From Octopus bimaculoides (lineage: Eukaryota), in assembly GCF_001194135.2 (NCBI RefSeq), contig NC_068981.1, forward strand, positions 120,101,303 through 120,160,539: DNA of 59,237 nt, given 5' to 3'. The notes beneath the pieces are model-generated. The model was given only the letters and a program-made list of their open reading frames with translations. It did no database searches and was not told the DNA's origin. The translations under genes and the position numbers were made by a program. Positions within the stretch are counted from its first letter, which is position 1. Each line of letters begins with the position of its first letter. Shown in pieces: positions 1 to 59,237 of the stretch.

Positions 1-370
1 TACATGTACATCAAACCACAACACCGCGTGACCTTCATCAACCAATTGCAACCCACCTAACGGATATATCAATCAACTTCTTTCATTAAAATTCAAAATG
101 GTTGAAGACTAGCATCATGTTTAAAACTCTGAGTACCAATGAATTTGAATCAAACTGTTTTGACCCACATATATATATATACATGTATGTTTGTTGTTTG
201 TGTCTGTGTTTGTCCTCCACCACCATGGTGTCCTGGCATGGTTACAGTCTAATGACTGGAACAAGTAAAAGTTAAAATATAAAAATAGCACCCTGTTTTA
301 CACCAGCATTGATATAAAATAACGCTGAGCATTCTCCATCAGTTATGACCCATGCTCCCATATTATATAA

Positions 371-1225
371 CATGAAAAAATGTGAGCAAGAGAAATAATA
401 TACTTAAGATTATAAACCTGGGAAATTGCAGGACAGGTTATTACACATGGAAAAGTTCAGGACAAGTTATTACATCTGGTTAAGTACAGACAACAAAATT
501 TTTACTTAAAATATTGCAGCTAAGGATAAAATTTCAAATAAAATATTTAGATTTAGAAAATATTAGCTTTTATTAAAACTAAAAATTTTATTATGAGTTA
601 TTTCTTCTATTTGTTATTACTTGTTCTATTAAAAATAAAATATCTCAATTAAAATATTTTTTGCACTTTAAAAAAATTCATTTCTTTTCATCGTTATTTA
701 AATAATTAGAAATTTGAAAATAGGTTATAAAAAATAATAGTAGTACATAATTAGTACAATAAATAGAATAGTACAAAAATTAGTTATCTACTACAGTAAA
801 ATCTACCTATAACAACAAACTCACAGTAAAATTTACTTCAGTTATTGCCAAGTCTTCACATTTTTAGTCTTGACCCAATGTCTATTTTTTATGTAATGAA
901 TTTACCTACCATATATACTGTTCTACTTTGCATAAAATATTTGTACTTCTGGCTCTCATTTTTTAAGTATTCTAGTGTGAAAATATTTTAACAAAATGAT
1001 GGTACCTTTTTTAATTAAAATGTTATTTTGTAAATTAATATCTAATAATTTTCAATATTCACAAATTATCCTTAGCTGCAATATTTTAAATAAAAATTTT
1101 CTTGTTCTGTACTTTACCAGATGTAATAAGTTGTCCTGAACTTTTCCAAGTGTAATAAGTTGTCCTGTAATTTTCCAGATTTCTAATCTTAAGAATATTA
1201 TTTCTCTTGCTCACATTTTTCCATG
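371..1225. mobile_element. Foldback/MITE-type non-autonomous DNA transposon with ~190-bp TIRs
   Basis: 371-~560 is the reverse complement of ~1040-1225 (CATGAAAAAATGTGAGCAAGAG... / ...CTCTTGCTCACATTTTTCCATG). TAA flanks both ends (368-370, 1226-1228). Each arm has two ~28-bp subterminal direct repeats (GGAAAAGTTCAGGACAAGTTATTACA-like). The interior is AT-rich and non-coding. Confidence 0.8.
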
Positions 1226-2184
1226 TAATCCATGTTTTTTTCCAGGCTATGCTACTGTGCTAATTAATAATGTGTCAATTAGCAGTCTCATTGATAATTT
1301 TTTCCTTACCTCAATGATGCCAGTGACATATATTAAAAGTTTCCTTGTAGAACTACATTCATAAAAAAGTATAGAACTACATTATCACCCTCAAATTTGA
1401 GAAACAAAGACTTTTTTTCTTTTAAAACTTCATTGCATGAGATTGATACCTTGAAATTCCTTGAATTGAACTCTATCATTTAAACTTCATTAAAATATAG
1501 TTTGTTTTTAAAATAAAAAAAGTTAATTATACTTAAATCCAATTTTTTGCCTTACTTATATTTTTTCATGATATTTTACCTCACAACTTTTTTGATACAA
1601 ATTTTTGTTGCATGAGAACAAAACTATGAAATTCTTCATACTGTCTTCTATCATTGAAGCTAATATAAATATATTTTACTTCTAAAATAAAAAAGTTATT
1701 TAGATTTAAACTTGATCAGTAGCATTACTTACTCTCCTATAATGTTGCTACAAAGTTTGAGGTAAACTTTTTTTCTACTGGATCAAATCTAAATTTTTTT
1801 AATGCCAAAATGTAGCTAGGGCCCAGTCCTCTTCAAACATCTTAACAGTTTTCAATTTGGTTAAAAATTGAATTAGTGACAAGCTCTGAAAGATGCTGCA
1901 TGTGAGTAAATTGTGGCCTTAAGAATATTATTCAACTACTACTGTCGTTGAATAATCATGATGAAAGGATTTGAGATGTGTAAATTGACCAAGATTACCA
2001 GCTTCTCTAAGAATTGTCTATAATACATCATAATTCGTTAAATCAAATAATTTAGTGAATTCAATGAAGTAATGATAGAGGTTTGGTCTCTGTTCCATGT
2101 ATTTTTCTTGTAATTAATGTACTGAAAAATTATTTCATTGGTTCTGCATCCTGTATGGGATATATTTCTCAAAAAATGGCACTG

Positions 2185-2555
2185 GTATAGGTGCAGGCAT
2201 GTCTGTGTGGTTCAGAAACTTGTTTTGTAACCATGTGGTTTTGGGTTCAGTCCCACTGTGTTACACCTTGGGCAAGTGTTTTCTTCTATAGCCGACCAAT
2301 GCTTTGTGAGTGAATTTGGTAGAGAGGAACTGTGTGGAAGCTTGTCATACATGTGTGTTTGCATGTGTATCTTTGTGTTTCTGTATGTCTTCTCCTGCCA
2401 CTGGATAACTGGTGTTGGTTTGTTTATGTACCTATAACATATCAGTCACAAAAAAACCCCCAAAAAACTGGGGTTGATTTGTTCAACTAAAACCCTTCAA
2501 GGTGGTGTCCCAGCATGGCCACAGTCCTAAAACTGAAACAAGTAAAAGATAAAAA
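2185..2555 (+). mobile_element. tRNA-derived SINE family A (internal microsatellite type), decayed full-length copy
   Basis: A-box-like TGTCTGTGTGGTT and B-box GGTTCAGTCCC, then CACCTTGGGCAAGTG, an internal (TG)n region and a tail ...CAGCATGGCCACAGTC...GAAACAAGTAAAAGA; many paralogues in this window. Confidence 0.85.
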
Positions 2556-3530
2556 TTAAAGCTTGGTACTGAAAAAAGATTTCAAAAATATATAAGAAAG
2601 ACAGAAACGAAAGTCAATGGAACACAAGAAATAAAATTTACATTTCTTAAGAATGTCTCCATTGCACTCTATTAGTTCTGGCAGGAATTAATTTTTCATA
2701 GACTTAATTATCCAATTAAATATCTCATTTAGCCAACTTTAGATTGTCATTCATTATTTTTACATTCATCTGCATATTTGCTTACTTTAAACAACATTAA
2801 ACTCGTAATAAAAATTAATTGGTTTCATTTGTAGATGAACTCAAACTTGTTTTGTTCTCTTATAAAACATTTAATATTTTTCTTATATTTTGGGATGGTC
2901 ATTTTTTTTCTTGCCAAATAAACACACGCACTATATATTCATTCTTCACTCATTTATTATTGTTCTTATTTTATCTTATGTCTATTGTCTGGAAATCTTT
3001 CACCACACATCTGTGATCTCTTCAGCAACTCTTCTATCCACATGTTTTCTCCTGTTCTGTTTAGCCCATTTTGTCCCTCTGTGATGTGTATCCTTATCTG
3101 CACATGCATTTGCGACTGTATTTGTGTGTGTGTGTGTGTGTGTGTATGCACATCTATGTGCTTTGTATGTGTATTTTGTGTGTATGCATATGGGTTTGCT
3201 TGCTATGATATTTGTAATATTTTTCTGTATAAGAAAATTGAGCCTCTATATGGTTGTTCAAGCTGCTAGAAATAGCAAGCAAATATCTCTCAAACCACAC
3301 TTCACTGTCTTAAATAGAAAAGATACATCGGAAAGTTTGCTTGAAAAAAAGAAAAACAGAAGACAGGATATTCATGGGGGGGAATGCTTATGATCATAGA
3401 TCTGCTTGATTGGAGCTGACCATGGAATACATAAACAACAGTAGCAACCATACAGGTAGTCATTTGTTATTTTAAGGTGTTTTTTTTTAAAAATCTTAGT
3501 ATCTTTTCAGATAGTTTGCTACAAATAACA

Positions 3531-3780
3531 ATACTTTTTAACAATCAGATTATTCTGTCAAACATTTGGATATTCTGTCAAACATTTGGATGGATATTTA
3601 TTCACATTGTTTTGAATTAATCATGCCTGACTTCATACTTTTGAGATTTCCACAATGTCATTCACTATTTTTAGAACAACATTGTAGGGTAGATGTGAGA
3701 GGCCAGATCTAGCCAGTTTGAACATAAAACGGGTAGAATATTTGGGCTAGATATGATTGGTTTAAATACTAAACAGTTAA
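3531..3780 (+). mobile_element. piggyBac-like (TTAA) MITE, decayed, with an internal perfect 20-bp tandem duplication
   Basis: Homologous to 17089-17300 and 34070-35043; ends ...AAATACTAAACAGTTAA. TATTCTGTCAAACATTTGGA occurs twice (3551-3590). Confidence 0.65.
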
Positions 3781-3837
3781 TCTTACAATAGCAAAGTAAT
3801 TATTGTTGTAGTTGTTGGTTAATACTGGGTCAGTCCT

Positions 3838-4055
3838 GAAGGCACATGGCTCAGGTGGTTAGAGCATTGGGCTCACAATCATGAAATAATGAGTTCAATT
3901 CCAGGACTGGGCTGTATGTTGTGTTCTTGAGCAAGGTAATTTATTTCATGTTGCTCCAGTTCACTCAGCTGTAGAAATGAGTTGCAATTTCACTGGTGCC
4001 AAGCTATATTGGCCTTTGTCTTTCCTTTAGATAACATTGGTAGTATGGAGAGGGG
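3838..4055 (+). mobile_element. tRNA-derived SINE family D, truncated by a gap
   Basis: GGCACATGGCTCAGGTGGTTAGAGC (A box) and GAGTTCAATTCC (B box), followed by a non-tRNA body. A related decayed minus-strand copy lies at ~5230-5370. Confidence 0.7.
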
Positions 4056-4858
4056 NNNNNNNNNNNNNNNNNNNNNNNNNNNNNNNNNNNNNNNNNNNNN
4101 NNNNNNNNNNNNNNNNNNNNNNNNNNNNNNNNNNNNNNNNNNNNNNNNNNNNNNNNNNNNNNNNNNNNNNNNNNNNNNNNNNNNNNNNNNNNNNNNNNNN
4201 NNNNNNNNNNNNNNNNNNNNNNNNNNNNNNNNNNNNNNNNNNNNNNNNNNNNNNNNNNNNNNNNNNNNNNNNNNNNNNNNNNNNNNNNNNNNNNNNNNNN
4301 NNNNNNNNNNNNNNNNNNNNNNNNNNNNNNNNNNNNNNNNNNNNNNNNNNNNNNNNNNNNNNNNNNNNNNNNNNNNNNNNNNNNNNNNNNNNNNNNNNNN
4401 NNNNNNNNNNNNNNNNNNNNNNNNNNNNNNNNNNNNNNNNNNNNNNNNNNNNNNNNNNNNNNNNNNNNNNNNNNNNNNNNNNNNNNNNNNNNNNNNNNNN
4501 NNNNNNNNNNNNNNNNNNNNNNNNNNNNNNNNNNNNNNNNNNNNNNNNNNNNNNNNNNNNNNNNNNNNNNNNNNNNNNNNNNNNNNNNNNNNNNNNNNNN
4601 NNNNNNNNNNNNNNNNNNNNNNNNNNNNNNNNNNNNNNNNNNNNNNNNNNNNNNNNNNNNNNNNNNNNNNNNNNNNNNNNNNNNNNNNNNNNNNNNNNNN
4701 NNNNNNNNNNNNNNNNNNNNNNNNNNNNNNNNNNNNNNNNNNNNNNNNNNNNNNNNNNNNNNNNNNNNNNNNNNNNNNNNNNNNNNNNNNNNNNNNNNNN
4801 NNNNNNNNNNNNNNNNNNNNNNNNNNNNNNNNNNNNNNNNNNNNNNNNNNNNNNNNNN
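4056..4858. other. Assembly gap (N-run); other gaps at 14488-14614, 42858-42867, 44667-45014, 46564-47360, 49026-49061, 58218-58474
   Basis: Runs of N, most abutting (TA)n microsatellites. Confidence 1.
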
Positions 4859-4922
4859 AGAAGATCTCAGCGAATTTCATCCTGCTATTATACGTGCTGG
4901 TAATCTTGTAAATCCGATTCAA

Positions 4923-4964
<42 letters not shown>

Positions 4965-5582
4965 ATGTGTGTGTGTGTATATGTATATAGCCCTGAGATT
5001 AAAGAATGCTATAATCAAAAGTTTGCTAACTATGACTGTCTTTTCTTTTTTCTTTTTTTTTTTTTTATTTCAGATGTGATATAAAATAGTAAAAGTCTAT
5101 CTTCAATCTTAAGAATCATTAATTAAGCCTGTGTCCCATTTTCTGAAACATTAAGTGAATGAAAGAGTACAAAATCCATTGCTGAACAAAATAGCAGTCC
5201 ATTGCATGGTTAATCCCCAGCTGCTACTAGTACTTGTCATCAACTGAGTGGACTGAAGCAGTGTAGGATAAAGTGTCCAGCTCAAAAATGCAATACACTG
5301 TCAAGTCTAGGAAATGAACCCATGATCTTATGATCATGAGTCCAACACTCTACCTACTAAATTACATACCTTCATCAGATGCTGTACATAGCCAACTAAA
5401 TTAACAATCACTTTTTTGTTTCTATTTTTACTTTTTTTAAAAGATATTGTAGTATAATTTTTTATAGATATCCAGGCTTATTTCTAGGAAACTGAACATC
5501 CACATAGCAACTACTTTGTTAACTTGAACATGCCTGAAGCAAGTTGTTTTTTAATTTTAATGTATTATTTAGTTCAAAGCAA

Positions 5583-5795
5583 GTCAGTGGGTTGGCAGAA
5601 TCATTAGCAAGCTGGACAAAATGCTTAATGGCTTCTGGCTTTATGTTCTGGGTCCAAATTCCATCAAGATCAATTTTACCTTTCATCTTTCCTGGGTCAA
5701 TAAATCATGTACCCTTTGAGTACTGGGCCCAATGTAATTGACTAGCCTCCTCCCTCAACATTTCAGGCCTTGTACCTGTGGTAGAAAGAATTATG
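5583..5795 (+). mobile_element. tRNA-derived SINE family B (~220 bp)
   Basis: GGGTTGGCAGAATCATTAGC...GGTCCAAATTCC...TTTACCTTTCATC...GGCCTTGTACC; same family as 12725, 19455, 19705, 35635, 37700, 48680 and 56510. Confidence 0.85.
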
Positions 5796-6377
5796 CAATT
5801 CAAAAAACAAGCACTAGAAGTAAGGTTGATGCAGTTAATGTTTTATTTGAAAAGGTTGGAAAATTTATCGTTTGGGAGGGAACAGTATTTAGATGCAAGC
5901 ATGACTGTGTCATTTAGATGTTCCTTTTGCATTTATGTGAATTGCTTTCAATACCATTGCATGGTACATTGTGTAAGAGTTTTGTACCATAGCCTGAGGT
6001 GGACCCAAATCTTATTAATGAAATTTGGAGACATAGTTTTTGTTTTGGGGTGTAGACTTAATCCATTCTCTCAGTTTTATAGCATCCCCTGGCCCTCAGG
6101 AACCTTTAAAGAATCCATTCTGTTGCAAGCATTTAAACCAGCTCTTCAGTGTGATGACTTACACCCTCCCTCCTAGAAGTCTTGAAGGGTCATAAAAGAG
6201 CATAGACACTTTTCTTTCTCCTCTATCTAAGCCTGAAGCCAGTGGTTCTCAAGCAGGGTCTGTATGGCTCTTGGGGTCCATTTAAGATTTTGTTGTTAAA
6301 ATTTGTCTGCAATAAATTTGCTATACTTCTATGATTCTCCAAGTATTTTAACAATTTGTTTAATACAATTCCTAATA

Positions 6378-6600
6378 AGCACAGGCATGGCTGTGTGGTA
6401 AGAAGTTTACTTCTCAACCACATGGTTCCTAGTTCAGAATCATTGTGTGGCACCTTGGGCAAGTGTCTTCCTCATGCTGACCAAAGCCTTGTGAGTAAAT
6501 TTGGCAGATGGAAACTGGAAGAAACCTGTCATATATATATATATATATATTTATGTGTGTGTGTCTTTATGTCTGTGTTTGTCTGCTGCCTAAGCAAAGC
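6378..6600 (+). mobile_element. SINE family A, 5' half
   Basis: GCACAGGCATGGCTGTGTGGTAAGAAG...CACCTTGGGCAAGTGTC...GGAAACTGGAAGAAACC, followed by (TA)n(TG)n. Confidence 0.85.
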
Positions 6601-6764
6601 AACCACTCCCATCTTCTTAACATACAACCTGAGCTCATTAAACCCTCTGGTACTACAAGTCAGCTAATTGGTCAAATCTGCAGCAATTCTGCACTTCCTA
6701 CTTTTGGAAGCATCTCTGATCTATTTGAAATAATTAAGCCGGTGTCTAATACTTATTCTTTGTA

Positions 6765-6870
6765 AGCCTGATACTTATTTATCGGTTTCTTTTGCTGAAC
6801 AGCTAAGTTACAGGAATGTAGCACACCAGCATCAGTTGTCAAGTGATGGTGGGACGACAAACACAGACAT
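6765..6870 (-). mobile_element. SINE family A, 3' half
   Basis: Reverse complement of GTGTTTGTC...CTTGACAACTGATGCTGGTGTG...CGATAAATAAGTATCAGG. Confidence 0.75.
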
Positions 6871-7254
6871 TTATGTGATTAGTAGGAAGAAGATTAGAAT
6901 AAAATCTATAAATAATACAAACGAACAGCAAAATATCTTAATAGCAACTTTATGTTCCACAAGGAGATCAAGAAAATTAAATATTAATAAATTACAAGGG
7001 ATTGATTCACTCTTTGAGATTACATCAGCTTTCCTAGGTTAGCCTTTACCTTTCTTAAAACAACAAAAGAGAAATTATGAGATTTATGCCTTTCCCAAAA
7101 GTTTTTGTCAAGCCAGTGAAGAAAAATAGTTCCTGCTGAAAATTGCATGTGTCATGAAGATGAATTATTCAGAGTTTATTTTGGTGTCTGTTCCATTCCA
7201 GTGTGAAACTTGTATCCATATCTCCATACTAATAACATAGTAATTTCAATAGAC

Positions 7255-7440
7255 ATAGGCCTGACTACATAGTTAAGAAGTTCACTTTGCAGCCACGTGG
7301 TTTCATGGTTGATCCTACTATATGACACCTTCAGTAATGTCTTCTACTAAAGCTTATAGCTTGGGTTGGCTAATGCATTGTGAGTAAAATTTAGTTGAAG
7401 GAAACTGTACAGGAACTTGTTTTGTGTGTGTGTGTGTAGA
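7255..7440 (+). mobile_element. SINE family A, decayed 5' half
   Basis: Degenerate head ...GTTAAGAAGTTCAC...CCACGTGGTT, then GCATTGTGAGTAAAATTTAGTTGAAGGAAACTG. Confidence 0.6.
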
Positions 7441-7460
7441 TGATTAGATGAATACATATA

Positions 7461-7566
<106 letters not shown>

Positions 7567-8037
7567 TGCATACATATATACATGTATAGGTGCAAGCATG
7601 TTTATTTCTGTATTAACATTGCTAGGGCAGCAGTGACATTGTTTGTCTCATTTGTAAAGGAAAAGGAAAAGTTTGTTCTACTAGAAAAAACAGTGGTCGC
7701 AACAGGAATAGAATCTGATCATAGAATACTGACTCAATGGAAGAAGCAGATGCAAAAACAATGATGATACTTATTGTTTGTGGCAGACTGGTGCCTTGCA
7801 AAGGTATTTCAGTGCACCATGGATTTTTAAATATAAAATTTAAGGCAACAGAACATTCATGCTAATACTTGAACATCTTGTAAGCAATAGTTTTCCATAT
7901 TTAAAAAAAAATCTTAACTTTAAAACAGTTTGGCTTAAGTTTCCTGGTGACATTCACCAGTAGATGTTTTTTTATTTGTTTAATTTCCAGTGTGTTTTCA
8001 AATCAAAAAAGATTGAGAGCCATTGATCATTTTGCAT

Positions 8038-8313
8038 GGTGGTTTCAACCTGGTTGTCCACAAATATCTGAAAGTCCACAATGATAATACTGGGGTGAGA
8101 GGAGCCCGTGAGCTATGCTCAAAATTTTAATAAGGCTGCCGTGTAAAATGCATGATTATTCAGTTGAATATATTTTTAAACTGAAAGATGAAACTGGGAA
8201 AACAAGCTTGATATTAGTTTGAGTAGACAGACCTTTTTCAAAATCCTGGGGTCTAATAGAAAATTCATTTAAAAGAAAAGGGTTTTAGATAATGAAAGAG
8301 TTGGGAGCCACTG
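8038..8313. mobile_element. hAT-like MITE remnant (CAGTGGTTCYCAA-type termini)
   Basis: Starts GGTGGTTTCAACC and ends TTGGGAGCCACTG. A related left end CAGTGGTTCTCAAG occurs at ~6240. Confidence 0.45.
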
Positions 8314-10559
8314 ATCTAGTGCATTATTTCTAGCTAAACTCGCTCACTTTACCTATCTCTCCTCATGTGTCACTCCTCCTGGATAGGATATTGTACATCA
8401 TAGCTTAATAAGATCCAGAAGGCCTGTTGGTATCTATTTTGAAGAGTAAATTGAAGTATTGATCTTGAAAGATTTGTAAAGACCATAGATACAAAGCTCT
8501 TCCTCCATATCAATTTGATGCAAAAAGAGACAAAAAGCAAATGTTCCACTCAGAAACTTGAATTAAACATCTGCTGTGGATATGAACTTGTTACTCTTGA
8601 ATAGATAGTCTGACCCATCATTTCACATCATCATATAAAAAGGAAAAATTAATATAAATATTGGTTTGTTTCGATTATTTATTTTATTCTACTTATTTAT
8701 TTCATTAAATATATTTTATATTTTACATAATTAACTGAATAAATTTCATTTTAACATTTTACTGATACTTATTTTATTGACCCTTGTGGGATGATTGGTT
8801 AAAATTGAGCCTCACAGAAATATGATCCCAGTTTATAGAATTACATGAATAAAAATAGATTTTTATTTAGGCTCAAGGCCATAAAATATTAAGAAAATCC
8901 TAATACATTACTGGGACCGTTCTTTTTCAACTCTAGAGAGATGAAAGGCAAACCCTGGTTTAATTTGGATACATGACATTATTTCTATTGTTTTCTCAGA
9001 GAAGGAAGAACTATACTTATAACCTTTATAGGGCTTCTAGATTAGTGGAAGGATGAGAAGTCACTTTCAGACTGGCCCAAATTCTTGGAGCATAGTGAAC
9101 TGTAATGAAGGCACTTAGGAGTCTGATGGTGGTGTTAAACTGAAAGATAGATTATGTCTACCACCTAAAAACAGTCAAACTCCATCTGATGTCTGATGAG
9201 TTCCTTCCCATTTTTCATCTCTACAATCTTATTCACAAGGCTTTGGTTGACTTAAGGTGCTATGCGGTGAAATCAAACAACTAAATGATCTGAACTACAT
9301 CAACATACCTGTACTACATAGTAAAAGGATATTGATAAATACAGCAAGGCTACTAATCTTTCACTCTGTATTATTTTCACCAACACACTATCCTAATAAA
9401 TCATAGATGCTTTCCTTTTTTAACAAAAACACATAATTGTAGAGTATATGCGGCAATGGTCTAGAAAATTGGCAGAGATACAACATTTTTAAGTACATTA
9501 AATGTACTGATGCAATCAATAGTGTGGATAAGTCAAGACTAAAGACAACTGACTGCACTGGTGGCTCACAGGGAAAGAAAAACAAGTTCTGTTACTAGGA
9601 AACTACAGCAAAGAAGAGAAAGAACCACTGATAACAAAAGAGGGTTGTATACATTAAAAAACCTTTTTTGAAACCTGCTTTGGCAAAATAGAATTTTCTT
9701 TTGTGAAATCTTTGAATTTATTCTTTAGCTTTGAAGTGGTTGCAAAAATGTTTGAAATACTACCAGGAGATTGTCTTTAATTTTTTGTAACTCCTAATGC
9801 AGTAATTAGTCAAACACTCTTGAAAATTTAATTTGATTGTTCAAACAAAATGTAAATTCTAATTTACACCTTGTTTGAACATTAATAAGTTTGTTAGACC
9901 TGACTTTTGCTGTTGTACATGAGATTATCATAGCGAGGACATGTGTAAACTGAGTACTTCCAAAACTTACAAAATATGATCATGAATCCAGCTGTTTATT
10001 ACTATCAACAAACCTGTCATTTTTATTTTATACCAGCACTAAGTTATAAGGTGCTATAGTGAGCCACAGATTATCAATGCAGACTTTTGCTTTGATCACT
10101 TGGCCATTTGTCAGATGACAGTTGATGGCAGTTTTTCAATACATAGCTAACCTACATTCATTTGTGAATCTTTTGACATCCCAATCAATGTATGAAACAA
10201 TTGACACTCTCTCTGTTGAGAGAACTGAGAAAACAATAGTTTCCTTCTATAATCCTTTTCTCATATGTATTTTCTCCCATGAATCTCCAAATTGAAAATT
10301 AGCTCTATCAATATAAATTATCATTATTTCACCAATTTAATAGGACCTTAAAAGATTACAGGCTATGCTCTAAGTTTTCATATAAATTAAGGTGAAAATT
10401 AACACCAATGAATATAAATAAGTTATTTCACTTCCAATTTTTGGTGTCTAATAAATCAAGTTTTTTTATTTTTATTTTAACTGCACACTCTTAAAGTTTT
10501 AGTGCTAAAAGATGGAACTGGTTCATAATCATTAGACATCATCTTCCTGAAAAGTCAGG

Positions 10560-10800
10560 CTGAATCAAGAACTGCCAATCATTCATCAGGGTACAGCTCA
10601 TGTATTTAGCTGGAGCTGCTACTTCCTACATAAACATTTTAGATTGCAACCAGAAAAAAGTCGTCTGGCCATATTGTGAAGTTTCTTTCCCAAAACAGGA
10701 CAATCAATACCATGCCGAAATACAGTGTTTTATTCCCCACTATGTTGCTTCTATTATTACTTCAAAAGTTCACAGTCCTATAAACTCTGGCTAACTGTAC
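10560..10800 (+). mobile_element. CR1/Zenon-like LINE RT C-terminal remnant
   Basis: Translates across frameshifts to ...YSSC / YLAGAATSYINILDCNQKK..., resembling the conserved EYCSHIWAGA...LLD.IQ.KA motif. Confidence 0.55.
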
Positions 10801-11081
10801 AACTTTCTCAACCTAAACTCATCTAATTCTCTTTTTTCCTTATCATCACTACTTTGTCTTACTCATCAGATCCTGCACTATATGGGTTAAACAACAATAT
10901 CAAGTTTCAGAATACCCTCACTCCCCAATTCTTCACTGTATTTCATTAAATGACAAAAATTCAAATTAAATATCAACAACTTAATTCAACCTCACCATTT
11001 TGGGGAGGGATTTTTCAGTTCATCCAAATCTAGTGAGGTTAAAGCAGTTGATATTTAAGCAGTTGATATTTACTTGAAATA

Positions 11082-11114
<33 letters not shown>

Positions 11115-11504
11115 CTCAAGCTCAAAATAACCATAGGACATTTAGAGAAACTCTGCCAGTTGTCTTTCTATGTAGAATTCTGTTTTCTTGATGAAAATGG
11201 CAGAAATATACTATTTATGGAGATTAGAGAGGAACTAAAGATACAAAAGGCTTGGAAAGGTGTTGTTTTCGAGAACTTAATATGCTGTGATTGAATTCAT
11301 TGAAAATTCATGTTCCAGTATTTCTAGGAGTAAATACATTAGAGAGATGTAATGTTACTTTCTCCAGACTGAAAAGGAGAAATTTGAATTTATCTCTACC
11401 AAGTAACAAAACACTTCAAGCTAATCAAGGAGCTACAATGAAGTTGCTCAACTTGTTAGTAATAGCAAGCAATTTACCATACGTTGCTGATCTCTAATTA
11501 TAGA

Positions 11505-11945
11505 GAGTACCTGTGGAAGAGGTAGATCTGGGAAGTAGTGATGACAAGTGATTGAGACTTCTGGTGAATTGCTGTGCTTGAGAGGACATGTCAAGCTAAG
11601 CAGAATTGTGGTTGTGGTCAGTGCTGGTGACACATGAAAGGCATCCATGCTGGTGATGCATAAAGGGCACCTATGCTAGCGACACATAAAAGGCACCCAT
11701 GCTAGTGACACATAAGGGGCACCTGTACTGGTGATATGTAAAAAGCAGCCATGTTGGTGACATGTAAAAGACACTAGTTAACTCTGAGAAGTGGTTAGTG
11801 TTAGGGCATCTGACCATAGAAACCGAACCAAAACAGACTGGAGCCCGGCACAACTCTCTAGCTTACCAGCTCCAGCCAAACCATCTAACCCATGCCAGTA
11901 TGGAAAGCAGATGTTAAATGATGATGATGATGATGATGATGACTT
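11505..11945 (+). mobile_element. RTE-clade LINE 3' end with a 26-bp tandem array and (GAT)n tail
   Basis: ACCTGTGGAAGAGGTAGATC...GGCATCTGACCATAGAAACC...CCATGCCAGTATGGAAAGCAGATGTTAAAT(GAT)n, matching the longer copy at 50020-50897 and the minus copy at 40190. Confidence 0.85.
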
Positions 11946-12354
11946 CTGGAATGCCTTTAACTCTTTTGTTACCAATGCACCTGATGTTGCCCTTAATTCT
12001 ATGATGCAAACTTCCTGTTCAAAGTGATCTAAATTAAAACCTTCCATTTAAATTACATGTTAATTTGTGTTCTAAACTCCAGCTTAATCATGGCAAACTT
12101 AGTTTACTAAATTCTTCATTATTTCAAAAATCAATTGAAACAAAGGAAGTTGTATTTCAACAGAAAAAACAATAATGAAAAGGTTAATCACAGATTTTCC
12201 CAGACCTGAAGCTACAAGAGTTTACACAAATTCACAACATATAATGACACTGAAATAAGTACATCACCTGTAATTTCATTGAAAGGTAATTACTTTGCTA
12301 GCCAATACATCATTAATAAATTTATTGCTACAGCAGCTTAAAGAAATGATCTTT

Positions 12355-12718
12355 AACTGTGGAGGGAACCTGTGGAAGAGGTAAACCCAGGAAGATGTGA
12401 GATGAGGTGGTGAAACATGATCTTTGGATGTTGAGTTTCATGGAGGTAATGATGAGTGACCAAGACTTTTGGTGATTTGCTGTGCTCAAGAAGATACGTC
12501 AAGCTAAATGAAATCATTAGTTGTGCCAGTGCCAGGAACACGTAAAAGGCACCTGGTACACTCTGTGGAATGGTTGGCATTAGAAAAAGTATCCAACCAT
12601 AGAAACCAAGCCAAAACAGACTGGAGCCTGTTGCAGCTCTTTGGCTTACCAGTTCCAGTCAAACTGTCTAACTCATGTCAGCATGGAAAACAGATGTTAA
12701 ACGATGATGATGATGATA
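12355..12718 (+). mobile_element. RTE-clade LINE 3' end with (GAT)n tail
   Basis: Same 3' UTR as 11505-11945 but with a single copy of the ~26-bp unit. Confidence 0.85.
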
Positions 12719-12724
12719 CCAAAT

Positions 12725-12935
12725 ATATTCTTTTCTACTCTAGGAAATTCTTGGGGAGGAGGCTAGTCGATTAGATAACCCCAATACACAACTGGTACCT
12801 AATTTATCGACCCCAAAAGGATGAAAGGCAAAGTTGACCTTGGTGGAATTTGAACTCAGAGTGTAAAGACAGACGAAATACTACTAAGCATTTTGCCCAA
12901 CGTGCAAACGTTTCTGCCAGCTTGCTGCTTTCAAT
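12725..12935 (-). mobile_element. SINE family B
   Basis: Reverse complement of the family B consensus; several CpGs retained. Confidence 0.9.
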
Positions 12936-13572
12936 AATACCAAATATATTGTTAAATGTATCACTAAACATTAGTTAAAGTTTTTATTCATGGTGCAAAT
13001 ATGTCACATTTCATAATCAAAGACAAAGAAATTAAACGCAATGGTCTAGAAAATTCACATCATAATAAAAAAAAAGAAAGAAACTAAAATCTCACCATCT
13101 GAAAAATTTTGAGAAATCTTGAAAAAGGAGAAATCTTGAAGAAATGAAGTAATAATTGGACAGTATGTCACTAGTGCTGAAAAATTTGAATTCAAAAAGA
13201 AATATAAAAATAGTGCAGCAAAATCTAAAGTGTCGTTGATGAATATCAAAATTGTTAAGATATTGCATTATTTGTAAAGCAAGTTCATGAATTTCTTGAT
13301 TTTGAATATGTTTTACAAGAATTTTGCTCAGAAAAAATGTGTTGCAACCAATATTGTTATATAAGTTCTATAAACACTTTGGTTGTTGTTTGTCTATATT
13401 TCACTTCTTTTTCCAAAACAGTTGATGTTTGAAAATGTTTTTTTCCTTCTATTTAAAATAGAATAATCCTCTCATTGCATCACTGCACTTTTCAGTGATC
13501 CTGTTTTTAAAAATCAATATTGATGTGTTTTTTTTTCCGACTTCTATCCTTTATCTTTTACTTGATTCAGTC

Positions 13573-13627
13573 TTGTAAAATAAGGGTGCATCTTATAAAC
13601 CAGCAAATCCATAACCAAATATCCAAA
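13573..13627. repeat. 55-bp arm of a perfect inverted repeat (partner 17645-17779); resembles a pogo/Tigger terminal motif
   Basis: TTGTAAAATAAGGGTGCATCTTATAAACCAGCAAATCCATAACCAAATATCCAAA is the exact reverse complement of 17645-17779 once five extra 16-bp units are removed. TATAAGATGCACC resembles the pogo TATAAGACGCACC subterminal motif. Confidence 0.85.
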
Positions 13628-13629
13628 TA

Positions 13630-13760
13630 GCCTGATACTTATTCTATCAGTCACTTTTGCTGAATTCTGCTAGGTAATAGATGTAAACAAACCAGCACTA
13701 GTTGTCAATTGGTTGTGATGGTGGTGGAGGAGGGAACAAACACACACACACATATTTAAA
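13630..13760 (-). mobile_element. SINE family A, 3' half
   Basis: Reverse complement of the family A 3' portion. Confidence 0.65.
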
Positions 13761-13969
13761 CCCAAATGCATACACACACATTTATACATATATATATGTT
13801 TCATGTTATGCTTGTAAGCAATGTGTGTTACTGGAATTTTCAGCTCAAGAGACACAGAGCAAACTACTCCAAATCCTTGTTAGAATATCTGCAGAAATGG
13901 AGTTGGGACAGGCAGGTTTGTAATGGCATTGAGTTGTATAATCTCCTAATATAATAATGAGTATAGTGT

Positions 13970-14012
<43 letters not shown>

Positions 14013-14614
14013 TATTTGTCCCGAATCATGCCAGATGCAGAGGGGGAGAGAAAATAGTAATTCAGTGAAAGAGAAGTAGGGAGAGTAATAGCCCTGACTG
14101 AGAGGGAGTGAGAGAAAGTAATAGCAATGAGAGAAAGGAAGGGATAATAGATGAATAAGGAAGGAAGGGGTGAAAAAAAATCAGTTTCAACTCTGTGTCA
14201 GTATATGTGTGTATGTATGTGCATCTACAAGGGAAGTATGTGAATGTTTGTATGTGTGATTATTAAGTACCTTATTTTCTACCTTATTTATTATATAAAC
14301 TACTACAATTAGCCATCATTATTGACGGCATGTGGTCAGCTAGTGTACGATAATGAAATCAAACCAAATTATATTTTGCAAGCATTTAATGTTTCAGATG
14401 AATTTCCTGTTATCTGTTGTGCAATAATCTGAAGCATAAATATCAAATACTTTCAAAATATCCTTATTTGGTTTGACTTTACTATATNNNNNNNNNNNNN
14501 NNNNNNNNNNNNNNNNNNNNNNNNNNNNNNNNNNNNNNNNNNNNNNNNNNNNNNNNNNNNNNNNNNNNNNNNNNNNNNNNNNNNNNNNNNNNNNNNNNNN
14601 NNNNNNNNNNNNNN

Positions 14615-14659
<45 letters not shown>

Positions 14660-14667
<8 letters not shown>

Positions 14668-14790
14668 ATGCTTCTTTCAGTTTCTGTTTACCAAATCCAC
14701 TTACAAGGCTTCGGTTGGCCCAGGGCTATATTAGAGGATATTACCTAAGATGCTGTGCAATGGGACTGAACCCAAGACCATGTGATTGAG
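14660..14790 (-). mobile_element. SINE family A, 5' half
   Basis: CTTCTTTCAGTTTCTGTTTACCAAATCCAC...GGGACTGAACCC...CATGTG is the reverse complement of the family A head. Confidence 0.8.
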
Positions 14791-14844
14791 AACCAAACTT
14801 CAATAATTATTTCTCTTTGAATCACTTTTTCATTGTTAATAAAA

Positions 14845-15250
14845 TGTGATTTGCTTCTCAACCACATGGTTCTGGGATCAGTCCCACTGCATGGAACCTT
14901 GGGCAAGTATCTTCTACTATAGCCTCAGGCTGATCAAAGCCTTGTGAGTGGATTTGATAGATAGAAACTGAAAGAAGCCCATTGTGTATATATATATAAA
15001 ATATATGTATGTACTATATCTCTATGTGTGTGTGTCGTGTCTGTGTTTGTCCCACTCCCATCACTGCTCGACAACCAGTGTTGATGTGCTTACATCCCCG
15101 TGACTTAGCAGTTTGGCAAAAGAAACCAATAGAATAAGTACCAGGCTTTAAGAAATAAGTGCTGGGGTCAATTCATTTGACTAAAACTCTCCAAGGTGAT
15201 GCTCCAGCATGACTGCAGTTAAATGACTGAAGCAAGTAAACGAATAAAGG
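14845..15250 (+). mobile_element. SINE family A, near full length
   Basis: Head (slightly truncated), internal TA/TG region, complete tail ...GACTGAAGCAAGTAAACGAATAAAG. Confidence 0.9.
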
Positions 15251-15647
15251 AATATTTACTTTGTAAATAAAAACTTTCAATAATGTTTATTTTTGCAGAT
15301 AAAAAGCGTGATAACATAAATGACCTGATGATGAATCTAGTGGCATTAGCAATATCATTAACGCATGATGGAATTACTAGAATGTACTTACCAGGATGTG
15401 ATTACCTATGATGAATTTACCAAAAAGAACCAAAACTGGGATAGTCATTGCAAGCATAGATCTAGATCATCCTTGATAGGAGGCTAAAAAGCAAACAACA
15501 ACAACAATATCGATGATGACATCACCACCACCACTACCACCTGTTGATAATAAATTGCTCTTGTTGAGGCAGTAAGAGAGCCTCTTGTTGCTCAATCTGC
15601 AAGAAAAAGCAGCAAAATTTCTTTTAACCATATATACCATATTTGGT

Positions 15648-16027
15648 GTGGAGGCGCAATGGCCCAGTGGTTAGGGCAGCGGACTCGCAGTCATAGGATT
15701 GTGGTTTCAATTCCCTGACCGGGCGTTGTGAGTGTTTATTGAGCGAAAACACCTAAAGCTCCACGAGGCTCCAGCAGGGGATGGTGGCGAACCCTGCTGT
15801 ACTCTTTCACCACAACTTTCTCTCACTCTTACTTCCTGTTTCTGTTTTACCTGTATTTCAAAGGGCCATCCTTGTAACACTGTGTCATGCTGAATATCCC
15901 CGAGAACTACATTGAGGGTACACGTGTCTGTGGAGTGCTCAGCCACTTGCACGTTAATTTCACGAGCAGGTTGTTCTGTTGATCGGATCAACTGGAGCCC
16001 TCGTTGTCGTAACCGACGGAGTGCCAA
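15648..16027 (+). mobile_element. Young tRNA-derived SINE family C with ~12-bp TSD
   Basis: GTGGAGGCGCAATGGCCCAGTGGTTAGGGC (A box) and GGTTTCAATTCCC (B box). TSD ACCATATTTGGT at 15636-15647 and 16027-16038. Inverse paralogue at 37138-37519. Confidence 0.92.
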
Positions 16028-17088
16028 CCATATTTGGTAAGGAAATAATAATATATTGGACAATGTAATCTTAACATACCTCTGAAATGGGCAGGGTGAT
16101 GGTTGTGGTTGGAATGTGTTTGATAATAAATTTACTTAGCTAGCCTAGAGTTTAACATCAACATCAAAACCAACACCACCACCAGCAGCAACAATAACAT
16201 CAAGAACAGAAGGGGTCTGAGCCAATGAGGAGCCTCTGTACAGTCACTTGATCTATTAGAAATAGTAGCCAAATCTCTCAAATAATGCATGTTCTTGTCT
16301 TGAAAACAGAAGGGCAGCCACATTGGTTAATGTAGTCCTAAATAAAAACTGGTTGGTCATGGTTGAAATTACTCAACCAGGGTTAATCTAAGGCAAAACA
16401 CCAATAGCAGATAATTCAATGCATGTGCCTTTATAACAGGTGTTGGTAAACAGGAATAGATTACCTGAAATAGAATGAATTAAAAATTTTTAGTGGGTAA
16501 CACATGCAATATGAGAGACACTTTTCTTATAGCCTCAGGATATACTATATTAATGTTTTGCTCCTACTGATTTCTATTGATTCTTAGGAGGTGTTTATGT
16601 TTTTAATACTGTTGACACTGCTGGCTTGAATAATACTGCTTAGGTGTCAACACCATAGTAATATCTATTCCGCAGCTGATGAAAGGAATATATATATATA
16701 TATTTGATATGCTTATTTGTTTATGTTTTAACACTTGATACTGCTGGATTGAATGGTGCTGCTCAGGTGTGGAAACCATAGTGATATCTGTTTGGTAGCT
16801 TATGATGGAAATATAGTATATTTGATATGTCTGTTTGTGAATTTTTTTATGTCATGGGGTCTCGTTATTCTAAGTTGTCCTTCATTCTCATAAAGTTGAA
16901 AGTGTTTGTGGATTCCTGGTTTATGGCAATTAATTATATTGATATTGGTTGATTTATTTTATGGACAATCTTATTAGGATTGGATAATGCTTAGATAATT
17001 GTTTCTAGATTTGAGAGGTTCTGTGGCATGTAATGTAATTATGTAACTAAGAAGTGCTGTTATTGCTAGGCACTTTGTGTTGACATTT

Positions 17089-17300
17089 TTAACTCTTCTA
17101 CATTTAAACCAGCCATATCTGACCAAAATAATCTTCCTGTCTTATGTTCAAACAAGCCAGATCCAGCCTCTCACACCTGCCTTCCAATGTTAGTCTCAAA
17201 AATATACAGTTACGTAATCAAAATCTCGAAACTACGAGATAATGCAGGATAAATTCAAAACAATGGGAATAAACAAGCATTATGAATGCTAAAAGGTTAA
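17089..17300 (-). mobile_element. piggyBac-like MITE with TTAA ends
   Basis: TTAA at 17089-17092 and 17297-17300; termini resemble TTAACCCTTTAGCATT / AATGCTAAAGGGTTAA. Confidence 0.75.
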
Positions 17301-17675
17301 TTTGTTTTGTTTCATAAGCAAGCTGTTATTCTAAATTTTTAGAGTATGTCTTTCAAAACTTATCAGACCAGTTTATGTCTGTCAAAACTTGTATTTTTTT
17401 TATTGTAACCTAAGTTCATTGTTATGTGAAGGGAGGTGCGAGTTCCATTCAAAACTACTGAATCTACTGTATTTATGTCATATATAAAATATATAAAATA
17501 ACGCAGTTACAACACTATGCTTATCCAAGCATAAAAAGAGATGTTTATTTATTTTTATACATTTGAATCATCCATAACTTTAAAGCTGATTAGCAATTGA
17601 TACAATATGATATATTAACAATTTTTTTTTTCCATATAAATGAGTTTGGATATTTGGTTATGGATTTGCTGGTTT

Positions 17676-17767
17676 ATAAGATGCACCTTGCATAAGATGC
17701 ACCTTGCATAAGATGCACCTTGCATAAGATGCACCTTGCATAAGATGCACCTTGCATAAGATGCACC
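17676..17767. repeat. Perfect 16-bp minisatellite (ATAAGATGCACCTTGC) x5.75
   Basis: Direct reading; units at 17676, 17692, 17708, 17724 and 17740, partial at 17756. Confidence 0.97.
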
Positions 17768-18159
17768 CTTATTTTACAATTATTTTGTGGGAGGAATAAT
17801 CCAGCTTTAATATCTTTCGTCATACATTTATTTAAAGCTATTTTAATGTGCCTTTGTAATGGAAAACATATGACTCTATGTAAATACAACATTGTAATAG
17901 CTTATTGGATCAATTTCTGAAATCGTATAATGTAAGTTTACACAAACATTTAAAGGAAATTAAATTAAATTTTCTATAGCAAAACAGAAATACATTGATA
18001 TAATGAATCCTTGTACATGTGAATAAAAGCAAACAAACTGATTTTTTTGTTCCAGTAAAAACTGGAACAAAACAATCAGCCAAGTAAAATAAATGTGAAT
18101 AAGTTCCTATAGATAGGAACAATATATGCAGTCAAAGCAAAATTTAATTGCTTATTGGC

Positions 18160-18345
18160 AGTAAGCACAAACATGGCTGGTTTGCTTCCCACCACATGGT
18201 GCCAGGTTCAATTCCAGTGTGTGGCACCTTTGGCAAGTGACTTCTTGCATAGCCCTGGGCCAAGCAAAACCATAAGAGTGGATATAGTTGATGTAAACTA
18301 AAAAAAAGCCTGTTGTGTGTGCATATGACTGCACGTGTGTGTGTG
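18160..18345 (+). mobile_element. SINE family A, 5' half
   Basis: CATGGCTGGTTTGCTTCCCACCACATGGT...GTGGCACCTTTGGCAAGTG... Confidence 0.75.
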
Positions 18346-19454
18346 TGTGTGTATTATTGCATCCATGACTTGATATTACATGATAGTTATAAAGAAATGT
18401 CTCTGTCCACTATTCCTAATCTACTGTGAAAAATATGTCTGGTTATGGGGAAATATTAGCTGAATTGGAAATAGGTGAGGGTTAACAATAGGAAGGGTGT
18501 CTGGCTGCAGAAAATCTACCTCAACAAAATTCTGTCCAACTAATACAAGCATGGAAAAGTGGACATTAAAATAATAATAATAACAGGGACATATACTCTG
18601 GGTGTGCACTCCATACTCATCAAAAATGGCAAATTCATTATAAATATTAACCTTACTCATTCATAATGGAAAACTTTTGTTATACCCTTGCTTGAAATTT
18701 GGTGGCAGGTGTCCTGAAATAACACTGCACATCTCACAGTGCATTGTATCATAATATAGGACCAAGCATATCATAGGATAATAGGAGAATGACAAAAAAT
18801 TAATGGTGGAGGGTGTGCAACAGCTTTGACAGCACAGTCGCATGTTCGTTTTCATGGTGAGAAGTTGAATGTTTAAATTAATTTTAAATTCCTAAACTAA
18901 AGCTAATTTTTTTTTACAATAACTTTTTTCTTACAATATCATCATATAACTTGGATCTTAATTTGTTTTCAAAACTAATTATAAAGTGGTTCATTGTATG
19001 ATGAGGTTACTGAACATTTTACAACTCAAAGAAGAAGAATAGAACTTACATATAAGTAATTTAAGTAATTACATTATGTGATTTTTAATTTTTTCAGTGT
19101 GTGTGCATAAGAAAATTATGGCTTATTTTAGAATGCTTACAATTTATAGGATATTATTAATTCAGTTTACTTTAGTGCCATATATCTGTATCCTAAAGGA
19201 ATTAAGGTTACATTATTTACATTTTGGATTCCACATTTTGAATAGAAATACACAGTTTGCATGCTTAATTCAAGTAATACTAATATTAGTTATAGTATGG
19301 TCAGTGTGGCAGCACACCCAATGACAACAACCACCATATGCCTCTGAATAATAATAATAATAATGACGACGACGATGATAATAATAATAATAATTATAAT
19401 AACTGAGAAAATATTACATAGTTGAGAAGAAGAGATATCATGGTATCTCAGGTT

Positions 19455-19920
19455 TACCTTTCTATTATAGGCACAAGGCCTGACATTTTAGGGGATGGGG
19501 AAAGTCAATCATATTGACCCTAGTACTTAACTGGTGCTGAATTTATCAAACCCAAAAGGATGAAAAGCAAAATTTACCTTGGCAGAATTTGAATTCAGAA
19601 TGAAAAGATGAACAAAATGCTGCTAAGCATTCTGTCTGGTGTGCTAACAGTTCTGCCAGCTCACCATCTTAATAATAATAATAATAATAATGATAATAAT
19701 AATAATCCTTTCTATTATAAGCACAAGGCCTGAAATTTGGGGTGAGGAGGTTAGTCGATTACAACGATCTCAGTGTTCCACTGGTACTCTCAATTTACTG
19801 ACTTTGAAAGGATGAAAGGCAAAGTCAACCTTGGTAGAATTTGAACTCAGAACTTAGCGATGGTTGAAATATTGCTAAGCATTTTGCCCAGCATGCTAAC
19901 AACTCTGCCAGCTCACCACC

Positions 19921-19922
<2 letters not shown>
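19455..19922 (-). mobile_element. Two head-to-tail SINE family B copies separated by (AAT)n
   Basis: Copies at ~19455-19670 and ~19705-19922, each flanked by AAT repeats. Confidence 0.88.
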
Positions 19923-19954
<32 letters not shown>

Positions 19955-19969
19955 CAACAACATAACAAC

Positions 19970-20120
19970 ATCAAAAAATACCTTAGGATAGAGAACCCAG
20001 GTTTGAAATTTCCCCCAAGACACCTCATGAAGGCTGGAGGGTATATCAGCCGAAACATTGTGTTAACAACAAACAAGATGAGGACAAATATCTGTCAAAT
20101 GTAAATAATGTAAATAATAT
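19970..20120 (+). mobile_element. Short PLE-type/retrozyme-like repeat carrying a mutated hammerhead core (20020-20063)
   Basis: ACAC-CTCATGA-A-GGCTG-(10 nt)-CAGCC-GAAA-CATT-GTGT. Stems I and II are intact, the core has CTGATGA>CTCATGA, and the inferred stem III CGTT has become CATT. Confidence 0.6.
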
Positions 20121-20399
20121 AGAAATCTTCTGTATTGGGAACAGCAAGAATTGTAAGAAAGGTCTTCAATATCTAAGGAAACTGGTTGTGATCCGTATCA
20201 AAGACATTGATATTGGATGTAAGGCATTCGTGCATACCCTGAATAATAATAATAATATAATTAGTACACAGCAAGCAATTGGAAAAAACTGGTATTTCAG
20301 TGGATAGAACAGACTGTAGCAAGCAACAACAAAAATTAAAAAGGAATGTATGATAAAGGTTTATTTAATTATTTCCTACAAAATCTAGAAAATCAACAC

Positions 20400-21595
20400 C
20401 TTCAGAATGTAAGTCAGCAACCACAAAGTTTGAAAATGCATTCTCACTGTTGGCATCCATATTACTTTCTTCATAAATGGAATTCTCGACAAATTATTCT
20501 CAGTACTATCAAGGGTATTATAATTGCCACATTTTAAAAATGATTTCACAACTATGTCTTCTTTCACAGTATTCCATGAACTTTTTACCCATTAATACAC
20601 CTATATAATAGATAGGCCACTTCCTTCTTCCTGTTGGTATCACTTTAGAATCTGAAAACTACATCCACTTGTTTTACTCCTTATTTATGAATCCTTCAAA
20701 TGGTTTCCTAACTGAAACATCTGAAGGCTGTTAGTGACTGGTTAGGTTACAAACTGAGTTTTCAGGTCTTCAAATTTCCTCTTAACAAGCTCAGTTCTAA
20801 GAGAGAAAACTGATCCCAGACTGACAAGGCATGTTTTTTAATATTCTACCAAGATACTTGAACCACACTTTATTAAGCCACAGTTTAATTCCTCCATCAT
20901 CTATGCAACTGTTTAGAAGGACATGAACATAAATGCCATTGGGAATTCTTTCTTTGGGCAATGTTACAAAAAATGCTGACAGTTTTGTGCCATCAGTGCA
21001 GCATGCTAATATAACTACGTAATGTGTTTTCTCAAAGCCATATGCTTTAATAGTCACAGATTTAGCAGCTTTGGATTGGATTTTATCATTTGTTTGATAG
21101 TACATCAAATGTTAAAGGGATGTCATCAATATTTGCTATCTGAAGGATCAAAACTAACTATTTTTCTCACATTAATTACATACCTGTGAAGCTTAATGAC
21201 TTTATTTTCGTATTCAGGGCATATTTTTGTGCTATTTTTATTCTATGTCTCATACAGGATTATTTCTCATCATAAATCTTAAACACCATACTGTGACCAT
21301 CTAAAAATCATTGATATCTTTGTCCATTGCTGCAATTTTTGAATACTGCATAATCATTTTAGTGGATACTGAAAAGATTGAGCTTATCTTGTCTTTCACC
21401 CATGTTTTTAATTTTTCTTCTAGTTCAGGCAACTTCACAATTCCTCTATGAAGACATTGTTTGCTACATCTAGCAACTTTCAGCAATTCTTCTTGTTTCC
21501 TCCAAATCCTTACTATTTTGTTGGCTGGTGGTAGACCAAAATACTGAAGTTAAATTCAATGTTATAGCGGTGCTTTTTTATATTTTAGCCATAGA
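20400..21595 (-). mobile_element. pogo/Tigger (Tc1-mariner superfamily) transposase pseudogene
   Basis: Minus-strand fragments: PELEEKLKTWVKD...VSTKMI (HTH CENP-B type), SVTIKAYGFEKTHYVVILACCTDGTKL (DDE_1) and KEDIVVKSFLKCG...LDSTEN (C-terminus); multiple stops and frameshifts. Confidence 0.88.
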
Positions 21596-22249
21596 TTTGA
21601 ACCCCTTAGGAAACTTATAGATAAACTATGATATAGGAGTACTGTATCTCAGTGTTCTTTTGGGTCAAGTGTTATAGTTGGCTATATTTTGGAGAAGAGA
21701 ACAGCCATACAAGATGTGAAGCTTGTATTTCTGGCTGTATTACCATAACAAGTCACCAATGTGGTGCACTATCATTACAGTTTTGCTGTCATCCACACAT
21801 TGCAAATGACTGACATGAAAGTTTGATTACACTCTTTTCATTTTATTAGGAGCGTTTTTTATTTGATAATAAACAAATGATTCTTAAAAGGTAACAGCTT
21901 TTGAATAATGTAAGACACACATTAGGTTTAGGTCATGTATCTGGAGAAGGAGGTACTGCGATACAATGCGACCTCTCTGTATAACTGCCAATTTACTGTA
22001 AGTAATTTTCCATAAATTTGTGCTTATAGGCTGTGATTATTGGCTTATTTCCAATATTTTATAATTAGTAGCAATTATTGTACCTAATGGACATATTCTT
22101 CTCCAGCTCCCTTGCCTGCTACATTGGGTCTCCCATCTGTAATACAGTTGCAATTTTTTTTACATTTAAAAATATAAAAGTGCATCTAATATGCCAGTAA
22201 ATAAATATATACATATCTGATAATGTGATTGGTAATTTACAAGGTTATG

Positions 22250-22962
22250 CAAGGTAATTCACAAGGGTGAACAAAGAATAATATCAATTACCATATTTAA
22301 ATTCATTTTTAAGTAAAATGTCCAAGCTATAAAGCTTGAAAAATATTCTGATCTCATGCTTGCTTATTTCAATACACTTATTTGCTTTTTTATATAAATT
22401 ATACTGGAAGTTTACATTGAAGTTAACTGCCATTTGAGAAAGCTACATTTCAAAGAATTTTCTGTATTACTATACTACACCTATTATTTTGTAAAATTTA
22501 ATTATTCATAGAACCTTGACTGATATGTGAAAAAGGTGGAATTTCGGAATAAATAACTCTTACATAACTTTATTCATTTTTTGAAAATTTCTTGAATTTT
22601 CATGTTTTAAAGACAATTTTATTGAATTTAAAGAAGCAATTACCAATATAAATAATTGTTCTTAACATTTGCTATTGGTTGAAAAGATAGGACTAAAATG
22701 AAATTAAATCTATAAAAATGAATTCCAATATAATAATTTTCCCTCAAATATTGTACTTCTCTCAGAAGGTAATTTGCAAGGGTAAACAAAGAATAATGTC
22801 AATAAACATATTTAAATTAATTTTTAAACAAAATGTCCAAGTTATAAAGCTTCAAAAATAATCTAGTCTCATGCTTGCTTATTTCAATACTCCAATTTCC
22901 ATTTTTTAATATAAATTGTGTTGGAAATTTACATTGAAGTTAACTGCCATCTGATAAAGCTT
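22250..22962. repeat. Old local direct duplication (~200 bp; copies ~22250-22445 and ~22765-22962)
   Basis: Both copies read AAGGTAATT..CAAGGGT.AACAAAGAATAAT...AAAATGTCCAAG.TATAAAGCTT...CTCATGCTTGCTTATTTCAATAC...TTTACATTGAAGTTAACTGCCAT.TGA.AAAGCT. Confidence 0.85.
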
Positions 22963-22964
22963 TT

Positions 22965-23760
22965 GGAAAGCCCATGCAGCTTCATTCTGCAGGGTCCATA
23001 ACTGTAGCCTGAATCTTTTATTAAAATGTATCTTTAGTAGAGTCCTCTATGTTGCAAAAAAGGCATTTGTATCAAATCTCTGGTCTAAGTATAACTCAAT
23101 AGTTTAATGAGTTGTTTCCTGCTGTAGCTACCAATGAGAGCTGGTTCATTTGTTCATTCATTTGTTTATTTATTTGTTTGTTCATTCCTTCCTTCTTTCT
23201 TTCCTTCTTTCCCTCCCCCACCCTCAGTTTTAGAGGCAGAACATGCAAAGATCATAGCTACTGTTTTTCTCCATCAGGCATTTAGCTAAAAAACATTCAA
23301 CGTAAGCTAAAAAGCATTTTATCCCACAAAGCCAAACTGCAGTTAAAGGAAGTCCTGAAGTAAAATTAACTGCTGTTACTGCTGCAAATATGGCACTCAT
23401 CATAAACCCAGATCAACATAACTTTTCCATGTCAGGCATCTTGATCCTGCGATGAATCACGAATGTCTAACCTGGGTTTTAGTCACATTGGTCTTTTCAC
23501 TACTTGAAATACCTCATCTGAGCATTCCACAACTACTGCTGATAGCAGTTGTTCTCTAATTGAACTGGTTGATCTTGGCTGTTGACAATTTGCTGTCTTT
23601 TCATCCACTCAGCTTCTAGTGATATTCACTGTTGACTCAATAAGTTCATCTGCCAAAATAGTTCACATCAACCATGCTACATCCCATAATTTCAACTTTC
23701 TCTGGTTCTGGTAGTTTCATGCCATTTAATCCATACTTGGGATCCTGATAAGCACTATCA
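22965..23760 (+). mobile_element. Heavily decayed CR1/Zenon-like LINE 3' fragment
   Basis: Frame-shifted similarity to the RT C-terminus (...KSILSHKAKLQL..., L.HRR.V..LSLFY.Y...CS.EL), recognised by eye. Confidence 0.45.
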
Positions 23761-25812
23761 CTCTGGGTCAGAGTAGAGCTGGAAAGAATAGTGACCAAGA
23801 GGTGGTTCTACACTCTGCAAAACCCTGGAACTCCCAAACCAGAGACCCTTCCCCATGAGATGCTGTTTAAAGTCATACCCAGAACCAAAGTATCCAAAAC
23901 ATAGTTTTCGGTCATATACTTTTGGAATATCTTTGAATATATTTAGCATCTTATAGATGCTTGAAATGTCTCCCAAAATTACTTTATTATATTTATAGTG
24001 TAGAAATAAGATGACTAATTGAATGTCATAATGTGTTGGGAGGTTTACAATGATGCAGTTATGGTTCTTTACTGTGCCATCATCATATTAGTTTTTCTTT
24101 ATCCAGTTTCTGCAATTTCGATTGTCACTCAGTTTGACACCAATATCTGGCTCTTGGTGGGGCTTTAGCAGAGTTTACTTTGTTGTATGCATTTGGATCA
24201 GGTCAACTATTTGAGGATAACTTTGCGCCAGTCATGGAAGCCCCATAGATACTGCCCTTCTTCTTCTGACAAATCCATTAACAACTAAATTTGTGGAGAG
24301 TGAGATGAGCTCCCCCAGGATAATTTTGTTTCTAGCACACTACATGAAGATGAAGTCTTTCTATTTGTTTGGCACTTATAGGTCATATAACACCTTTTGC
24401 TTCCATAGACATACAATACCTTTCTTTCAAATAGTTTATAAAATAATGAAGAATTCAGTAAAATGACTTTGTCATTATTAAGATGGTATTAAGATGATGT
24501 ATGAAACAAATTAACATGAAATTTTGATGAAAGGTTCTAATTCAGATCACTTTGAAACAGAAAGTTTATATCATAAAAGAAGGGACAGTTTCAGACCGGA
24601 TCCATACCAAACTGCAACATCTATATTGTCCAAATCTCGTTCTGTTTATGAGATTTTATGTTTCTAGTCAGAATACCTTATCCCTAGTGACAGTTCATCT
24701 AGCTGTTATGAATGGGTACCAGATTATTACAGACCAGACTTGATCAAATGTCTTGATACTTTTTTGCATTTGACTTGCTCCAATTTCTAATACTGGTCAT
24801 TGTTGTTGTTTAGTCACTAGTCAGCTTAGATTAAAAAGATCTATGATCAAAACTATTCTAATTATAACCATCAAGTCCTTTCTCAATGAGACCCAGAACT
24901 AATTATCTAATGTGTTTTTTTCTTAGACAGTGGGGTGGTGATTTGAGAGAGATTTGACTGGTGTTTCTAGAGATTTGAGCAACTGGCAACATAAAAGGTC
25001 TCTTGCTGCTGCATTGAGTGACTAGCGTGCGTGAGTGTGTGAGTGAGTGAGTGAGAATGTGTGTGCATACAATTGTCCATTCCGTATTAAACTCATCATA
25101 TACAGGCATCCACTTCAAGACAGACCCTCTTCCTTGACTATAATATATTTCCCTTATATTGACTGAAATATCTCTGAAAATCAGTTCCATGTATTACTTT
25201 CACTGTCCTATATGTTCTTAACAGTACAGTATATATCTCTTAACATTAGTTTCTCTGTAGATATGAACTCAGTAGCCTTTTATTGATTTTCAATCTGAGT
25301 TCAGAGTCTTTGTCAACATTTTCCAGAGATTGTTTGATTAAAAGCTTCAAAATGTCTGGCACCCTTTAGTAGCAAACAAATAATATATCACTAACTTCAT
25401 TGTGAAATGGCATTTCTATGAACTCTTAAATACAAGTAAACTCACATATATCTACACTTTCTTTCCTTGAACAAAATTGTGTTGTTGTTGTTGTAATTGC
25501 TGCTGCTGTTGTTGTTGTTGTTAAGTTACAGGTTGGTCTTAAATGAGCAGATCTAGGGTTACAGACATTTCAGATGTGATCATCTAGTCTCTTTTTCTTT
25601 TCAAACATACATAACATACTACATTATCTAATGCAACATTCTTTTCTTCAGATAGTAAAGTGGAATTGAGAGCTATTGGACTGCTGTTTTTAGCAGGTTG
25701 AGGGACCACAAAGAAGCCACTTTCATTGGCTTAACTGCAGTGTTTTAGTGTATCTTGTTTTGTTTGAGTCATCATCATCAGCACCATTTAACATTTGTTG
25801 GACAAAAGTTAG

Positions 25813-25924
25813 ATGCTTACAGCACCTAGGTTTCCTAAGCAATCACTCATCTAACTAGTATCGACATTGCTTAACTTCAGTGATCAGAGGAGAACCAGTA
25901 CTTTCAATGTAATATGGATGTAAG
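25813..25924 (-). pseudogene. 5S rRNA pseudogene (or 5S-derived SINE head)
   Basis: Minus strand reads ...CCATATTACATTGAAAGTACTGGTTCTCCTCTGATCACTGAAGTTAAGCAATGTCG...GATGAGTGATTGCTTAGGAAACCTAGGTGCTGTAAGCAT, colinear with metazoan 5S. It shows CpG decay and a deletion in the internal control region. Confidence 0.85.
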
Positions 25925-25997
25925 TGTGTATATCCATATGCACTTATTTTTAATCAGGTAAACCAAAAAAGAATGACTGAAAATAAAGTTATTTTAG

Positions 25998-26361
25998 TAA
26001 AGAGTATTGAATGGTACAACAATGCACTATAATACAAAAAATGGACTATATACTTGTTGTAATTTAGTTATCTATAGTCCGATGATATTTCAGAATACAA
26101 TTCCTTCTTCAGATTTTCTTAGATGGAGTCTCTGCTATAAACTGTTTACTAATGGCTTTTTTTTTCTTTTTTCCGGAAAAAAAAAAAAAGAAAAGCCGTT
26201 AGTAAACAGTTTATAGCAGAGACTCCATCTAAGAAAATCTGAAGAAGGAATTGTATTCTGAAATATCATCGGACTATAGATAACTAAATTACAACAAGTA
26301 TATAGTCCATTTTTTGTATTGTAGTGCATTGTTGTACCATTCAAAACTTTTTACTCTTTAC
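25998..26361. repeat. Long spacerless near-perfect palindrome (~170-bp arms) centred on CCGG at 26173-26176
   Basis: 26008-26174 is the reverse complement of 26175-26344 apart from 2 substitutions and T/A-tract length. It extends by GTAAAGAGTA/TACTCTTTAC across a 7-bp indel. The ORF track shows the same peptide on both strands. Confidence 0.97.
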
Positions 26362-26838
26362 AAACAATACACAATGTTTCAAGCAAACTACAATACTCTC
26401 TTAAAGATATTTTAGATGAAAACAAGAAAGAAATCTCAACTTGAATCTTCAATAATTTCAAATAATTTAACGTAATATTAGAAAACACTAAAAACAGACC
26501 CTAAAAATATAGCAAGAGCAAGTAAAAGGCTATCATTACACTACTTATTTGGTAACAGCTGTATATAAACATCCCAGGTTATTCTGTGAAGCAACAGTCT
26601 TGCCTAGAAGGCAATTTCCTTGTTGAACCTCCGCTGATAACTGCTAGCATGCTCTTATAAACTGACTTATGATCATCTTAATCGTTTTAAGCTGATCTCA
26701 TACTTTCAGCTCAATCTCATTTATAACATCTGTATGGCCTAGTGTTTTAGTCACATGTATCTTCTCTTCTTAGCTGAAGTGAAAGGAGGAATAGATTTTC
26801 AAATTACGAACAGTTTAGTAATGAATTCAGAAAATACA

Positions 26839-26918
<80 letters not shown>

Positions 26919-27149
26919 TCCTGGCCTAATTCTTCGAAACGCTTTGTTTAGAATAGGGGCAGCTGATGAAGGAAATATTCTCTATGTGGCCTGTTTGTTT
27001 TCTGTGCTCTGTTTATGTTTTGTTTTTCATTTTGCCCATGTTTTTTTGTGACGTCCTGTACCCAGATATGCATCTATATATACATGTAGATGTAAGTTTG
27101 TACATACATGTACATCTATATGCATATACTCACATGTTATTTGTATTAT

Positions 27150-27222
<73 letters not shown>

Positions 27223-27403
27223 CATACATACATACAAACATGTACATATATATATACATAATATACACAAGCATGACCACAGCCACATACCTGAAATGAG
27301 TAAAAGAAAAAGTATGTATATATATACGCATATATTTGCATGTAAGTATATGTCTATATATATATATGTGTATGTACATGTGTGTGTGTGTGTGCATGCA
27401 TAC

Positions 27404-27474
<71 letters not shown>

Positions 27475-27699
27475 GGACTTTTTCTGCAGCAGAAGGTCTT
27501 CTCACCTTTGAGTGTGCTTGAGTATGTTAAATATGATTTTACAGGGATATATTTATTTAATGTTGTTTCGTGAAACTCTGTTTAATTATAGCTTGACCAA
27601 ACTTTATGCATATCAGCAAACATACTGTATAAGAACAAATTTGTTATCAGTCTGTGAATGACGGATTTTACATTCATAGAAGATGTTAAAGAATGCAGA

Positions 27700-28065
27700 G
27701 GCATATGTCCAAAGATCCAATGACATCATTCACAGCCCAATGTGTTTTGATATATGTTGTGTAGGAGGAGAATTTTCTCCTGGAATTATTTCCATAATTC
27801 TGAATAGCTGCAAAGCAAAGGGAGTGCCTAACAGAGAGAAAATTACATAGATAGCAAATTGTTGGACCAAGTTATAAAGCTCATAGAAAAATCTGAAACA
27901 GAGTCAACCTAGATGAGATGCACTTTAGCATTATACTTAGCAGAGGTGCCACAATTGCAATCATTCTACTGAGACAACTGCAAGAAAAATATTTAGCTTA
28001 AAGTAAGTCACTATTTCTGGCGTTCACTGACTTGGAGAAGGCTTTGAAGAGGTGCCTCACTCAGT
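27700..28065 (+). mobile_element. RTE-clade LINE RT fragment, decayed
   Basis: ...LLDQVIK...LDEMHFS...RGATIAIILLRQLQEKYLA.SKSLFLAFTDLEKA. Confidence 0.8.
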
Positions 28066-29339
28066 AACTTCTGTTACTTTCTCTATTACCATCCTTTCGC
28101 AATTATAAATCTGTTCCTCTCAGCATACAAAGCTCTTTTTCCTTATTCTCCTCTTCAGAATCAGTGAACTGTCTCTCTTCTATTCTCCTTCAGTTATAGG
28201 GGACACTTTAAGCCCTTAGTCTTGCAAAATAGATTGCAACCTCATTAGTGACAGTGCCACACAAAAAAAAAAAAAATGAGGAAAAAGGAAAAAAAAACCC
28301 CCCAAAGCATTCAATATACTCTGTAATGTGAATAGTATCAAGAAGGTCATTCAGCTTTTGAAATCATAACAAAAATGGCATGTACAAGTGAGACGCAGTT
28401 CCCCAATGAATCAGATGGGAAGAAACTCAGAATCAAAATGTGATGACCCATCCAATTCATGCCAGTGCATGCATGCGTGCGTGTGTGCTCGCGTGCACAC
28501 AAACACACACACACACACATGCGTGTGTGAAATACAGCACCATTGGATTTTTATAAGAAAAGTATATGAACTTCTAGAATTGATATGAAAATTTAATTTA
28601 ATTTATCTAATTGTTTTCCCCGTCTTATTCCAGCATGTAGAAGTCATTTTAAATGACCAAAACTTACATATATTTTCTTTCTAATTGCCATGACAGAGTT
28701 CTCTTAGCATTTTCATCTTATTTTTTCAATGTATATACATGTGTGTATGTGCGTGCTTATGTATATGTGTCTGTGTGTGTTTATGTATATATGTGTGTGT
28801 GTGTGTGTGTGTCTATATATTCATTTAGCACTAGGTCCTTCTTCACTGTTCAGCACATTGAGAGGTTAATAGGTAACTGGCACTCAGAAGTGGGCTCTTT
28901 GAGGCCCTAACTTCCTTTCAGTTTTCATTAGGATCTGTTATAAGTGGCATTTCTCCATCACCTATCTTCTCATGTCTATTGTTCCTCTGAATTTCTCCTG
29001 CCATTTCTTTAGTGATTCCTGATTTTTACAGGGCTAGGTTACTGGCCTGATGCCCAACCCTCCTACATCTTCTTCCATGATGGGTCATCTAAACTCTCTG
29101 CATTCCTAGCTACATACATACATTGCCATAAGTCCCAGAATATTCCCGTACCTTATCCTGGTCAGTAGTTTGTGGAGTTTCCTTGTGCAACACAAACCAC
29201 AATGCTTGTAAGTTGTGTTGCTGGGAATCACCAGCAATTCTTCACCATCATAATACCTCATTAACTCAATAGGTTCTCTCACATAACCTCGTGTAAGTAC
29301 AAGATTTATTCCACTTTTACCCATTATATAAAGCCTTTG

Positions 29340-29900
29340 TGGTTTCTCCTATTTGTGGTTAAGCTCTTATTTATTACTTAACTATGCTAGCAGCATTTTC
29401 TTTCTCCATTCTCTTTTTACCATTCTCCAAATCTCAGCATACCTTTCTCCTCCATTACTCCTGTCACATTCCTTTTGTTCTTTGCTTATCTCTTCCAGTC
29501 TCTCTGTTGGTCAGCTACCATCCCTAACTAATTTATTGCCTGCTTAGTGAGATTCACTTGACCATCAGTGGTGCTCCCTTTCACCACATGGACCTTAACT
29601 TTACCTCCTCTCCTCCTCTCTCTGTTCCTCCTATGTCATAGAATTCCTCCTCTTTCTCCCTGGCTTTTGTTCTTATTCTTCCTCCTCTCTCCCTTCAACC
29701 ATTTAAATCTCTGGCACTATTACATGAAATGCGTTTACTGTCTTTCTCTTGGTGAAGGAAGCTGGAATTATTGTAATATTTCAGTGTGATTGTTTACTGG
29801 CTGCATACCTAAGACATTTTGCGTATTCTATCAGCAAATTAAGAATATTATGATTATTACATAACTCTAAGCTTCCTGAAACAGCTGTCAAGATAAGAAA
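29340..29900 (+). mobile_element. Penelope-like pLTR-type fragment ending in a half hammerhead (GAAACAGCTGTC)
   Basis: Pyrimidine-rich block followed by a segment loosely homologous to the minus strand of 42960-43500. GAAACAGCTGTCAAGA at 29878-29893 matches the 3' half of the intact hammerhead at 30359. Confidence 0.4.
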
Positions 29901-29905
29901 TTATG

Positions 29906-30057
29906 CATTCTCTTCTTAGCATTCTACATTTTTATGCTGTATATAAATATATTTCAATAAATATATATATGTATGTATATACATTCTCTTCTTAGCATTC
30001 TGTATTTTTATGCTCTATATAAATATATTTCAATAAATATATATATGTATGTATATA
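29906..30057. repeat. 76-bp tandem duplication
   Basis: CATTCTCTTCTTAGCATTC...TATGTATGTATATA at 29906 and 29982. Confidence 0.9.
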
Positions 30058-30154
30058 CAGGGTATGGATGGTACTTAAGGATAGATAATATAACAAGATA
30101 TGTTCACGTCTTTTTTCTCTGGATTTTAACCCACATGGATCTATGCAGAATTCC

Positions 30155-30248
30155 ACCTAGGGACTTATGCTTTTGTTTCTACAACATCGGAAAGCTGAAC
30201 TACCTAAGGACTTATGCTGTTCTTTCTACAACATTGGAAAGTTGAACA
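30155..30248. repeat. 47-bp tandem duplication within a PLE-like fragment
   Basis: ACCTA(G/A)GGACTTATGCT...TTTCTACAACAT(C/T)GGAAAG(C/T)TGAAC twice. Confidence 0.85.
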
Positions 30249-30358
30249 ATGAACTTTTATACTTCTTTTTCCTTCTCTCTCTTCATCTCCTTATGTCTTT
30301 ATTCCCTTCCTCCATGTCATTGTCTCATTAATATATACCATTCTTGTTTTCCCTATTT

Positions 30359-30413
30359 GTCTCTGATGATGGAATATCCATATTCGGGGATATCCCAGAA
30401 ACAGCTGTAAGAC
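30359..30413 (+). ncRNA. Minimal type I hammerhead ribozyme (Penelope-like element type)
   Basis: GTCT-CTGATGA-TGGAATATCC-ATATTCGG-GGATATCCCA-GAAA-CAGCTG-TA-AGAC. Stem I GTCT/AGAC, 10-bp stem II with one mismatch, palindromic stem III ACAGCTGT, GUA cleavage triplet (cut after 30409). Confidence 0.85.
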
Positions 30414-30632
30414 TTTGAATTTTTTCTTATAGTAATAATGCATACAACTTGAGATGTTTGTCTTGCCGTAACGTTTGTTGTCCTATTTAACAATTATATA
30501 TCCACTATATTGGAAATCTGCAATGGCTCTATAACTACCATCTCGACTATAACCGTGGAGCCCTAGCACATTACAGCACTTTTCTAGCATACCTAATCAT
30601 TTAGATCACCCGTGAACTAAACCCCCACACCT

Positions 30633-30690
<58 letters not shown>

Positions 30691-30691
<1 letters not shown>

Positions 30692-31440
30692 GAGGTCTGT
30701 TGACATAGTAATGAAGCTAAAGCACGCAGAGTGAAGTCACTTGGCACTGATTGACCTTAAACTCTGCTGTGCATGTCCACTAAGTTTTGATATTGTAGCT
30801 TACATCTGCTGTTTACAGCAGTGCTTTGAAGGAAGGTGAGAAATGTGTGATCATCACATTGACCATGACAGAGAAAGTTGTCATGGTGATACCTGCTCAG
30901 AAGCCTACACAAATTTGCAGAAAGTGTATGGAAAGGAGTGTATGAGTCGCACACAAGTGTACAAGTGGTTCAGAAGTTTCAAAGATAGCCAATAAATGTC
31001 GATATTGACAAATGTTCCGGGAGAACTGCAACCAGCTGAACTAAGAAAAACAGCACAGTGGTCTATGCAGCTATGAAAGGAAATCGTTGAATCACCATTC
31101 GTGAGTTATCAGAGGATATGCAGATTAGGTACAGTCCAATTCAGTGCATTATCAATGAAGATTTGGGTATGAGAAGCATGTCTGCCAAGTTTGAGCTAAA
31201 ACTGCTTTCAGCTAGCCAAAAAGACACTTGGGTTTCAGTTGCGCAAGAGCTCCTTGATTGTGTTGAGAATGATGAAAACTTTTTGGAAACTTTGCATAAA
31301 CCTCTGAGCAGATATCACCAAGCTTTTGGCAAAATTTGATGCAATTTCTCAGCTAAACTTTCACTATCATAGTCAATATGATGATCACATGCTACACACG
31401 TACACCTTCCAAGCACTGCTGTAAACAGCAGAAGTGAATC
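30691..31440 (+). mobile_element. mariner element, internally deleted, inserted in a (TA)n array
   Basis: TA|CGAGGTCTG terminus. Transposase HTH fragments ...QKVYGKECMSRTQVYKWFRSFKD and IQCIINEDLGMRSMSAKFELKLLSASQKDTWVSVAQELLDCVENDENFL. Internal inverted match between ~30805-30837 and ~31405-31437. Confidence 0.88.
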
Positions 31441-32024
31441 TGAGAGGAGGACATGTTGAATAAAATCATAATTAACTGATCCTCCTATATTTTCTTTCGC
31501 CAAAAGCGAGGAACTTTTTAGTACCCGCTCATGTGTGTGTGTGTGAAGTTGAATTATGTTTTCCTGCATCACTACCTCTCTCTCTCATATATATATTATA
31601 TATATATATATATATAAATACATGTGTGTGTGAGCATGAAGTATGTGCCCACATGATTATATATATCAATGTGTATTTAGGCCAAACCTATAGTTGGTTG
31701 CAGCTATTTATAATGTACTTAATTTAATTTGGTCTTGTTGATTATAGTGACAACTATAACAATGTGTATGAAGAGAAGAAAGAAAAGTAGGGTATGACAA
31801 TAATGTGATTGATTATGGGACCAATGACCTTAATGATGGCAATGATACTTATGATGACGATGATGTTGAGGACAACAATAATGGTGATTGCTTTTGCCAA
31901 CTATTTTATATTAATATTAATTTTTTTAATTGGAATGAAAATAACAATAGGGTACCCTTTGTAGTGAACAACTCCTGTTTATTACTCTAATAACATTAAG
32001 ATGGATTTTGTTTACTTGCACTCA

Positions 32025-32235
32025 TCATCATCATTATCATCATCATCATCATCATTTAATGTCCGTGTTCCATGCTAGCATAGGCAGGATGGTACTACAA
32101 GAGCCGGCCAAGTGGAAGCCTGCACCAGACATCTGTGACTGTTTTGGTAGGATTTTTACAGCTGGATGCCCTTCCTAACACCAACCACTTAGCAGAGTGG
32201 ACTTAGTACTTTTTATTTGGCACAAGCACTGGTGA
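32025..32235 (-). mobile_element. RTE-clade LINE 3' tail
   Basis: (CAT)n-TTAATGTCCGTGTTCCATGCTAGCAT...CTGGATGCCCTTCCTAACACCAACCAC. Confidence 0.85.
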
Positions 32236-32564
32236 GAGAGAAAGGGACAAAGGGAGAGCGGGAGAGAGGGAGAGGGAGAGAGAGAGAGAGAGAGAGAGAG
32301 AACACTAAATTTGAAAAATATGATAAATTGAAGTTTGAAAATATGAGTTGCTACAAAATGTTTCAAAGGCTCCTGGCAAATTTTTGGAGCCTGTCAAGTT
32401 GAATATATTGTTTCTCATATATGCTGCTTAAATAAACTGTTGCAATTCAAGGAAAGAAATTTACACGTAAAAAATCTTAATGGACAAAATATATAATATT
32501 GAAGTATACTACAGTAATCCTTCAAATCTTTAAATTGTATTTTAAAAAACTGATAATATATCAT

Positions 32565-32915
32565 AGGCGCAAGCATGGCTGTGTGGTAAGAAGTTTGTTT
32601 TTCAACTGCATGGTTTCAGGTTCTGTCCCACTATGTAACACCTTGGGTAAATACCTTGTGAGTGGATTTGGTAGACAGAAACTAAAAGAACCCATTGTAA
32701 GTGTGTGTGTGTGTGTGTGTCCCACCATCACTTCATAACTGGTGTAGGTATGTATACATTCCTGTAACTTAGCAGTTCAGCAAAAGAGATCAATAGAATA
32801 AGTACCAGGATTTTAAAAAATTAGTACTGGGATTGATTCAGTTGACTAAGATTCTTCAAGGTGGTGCCTAGCATGGCTACAGTCTAATGACTGCAACAAG
32901 TAAAGAATAAAAGGC
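32565..32915 (+). mobile_element. SINE family A, full length with internal deletion
   Basis: ATAGGCGCAAGCATGGCTGTGTGGTAAG...tail CAAGTAAAGAATAAAAG. Confidence 0.88.
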
Positions 32916-33099
32916 AGACAATAATAAAACAAATATAACTTAACTTTTTCTGAGCTTTTCTTGTTTGCATAAAGTCAGTCCAATATTTTTTATTTCCAAG
33001 GTAATCTTTTATCATTATTCATGTTAAGCAAGATATTTATAAATTCTATATAATAATAGGGGCAAGTGTAGTTATAGGTACAAGTGTTATAGATGCAGG

Positions 33100-33242
33100 T
33101 GTGGCTATAGGTGCAGGTGTGACTCTGCGGTAAAAAGTTTGTTCCCAGCCATATGGTTCTGGATTCAGTTCCACTGCATGGAACCTTGGGCAAGTATCTT
33201 CTACTCTAGCTTCAGGCTGACCAAAACATAAAAGATAAAAGA
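33100..33242 (+). mobile_element. SINE family A, internally deleted
   Basis: Head GGTGCAGGTGTGACTCTGCGGTAAAAAG...CCTTGGGCAAGTATC joined directly to an AAAAGAT tail. Confidence 0.7.
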
Positions 33243-34055
33243 TTACTGATCTTGTTTTCTTACTTAGGCATGAGATTACAAATGCATATGCTATAGAAAT
33301 ATGGATGTATGATACTATTCATTCTATTGCAGCACGGGCCTCTTTCAAATTAATTATATCATTCTATGCTAGCAGGGAAAATAGACATAAAATGATGATG
33401 ATGATGGTGGTGGTGGCGACGACGACGACGATGACGACGACAACGACAACGATTTTTGACTAAACACAAAGCCTGTTTTTCTATTGAGATTGGAATATAA
33501 ACAACTGAATTGATCCTAGAATACAACCGGTATGCACTTTATTGAATCTGAAAAGATTAATAAGATTTGATATACGATCCAAAAGAGATTAAATTACAAA
33601 AGATAATACATTTTAATTTGATTGCGTACTATTTAAAACTTCACTACAAATACTGTATCAATAATACATTGATTTATTTGTAGATGACACAATGTTTGAG
33701 AAAAGAAAACAGGATGGTAACAGGTGAACTGCTTTTAATGAGAAGTCTTCTTGCTCAGAACTGACCTACAACTTAATGATACCAGTCAATAATGTTAGTT
33801 TTCTCTGACATGGTGCTATTTAAGGTCATGCTTTTTTTTTTGCTTTTTTGAAATGAAGGATCATCTCAGTATATTACTTGTATATCTTTTATTGAAAAAT
33901 TAAATGCTGAATTGAACTTCAGCAGATTTTGAACTGAAAAGAATGAGAAACTGATTAACATACAATAGAGCAGCTGTATAATATACTGCAGCCAAAGCCA
34001 TCCCAGTCACTTTAACAAAGTCTTTAATACCAAACTGTTAGATACACAAGCTACA

Positions 34056-34769
34056 TATTACTTCTTTGCTTAACTCTTTAGCATTCAGATTACTTTGTCA
34101 AATGTAAAACTTATTTATTCACATTGGTTTGAATTAATCATGCATTACCAAGTGTGGGTATGGCTGTGTGGTAAGAAGCTTGCTTCCCAACCACATGGTT
34201 TCAGGTTCAGTCCCACGGCGTGACACTTTGGACAAGTGTCTTCTACTGTAGCTTTGGGCCAACCAAAGCCTTGTGAGTGGAGTTGGTAGATGGAAACTGA
34301 AAGAAGCCTGTTGTGTGTGTGTGTGTGTGTTTGTGTTTGTCCCCTACCACTGCTTGACGACCGGTGTTGATGTGTTTACATCCCTGTAACTTAGCAGTTT
34401 GGCAAAGAGAGACCACTATTACTTCTTTGCTTAACTCTTTAGAATTGAGATTACTTCGTCAAATGTAAAATTTATTTATTCACATTGGTTTGAATTAATC
34501 ATGCATTACCAGGTGTGGGTATGGCTGTGTGGTAAGAAGATTGCTTCCCATCCACATGGTTCCAGGTTCAGTCCCACGGCGTGGCACCTCGGGCAAGTGT
34601 CTTCTACTATAGCTTTGGGCTAACCAAAGCCTTGTGAGTGGAGTTGGTAGACAGAAACTGAAAGAAGCCTGTTATGTGTGTGTGTGTGTTTGTCCCCCAC
34701 CACTGCTTGATGACCAGTGTTGATGTGTTTACATCCCTGTAACTTAGCAGTTTGGCAAAGAGAGACCAC
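34056..34769 (+). repeat. ~355-bp tandem duplication of (piggyBac-like MITE 5' part + SINE A)
   Basis: Copy 1 at 34056-34416 and copy 2 at 34417-34769, both starting TATTACTTCTTTGCTTAACTCTTTAG and ending GGCAAAGAGAGACCAC. The SINE tail and the MITE 3' part continue to ~35043. Confidence 0.92.
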
Positions 34770-35224
34770 TAGAATAAATACCAGGCTTAAAAAGAGTTCT
34801 GGTGTTGATTTGCTTGACTAAAACCCTTCAAGGTGGGGCCTCAGCATGGCCACAATCAAATACTGAAACAAGTAAATGAATAAAAGAATATCTAATTGCT
34901 TTGATATTTCAATGATATGATTGTTTATTTTTTTCAGAACAATATTGTAGAGTTGGTATGAGAGGCTGGATCTGGCCAGTTTGAACATAAAACAGACAGA
35001 ATATTTTGGCTGGATATGGTTGATCTAAATGTTAAAGGGTCAAAGTGTTTGGTTGGCAGGGTACACTTGACAACTGTGTGACTTTGGGTTCAATCTCCCT
35101 GTGCAGCACCTTTGGTGTGTGCCTTCTATCATAGCCTCTGAACAACCTGGGCCTGAGTAGTGAAATTTAGTAGAAGGAAACAGTGTGAAGCCTATCAAAA
35201 AGGTCACATTTATATTTTAGCCCA

Positions 35225-35600
35225 TCGTAGTACATCCACAGTTTGCATCACCAGTCTGTTACCCCTATCTTTCCCAAAATATCAATCTCCTGAAAACTGC
35301 TCAGAAACACGCAGCCTGATGAATACCTGCTGTCAGGCATCTGTCATACTCTCAATGTCTTACTTCCTTGGGCATAGACATATTAAAACTCTGACATCTG
35401 GCAACTGACTCAGTGGACACTTCCAAGATTATCCACTATCTTTCCAACAACAATCTTGGACACCCTTTTGAATTCCATATATCTAATACTTGTGGACATG
35501 CTTACAAAATCAAAATACAATACAGCACCCATAACTTTCAGAAGATTTTTTCCCTCTTAGAATTGCTGAAGCATGGAATAAACTACCTGAGCACTATATA
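35225..35600 (+). mobile_element. CR1-clade LINE 3' fragment
   Basis: ...FASPV.YP...INLLKTAQKHAA...SGN*LSGHFQ / IIHYLSNNNLGHPFEFHISNTCGHAYKIK...LRIAEAWNKLP, a typical CR1 RT C-terminus. Confidence 0.85.
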
Positions 35601-35634
35601 CAAGTTTATTATTATTATATTATCTGGGATGGCA

Positions 35635-35850
35635 ATGAGCTGGTAGAATAGAATAGTTAGCATGCCGGATGCAATGCTTATCAGCATTTCATCCATCTTT
35701 ATGTTCTGAGTTCAAATTCTGCCAAAGTCAACTTTGCCTTTCATCCTTTTGGAGTTGATAAAATAAGTATCAGTTGAGTACTGGGGTCGATGTAAACGAG
35801 TTACACCCTCCCCTGAAATTACTGGCCTTGTGCCAAAATTTGAAACCATT
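35635..35850 (+). mobile_element. SINE family B
   Basis: GAGCTGGTAGAA...GAGTTCAAATTCTGCC...GGCCTTGTGCCAAAATTTGAAACC. Confidence 0.9.
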
Positions 35851-36109
35851 ATTATATTACTTGGCTTTTGGTTGCCTTTAGCAGTGGCTCTCTGTTGTAA
35901 GCATATAGATCAGCTACCTGATGTGATTATATCTTCCTCCCCTCCTTTCACCAGTCCCTGAAACCCCCAAAAATGTCATAGACACAGCCCTTCTTCCACC
36001 AAATAAGCCTTTAAAAAAAGTTCCTTGCAATATTAAAGATGTGATGGTTTTTAGTAAAATAATTTCCCTAGAGCTATTGGATTGTTTTACACATAGATGT
36101 GAAAAATCT

Positions 36110-36625
36110 GTTTAAATGACATGGCTGTGTGGTCAAGGCACTTGCTTTGCAACCACAAAGTTTCAGGTTCAGTCCCACTGTGCAGTACCTTGGGCAAGTG
36201 TCTTCAACTATAGCCCTGGGTTAATATTTTGTGAGTGAATTTGGTTGACGAAAACTGTGAAGGAGTTTGTTGCATGTGTGTGTGTGTGTGTGTGTGTGTG
36301 TTTGTGTGTGAGTGTGTGTGTCTGTATGTGTATGTGTGTGTGTATGTGTGTATTTGTGTGTGTGTGTGGAAGTGTGTATATGTTTGTGTGTGTGTGTCTT
36401 TGTATTTATGTTGTTTGTCCATCACCACTACTTGATAACTAATGTTGGTTTGCTTATGTCCCCATAACTTAGTGGTTCAGCAAAAAAGACTGATATAATA
36501 AGCACTAAAATTAAAAACAAACAAAAGAAAGTACAGGGATCGATTTGATTGATGAAACACTCCAAGGCAGTGCTCCAGCATTGTTACAGTTCACAGTTCA
36601 ATGACTGAAACAAGTTAAAAAAAAA
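36110..36625 (+). mobile_element. SINE family A, full length with an expanded internal (TG)n
   Basis: CATGGCTGTGTGGTCAAGG...long TG tract...GACTGAAACAAGTTAAAAAA. Confidence 0.88.
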
Positions 36626-37137
36626 AAAAGAAGAAAATGAAAAGGAAAAAGATAAAAGTAAAGTTCACAGCTATTGGAAATTGGATATAAAAATCAGAAA
36701 GAAGTGGAATGTCTGTTTGTCTTCAGTGTTATGAGATGGTGGAAATAAGTTTTATATGTGGACTGTGCTTGGTGACAGCTGGGCAGAATATCAAAATATG
36801 GAAACATGTTGGCGAGTTCTATTTTGATATGAATCAGCAAAATATGGGTGGTGGCTTGAATTGTAAGGTATGTGACAGCACAGGGAAAAGCTGTTTGATG
36901 AGATGTCATAGAAATAAAAAGAAAAACATTCCTTGAATTGTTCAGTAAAATGTAGACAGAGAATAAATAGTAATACAAATAAAAAAAAAACGATTGTTTC
37001 TCATTCAAGTATTTTATGTAGCATATTCATGTACCAACAAAAGATCCTTTACCCAGAAATATCAACCCTGTTCCTTTAGATGATTATTTCACTGTTGTAA
37101 TAAAAAAAAAAGAGCATAGCAAACATATGAAAAGACA

Positions 37138-37519
37138 TGTTGGCACTCTGTCGCTTACGACGTCGAGGGTTCCAGTTGATCCGATCAACGGAACAGCCTG
37201 CTCATGAAATTAACATGCAAGTGACTGAGCACTCCACAGACATGTGTACCCTTAACGTAGTTCTCGGGGATATTCAGCATGACACAGTGTGACAAGGCTG
37301 ACCCTTTGAAATACAGGTACAACAGAAACAGGAAGAAAGAGTGAGAGAAAGTTGTGGTGAAAGAGTACAGCAGGGTTCGCCACCATCCCCTGCCGGAGCT
37401 TCGTGGAGCTTTAGGTGTTTTCGCTCAAAAAACACTCACAACGCCCGGTCTGGGAATCGAAACCGCGATCCTATAACCGCGAGTCCACTGCTCTAACCAC
37501 TGGGCCATTGCGCCTCCAC
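37138..37519 (-). mobile_element. Young tRNA-derived SINE family C with 12-bp TSD
   Basis: Reverse complement of 15648-16027 with most CpGs intact. TSD TATGAAAAGACA at 37126-37137 and 37520-37531. Confidence 0.95.
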
Positions 37520-37699
37520 TATGAAAAGACAAGATAACCACTAATCAACCTTATCATCAACAACAACTAGTATCTGTGCTGGGGGCCATAGAGATGTTTA
37601 AACTCCTAGAAAGCCATGCTTGCTTAGTGGGTTTCAATTCCCAATTGAGCCATTTCGCTTCATATGTTATTTCATATTTGTCTTTCTTAGTTGAAATAA

Positions 37700-37915
37700 T
37701 GGTTTCAAATTTTGGCACAAGGCCAGAAATTCGAGGGTGTGGGGCAAGTTGATTATATCAACTTCAGTGATCAACTGGTGCCTATTTTATCAACTCTGAA
37801 AGGATGAAAGATAAAGTTGACCTTGGTAGAGTTTGAACTCAGAACATACAGATGGATGAAATGCTGCTAACCAGTTTAGCCAGCATGCTAATGATTCTGC
37901 CAGCTCACTGCCTTC
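37700..37915 (-). mobile_element. SINE family B
   Basis: Reverse complement of the family B consensus. Confidence 0.88.
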
Positions 37916-40189
37916 TTTCTAAGTTGAAATAATAGAAGTAGATCTTTCACTTAACAATGTTTCCTTTGCACTGCTTGGAATATAGCCTAGATGAAATAAA
38001 AGACCTTGCTGTTGGTAATGTGATAATGCTTCATTTGTTTTTACATCTATATATCTGTAAATCAATATTATATTAAACAAAGATTTATTACATAAGGAAA
38101 AGGTCAGTTTCTGAACAATCAACCTCAGTATATTACAGGTAATTATGTTATAAGTGACTGTGAAATGAAAGCCAAAGTTAACTCTGATGGAATTTAAATT
38201 CAGTCAAGAGGGACAAAATTATAATAATGTTCAGTGTTCTACTGTTTTATTTAGTTTGACTCCAATTAACTCAATTAAATAAGGATTTCTAACATAGAAA
38301 GCAAGCCAAAAAGTGTGTGTGGAGGGAGGGATGACAGTCAGTTGACTGCTGGTACTTCTTTTATTGATCATGGTAAGATTAATGGTTTACAGCAGTTGGA
38401 TTTGAACTTAGTATGTAAAAGAATATAACTAAATATGACAAAGCTTTGCTAGATGAAATGTTGGTTTCAAAGTATAATCAGTTGAATCAATGACTATAAT
38501 ACTTAACATTCATAAACCCCAGTGGATCAAAAGAATAGAAGGTAATGTTGGTTCCTAGAAGGATGATAAGTATAAGAAAGGACTGGAATAAAACTAAATG
38601 CTATACATACACTGTTGTCCACCTACTAAACTAAACTAAATACTCTGACAAAAAACCAATAAAGAAGCCTTTATATGATTGTTTAACCTTCATGAAATAG
38701 CAACCAAGTCTTTGTTGAACCACAGCATGTAATCAATCTCAAGAAATAAAAAAAAAAATGAAGTACACTTAAGTCTTTAAAGAAAGTTGAGTGTGGTAAG
38801 AACTTTGACACATAGGAGTGCTCATAGATATGTTTATTCAGAGTCAACTTGGCGTTTAACAATAACAGCAACATTAATACTCTAAGTGCTTCTCTCTAGC
38901 TGATCAAAAGCAGTCCCCACCATCACCAATTAGTGAAATTTTTTTGCCTCTTTTCTCTTTACTAGTAATAAGACAAAAATAGAGTGTGTTCATATACCAC
39001 TTCTTTCTTTGCTAGTTGTGGGAAAAATTTAAAAGTTTACTTTTAAAAGCAAATTGCTATGTTTAATTATATTAAGATAATGTAATTAAACATGGCAATT
39101 TGCTTTTCCTCTTCTTCATACTTCTAAGCCCTTTCCCCTCTTCTCTAACTAGAAATGTTAAAGGGGTTCCAGGGACAGAGATTGTTGCACAGTAAGTCAA
39201 TGTGGATTAAGTTATATAACTTCTGCAGTAACCAACTGACATTATGGGAGCAGGGATAGAGACAGTGATGTCAAATAAGGTATGTTGTTGTTGTTTAGCC
39301 CTAGACCAATGCGGATTGAGCAGATATATGACCAATGATGCTATAGTTGCAGCCATCCCATCTTTCTGTTTGACAAAAGAAAATCACATTTTACTCACTG
39401 GTTTACATAAGTATCAGCTTTTCAAATTTTAAAATATGTTCTTTAATTCAATTATTAACTCATGTTAAAATTGCTTCATGGCTAAATTTCTTGCCTATAG
39501 ACTAAAACTGGTATTGAAGAGCATACTTTAAAAAACTGATAGCAACATAAACTGGTTAGTAAAATGATTTTTTACTTTTTCCATAAAACTTCCTTGGTTA
39601 AAATGTGCTGTAATAGTTATTCAGCAAAATTTCTTTTATGTGAAATCTTTTCAGTAAATGTATTTCTCTTTTTGTTTGTATATGTGTGCATACAACTCTC
39701 TTTGTAAAAACATACACTAATATTTTTATAGTGAAACTTATATATGAAACATTTTTGCATGTGAAAACACCTTTGCATCTTTATTTTCATGTGTGTGTGT
39801 GTGTGTGTGTACACACACACACAGTCAATATTGTAACTATCAAAAAAAGTTTTCTTTAATGTTTAGATGTATATATATATATGTGTGTGTATTGATATAG
39901 ATATGTACTGACATATTTATATATATGTGTGTGTGTGTGTATGTATGTATACATGCATACACACACACACATTTCGTTTTTGTATTTGGTTTGCAAGATT
40001 CTTTATGTGAATTCATGTGTTGAAGCATATCTTGTTGTGTGGGGAGAGTCATTCTGTTTTAATGCCTTATTAGTTAACACACTCACCGGTTCAATTTCCT
40101 CTCAAAAATTTTTAATTTTTGTAAAAAATCAAACATCCTGTCAACATCATGGTGTTTAGAGTGAACACTAGTGATGGCGATGTTATGCT

Positions 40190-41910
40190 TCCATTCATCT
40201 TCCCACATGGCCTCACTAGTTTTTCCCTAGCAAGTTCCTTCCACTGTTAGGGAGTGACACTTCTTCACACAGATCTCCTCATCCATACATAGCACATGAC
40301 CATAGCAGTGCAGTCGTCTCTCTTGCATACCACATCTGATGCTTCTTATGTCCAACATTTCGCTCAGGGCACTTACACTCTGTCGTGTGTGCACACTGAC
40401 ATTACACAACCAGTGGATCATACTAGCTTCATTTCTTTTGAGCCTACGCACATCTTCAGCAGTCACGGCCCATGTTTCACTGCCATGAAGCATGGCAATT
40501 CGCACGCATGCATCGTACAATCTTTGTCACCAGTAGAGGCAGGAGCTTTCTGAACTTTACCCAGGCTATTATTATTCTTGTGGCAACTCTCTCTGAGCAT
40601 CCACCCCCAACTACAGACTTGGTCACCAAGGTAGCAGAAGCTATCAACTACTTCTATTTTTTCCCCCAGCATGTGATGGAATCAGTTTTCTGAGCATCTG
40701 CGGTGTTTATTGCCCCTGTGCATCTGCTGCACACAAAAGCTATCTTCCCGGTTAAACTTCCTTTGATGTTGGTGCACCTCTTATGTGTCCATAGCTTACA
40801 CCTGAAGGGGTTTGTGATGTGTTCGCCTTCCTACTTACTAGGACTTTGGTTTTTGCAACATTGACTCTAAGGCCCTTTGATTCTAAACCTTGCTTCCACA
40901 CCTAAAATTTCTTCTCTTGTTCTGGTAGCGATTCCACTATGAGACCAAGGTCATCAGCATAGAGGAGCTCCCAGGAGGCAGTTTGTCTTTAATTCCTCTG
41001 TTATTGCTTGGAGGACTATGATGAATAAGAGGGGGATGAGGGGTGATCCTTGGTGAACCCCTACTTCTACCTGAAATTCTTTGCTATACTCATTACCAAT
41101 CCTTACCTTACTAACAGCATCCCTGTACAGCTCTTATTAACCACTCATTAATCCACAGTTTCTGCATCGTCCACCAGATAAGGGACTGGGGGACCCTGTC
41201 AAGAGTTTTCTCCAAGTCAACAAAAGCCAAGTATAGGGATTTATCTTTGGTTAGGTATTTCTCCTGCAGTTGCCATACCAGGAATATAGCATCAGTGGTG
41301 CTTCTACTTGGCACAAAACCAAACTGCATCTCATCTCAGCAGGCTTTCTCGCTAATTAGTTGGGCTAGGACCCTGACCATGACCTTCATCACCTGATCTA
41401 GCAGTTTGATGCCCCTATAGTTATTTCTATCTAAAGCATCACCTTTAACTTTGTAGTAGGTGTTGCTACGCCAATCATTGGGTATGGCTCCTTTGTGAAC
41501 TACCTGGTTTACAATATGGGTGACTAGGCCATAACCTACACCACCAAATATTTTAAGCTCTCCTCCTCCCATTCGTTCTCCACATTCAGCAGCCTTTCAT
41601 AATGGCTTCTCCAAGCCTCTTTCTTTTCAGAATCATTAAAAGCAAGTGCACCATCATCCATGTGGACACATTTCTCTCCTGTGACATCACAATTTTCTCT
41701 CACACACTGTCTTGCAATCCGAAATACTTCAGTTTGTTGGTCCTCACGTCGCTGAACATTGGCAAACTTCTTCTTTTCTGCTTCTCCCTTGGCTATCTTG
41801 TACAGTTCCCTGCTACCCCCACTCTTCCAGGCTTCCCAGGCCTGTTTCTTTGCTCTTATGGCATTGTCTACTATATTATTCCACCACCAAGTTACTCTAG
41901 TGTATGCATC
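40190..41910 (-). mobile_element. RTE-clade LINE ORF2 pseudogene (RT plus C-terminus)
   Basis: DALDRNNYRGIKLLDQVMKV; MQFGFVPSRSTTDAIFLVWQLQEKYL...LYLAFVDLEK..DRVP; EVVDSFCYLGD; YDACVRIAMLHGSETWAV...RRLH.YGHV. Stops, frameshifts and internal deletions. Confidence 0.93.
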
Positions 41911-42125
41911 TTTATGTCTGTGTTTGTCCCCAACCACTGCATGACAACTGATGTCAGTTTATTTACCTCTCTGTAACTTAGCAGTTCAGGAAAGAGACTG
42001 TCAGAATAAGTATGAGGCTTGAAAAAAAAGTCCTGAGGTTGATTTGTTCAACAAAAACCCTTCAAAGTGGTACCCCAGCATGGCCGCAGTCAAATGACCT
42101 AAGCAAAGTAAGAGAAAAAGAATAA
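41910..42125 (+). mobile_element. SINE family A, 3' half
   Basis: GTGTTTGTCCCCAACCACTGC...CAGCATGGCCGCAGTCAAATGAC. Confidence 0.85.
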
Positions 42126-42167
42126 AGAATATGTGAATCTATATATATCTGTATGAGTGCGTGTGCA

Positions 42168-42208
<41 letters not shown>

Positions 42209-42879
42209 TGAATAATAACCTTCCACATGATCATTGTAATTTTCCTATACAAGGGAATTTATACAATTTGTGACCATATTTTGTTTATTCATTAGGTTAT
42301 GACTAAATGGCTGTAGGTTGATCATTATGTAATTGGTATGACATTATCATTGTTATCATAGATCTTCTCATGCATGTTATTTGATTTGTTGCACATTATT
42401 GAAATGATTCTAAACCATAGAATAAATGTTAAACTAGCAATTCCATTTTTCACTCATTATTTATACTTCATGACAGAAAATAACCCTCTGGATTTCCTGT
42501 TTGTTTGAAACTAATGTTTCTATTGAAGAATTTGTCCTTCCTACACATTCAGATAGGTTCTGTTTGCAAGAGTGCTGTTTCAGGTAAACATTTGAATTCT
42601 CTCTCTCTCTCTCTATATATATATATAGTTCAAAGGTAAAAAAACACAACAAACAGAAATCATCAAAAAATAACAAGCAGGAAAAGGACGATAGCACAAC
42701 AATGGCAAACAGGACAAAACAAGATATGTGGATCATTCGCAGCCAATTACTTCTTTAGTTGGAGTCTGAAATGTCCAGGTAGTTTTGTCCAATCCTCTCC
42801 AATACTACTCAAAACCAGTTGGGCCAAGGGGTTATATACATACATATGTATATACATNNNNNNNNNNATATATATATAT

Positions 42880-43530
42880 ATATATAAATAAATATAAAGG
42901 AATACAAAAAACGGGACAAGAATGCAAAACATCCAGACAGCTAGATGATACAAAAAAGGGACAAGAAAAATCACGGATGGGTCGTTCGAAGTTTTCTTTC
43001 CTCAGTCGAGTTCCAGATTATCTTTGCAATTTCTGCTGGTTATACTCGAGATTGCTCCTGTCTGGCCAGCCCCAAGGCAAAACTAAGCTAAAAGCACTAG
43101 ATTCCTTGGAAGAAAGCAGCGAATGTATATGAAAACAAGGATGGAAAAAGAAAAAAACGGAGAAATGGTACACAAGTACAAATACAAACAACAGGACATT
43201 AACAACAGGTGTCTTTCGACTAAGGATGAATTAAATTAAGCTGGCGTGTGTAGAAGTGAAGCCTTATGGCAGGGACATAAGAGATGACAGGCATGGTGAG
43301 GAATATAGATGTTGCACAGATGGTAGTCGAACCAAGAAAGACTCCAGTCACGTGGAGAGAGAGGAGAGAGGTAGAGGCAGAGGGGCAGAAGAATTAGGGA
43401 GGGATGAGAAAAAAAGAAAAGGGACAGAGTGAAGTGAAAGAGGAGGGAAGGTGATGGAGGGATAGATAGGTGTCCTAGGTATTTAAAGTGCATTTATTAG
43501 TGGGGCACTGATTCAGGGATTCCAGGGTTT
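42880..43530 (-). mobile_element. Penelope-like repeat (pLTR-type) fragment
   Basis: Shares ~300 bp with 46081-46385 and is inverse-homologous to 46385-46563. It contains a hammerhead-like relic CTGAGGA-AAG-AAAA-CTT-CGAACG on the minus strand at 42981-43010. The family assignment is an inference. Confidence 0.5.
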
Positions 43531-43973
43531 TGAAAAGTGTGGTATCAGCTCTTAGCTTCTATTATTTCCACATCTACAACTGACCTGGAGAAGTAGCACC
43601 TGTCAGGGTCCCAGCTGTGGATTAATTAGCATATTAGGACTTGCTGACTTATGCATATGGAAACTAGATCTAGTACACTCTGACAAAGAAACTTTTATGG
43701 ATCAATGATGGAGAAGGCAGCTGCAGCAATGCACTGTGGTGTGCAGAGAAAAAGATGAGGCAACTAAGACACCTTGATCATCTACAGTATCTGTCTCCAT
43801 CCCCAGTCATCTTGGCTTCTATCTTACCACTGGACTGAAGATGGTTATGATCAAAAGAGTGAGTGTAATTGTGTGTAACTCTTCTATACTTTAAATAAAG
43901 TTGCAGCGCAAGTTGTCAGTCATCCTCAAGGATGACTAGATAGTTCTCATTTCTCCGACAGACAAACATGGTG

Positions 43974-44015
<42 letters not shown>

Positions 44016-44540
44016 CACACACACACACACACACATATACACCAGAGTAAGCACATAAATGTGAAACAAGGTGGAATAAATAGTACTTGAATATCGGAGG
44101 TAGAGTAATATGCTTTATCAATAAAGCTGCAAAGACTACTCAGAGTTTCACATTTTCATTTGTCGGACGTCCGAAGAATGGGAATGTGAATGTCTTTGCA
44201 ACTTTGTTAATAAAGTATATCTATAAATATATATGCATACATGCATATATATACATACATACACACACATACACACATATATATATGCAGATGTTTGTAT
44301 GTGTGTGTGTGCTTGTGTATACATGTGGTAAAATTAGAAATAAAAAGTACTTGGTACAGTATAATATATTTAAAGAAATGAATAAGAATGGCTTCCCTGA
44401 TAATTTTTCCACTTGTATAATCAGATGTTTATAAAACAGCTCTTTATAAAAATCTAATTACTAAAGTGGAAAAATTATCAGAAAACCATAAAGCCATTTC
44501 TGCTTATTCCTTCAAAGAAACACACAGGCCTATACACACG

Positions 44541-44584
<44 letters not shown>

Positions 44585-45014
44585 ATTAAAGGATAAAATC
44601 ATAAAAAAAATTTTTATTAGTGGTCACCATATAAAATAGACCTATTTAGGTAAATTCATTTTGCTGNNNNNNNNNNNNNNNNNNNNNNNNNNNNNNNNNN
44701 NNNNNNNNNNNNNNNNNNNNNNNNNNNNNNNNNNNNNNNNNNNNNNNNNNNNNNNNNNNNNNNNNNNNNNNNNNNNNNNNNNNNNNNNNNNNNNNNNNNN
44801 NNNNNNNNNNNNNNNNNNNNNNNNNNNNNNNNNNNNNNNNNNNNNNNNNNNNNNNNNNNNNNNNNNNNNNNNNNNNNNNNNNNNNNNNNNNNNNNNNNNN
44901 NNNNNNNNNNNNNNNNNNNNNNNNNNNNNNNNNNNNNNNNNNNNNNNNNNNNNNNNNNNNNNNNNNNNNNNNNNNNNNNNNNNNNNNNNNNNNNNNNNNN
45001 NNNNNNNNNNNNNN

Positions 45015-45051
<37 letters not shown>

Positions 45052-45378
45052 ATACATATATGTACATACATACAACATATACAGAGGGTACAATGTGTGT
45101 GTGTACTTTTAATATATATTTCAACATAAAATATATAGACAGTATATATTGATTTTTACATGTATCGACAACATTCCAGTTAAGAACTTTCCAACTATTT
45201 CATATTGACTTTTAACTTTACTAGATATTGATTTGTGTTTTGCTCTCAACTGGCCGACAAATTTCTGGGATAAGAGAACTCTTGCAGATATATGGTTTGT
45301 TTAAAATATTCAAATATGAGAGATAGAGAGATATAGAGGCAGGGAGGGGGAGAGAGAGAATGTGCACGCTCGCGCGCA

Positions 45379-45409
<31 letters not shown>

Positions 45410-45734
45410 ACGTGTATTTTTAATATGCTTTTGTACACTTGAATGTGAATGGTATTCGCTACAGGATTTGTCTCAGAGAAAAATGTTCTTTTTGTTGATT
45501 TTGGGTATAAAAACATGTTGATCTAAGCTTTAAGCTCTAAGCTCTAAGTGGTGTCAGTAGACATCCAGAGACAGTGTTTCAGTGTTATTTTATCTCTTCA
45601 GTGGTAGAAACTACCTTAGCTGACATTGGAACATGATGTTATTAGACCAGTCGGATCCCATCAAACTGTCTTGCCCATGAGGGCATCGAACATGGTCACT
45701 AAGAAATAAGGATAACGATGATGGTGATATGTAT

Positions 45735-45781
<47 letters not shown>

Positions 45782-46080
45782 AATGTGTGTGCTTATTTTC
45801 CCCAAGAGCACAAATATTAGTATATTGATATTTTTTCTTCCATATGTCAATTAGTATATTAACATCTGCTTGATTAACTTATACTCTTACACTCTCACAT
45901 ACAATGCCCCTGTGTGCACAATGCATGCATGCACGATGGTAATTTCTTGTTGCCCGAGAAAGATGGTTCTGTAATTTGTTGCTGAACATAAATAATTTTT
46001 GTTTATAGTGGTCAAATGTTTCTCTAGTACATTAACTCACTCCTGCTATCAAATTAACGTTGTCTGAACAGGTGTATGGT

Positions 46081-46563
46081 GTGCACAAATACAAATAACA
46101 GGACATAACAACAGGTGTCTTTTGACTAAGGACAAATTAATTTAATTTGGCGTGTGTGGAAATAGAGCCTTATGGCAGGGATACAAGATTTCACAGGCAC
46201 AGGGAGGAATATAGATGTTGCACGGACAATGGCCGAACCAAGAAAGAAAGATCAGGCTTGGCTGAACACCGGTCATGTGGGGGAGAGAAGAGAGAGAGTT
46301 AGAGGCAGAGGGACAGAAGATTTAAGGAGGGGTGATAAAAAATGACAGGTACACAGTGAAGTGAAAAGAGGAGGGAAAGTGAGCAAGGCTTTACTTCCAT
46401 ACACGCCAGCTTAATTTAATTCGTCCTTAGTCGAAAGACACCTGTTGTTATGTCCTGTTATTTGTATTTGTGTAACATTCTGTTTTTTTTTCCATCCTTG
46501 TTTTCGTATACATTCGCTGCTTTTTTTCCAAGGAATCTAATGCTCTTAGCTTAGTTTTTCCTT
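46081..46563. mobile_element. Penelope-like repeat with an internally inverted partial copy
   Basis: 46087-46171 and 46385-46470 are reverse complements; the second block continues as the inverse of 43075-43200 up to the gap. Confidence 0.6.
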
Positions 46564-47359
46564 NNNNNNNNNNNNNNNNNNNNNNNNNNNNNNNNNNNNN
46601 NNNNNNNNNNNNNNNNNNNNNNNNNNNNNNNNNNNNNNNNNNNNNNNNNNNNNNNNNNNNNNNNNNNNNNNNNNNNNNNNNNNNNNNNNNNNNNNNNNNN
46701 NNNNNNNNNNNNNNNNNNNNNNNNNNNNNNNNNNNNNNNNNNNNNNNNNNNNNNNNNNNNNNNNNNNNNNNNNNNNNNNNNNNNNNNNNNNNNNNNNNNN
46801 NNNNNNNNNNNNNNNNNNNNNNNNNNNNNNNNNNNNNNNNNNNNNNNNNNNNNNNNNNNNNNNNNNNNNNNNNNNNNNNNNNNNNNNNNNNNNNNNNNNN
46901 NNNNNNNNNNNNNNNNNNNNNNNNNNNNNNNNNNNNNNNNNNNNNNNNNNNNNNNNNNNNNNNNNNNNNNNNNNNNNNNNNNNNNNNNNNNNNNNNNNNN
47001 NNNNNNNNNNNNNNNNNNNNNNNNNNNNNNNNNNNNNNNNNNNNNNNNNNNNNNNNNNNNNNNNNNNNNNNNNNNNNNNNNNNNNNNNNNNNNNNNNNNN
47101 NNNNNNNNNNNNNNNNNNNNNNNNNNNNNNNNNNNNNNNNNNNNNNNNNNNNNNNNNNNNNNNNNNNNNNNNNNNNNNNNNNNNNNNNNNNNNNNNNNNN
47201 NNNNNNNNNNNNNNNNNNNNNNNNNNNNNNNNNNNNNNNNNNNNNNNNNNNNNNNNNNNNNNNNNNNNNNNNNNNNNNNNNNNNNNNNNNNNNNNNNNNN
47301 NNNNNNNNNNNNNNNNNNNNNNNNNNNNNNNNNNNNNNNNNNNNNNNNNNNNNNNNNNN

Positions 47360-47399
<40 letters not shown>

Positions 47400-47724
47400 C
47401 ACAGTCTAATGACTGAAACAAGTAAAAGAATAAAAGAATATATATATATGTATGTATTTATCTTCTGGTTATTTCATCATGTTGGACTGTTAATCCCTAC
47501 ACTTTTTTTTCTCTCTGTTATTTTTCATACTCTCTCCTTTCTTTTTCCTCTTAATCCTGTCTGTCAAAACATAGAGAATAAAAGTAGGCTCAAAGCATAA
47601 AAGACTTTTCCATTCTTCCTGAGTGTTAAACTAATACACCTGCTTGTTGTTCTTACACCTGTTTTCATCTTTTGTTTTCTGTAAATTTGAACTACACACA
47701 CACACACACACAGATATATGTGCA

Positions 47725-47895
47725 TACATATTTGCTGCTAGGAAGGGCATCCAGCCATAGAAACCATGCCAGAACAGACAATGGAGCCTAGTGTGGCATC
47801 CGGCTGTATGAGCTCCTATCAAATTATCCAACCCATGCCAGTATGGAAAGCAGATGTTAAATGATGATGATGATAATGATGATGATGATGATGAT
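47725..47895 (+). mobile_element. RTE-clade LINE 3' tail
   Basis: GGAAGGGCATCCAGCCATAGAAACC...GGAAAGCAGATGTTAAAT(GAT)n. Confidence 0.85.
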
Positions 47896-47905
47896 ATATA
47901 TTTGT

Positions 47906-47941
<36 letters not shown>

Positions 47942-48679
47942 GGGTGGGTGGTTCAATGGCATATATGAGCTCAATCTGCTGACACTTAAAAGTCAGCAAA
48001 AGCCAACTGAAAGAAATCATGGTTCAGATATATATAGTGGTTGTTTATTCTCTGTATAATAAATAAACATTACATGAAATACGCACGCGCACACACACAC
48101 ACACGTACACACACACATACACACACGCAGCTATATGTGTATGTATATATAATGTGTGTGTTTTACAAGTTTAACTCTATGGTAATCTTGATTTAGTTGA
48201 CCTTGGATCAGAAATGGCTTACATGGACTATTAAGGACAACATTATTTAATTTGTCGTTTCATTTTTAAAATAGTGTAGTGTGAGTTGAGATTAGATTTG
48301 GCTGCTATTTCCTACTGGTCAAGCAAGCATATAGTGGGTCTCTTCTCCTGTGAATACACAATTGTATTGATCCTGTATTTTGATCAATGGAAAACACTGT
48401 AGGATTGAGTAACAGAGGTAAAAATATAAATATACTAGTGAAATTAGGTCAAACATTAGTAAATGTTAAATGAGGGCAAATAAAAAATTAGAATATGTGA
48501 CCCCCACCACCACCACACATGCCTATATATATATGTTTATGTAACTACACACACATGCACATATATTAATTTATTCATATGTACATAAATACATACACAT
48601 ATACATACACTCATATATACATACACATATAAATACACACACACACACAAACACACACACATATGATATATAAGGTGAG

Positions 48680-48845
48680 CTGACAGAATTGTTAGCACAT
48701 CTGACAAAATGCTTAGTGGCATTTCTTCTAACTCTTTACTTTCTGCATTCAAATTTCACAGAGATTTAATTCTTTCAGGGTTGATAAAATAAGTACCAGT
48801 TAAGACTGGGGCCAATGTATGCCTTGTACAAAAATTTGAAACTAT
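48680..48845 (+). mobile_element. SINE family B with internal deletion
   Basis: GGTGAGCTGACAGAATTGTTAGC...GCCTTGTACAAAAATTTGAAAC. Confidence 0.8.
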
Positions 48846-48857
48846 AAATAAATATAT

Positions 48858-49061
48858 AGGCACAGGAGTGGCTGTGTGGTAAGTAGCTTGCTTACCAACC
48901 ACATGGTTCCCGGTTCATTTCTACTGCGTGGTACTTTGGGCAAATGTCTTCTACTATAGCCTCGGGCCGACCAAAACCTTGTGAGTGGATTTGGTAGACG
49001 GAAACTGAAAGAAGCCCGTCGTATANNNNNNNNNNNNNNNNNNNNNNNNNNNNNNNNNNNN

Positions 49062-49109
<48 letters not shown>

Positions 49110-49335
49110 TATATATGTATGTATGCGTGTGTGTGTGTTTGTCCCCCCAACATCGCTTGACAACCGATGGTGGTGTGTTTACGTCCTCGTAACTTAGCGG
49201 TTCGGCAAAAGAGACCGATAGGATAAGTACTAGGCATCCGAAGAATAAGTCCTGGGGTCGATTTGCTCAACTAAAAGGCGGTGCTCCAGCATGGCCACAG
49301 TCAAATGACTGAAACAAATAAAAGAGTAAAGAGAG
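48858..49335 (+). mobile_element. Young SINE family A copy (CpGs retained), spanning a gap
   Basis: GGCACAGGAGTGGCTGTGTGGTAAGTAGC...GGTTCCCGGTTCA...GAAGCCCGTCGTATA(N)(TA)n...CAGCATGGCCACAGTCAAATGACTGAAAC. Confidence 0.93.
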
Positions 49336-49341
49336 TATATA

Positions 49342-49773
49342 CATTGAAGAAAAGGAGACAGTCAGAATTTTGGATAATTCTTTATTAGCACTTTCATTTG
49401 TTTAAAAACTCATCAAGACAAAATCAAAATGGTAAAGAAACCCATTTCGTTGTTCATCTATCCTTACCCTATCCTTTATTATTATTATTATTTTTTCTCC
49501 ACTTTCTTGATTGTCCTAAAACCATCTCTCTATCCATTCCACCCACCTCCACTGCTTTGCTTTTCTTTCTTTCTCTCTTTCCCTTTTTCCAAAAAACAAA
49601 AACAATATTCTTCTCTTCTAAACAAAACAAAACAAAAAAGCATCCAATTCATATAAATGAACAATGAAACGTTCTGTTTTTACCATTTTGATTTTGTCTT
49701 GACAAGTTCGTAAATGAATGAAAGCACTAATAAAGGATTATCCAAAATTGCAACTGCCTCCTTTTTCTCAATA
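49342..49773. mobile_element. Tc1/mariner-type MITE with ~120-bp TIRs and TA TSD
   Basis: TA|CATTGAAGAAAAAGGAGACAGT...CAAGACAAAATCAAAATGGTAAA versus ...TTTACCATTTTGATTTTGTCTTG...ACTGCCTCCTTTTTCTCAATA|TA. Confidence 0.82.
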
Positions 49774-50019
49774 TACAATATCTGTTCATCTCTTCAAACA
49801 CTCTGCACACACACACACACGTATATGGGAAAAGATCAGAAAACACATAGTAAACTGAGTCACCAACTTGTTCCATTCACCAAAAGATTTCCAAGGCACC
49901 AGCAGGCCTCAAAAGACATTCATGTCCATAGAACATGATTACTACTTTATTTAACCCTCATTTGTCATTCATGATGACATTCATTATATATATATTTGTC
50001 ATTTGTCATTCATTATATA

Positions 50020-50897
50020 TATATGGGCAAAGCTTGGAGGACTGCTACTTTTATTGGTAACGAAGGGCCTCTTCCTCAGAGTAAAAGGCAGATTGTATGA
50101 TGCCTGTGTATGAACAGCCACATGGCCTGTGACTACTGAGGACATGCGAAGGCTTGAAAGAAATGAAGCCAGCATGCTTTGCTGGATGGGTAATGTCAAT
50201 TTTCATGTACAATAGAGTGTATGTGATTTAACAGGATAACTGGGTATGTAAAGCATGTGATGTAGTGTGTGTGATAGAAGACTGTGCTGGTATGGTCATG
50301 TGATACATAGGATGAGGACAACTGCATCAAGATATGCTGATCGCTAATTGTGGAGGGAACTAGTGAAAGGGGTAGATCCAGATAGATGTGGGATGAAGTA
50401 GTGAGAAAGGATCTTTAGACATTAGACCTCACAGAGGAGATGACAAGGGACTGAAACTTCAGGCAGTTTGCTGTGCTTGAGAAGACACGTCAAGCTAAGT
50501 AAAATCATGGCTGTCCATGCATACCTGCATTTCTTCTACATCCCTCTCTCAGCAGAGTCTTGCAAGCTCTTGTGTGCTGGTGCTATGTAAAAGTACCCAC
50601 ACTAGTGTCACATAAAAGCACCTGTATCAATACCGTTTAAAAATGCCCATGCTGCTTCTACATAAAAATACTTGTGCTGATGTCACGTAAAAGGGCCCAT
50701 GATTGTGCCATGTAAAAAAGCACTCAGTACACTCTGCAAAGGAATTAGCATTATGAAGGGCATTCAGCTGCAGAAACCATGCCAAAACAGACAAATGGAG
50801 CCTGGGCAGCTCTCCAGCTGGCCAACTTCTATCAAACCGTCCAAATCATGCCAGCATGGAGAATGGATGTTAAAAGATGATGATGAGGATGATGATG
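50020..50897 (+). mobile_element. RTE-clade LINE 3' fragment (ORF2 C-terminus, 3' UTR, (GAT)n)
   Basis: ...LLVTKGLFLRVKGRLYDACV...TWPVTTEDMRRLERNEASML; the 3' UTR carries six ~25-bp tandem units at 50574-50727. Confidence 0.9.
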
Positions 50898-51346
50898 ATA
50901 TATATGTATAAGTTTCATTAAAAAGCACTGTGCTCAAGTTTTATATCTTTTGTTTTAAACTTTACATATTTTTTTATTCTTAATTTTGAATGATAAAGTT
51001 GCTACAAATATATTCGATGTTTCATTCAGTTACATTTTCAAGAAATGAATATACTTGGCATCTATGTTGTTTCTAATATACTAGTTAAATTCATCTAGAG
51101 ACTTACCTGCCAAAGGGTTTTAACTATTAGTCTCATCCAGCACCAGCCACATATTGATTTTTTTTGTTTTGGTTAAGTTTTTACCACTACCTATTTATAT
51201 CAGTAGCCATATGTTAATTTTTATAATGTTTGCATGTATAATGCAATGTATTATTTCTAAATTTGAAATCAGTGAATGTATTTCACTAGAATTATTATAT
51301 GTTTACAAGAGCTTGACAGGCATCTTTGACTAGCAAGTCATGCTAC

Positions 51347-51389
51347 TCCAGACTGATGACGAGCAAAGACTCAGAAACATGTCTCTGGA
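51347..51389 (+). ncRNA. Minimal type I hammerhead ribozyme
   Basis: TCCAGA-CTGATGA-CGAG-CAAAGA-CTCA-GAAA-CATG-TC-TCTGGA. 6-bp stem I, short stem II (first pair C.A mismatch), palindromic stem III ACATGT, GUC cleavage triplet (cut after 51383). Confidence 0.85.
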
Positions 51390-52015
51390 TGCAGGCTTAG
51401 CTGGGTGGAGGTGCTTGTCTCCCCCTTGTAAACCTAAGGACACAGGAAATGTGTCAAGGCCGACAGGAAGCGGTGCAGCTTCCTAGGTCTAACCAACAGT
51501 AGTATTATTCCCTTCAGGGGACTGTCACATTAAGTTGACGGCATACAACTACTTCAGAGTAAATATTATCGTTAAGTATTTTCCTATCTAATTTTGTTTT
51601 ATTGTGTGTGTTATGCTTTGTGGTATCCCTTTGTTGCAAATGCATGGTGAGCCTACACAAAAGTGTTAGATGAGTATGTGCAATGCATTTTAACCAACAA
51701 TTTAATGGCTCTGCCAAATGCCACTTATGAGTATGCATAAATGCATGAGTCTGCTTTGATCTGAAAAAGATTTATAAGCCTGTAAATTACTAATACTTAA
51801 ATAAATTAATATATTCAACTCTACTTCCTGAAGTATCAAGCTTTATATTTCGTCTATTAGTACCCTTGCTATTATAAACAAGGACATCCTTTACCTATAT
51901 ATGTAAGTGTACACACACACACACACACACACACACATGCATGTGTGCATTGATTTGAATACTGAATTATGTTGAATGAATTGAAATAGGTGTGCTTAAT
52001 ATATGTTGCAGAATG

Positions 52016-52106
<91 letters not shown>

Positions 52107-52107
<1 letters not shown>

Positions 52108-52520
52108 ATAAAGCAGCTGTTCTATGGTGAGTTGTGCACTGGAAAGCATCCACAACACAAACCACAAAAAAGGTACAAAGACTGCATAAAAGATGACCTG
52201 AAGGAACTGCAGGTCGATGTAAAGAGTTGGGAAGAACCAGCTTTGGAAAGTACCGAGTGAAGGAAGCGTATAAAGGAAGGTTATAAAACCTTTGAAGAGG
52301 GTTACCTTGAGCCTGAAAGCCTAAAACACTGGCCTCAGATGGTCTTCTCATCAGGATCTCATTGAGAACATACAGGGCTGGAGGTGTGAAATATGTGGCC
52401 ATGTACTCCCTTTGAAGGCTAGGTATGCCAATCATCTGAAATCCCATAAAGATCAATTGTATGCAATAACTGCCTCCTAGATCGGTTGATTTGATATTTG
52501 TAGTGTGTGAAAGGGCTTGC
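52107..52520 (+). mobile_element. RTE-BovB-like LINE C-terminal fragment
   Basis: IKQLFYGELCTGKHPQHKPQKRYKDCIKDDLKELQVDVKSWEEPALE..*RKRIKEGYKTFEE. Confidence 0.8.
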
Positions 52521-52979
52521 AAGTTGATTTTGGGCCTGAAGTTACATATGGTGGTTCATAAGGTTCATATTTCACAGAGTGATCCAATTAATCTAGTGAG
52601 AGTTACAACTTTCATCTGTCACCTATTCTCTAAACCATTTTTTACCTATGGACCCCTTTGTTTACTATTTTTTCTCAACCATTTTCCTCAATTTTTTTTC
52701 TCAACCATTTTTTTACCTGTGGATCCCTTTGATTACTATTTTATTCTTGTGGACCTGAGAGTAGTTGCTTGATATGTTTGAGTAACATTACTAAGTTTGC
52801 CAGACAAGTTCATGTTCTTTCATGGTCAGCTTTATGTTACTTGCTGATATGTTGGGCCAAGCAGATAAACTATCTTGAGAGTATCAAAGTGCAGAAGAAA
52901 TGTTGTCTATCCCAGATCTCTTACTGAATAAAACATATTTGTTACAATTGTCTCTGTTTTATGTGTTGCAAATGTCAGT

Positions 52980-54040
52980 AATGTCATATGATCTCATTAT
53001 TTTCCACTGTCCTTCACAGTGGACTGAGTCGAAGGCTTTTTCAAAGTCAAAGAAGCGAATATCCTGACAAACTGACAAGGATGGTGCAGACCATGAATAA
53101 CAAATTTGAGTGCACAGTAGTGGACAACGGGGACAAGACAAAGTGATTTAAGGTTACAACTGGAGTCAAGCAGGGATGTTTTATGTCAGGCTTCTTGTTT
53201 CTTGTGGCAGTAGGCTGGGTTATGTGAAGAACAAAAGAAAGGTATAGGAATGGCATTAAATGAAACCTAACAAACACACACAAAGCTCTCAACTTCACAG
53301 ATGACATAGTATTTCTATTATCTGCCTACAAATACATCCAGAGCATGACACACCAACTGGCAGAGAACCCTCACAAAATTGCCTTAAACACAACTTAGAA
53401 AAATGTAAAACACTAAGGAATAATGCCAGACAACAAATTCATGTGAGAATTGGCAACAACGAGGTGGAAGATATCAAAGAATTTGTTTAGCTTGGAACAG
53501 CAGTTAAGAAAGACAAAGGGGGAACAGAAGATATAAAGAACGAAATATTCGAAGCCCAAAGTTCATTTGGCAAAGGTATGATGAGGCAAAGGTATAGGCC
53601 TCAAAATGAAGCTGAAGCTGTTCAAGATATTGATCTACCAGAATTACTCTAAGGATGTGAAAACAAGAAAGTGACAAAAATAGAATAAAAAACAATGGAC
53701 AGCTTCCAATTCCCATGCTCAAGGAGAATACTTGACATCAAGTGGCTGCAAAGAGTCTGAAATGACAACTGAGATGACAACGAGCATCAACAGGATCAGT
53801 GACGAAATAAGACTCAGATGCTGGAACTGGATTGGATATGTCTTCAGACAAGACTGAGAAAGTGATTGTATGGTGGGACTAAAGTGAATAGAAAAGAGCA
53901 GCAGGGTATCCTAGAACCACATGGCAAAGGACCATTGACAAGAAAAGGAGACAAGAAGGATGGAGAAGCTGGAATGAGATCAGAACAGTGGCAAAAAACA
54001 GAGCTGGTTGGAGAGATTGTGGTGTGGCCTTGTTGCATAT
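52980..54040 (+). mobile_element. RTE-clade LINE, 5'-truncated, with an inverted 5' segment (52980-53055 on the minus strand)
   Basis: Minus: FDFEKAFDSVH...WKIMRSYDI. Plus from ~53057: PDKLTRMVQTMNNKFECTVVDNG...FKVTTGVKQGCFMSGFLFLVAVGWVM...FTDDI...WNWIGYV. Confidence 0.88.
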
Positions 54041-56374
54041 ACATTTTAAATTACAAGAAAATATATTAAGGAAAGCCAAAATTATAGTTTTTCTTCAGTC
54101 TCAAAATTAGAACTATCAGTAAACTCAGTTTCAAGTTTTATACATCTGTAGAGACCTTGTTTGGCCCTGCCTGCCTGAGATTCGAAATCGAATCTAGAAA
54201 TTCTCTCTGGCCATACGACCTATTGTTGTCAAAAGGGAATGCTGATTAATGCATTTTCCGTTTGACCCATGACATTGCTATATCATAGAAAGTTTAAGTA
54301 AATAAGTGTGAACTATATTAATTTAGCTACAGTTAAAACGGTATATCCATTTTTCTAGCTAGTCTGTATCATTATAAATACTTGCAGTTTACAAAGAAAA
54401 ATCAGTTAGTGAGAGCGACCAACAGAGAATAAGCTGACTGGCTGAATGAAACGTCACAGAGAGACAACTATGGAATTCACCAATGATGCAGTTGTCTTGA
54501 CCACCACTCTCTTACTTTACCTTCTCACTAACTCACTTTTGTTTCAACGACATCACTCTGTCTCTGTCTACTGCTTAAATGACCCGGGACATATAAATCT
54601 TATGCTATCTACTTGTTCAACTTAATTCACTCTATCTTCTTCTGATCCCTGTTTTAACATCAAGTAGTTAAACATGCAAACAGCAACATTCATACATGAA
54701 AATATAACTCTCTTTACCTCACATACTTGCTGACTAAATTTTTATGCATGCCTACCCATCCTGGTTAGGAAATGATTATATGCAATGGAAAAATAAATAT
54801 GTCATCTGCAACTTCGGCTAGTGTCTTTCTTTCCTGAAGTCACCATCATCATATTTACTTTCAACATAGACAACAACCGTTACATTCTGGTAACCATTTT
54901 GTTACACATCATAAAAACTTTAAAAAATTCAACTTTAGACATGTTTTTGTTTTACAGTAAAAAGAAAATAAGTATAACTATATACAAAAAGCACTTTCTA
55001 AAATTTGGCTATAAGCTAAGTCAAAGTAATGTGAGGAGGGCTACTGTTGGCAAAATGTAGGGTGTGCAAGGGAAGAAGGAGATGAAAGAAGCATTCAGTG
55101 GAAAACAAAATGATATGGGATAAAAGTGAGAATTTGTAATGAAAAGTTAGAGGTTCCAGGATGGGTGAGCAGTAGGGGGTTGAAATATGAGTTCTAAACA
55201 TAAACATCAACTGAGTGAATAGCACTATAGTCAGAAAAGTGATAGAAAGGAAAATGTTAGGAAGATGAGTTGTGGGTGGGTGGGTGATTAGGGGAACTCA
55301 TCAGGGACAGATTGGGTGCTGGTACAGAGATAAGGCATATGCTTTGAGGGCCTAAATTTTACTTAGGTGGATGAGTCTTCTCAAGCACAGCAAATCACCA
55401 ATCTTCTCAGTCCTTTGTCATCTCTGCCATAAGGCTCAACTTCCAATATACATATATACCTATAAAATAATCTGCTTGTTCATTCACCTGTTACACTTTA
55501 GTTAGTTAGAGAGTTGGAGGTGGAGTGAATGTGAGGTGGAGTAAAAGTGAGAGAGGGGAAAAGTGTGAGTATAGAAGAAAGGAAGAAGTATAGAAACGTG
55601 TATAATAAAGCCATATGCGTCATGTGGTTAGTTGAAGGGTGAGGTGAAGAGCAAGAGAAAATGATGGTGAGAGAAAAGAGGAAGAGAGAAGCGTTAACAA
55701 TGTGCAGTAGGGTGGGGAGGGAAAGGTAAAGAGAAAGAGATATATAAGGATACAATATTTAGCAGAGGGTGATGTTCTGGCGGTGAGGTAAAAGAAAGAC
55801 AGAAAGAGAGAGATGGACAGGGGAGGCAGTTACATTGAGAGAGAGAGAGAGAGAGAGAGAAAGCATTTGTATTGTCAGAATAAATAGAGATACAGTGACA
55901 GCAAGAAAAAGTAAACAGCTGGACTGAAATGAAATGAGCTTTGTTACTGAAAACTATAGTGATGATGATGATGATGGTGGTGTGTTGATAGGGAAAAGTA
56001 TTTTCCTTTATTGTACTAAATCTATATTATTCTTCTACCTGTTCATTCACATTTTGCACCTTAATTTGTTCGAGAGGAGGTGGCAGAGGTGGAGTGAGAG
56101 AGATAGGAAGACAGAATGTGAGAGTGAGTGAGGGAGCAGATAGCTAGCTGATGCATTATGCAGTCACTCATGTAGTTAGTGGAAGTGAGAGATGAAGAGA
56201 AAGAGAGAAATGTTAAGAGATTACATAGTTAAAGAGTTTGTTGAAGAAGTAGAAAGAGGGAAGAAAACTTTTAAATCATATTATTGTGGCTTTCTTAGAT
56301 AGCTTCTCTTAATCTTTTTTTCTCTGTGGAATTTCCATGGATCCTGCTAGTATATATTTAAACATATATATGTG

Positions 56375-56480
56375 AATTTGTTCCTCCTACCACCGTGTGA
56401 CAGTTGTTGTTGGTTTGTTTACGTCACTAGCGGTTCGACAAAAAGAACCGATAGATTAAGTACCAGACTTACAAAATAAG
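56375..56480 (+). mobile_element. SINE family A, 3' fragment
   Basis: TTTGTTCCTCCTACCACC...TTTACGTC...GCGGTTCGACAAAAAGAACCGATAG..AAGTACCAG. Confidence 0.75.
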
Positions 56481-56509
56481 ATATTCAACTTCGATGTGCA
56501 GATATATGT

Positions 56510-56705
56510 TTCAAATTTTGGCACAAGACCAGCAATTTTGGGGATGGGGTAAGTCGATTACATTGATCCAGTGCTCAACTGGTACTAATTTTGTCAAATC
56601 CTTAAAGGATGAAAGACAAAGTGGACCTCGGTGGAATTTGAACTCAGAGCATAAAGACGAACGAAATGCTGCTATGCTAATAGTTCTGCTAGCTCGCCAC
56701 CTTAC
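56510..56705 (-). mobile_element. SINE family B
   Basis: Reverse complement of the family B consensus, CpGs largely retained. Confidence 0.88.
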
Positions 56706-56749
56706 AAACAATATAATAATAAACAATATAATAATCAAATGTTCCCAAA

Positions 56750-58200
56750 TACCTGCAGACGTGTAGACGATCTTGGGACCTACCTGATTGGCAAATGTCC
56801 AGGCAAATGACCTTTTTTTTTTTTTTTTACTATATGCCTAACGTCGGTATGTCATACAGATCTATCTATCTATCTTAGATAAATAGACATACATACATGA
56901 ATGTATGCATACATGCACATACATGAATGCATGCATACATACACGCACGCATAGAAGAAGGAAGAGAGAGGGCAGGAATGTCAAACACGTGAGTATTCCG
57001 TCATCAGTTGTTTTCTATTTACATTTCTCATATTTGGTTATCTGCCTCAATTTATTGATAAAAACATAAACCAGTTTATTATGAATAAGTGAAAAATAGC
57101 AAATAACTATATTATCTCGACTGCTACCAGACGTGAATGTTTTGCAGTGCTTTCACAAACTACCACACTTACGTCCCTTTGTAAATTTTTGATGATATTC
57201 GACAGTCCTTAAAAATGACTGCAATAATCCTGACGTCTTTGCTATTGTCGCTTTCAGTTGTTCCCGTTTTAAGCCAGGTTCGTACCATTTTATTATTCCA
57301 TGCGCGTGCACATACACCCCCCACACACATGTATGTATATTTGTATGTACATCTGTGTTTGTATGTGTGTGTGTACATATATGTGAGTGTATTGTAATTA
57401 TAATGTTTATTTCCTTTAATAACAAAATCAACTAGACAACTGATTAATGTAACGAATAAATTAATTATATGTTTAAATGGGTATTGTTGTTTGCTTATTC
57501 ACTTTATATTTGAAAAGTCACTTTTCTGTTAAGTGTAAGTTACGATTGCGAAAGAATGATTGAAGGAGTTGACCGAGCGGAAGTCTGATCTTGAAAAGTG
57601 AGAGAAGAAATTAATGTCTTTAAACATTTACTTTGGTGCTTATTCACTTATTTTGGTCTTTAATTGTTCGTCCTTGTTAGAAATAATAAAAAGCAAAATC
57701 AGAAAGACAACGTATACGAAAGAGAGCAGTAAAGAATAGAAAAGAAACAAGAAAGCCACATCCAACCTTTCGTTCTTCTAAGTACAATATGTACTTTTAG
57801 GAAAACAATAGTTTAATAAATTAACTGAGGTATTGTTTTAGTCTGTCTTCAGATTCATAGCACCAACAGGAGATCAAGACACTCTTGTATGAAACTTTTA
57901 CTGACGCCAGAAAGTTACCCTCAGTTTGTCTCTGGATCATACCAGTAGCGGGGAAGGTCTAAGAAATGATATGCGAGCCTTATTTTTGATGACATTCGAC
58001 ATTTTTTAAAAGTCCTGTGCCGGTGGGGAGGTGTTGATGGGCGAAGGTAAAGCGCGTGTACACCACCCATTTCTGGTGTTTTTGTTTTTCTAAAAAATTT
58101 TTTCGGAGTTCTGTTTTTGATATAGGAGAATACGGAATTTTTTATTGCCTTCACAGTGTTTACTGTTTTATAAATCAAACTAGAAAACTGGACAAATCAG
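56750..58200. promoter_or_regulatory. CpG-retaining, promoter-like region with an ETS-type CGGAAGT motif (~57578)
   Basis: By eye, CpG density is well above the rest of the window in non-SINE sequence; GAGCGGAAGT is present; donor-like sites face outward on both strands (57172 minus, 57831 plus). Confidence 0.35.
57173..57288 (-). CDS. Possible first coding exon of an unidentified minus-strand gene (MVRTWLKTGTTESDNSKDVRIIAVIFKDCRISSKIYKG, phase-2 end)
   Basis: AAAATGG start context, 38 open codons and a consensus donor AC|GTAAGT, in CpG-retaining sequence. No homology is recognised, and part of it resembles 57983-58016, so it may be a repeat. Confidence 0.25.
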
Positions 58201-58474
58201 AGAGCACAGTTGAAAAANNNNNNNNNNNNNNNNNNNNNNNNNNNNNNNNNNNNNNNNNNNNNNNNNNNNNNNNNNNNNNNNNNNNNNNNNNNNNNNNNNN
58301 NNNNNNNNNNNNNNNNNNNNNNNNNNNNNNNNNNNNNNNNNNNNNNNNNNNNNNNNNNNNNNNNNNNNNNNNNNNNNNNNNNNNNNNNNNNNNNNNNNNN
58401 NNNNNNNNNNNNNNNNNNNNNNNNNNNNNNNNNNNNNNNNNNNNNNNNNNNNNNNNNNNNNNNNNNNNNNNNNN

Positions 58475-59237
58475 CCGACCCCACCAAACGTTTTGAATGC
58501 CACAGGATGGAAAATGTAGTTGGCTGACAGATCGTGGTATTTCAGGATTTTGTTCCGCTTGGCCGCAGAAGCTGTGAATCTTGCCCTGACCACAGCATCC
58601 AGGATGTGAGAAGAAGCAAAGGAGTCGCTAACGTGACATCCCAGACAAGGCATCTGCCTTGCAACCAGAGGCACAGGGTGAGGCCGTCAGGTCTCTTCCC
58701 ATCACATCTGGACAATCCAGATGGTTCCAAGATGGAGGGGACCGATTGTGAGCACGCCTTTGCAGTAAAACAGTGAAGGGTGCAGCCAATTGCGATGGGG
58801 CGCAGGTCTCCATTGGGTTTGGTGAGCCTGAATAATTTTGCACCGAAGAATAGTGGGCGGATATAAGGAAGGATGTTTGCTGAAGAGAACTGATTCACAA
58901 ACTGAGTCAAATTCTCCAAGAGCTCAAGTCCGGCATCACCAGCTGATAAGGAGATACCATACTTTAGGTGTTGAGGCTGAAGGCCATCAATTCCTGCACC
59001 TGAACCAGTAAGGAAGAATGAAATCACCTTTCTGATGTTATCAGAGGTGAACACCGGTCACAAGTATTCTGGGGGATTGGGCCAATTTAGTTGATTATTA
59101 GTGGGTGCTGGTGGGAGCTTCTTTTTCAGACATCTAAGAGACTCAGAGTCACACAGAGCAAGAGAGGAGTCGGACAGCCCCTTTTATGTTGAATTTGCTG
59201 AATTTAGCATTGACTGCACGCTTAAGGTTTATTGGTT
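58475..59237 (-). mobile_element. CRE-clade (RLE-bearing) non-LTR retrotransposon fragment with a large internal deletion
   Basis: [15 protein letters not shown]...[25 protein letters not shown] (RT domains 0-2) runs directly into [30 protein letters not shown], then (frameshift) ...[23 protein letters not shown] (PD..D restriction-like endonuclease). Confidence 0.85.

Follow-up and report, generated by a model that had tools for sequence, protein, structure and literature searches.

What is the long, nearly perfect palindrome at this locus, how might it have arisen, and does it do anything? We addressed these questions within the window, by which we mean the whole stretch of 59,237 nucleotides that was analysed; all positions are counted from its first letter. 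The window has a GC content of 35%, is dense in microsatellites and contains seven N runs of 10–803 nt. Long (TA)n, (ACAT)n and (GT)n arrays are present, for example at 26834–26920 and 27150–27470. The observed/expected ratio is 0.25 for CpG and 1.05 for GpC, a composition that implies heavy germline methylation of CpG followed by its decay. No recognisable gene was found at the palindrome, where the local open reading frames are short and have no Pfam matches.

The initial annotation described a palindrome with a CCGG centre set between T- and A-tracts. A repeat finder recovered this structure, as did aligning the left arm, with gaps allowed, to the reverse-complemented right arm; the alignment extended it to ~380 bp, at 25990–26369. 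The repeat finder returned core arms of 177 nt each (25996–26172 and 26179–26355) that are 97% complementary and 6 nt apart. No other inverted repeat of the window is as long, and none comes close to it in tightness. Its parts are as follows.

Left arm, 25990–26172, plus strand: an outer, more divergent 17 nt (25990–26006), a core (26007–26156) and the tract T9-C-T6 (26157–26172).
Centre, 26173–26176, no strand: CCGG, lying within a perfect 16-bp palindrome, TTTTTTCCGGAAAAAA (26167–26182).
Right arm, 26177–26369, plus strand: the tract A13-G-A4 (26177–26194) and a core (26195–26344), continuing into the distal end given next.
Distal end of the right arm, plus strand: seven extra nucleotides, AACTTTT (26345–26351), and an outer part (26352–26369).

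The centre is perfectly symmetric for 16 bp only; beyond this the two tracts run out of register by 2 nt. Because the T- and A-tracts differ by 2 nt, the axis of the arms (26175.5) is offset by 1 bp from the axis of the CCGG (26174.5). The earlier description of the palindrome as spacerless thus holds only insofar as the T-tract and the A-tract are free to pair in whichever register.

The symmetry is highly significant. Predicted folding energies were −277.7 kcal/mol for the plus-strand RNA, −271.1 kcal/mol for the minus-strand RNA and −187.6 kcal/mol for the DNA, with z-scores of −39 to −41 and no shuffled sequence folding equally well. In the plus-strand fold both substitutions between the arms form G·U pairs and in the minus-strand fold both are A·C mismatches, just as the initial annotation had proposed. 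The palindrome is therefore a true feature of this sequence, far beyond chance, and the folding models indicate that it should extrude a cruciform or form a hairpin. The symmetry also ends sharply: outside 25989 and 26370 the two flanks give alignments no better than those of shuffled sequence, and the left flank compared with the reverse-complemented right flank scored below the shuffle mean at both 60 and 120 nt. AT enrichment is modest, with 72% AT in the palindrome and 75% in its central 60 nt compared to 65–69% in the 500-bp flanks.

The differences between the arms carry much of the information about their history. Those listed earlier, namely two T/G substitutions, a difference in tract length and a near-terminal 7-bp indel, were all present in our arm alignment, and three of them can be placed as follows.

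Substitution 1, T26030 opposite G26321, plus strand: a transition, read as G·U in plus-strand RNA and as A·C in minus-strand RNA.
Substitution 2, T26153 opposite G26198, plus strand: a transition, with CpG in the right arm (26197–26198) and TpG in the left arm.
7-bp insertion, 26345–26351, plus strand: AACTTTT, in the right arm only, a tandem duplication that reads GTAAAGA|GTAAAAA on the sense strand of the arm.

At both substitutions the left arm has T and the right arm G, and the step from CpG to TpG at the second has the pattern that decay of methyl-CpG would leave. The tandem duplication is, to judge by its sequence, a signature of replication slippage. The outermost 8 nt of the arms add one 1-nt indel and one mismatch. 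In total, three events fall in the outer 18 aligned columns and two in the inner 150 (Fisher p = 0.009), such that the interior of the arms is 98.7% identical and its inner 150 nt differ by the two transitions only (1.3%). The central tracts, T9-C-T6 (26157–26172) and A13-G-A4 (26177–26194), correspond to T9CT6 versus T4CT13 when read in the same sense. This is not a simple homopolymer error and indicates that the arms are not copies of one another made by an assembler or a polymerase.

We then asked whether the arm occurs elsewhere. In a blastn search with a word size of 7, the only matches to 25900–26460 were the region itself, its reverse complement and noise from the A/T tracts, so that the arm has no further copy anywhere in the 59-kb window. 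The 5.5-kb neighbourhood of the palindrome matched the rest of the window only through SINE-related sequence. The statement in the initial annotation that this is non-repeat sequence, lacking homology to other repeats of the window, is borne out by these searches, and the search that it had suggested for an unpaired source or target of the arm recovered none in the window. It had also reported no target-site duplication (TSD), and a TSD search over all boundary combinations agreed, finding no direct repeat of at least 3 bp at symmetric boundaries. The dinucleotide TA is present at both ends (25990–25991 and 26368–26369). From its sequence it could be a Tc1/mariner-type TSD; TA is self-complementary, however, and as a TSD is thus not separable from the palindrome itself.

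Outside the window, a 23-mer scan of metagenome contigs with the arm gave no matches, and the sole 22-mer match was a chance 22 nt in a bacterial contig of 63% GC. Viral contigs and GTDB genomes contained no relatives of the palindrome, and plasmids and phages gave no blastn match. None of these collections (metagenome, viral, GTDB, plasmid and phage) is a database of eukaryotic genomes, and the negative result therefore says little about how many copies the host carries. Among 1.84 billion protein representatives, the sole match to the arm’s 71-aa open frame was to a tandem-repeat protein over a 17-residue low-complexity stretch, which we regard as spurious. Two further candidate origins were considered and rejected. 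The heptamer CACAATG, which resembles the Transib/RSS consensus, adjoins the right end at 26370–26376 and might point to a Transib/RAG-like origin; no CATTGTG partner follows downstream in the window and we consider it a coincidence. A pair of retroposons joined poly(A) tail to tail is likewise a poor match, with T tracts at the 3’ end of the inward-reading strand of each arm and a 3’ poly(A) on neither.

We tentatively favour the view that the palindrome arose by a genuine local inverted duplication, recent in evolutionary terms, in the non-coding DNA of a repeat-rich animal genome. What we observe is the structure of the palindrome, its abrupt ends, its lack of further copies in the window and the way in which its arms differ; from these we infer that it is real in the organism and how it arose. 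The duplication could have started from a stretch of ~190 bp that ended in a T-rich tract followed by a short self-complementary motif, TTCCGGAA. While DNA was being replicated or a break repaired, a nascent 3’ end would fold back, or switch to the complementary strand, at TTCCGGAA, copy the stretch just made and return to the original template at ~26369/26370. A single such fold-back event would yield a palindrome without a spacer. The arms would afterwards have gained the two transitions, one of them a CpG decay, by ordinary post-duplication decay, while slippage would have altered the homopolymer tracts and added the 7-bp tandem duplication near the outer junction.

The abrupt end of the symmetry fits this model because a copied block with a defined return junction is expected to end in this way. 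Error-prone, slippage-rich synthesis beside breakpoints is a trace of replicative template-switch mechanisms, whereas the termini of a recently mobilised transposon are expected to be its best-conserved part. Thus the concentration of differences at the junctions, together with the rearranged central tract, favours fold-back or template-switch synthesis over a recently mobilised transposon. Template switching is known to create perfect hairpin-forming inverted repeats in one event (PMC10710096), and inverted duplications arise by template switching at short inverted repeats (PMC10766183, PMC7999016). Several points count against the inverted duplication. Stems documented for short-range template switches are mostly tens of base pairs long, with 30–55 nt in one screen (PMC10710096), and arms of ~190 bp, as delimited here by alignment, would be long for that class. 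Any spacerless palindrome has a palindromic centre, and so finding TTCCGGAA or TTTTTTCCGGAAAAAA there is not independent evidence of a switch point. Furthermore, the arm is single-copy only within one 59-kb window of a gigabase-size genome, and the scaffold is a draft with seven N gaps.

The palindrome may instead be a fold-back MITE, that is, a non-autonomous DNA transposon made up almost entirely of two long terminal inverted repeats, recently inserted at a TA site and mobilised by a Tc1/mariner-like transposase encoded elsewhere. We think this rather unlikely, even though its length of 380 bp, its AT content of 72%, its hairpin potential and its non-coding nature all fit, and TA is present at both ends. 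The whole unit consists of terminal inverted repeats, although this is trivially true of any palindrome. Tc1/mariner elements are the most numerous recently active TIR group in octopus, where structurally defined single-copy ‘MITEs’ have also been reported (PMC13282606). The window holds other MITE-like inverted repeats (367–1229, 14670–14978, 46084–46472, 49329–49786 and 30802–31435), which gives a transposon origin an appreciable prior probability in this genome. The other inverted repeats of the window, however, all have spacers of 167–1841 bp and arms that are 81–91% identical, and are thus a different kind of object. The palindrome also lacks a TSD that can be told apart from its own symmetry, and has no further copy or fragment in 59 kb and no relative in the searched collections, which hold no eukaryotic genomes. 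Its termini are the least conserved part, with a 1-nt indel, a mismatch and the 7-bp duplication within the outermost ~25 nt, whereas a recently mobilised element should show the reverse. This gradient of divergence, from a near-identical interior to more changes in the outer ~25 nt, is also what we might see if the palindrome were older and its arms had been kept near-identical by arm-to-arm gene conversion or hairpin-templated repair, with the outer edges escaping. This would cover the suggestion in the initial annotation that the structure may be homogenised; however, the symmetry stops at the flanks rather than fading, and a spacerless palindrome of great age, being unstable, should by now have lost its centre by deletion, which makes such a history improbable. 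A further possibility is that the palindrome is an artefact of assembly or library preparation. The organism would then have one arm; the second would have come from a fold-back or chimeric molecule or, alternatively, from faulty gap closing or graph traversal when a draft was assembled from short reads, and the differences between the arms would be the two alleles of a heterozygote. The scaffold is indeed a draft with seven N runs of variable length, and palindromes are described as notoriously hard to sequence and assemble (PMC4057610). SNPs, homopolymer length and a small indel are also typical differences between alleles. The earlier claim that these differences argue against an assembly fold-back is therefore a good one, the arms being distinct sequences, but it is not decisive, given a draft scaffold with gaps and differences that could also separate two alleles. 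Nevertheless, the palindrome occupies the middle of 28 kb of sequence free of gaps (14615–42857), at least 11 kb from the nearest one, and runs into two different, non-palindromic, unique flanks where a chimeric molecule would stay symmetric to its end. An assembler can cross the centre only if a unique centre sequence exists in the reads, and the rearrangement of T9CT6 versus T4CT13 would be an atypical sequencing error. On balance we consider an artefact unlikely.

Whatever its origin, the palindrome could also act as a functional hairpin-RNA gene, in which a Pol II transcript folds into a ~180-bp duplex that is diced into endo-siRNAs against a related target or serves as an ADAR substrate or sponge. 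This can overlap the other readings. The predicted hairpin is extremely stable on both strands, and both substitutions stay paired as G·U on the plus strand; given that both are transitions, however, the probability of two G·U-compatible changes by chance is 0.25. Hairpin RNAs (hpRNAs) are known as evolutionarily young inverted duplications (PMC10317233), and the abundance of dsRNA correlates with A-to-I editing across Metazoa (PMC5625713). Against this, there is no target or parental sequence in the window and no protein-level relative of the arm in the collection searched, and the homology between arm and target that defines such genes was thus not found. The Rfam miRNA covariance models all matched below their gathering scores, and these matches reflect pairing only; the best, MIR7504 (68.1 bits against 83) and MIR6425 (65.9 against 142), are both plant families. 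Given these sub-threshold, structure-only matches and a perfect duplex of more than 150 bp, which is not miRNA-like, we rejected a canonical miRNA precursor; indeed, miRNA criteria flag duplexes of over 32 nt (PMC12553114). T-runs of 9 and 6 nt on the plus strand, and of 4 and 13 nt on the minus strand, stand just ahead of the centre. Such runs of at least four T, present on either strand, would stop Pol III ahead of the second arm, so that it could not make the hairpin. An AATAAA hexamer also lies directly 5’ of the left arm on the plus strand. The proposal of a Dicer/ADAR hairpin-RNA locus in the initial annotation thus gained no support from the window, from the search for relatives, from the miRNA models or from the Pol III-stopping T-runs, and we regard a functional gene of this kind as highly improbable. 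The most specific version, a newborn hairpin-RNA gene formed by one-step inverted duplication in a transcribed region and yielding a ~180-bp duplex that is diced or heavily ADAR-edited, is likewise very improbable. If true, it would mean that the de novo birth of a regulatory dsRNA had been caught outside Drosophila, in an invertebrate and possibly a cephalopod. If the palindrome does lie within a Pol II transcript, an RNA duplex of ~180 bp would be open to Dicer and ADAR, but as a by-product, and we infer that the palindrome has no function of its own.

Returning to the local inverted duplication, we compared the palindrome with known systems. By analogy, it is mechanistically closest to the inverted duplications made by template switching or fold-back and physically closest to the palindromic AT-rich repeats of humans (PATRRs). 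The template-switch set comprised Ripley-type quasipalindrome correction, the TSMs of Loytynoja and co-workers (PMC10710096, PMC7954356) and ODIRA (PMC10766183). Like these, the palindrome has a reverse-complement copy beside its source with sharp outer junctions, small slippage errors near the junctions and, as any spacerless palindrome would, a short self-complementary motif at the putative switch point. Unlike the short-range TSMs, its arms of ~190 bp are several times longer, and they are far shorter than ODIRA amplicons.

The human PATRRs (PATRR11, PATRR17 and PATRR22) are near-perfect AT-rich palindromes of ~190–600 bp (PMC1851657, PMC4940405), and central symmetry governs their cruciform extrusion and breakage (PMC1851657). 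The palindrome resembles them in being near-perfect, a few hundred base pairs long and non-coding with an AT-rich centre, but has no sequence homology to them, is only modestly AT-enriched (72%) and has a symmetric centre of just 16 bp. If it behaves as the human PATRRs do, its expected behaviour is physical and not genetic, consisting of hairpin or cruciform extrusion, replication stalling and deletions from breaks at the centre. The cruciform or fragile site suggested in the initial annotation would accordingly be a reasonable physical consequence of the palindrome. A further comparison is human Made1, a palindromic MITE that is the source of mir-548. The palindrome shares with Made1-type MITEs and fold-back elements a short, AT-rich, non-coding and hairpin-capable body made nearly entirely of inverted arms, possibly with TA ends, and differs from palindromic MITEs in having no separable TSD, no copies in the searched DNA and termini that are less conserved than the interior. 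In Drosophila, hpRNA loci give Dicer-2-dependent siRNAs from a primary transcript whose arms are homologous to a target gene (PMC10317233). The palindrome is similar to these loci as a presumably young inverted duplication with arms of a few hundred base pairs and the potential for long dsRNA, but its arm has no homologous target in the window or in the protein collection.

The palindrome is thus a new instance of a well-known class, that of fold-back or palindromic DNA, and its importance is modest. If real, it would illustrate cleanly, in a natural genome, how one mutational step can give rise to a long sequence that forms a perfect hairpin; such sequences supply raw material for hairpin-RNA genes and act as breakage hotspots. 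Instability makes near-spacerless palindromes with arms of over 150 bp rare, and clone-based assemblies lose them. Each verified case from a short-read assembly would therefore help research on unstable genomes and the validation of assemblies.

The window contains several SINE copies, one of which lies to the left of the palindrome.

SINE with a 5S-rRNA-like head, 25756–25925, minus strand: matches RF00001 with 53.3 bits (25925 to 25814) and lies 64 bp left of the palindrome.

Its (TGA)n/A-rich tail includes ATGTTAAATGGTGCTGATGATGATGA and an A-rich stretch, and the SINE is bounded by the direct repeats GATA(TA)CAC. Since these repeats flank the SINE itself and 64 bp separate it from the palindrome, we take it for a separate insertion and rejected the idea that the palindrome is part of it. 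At ~11750–11950 on the plus strand, a SINE of another, non-5S type also ends in this 3’ tail motif, and the occurrence of the motif in both 5S-headed and non-5S SINEs suggests, on the basis of sequence, a shared LINE partner.

Other repeats of the window include four MITE-like units (367–1229, 14670–14978, 46084–46472 and 49329–49786) with spacers of 167–573 bp and arms that are 81–91% identical. The unit at 46084–46472 has clean 88-nt arms beginning CACAAATAC, and the arms of 14670–14978 resemble the 5’ part of a high-copy tRNA-like SINE. An imperfect, long-armed inverted structure occupies 30802–31435; its arms (~30802–30923 and 31281–31435) are 75–94% complementary over three collinear blocks. 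A plus-strand open reading frame that overlaps it (31091–31336) has no Pfam match and by eye presumably resembles the HTH of a mariner transposase, and the structure could derive, by fold-back, from one end of a DNA transposon. On the minus strand at 20388–21549, three collinear ORF fragments have no Pfam match at E ≤ 0.01; we take them, by eye, to resemble a pogo/Tigger-type DDE transposase with its HTH. Degenerate fragments of a non-LTR retrotransposon reverse transcriptase are present on the minus strand at 40200–42000, with two weak, sub-threshold Pfam matches to RVT_1 at 40–42 kb. The minus-strand region 58540–59237 has no Pfam match and shows 80% DNA identity to short Logan contigs from runs SRR11869384/85/90/91, and by eye we assume it to be RT-like. 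Finally, a pair of tRNA-type SINEs (35650–35853 and 37695–37898) with the B-box-like motif GAGTTCAAATTC lies in inverted orientation, 82% identical and 1.8 kb apart, and could potentially form a long-range dsRNA if co-transcribed.
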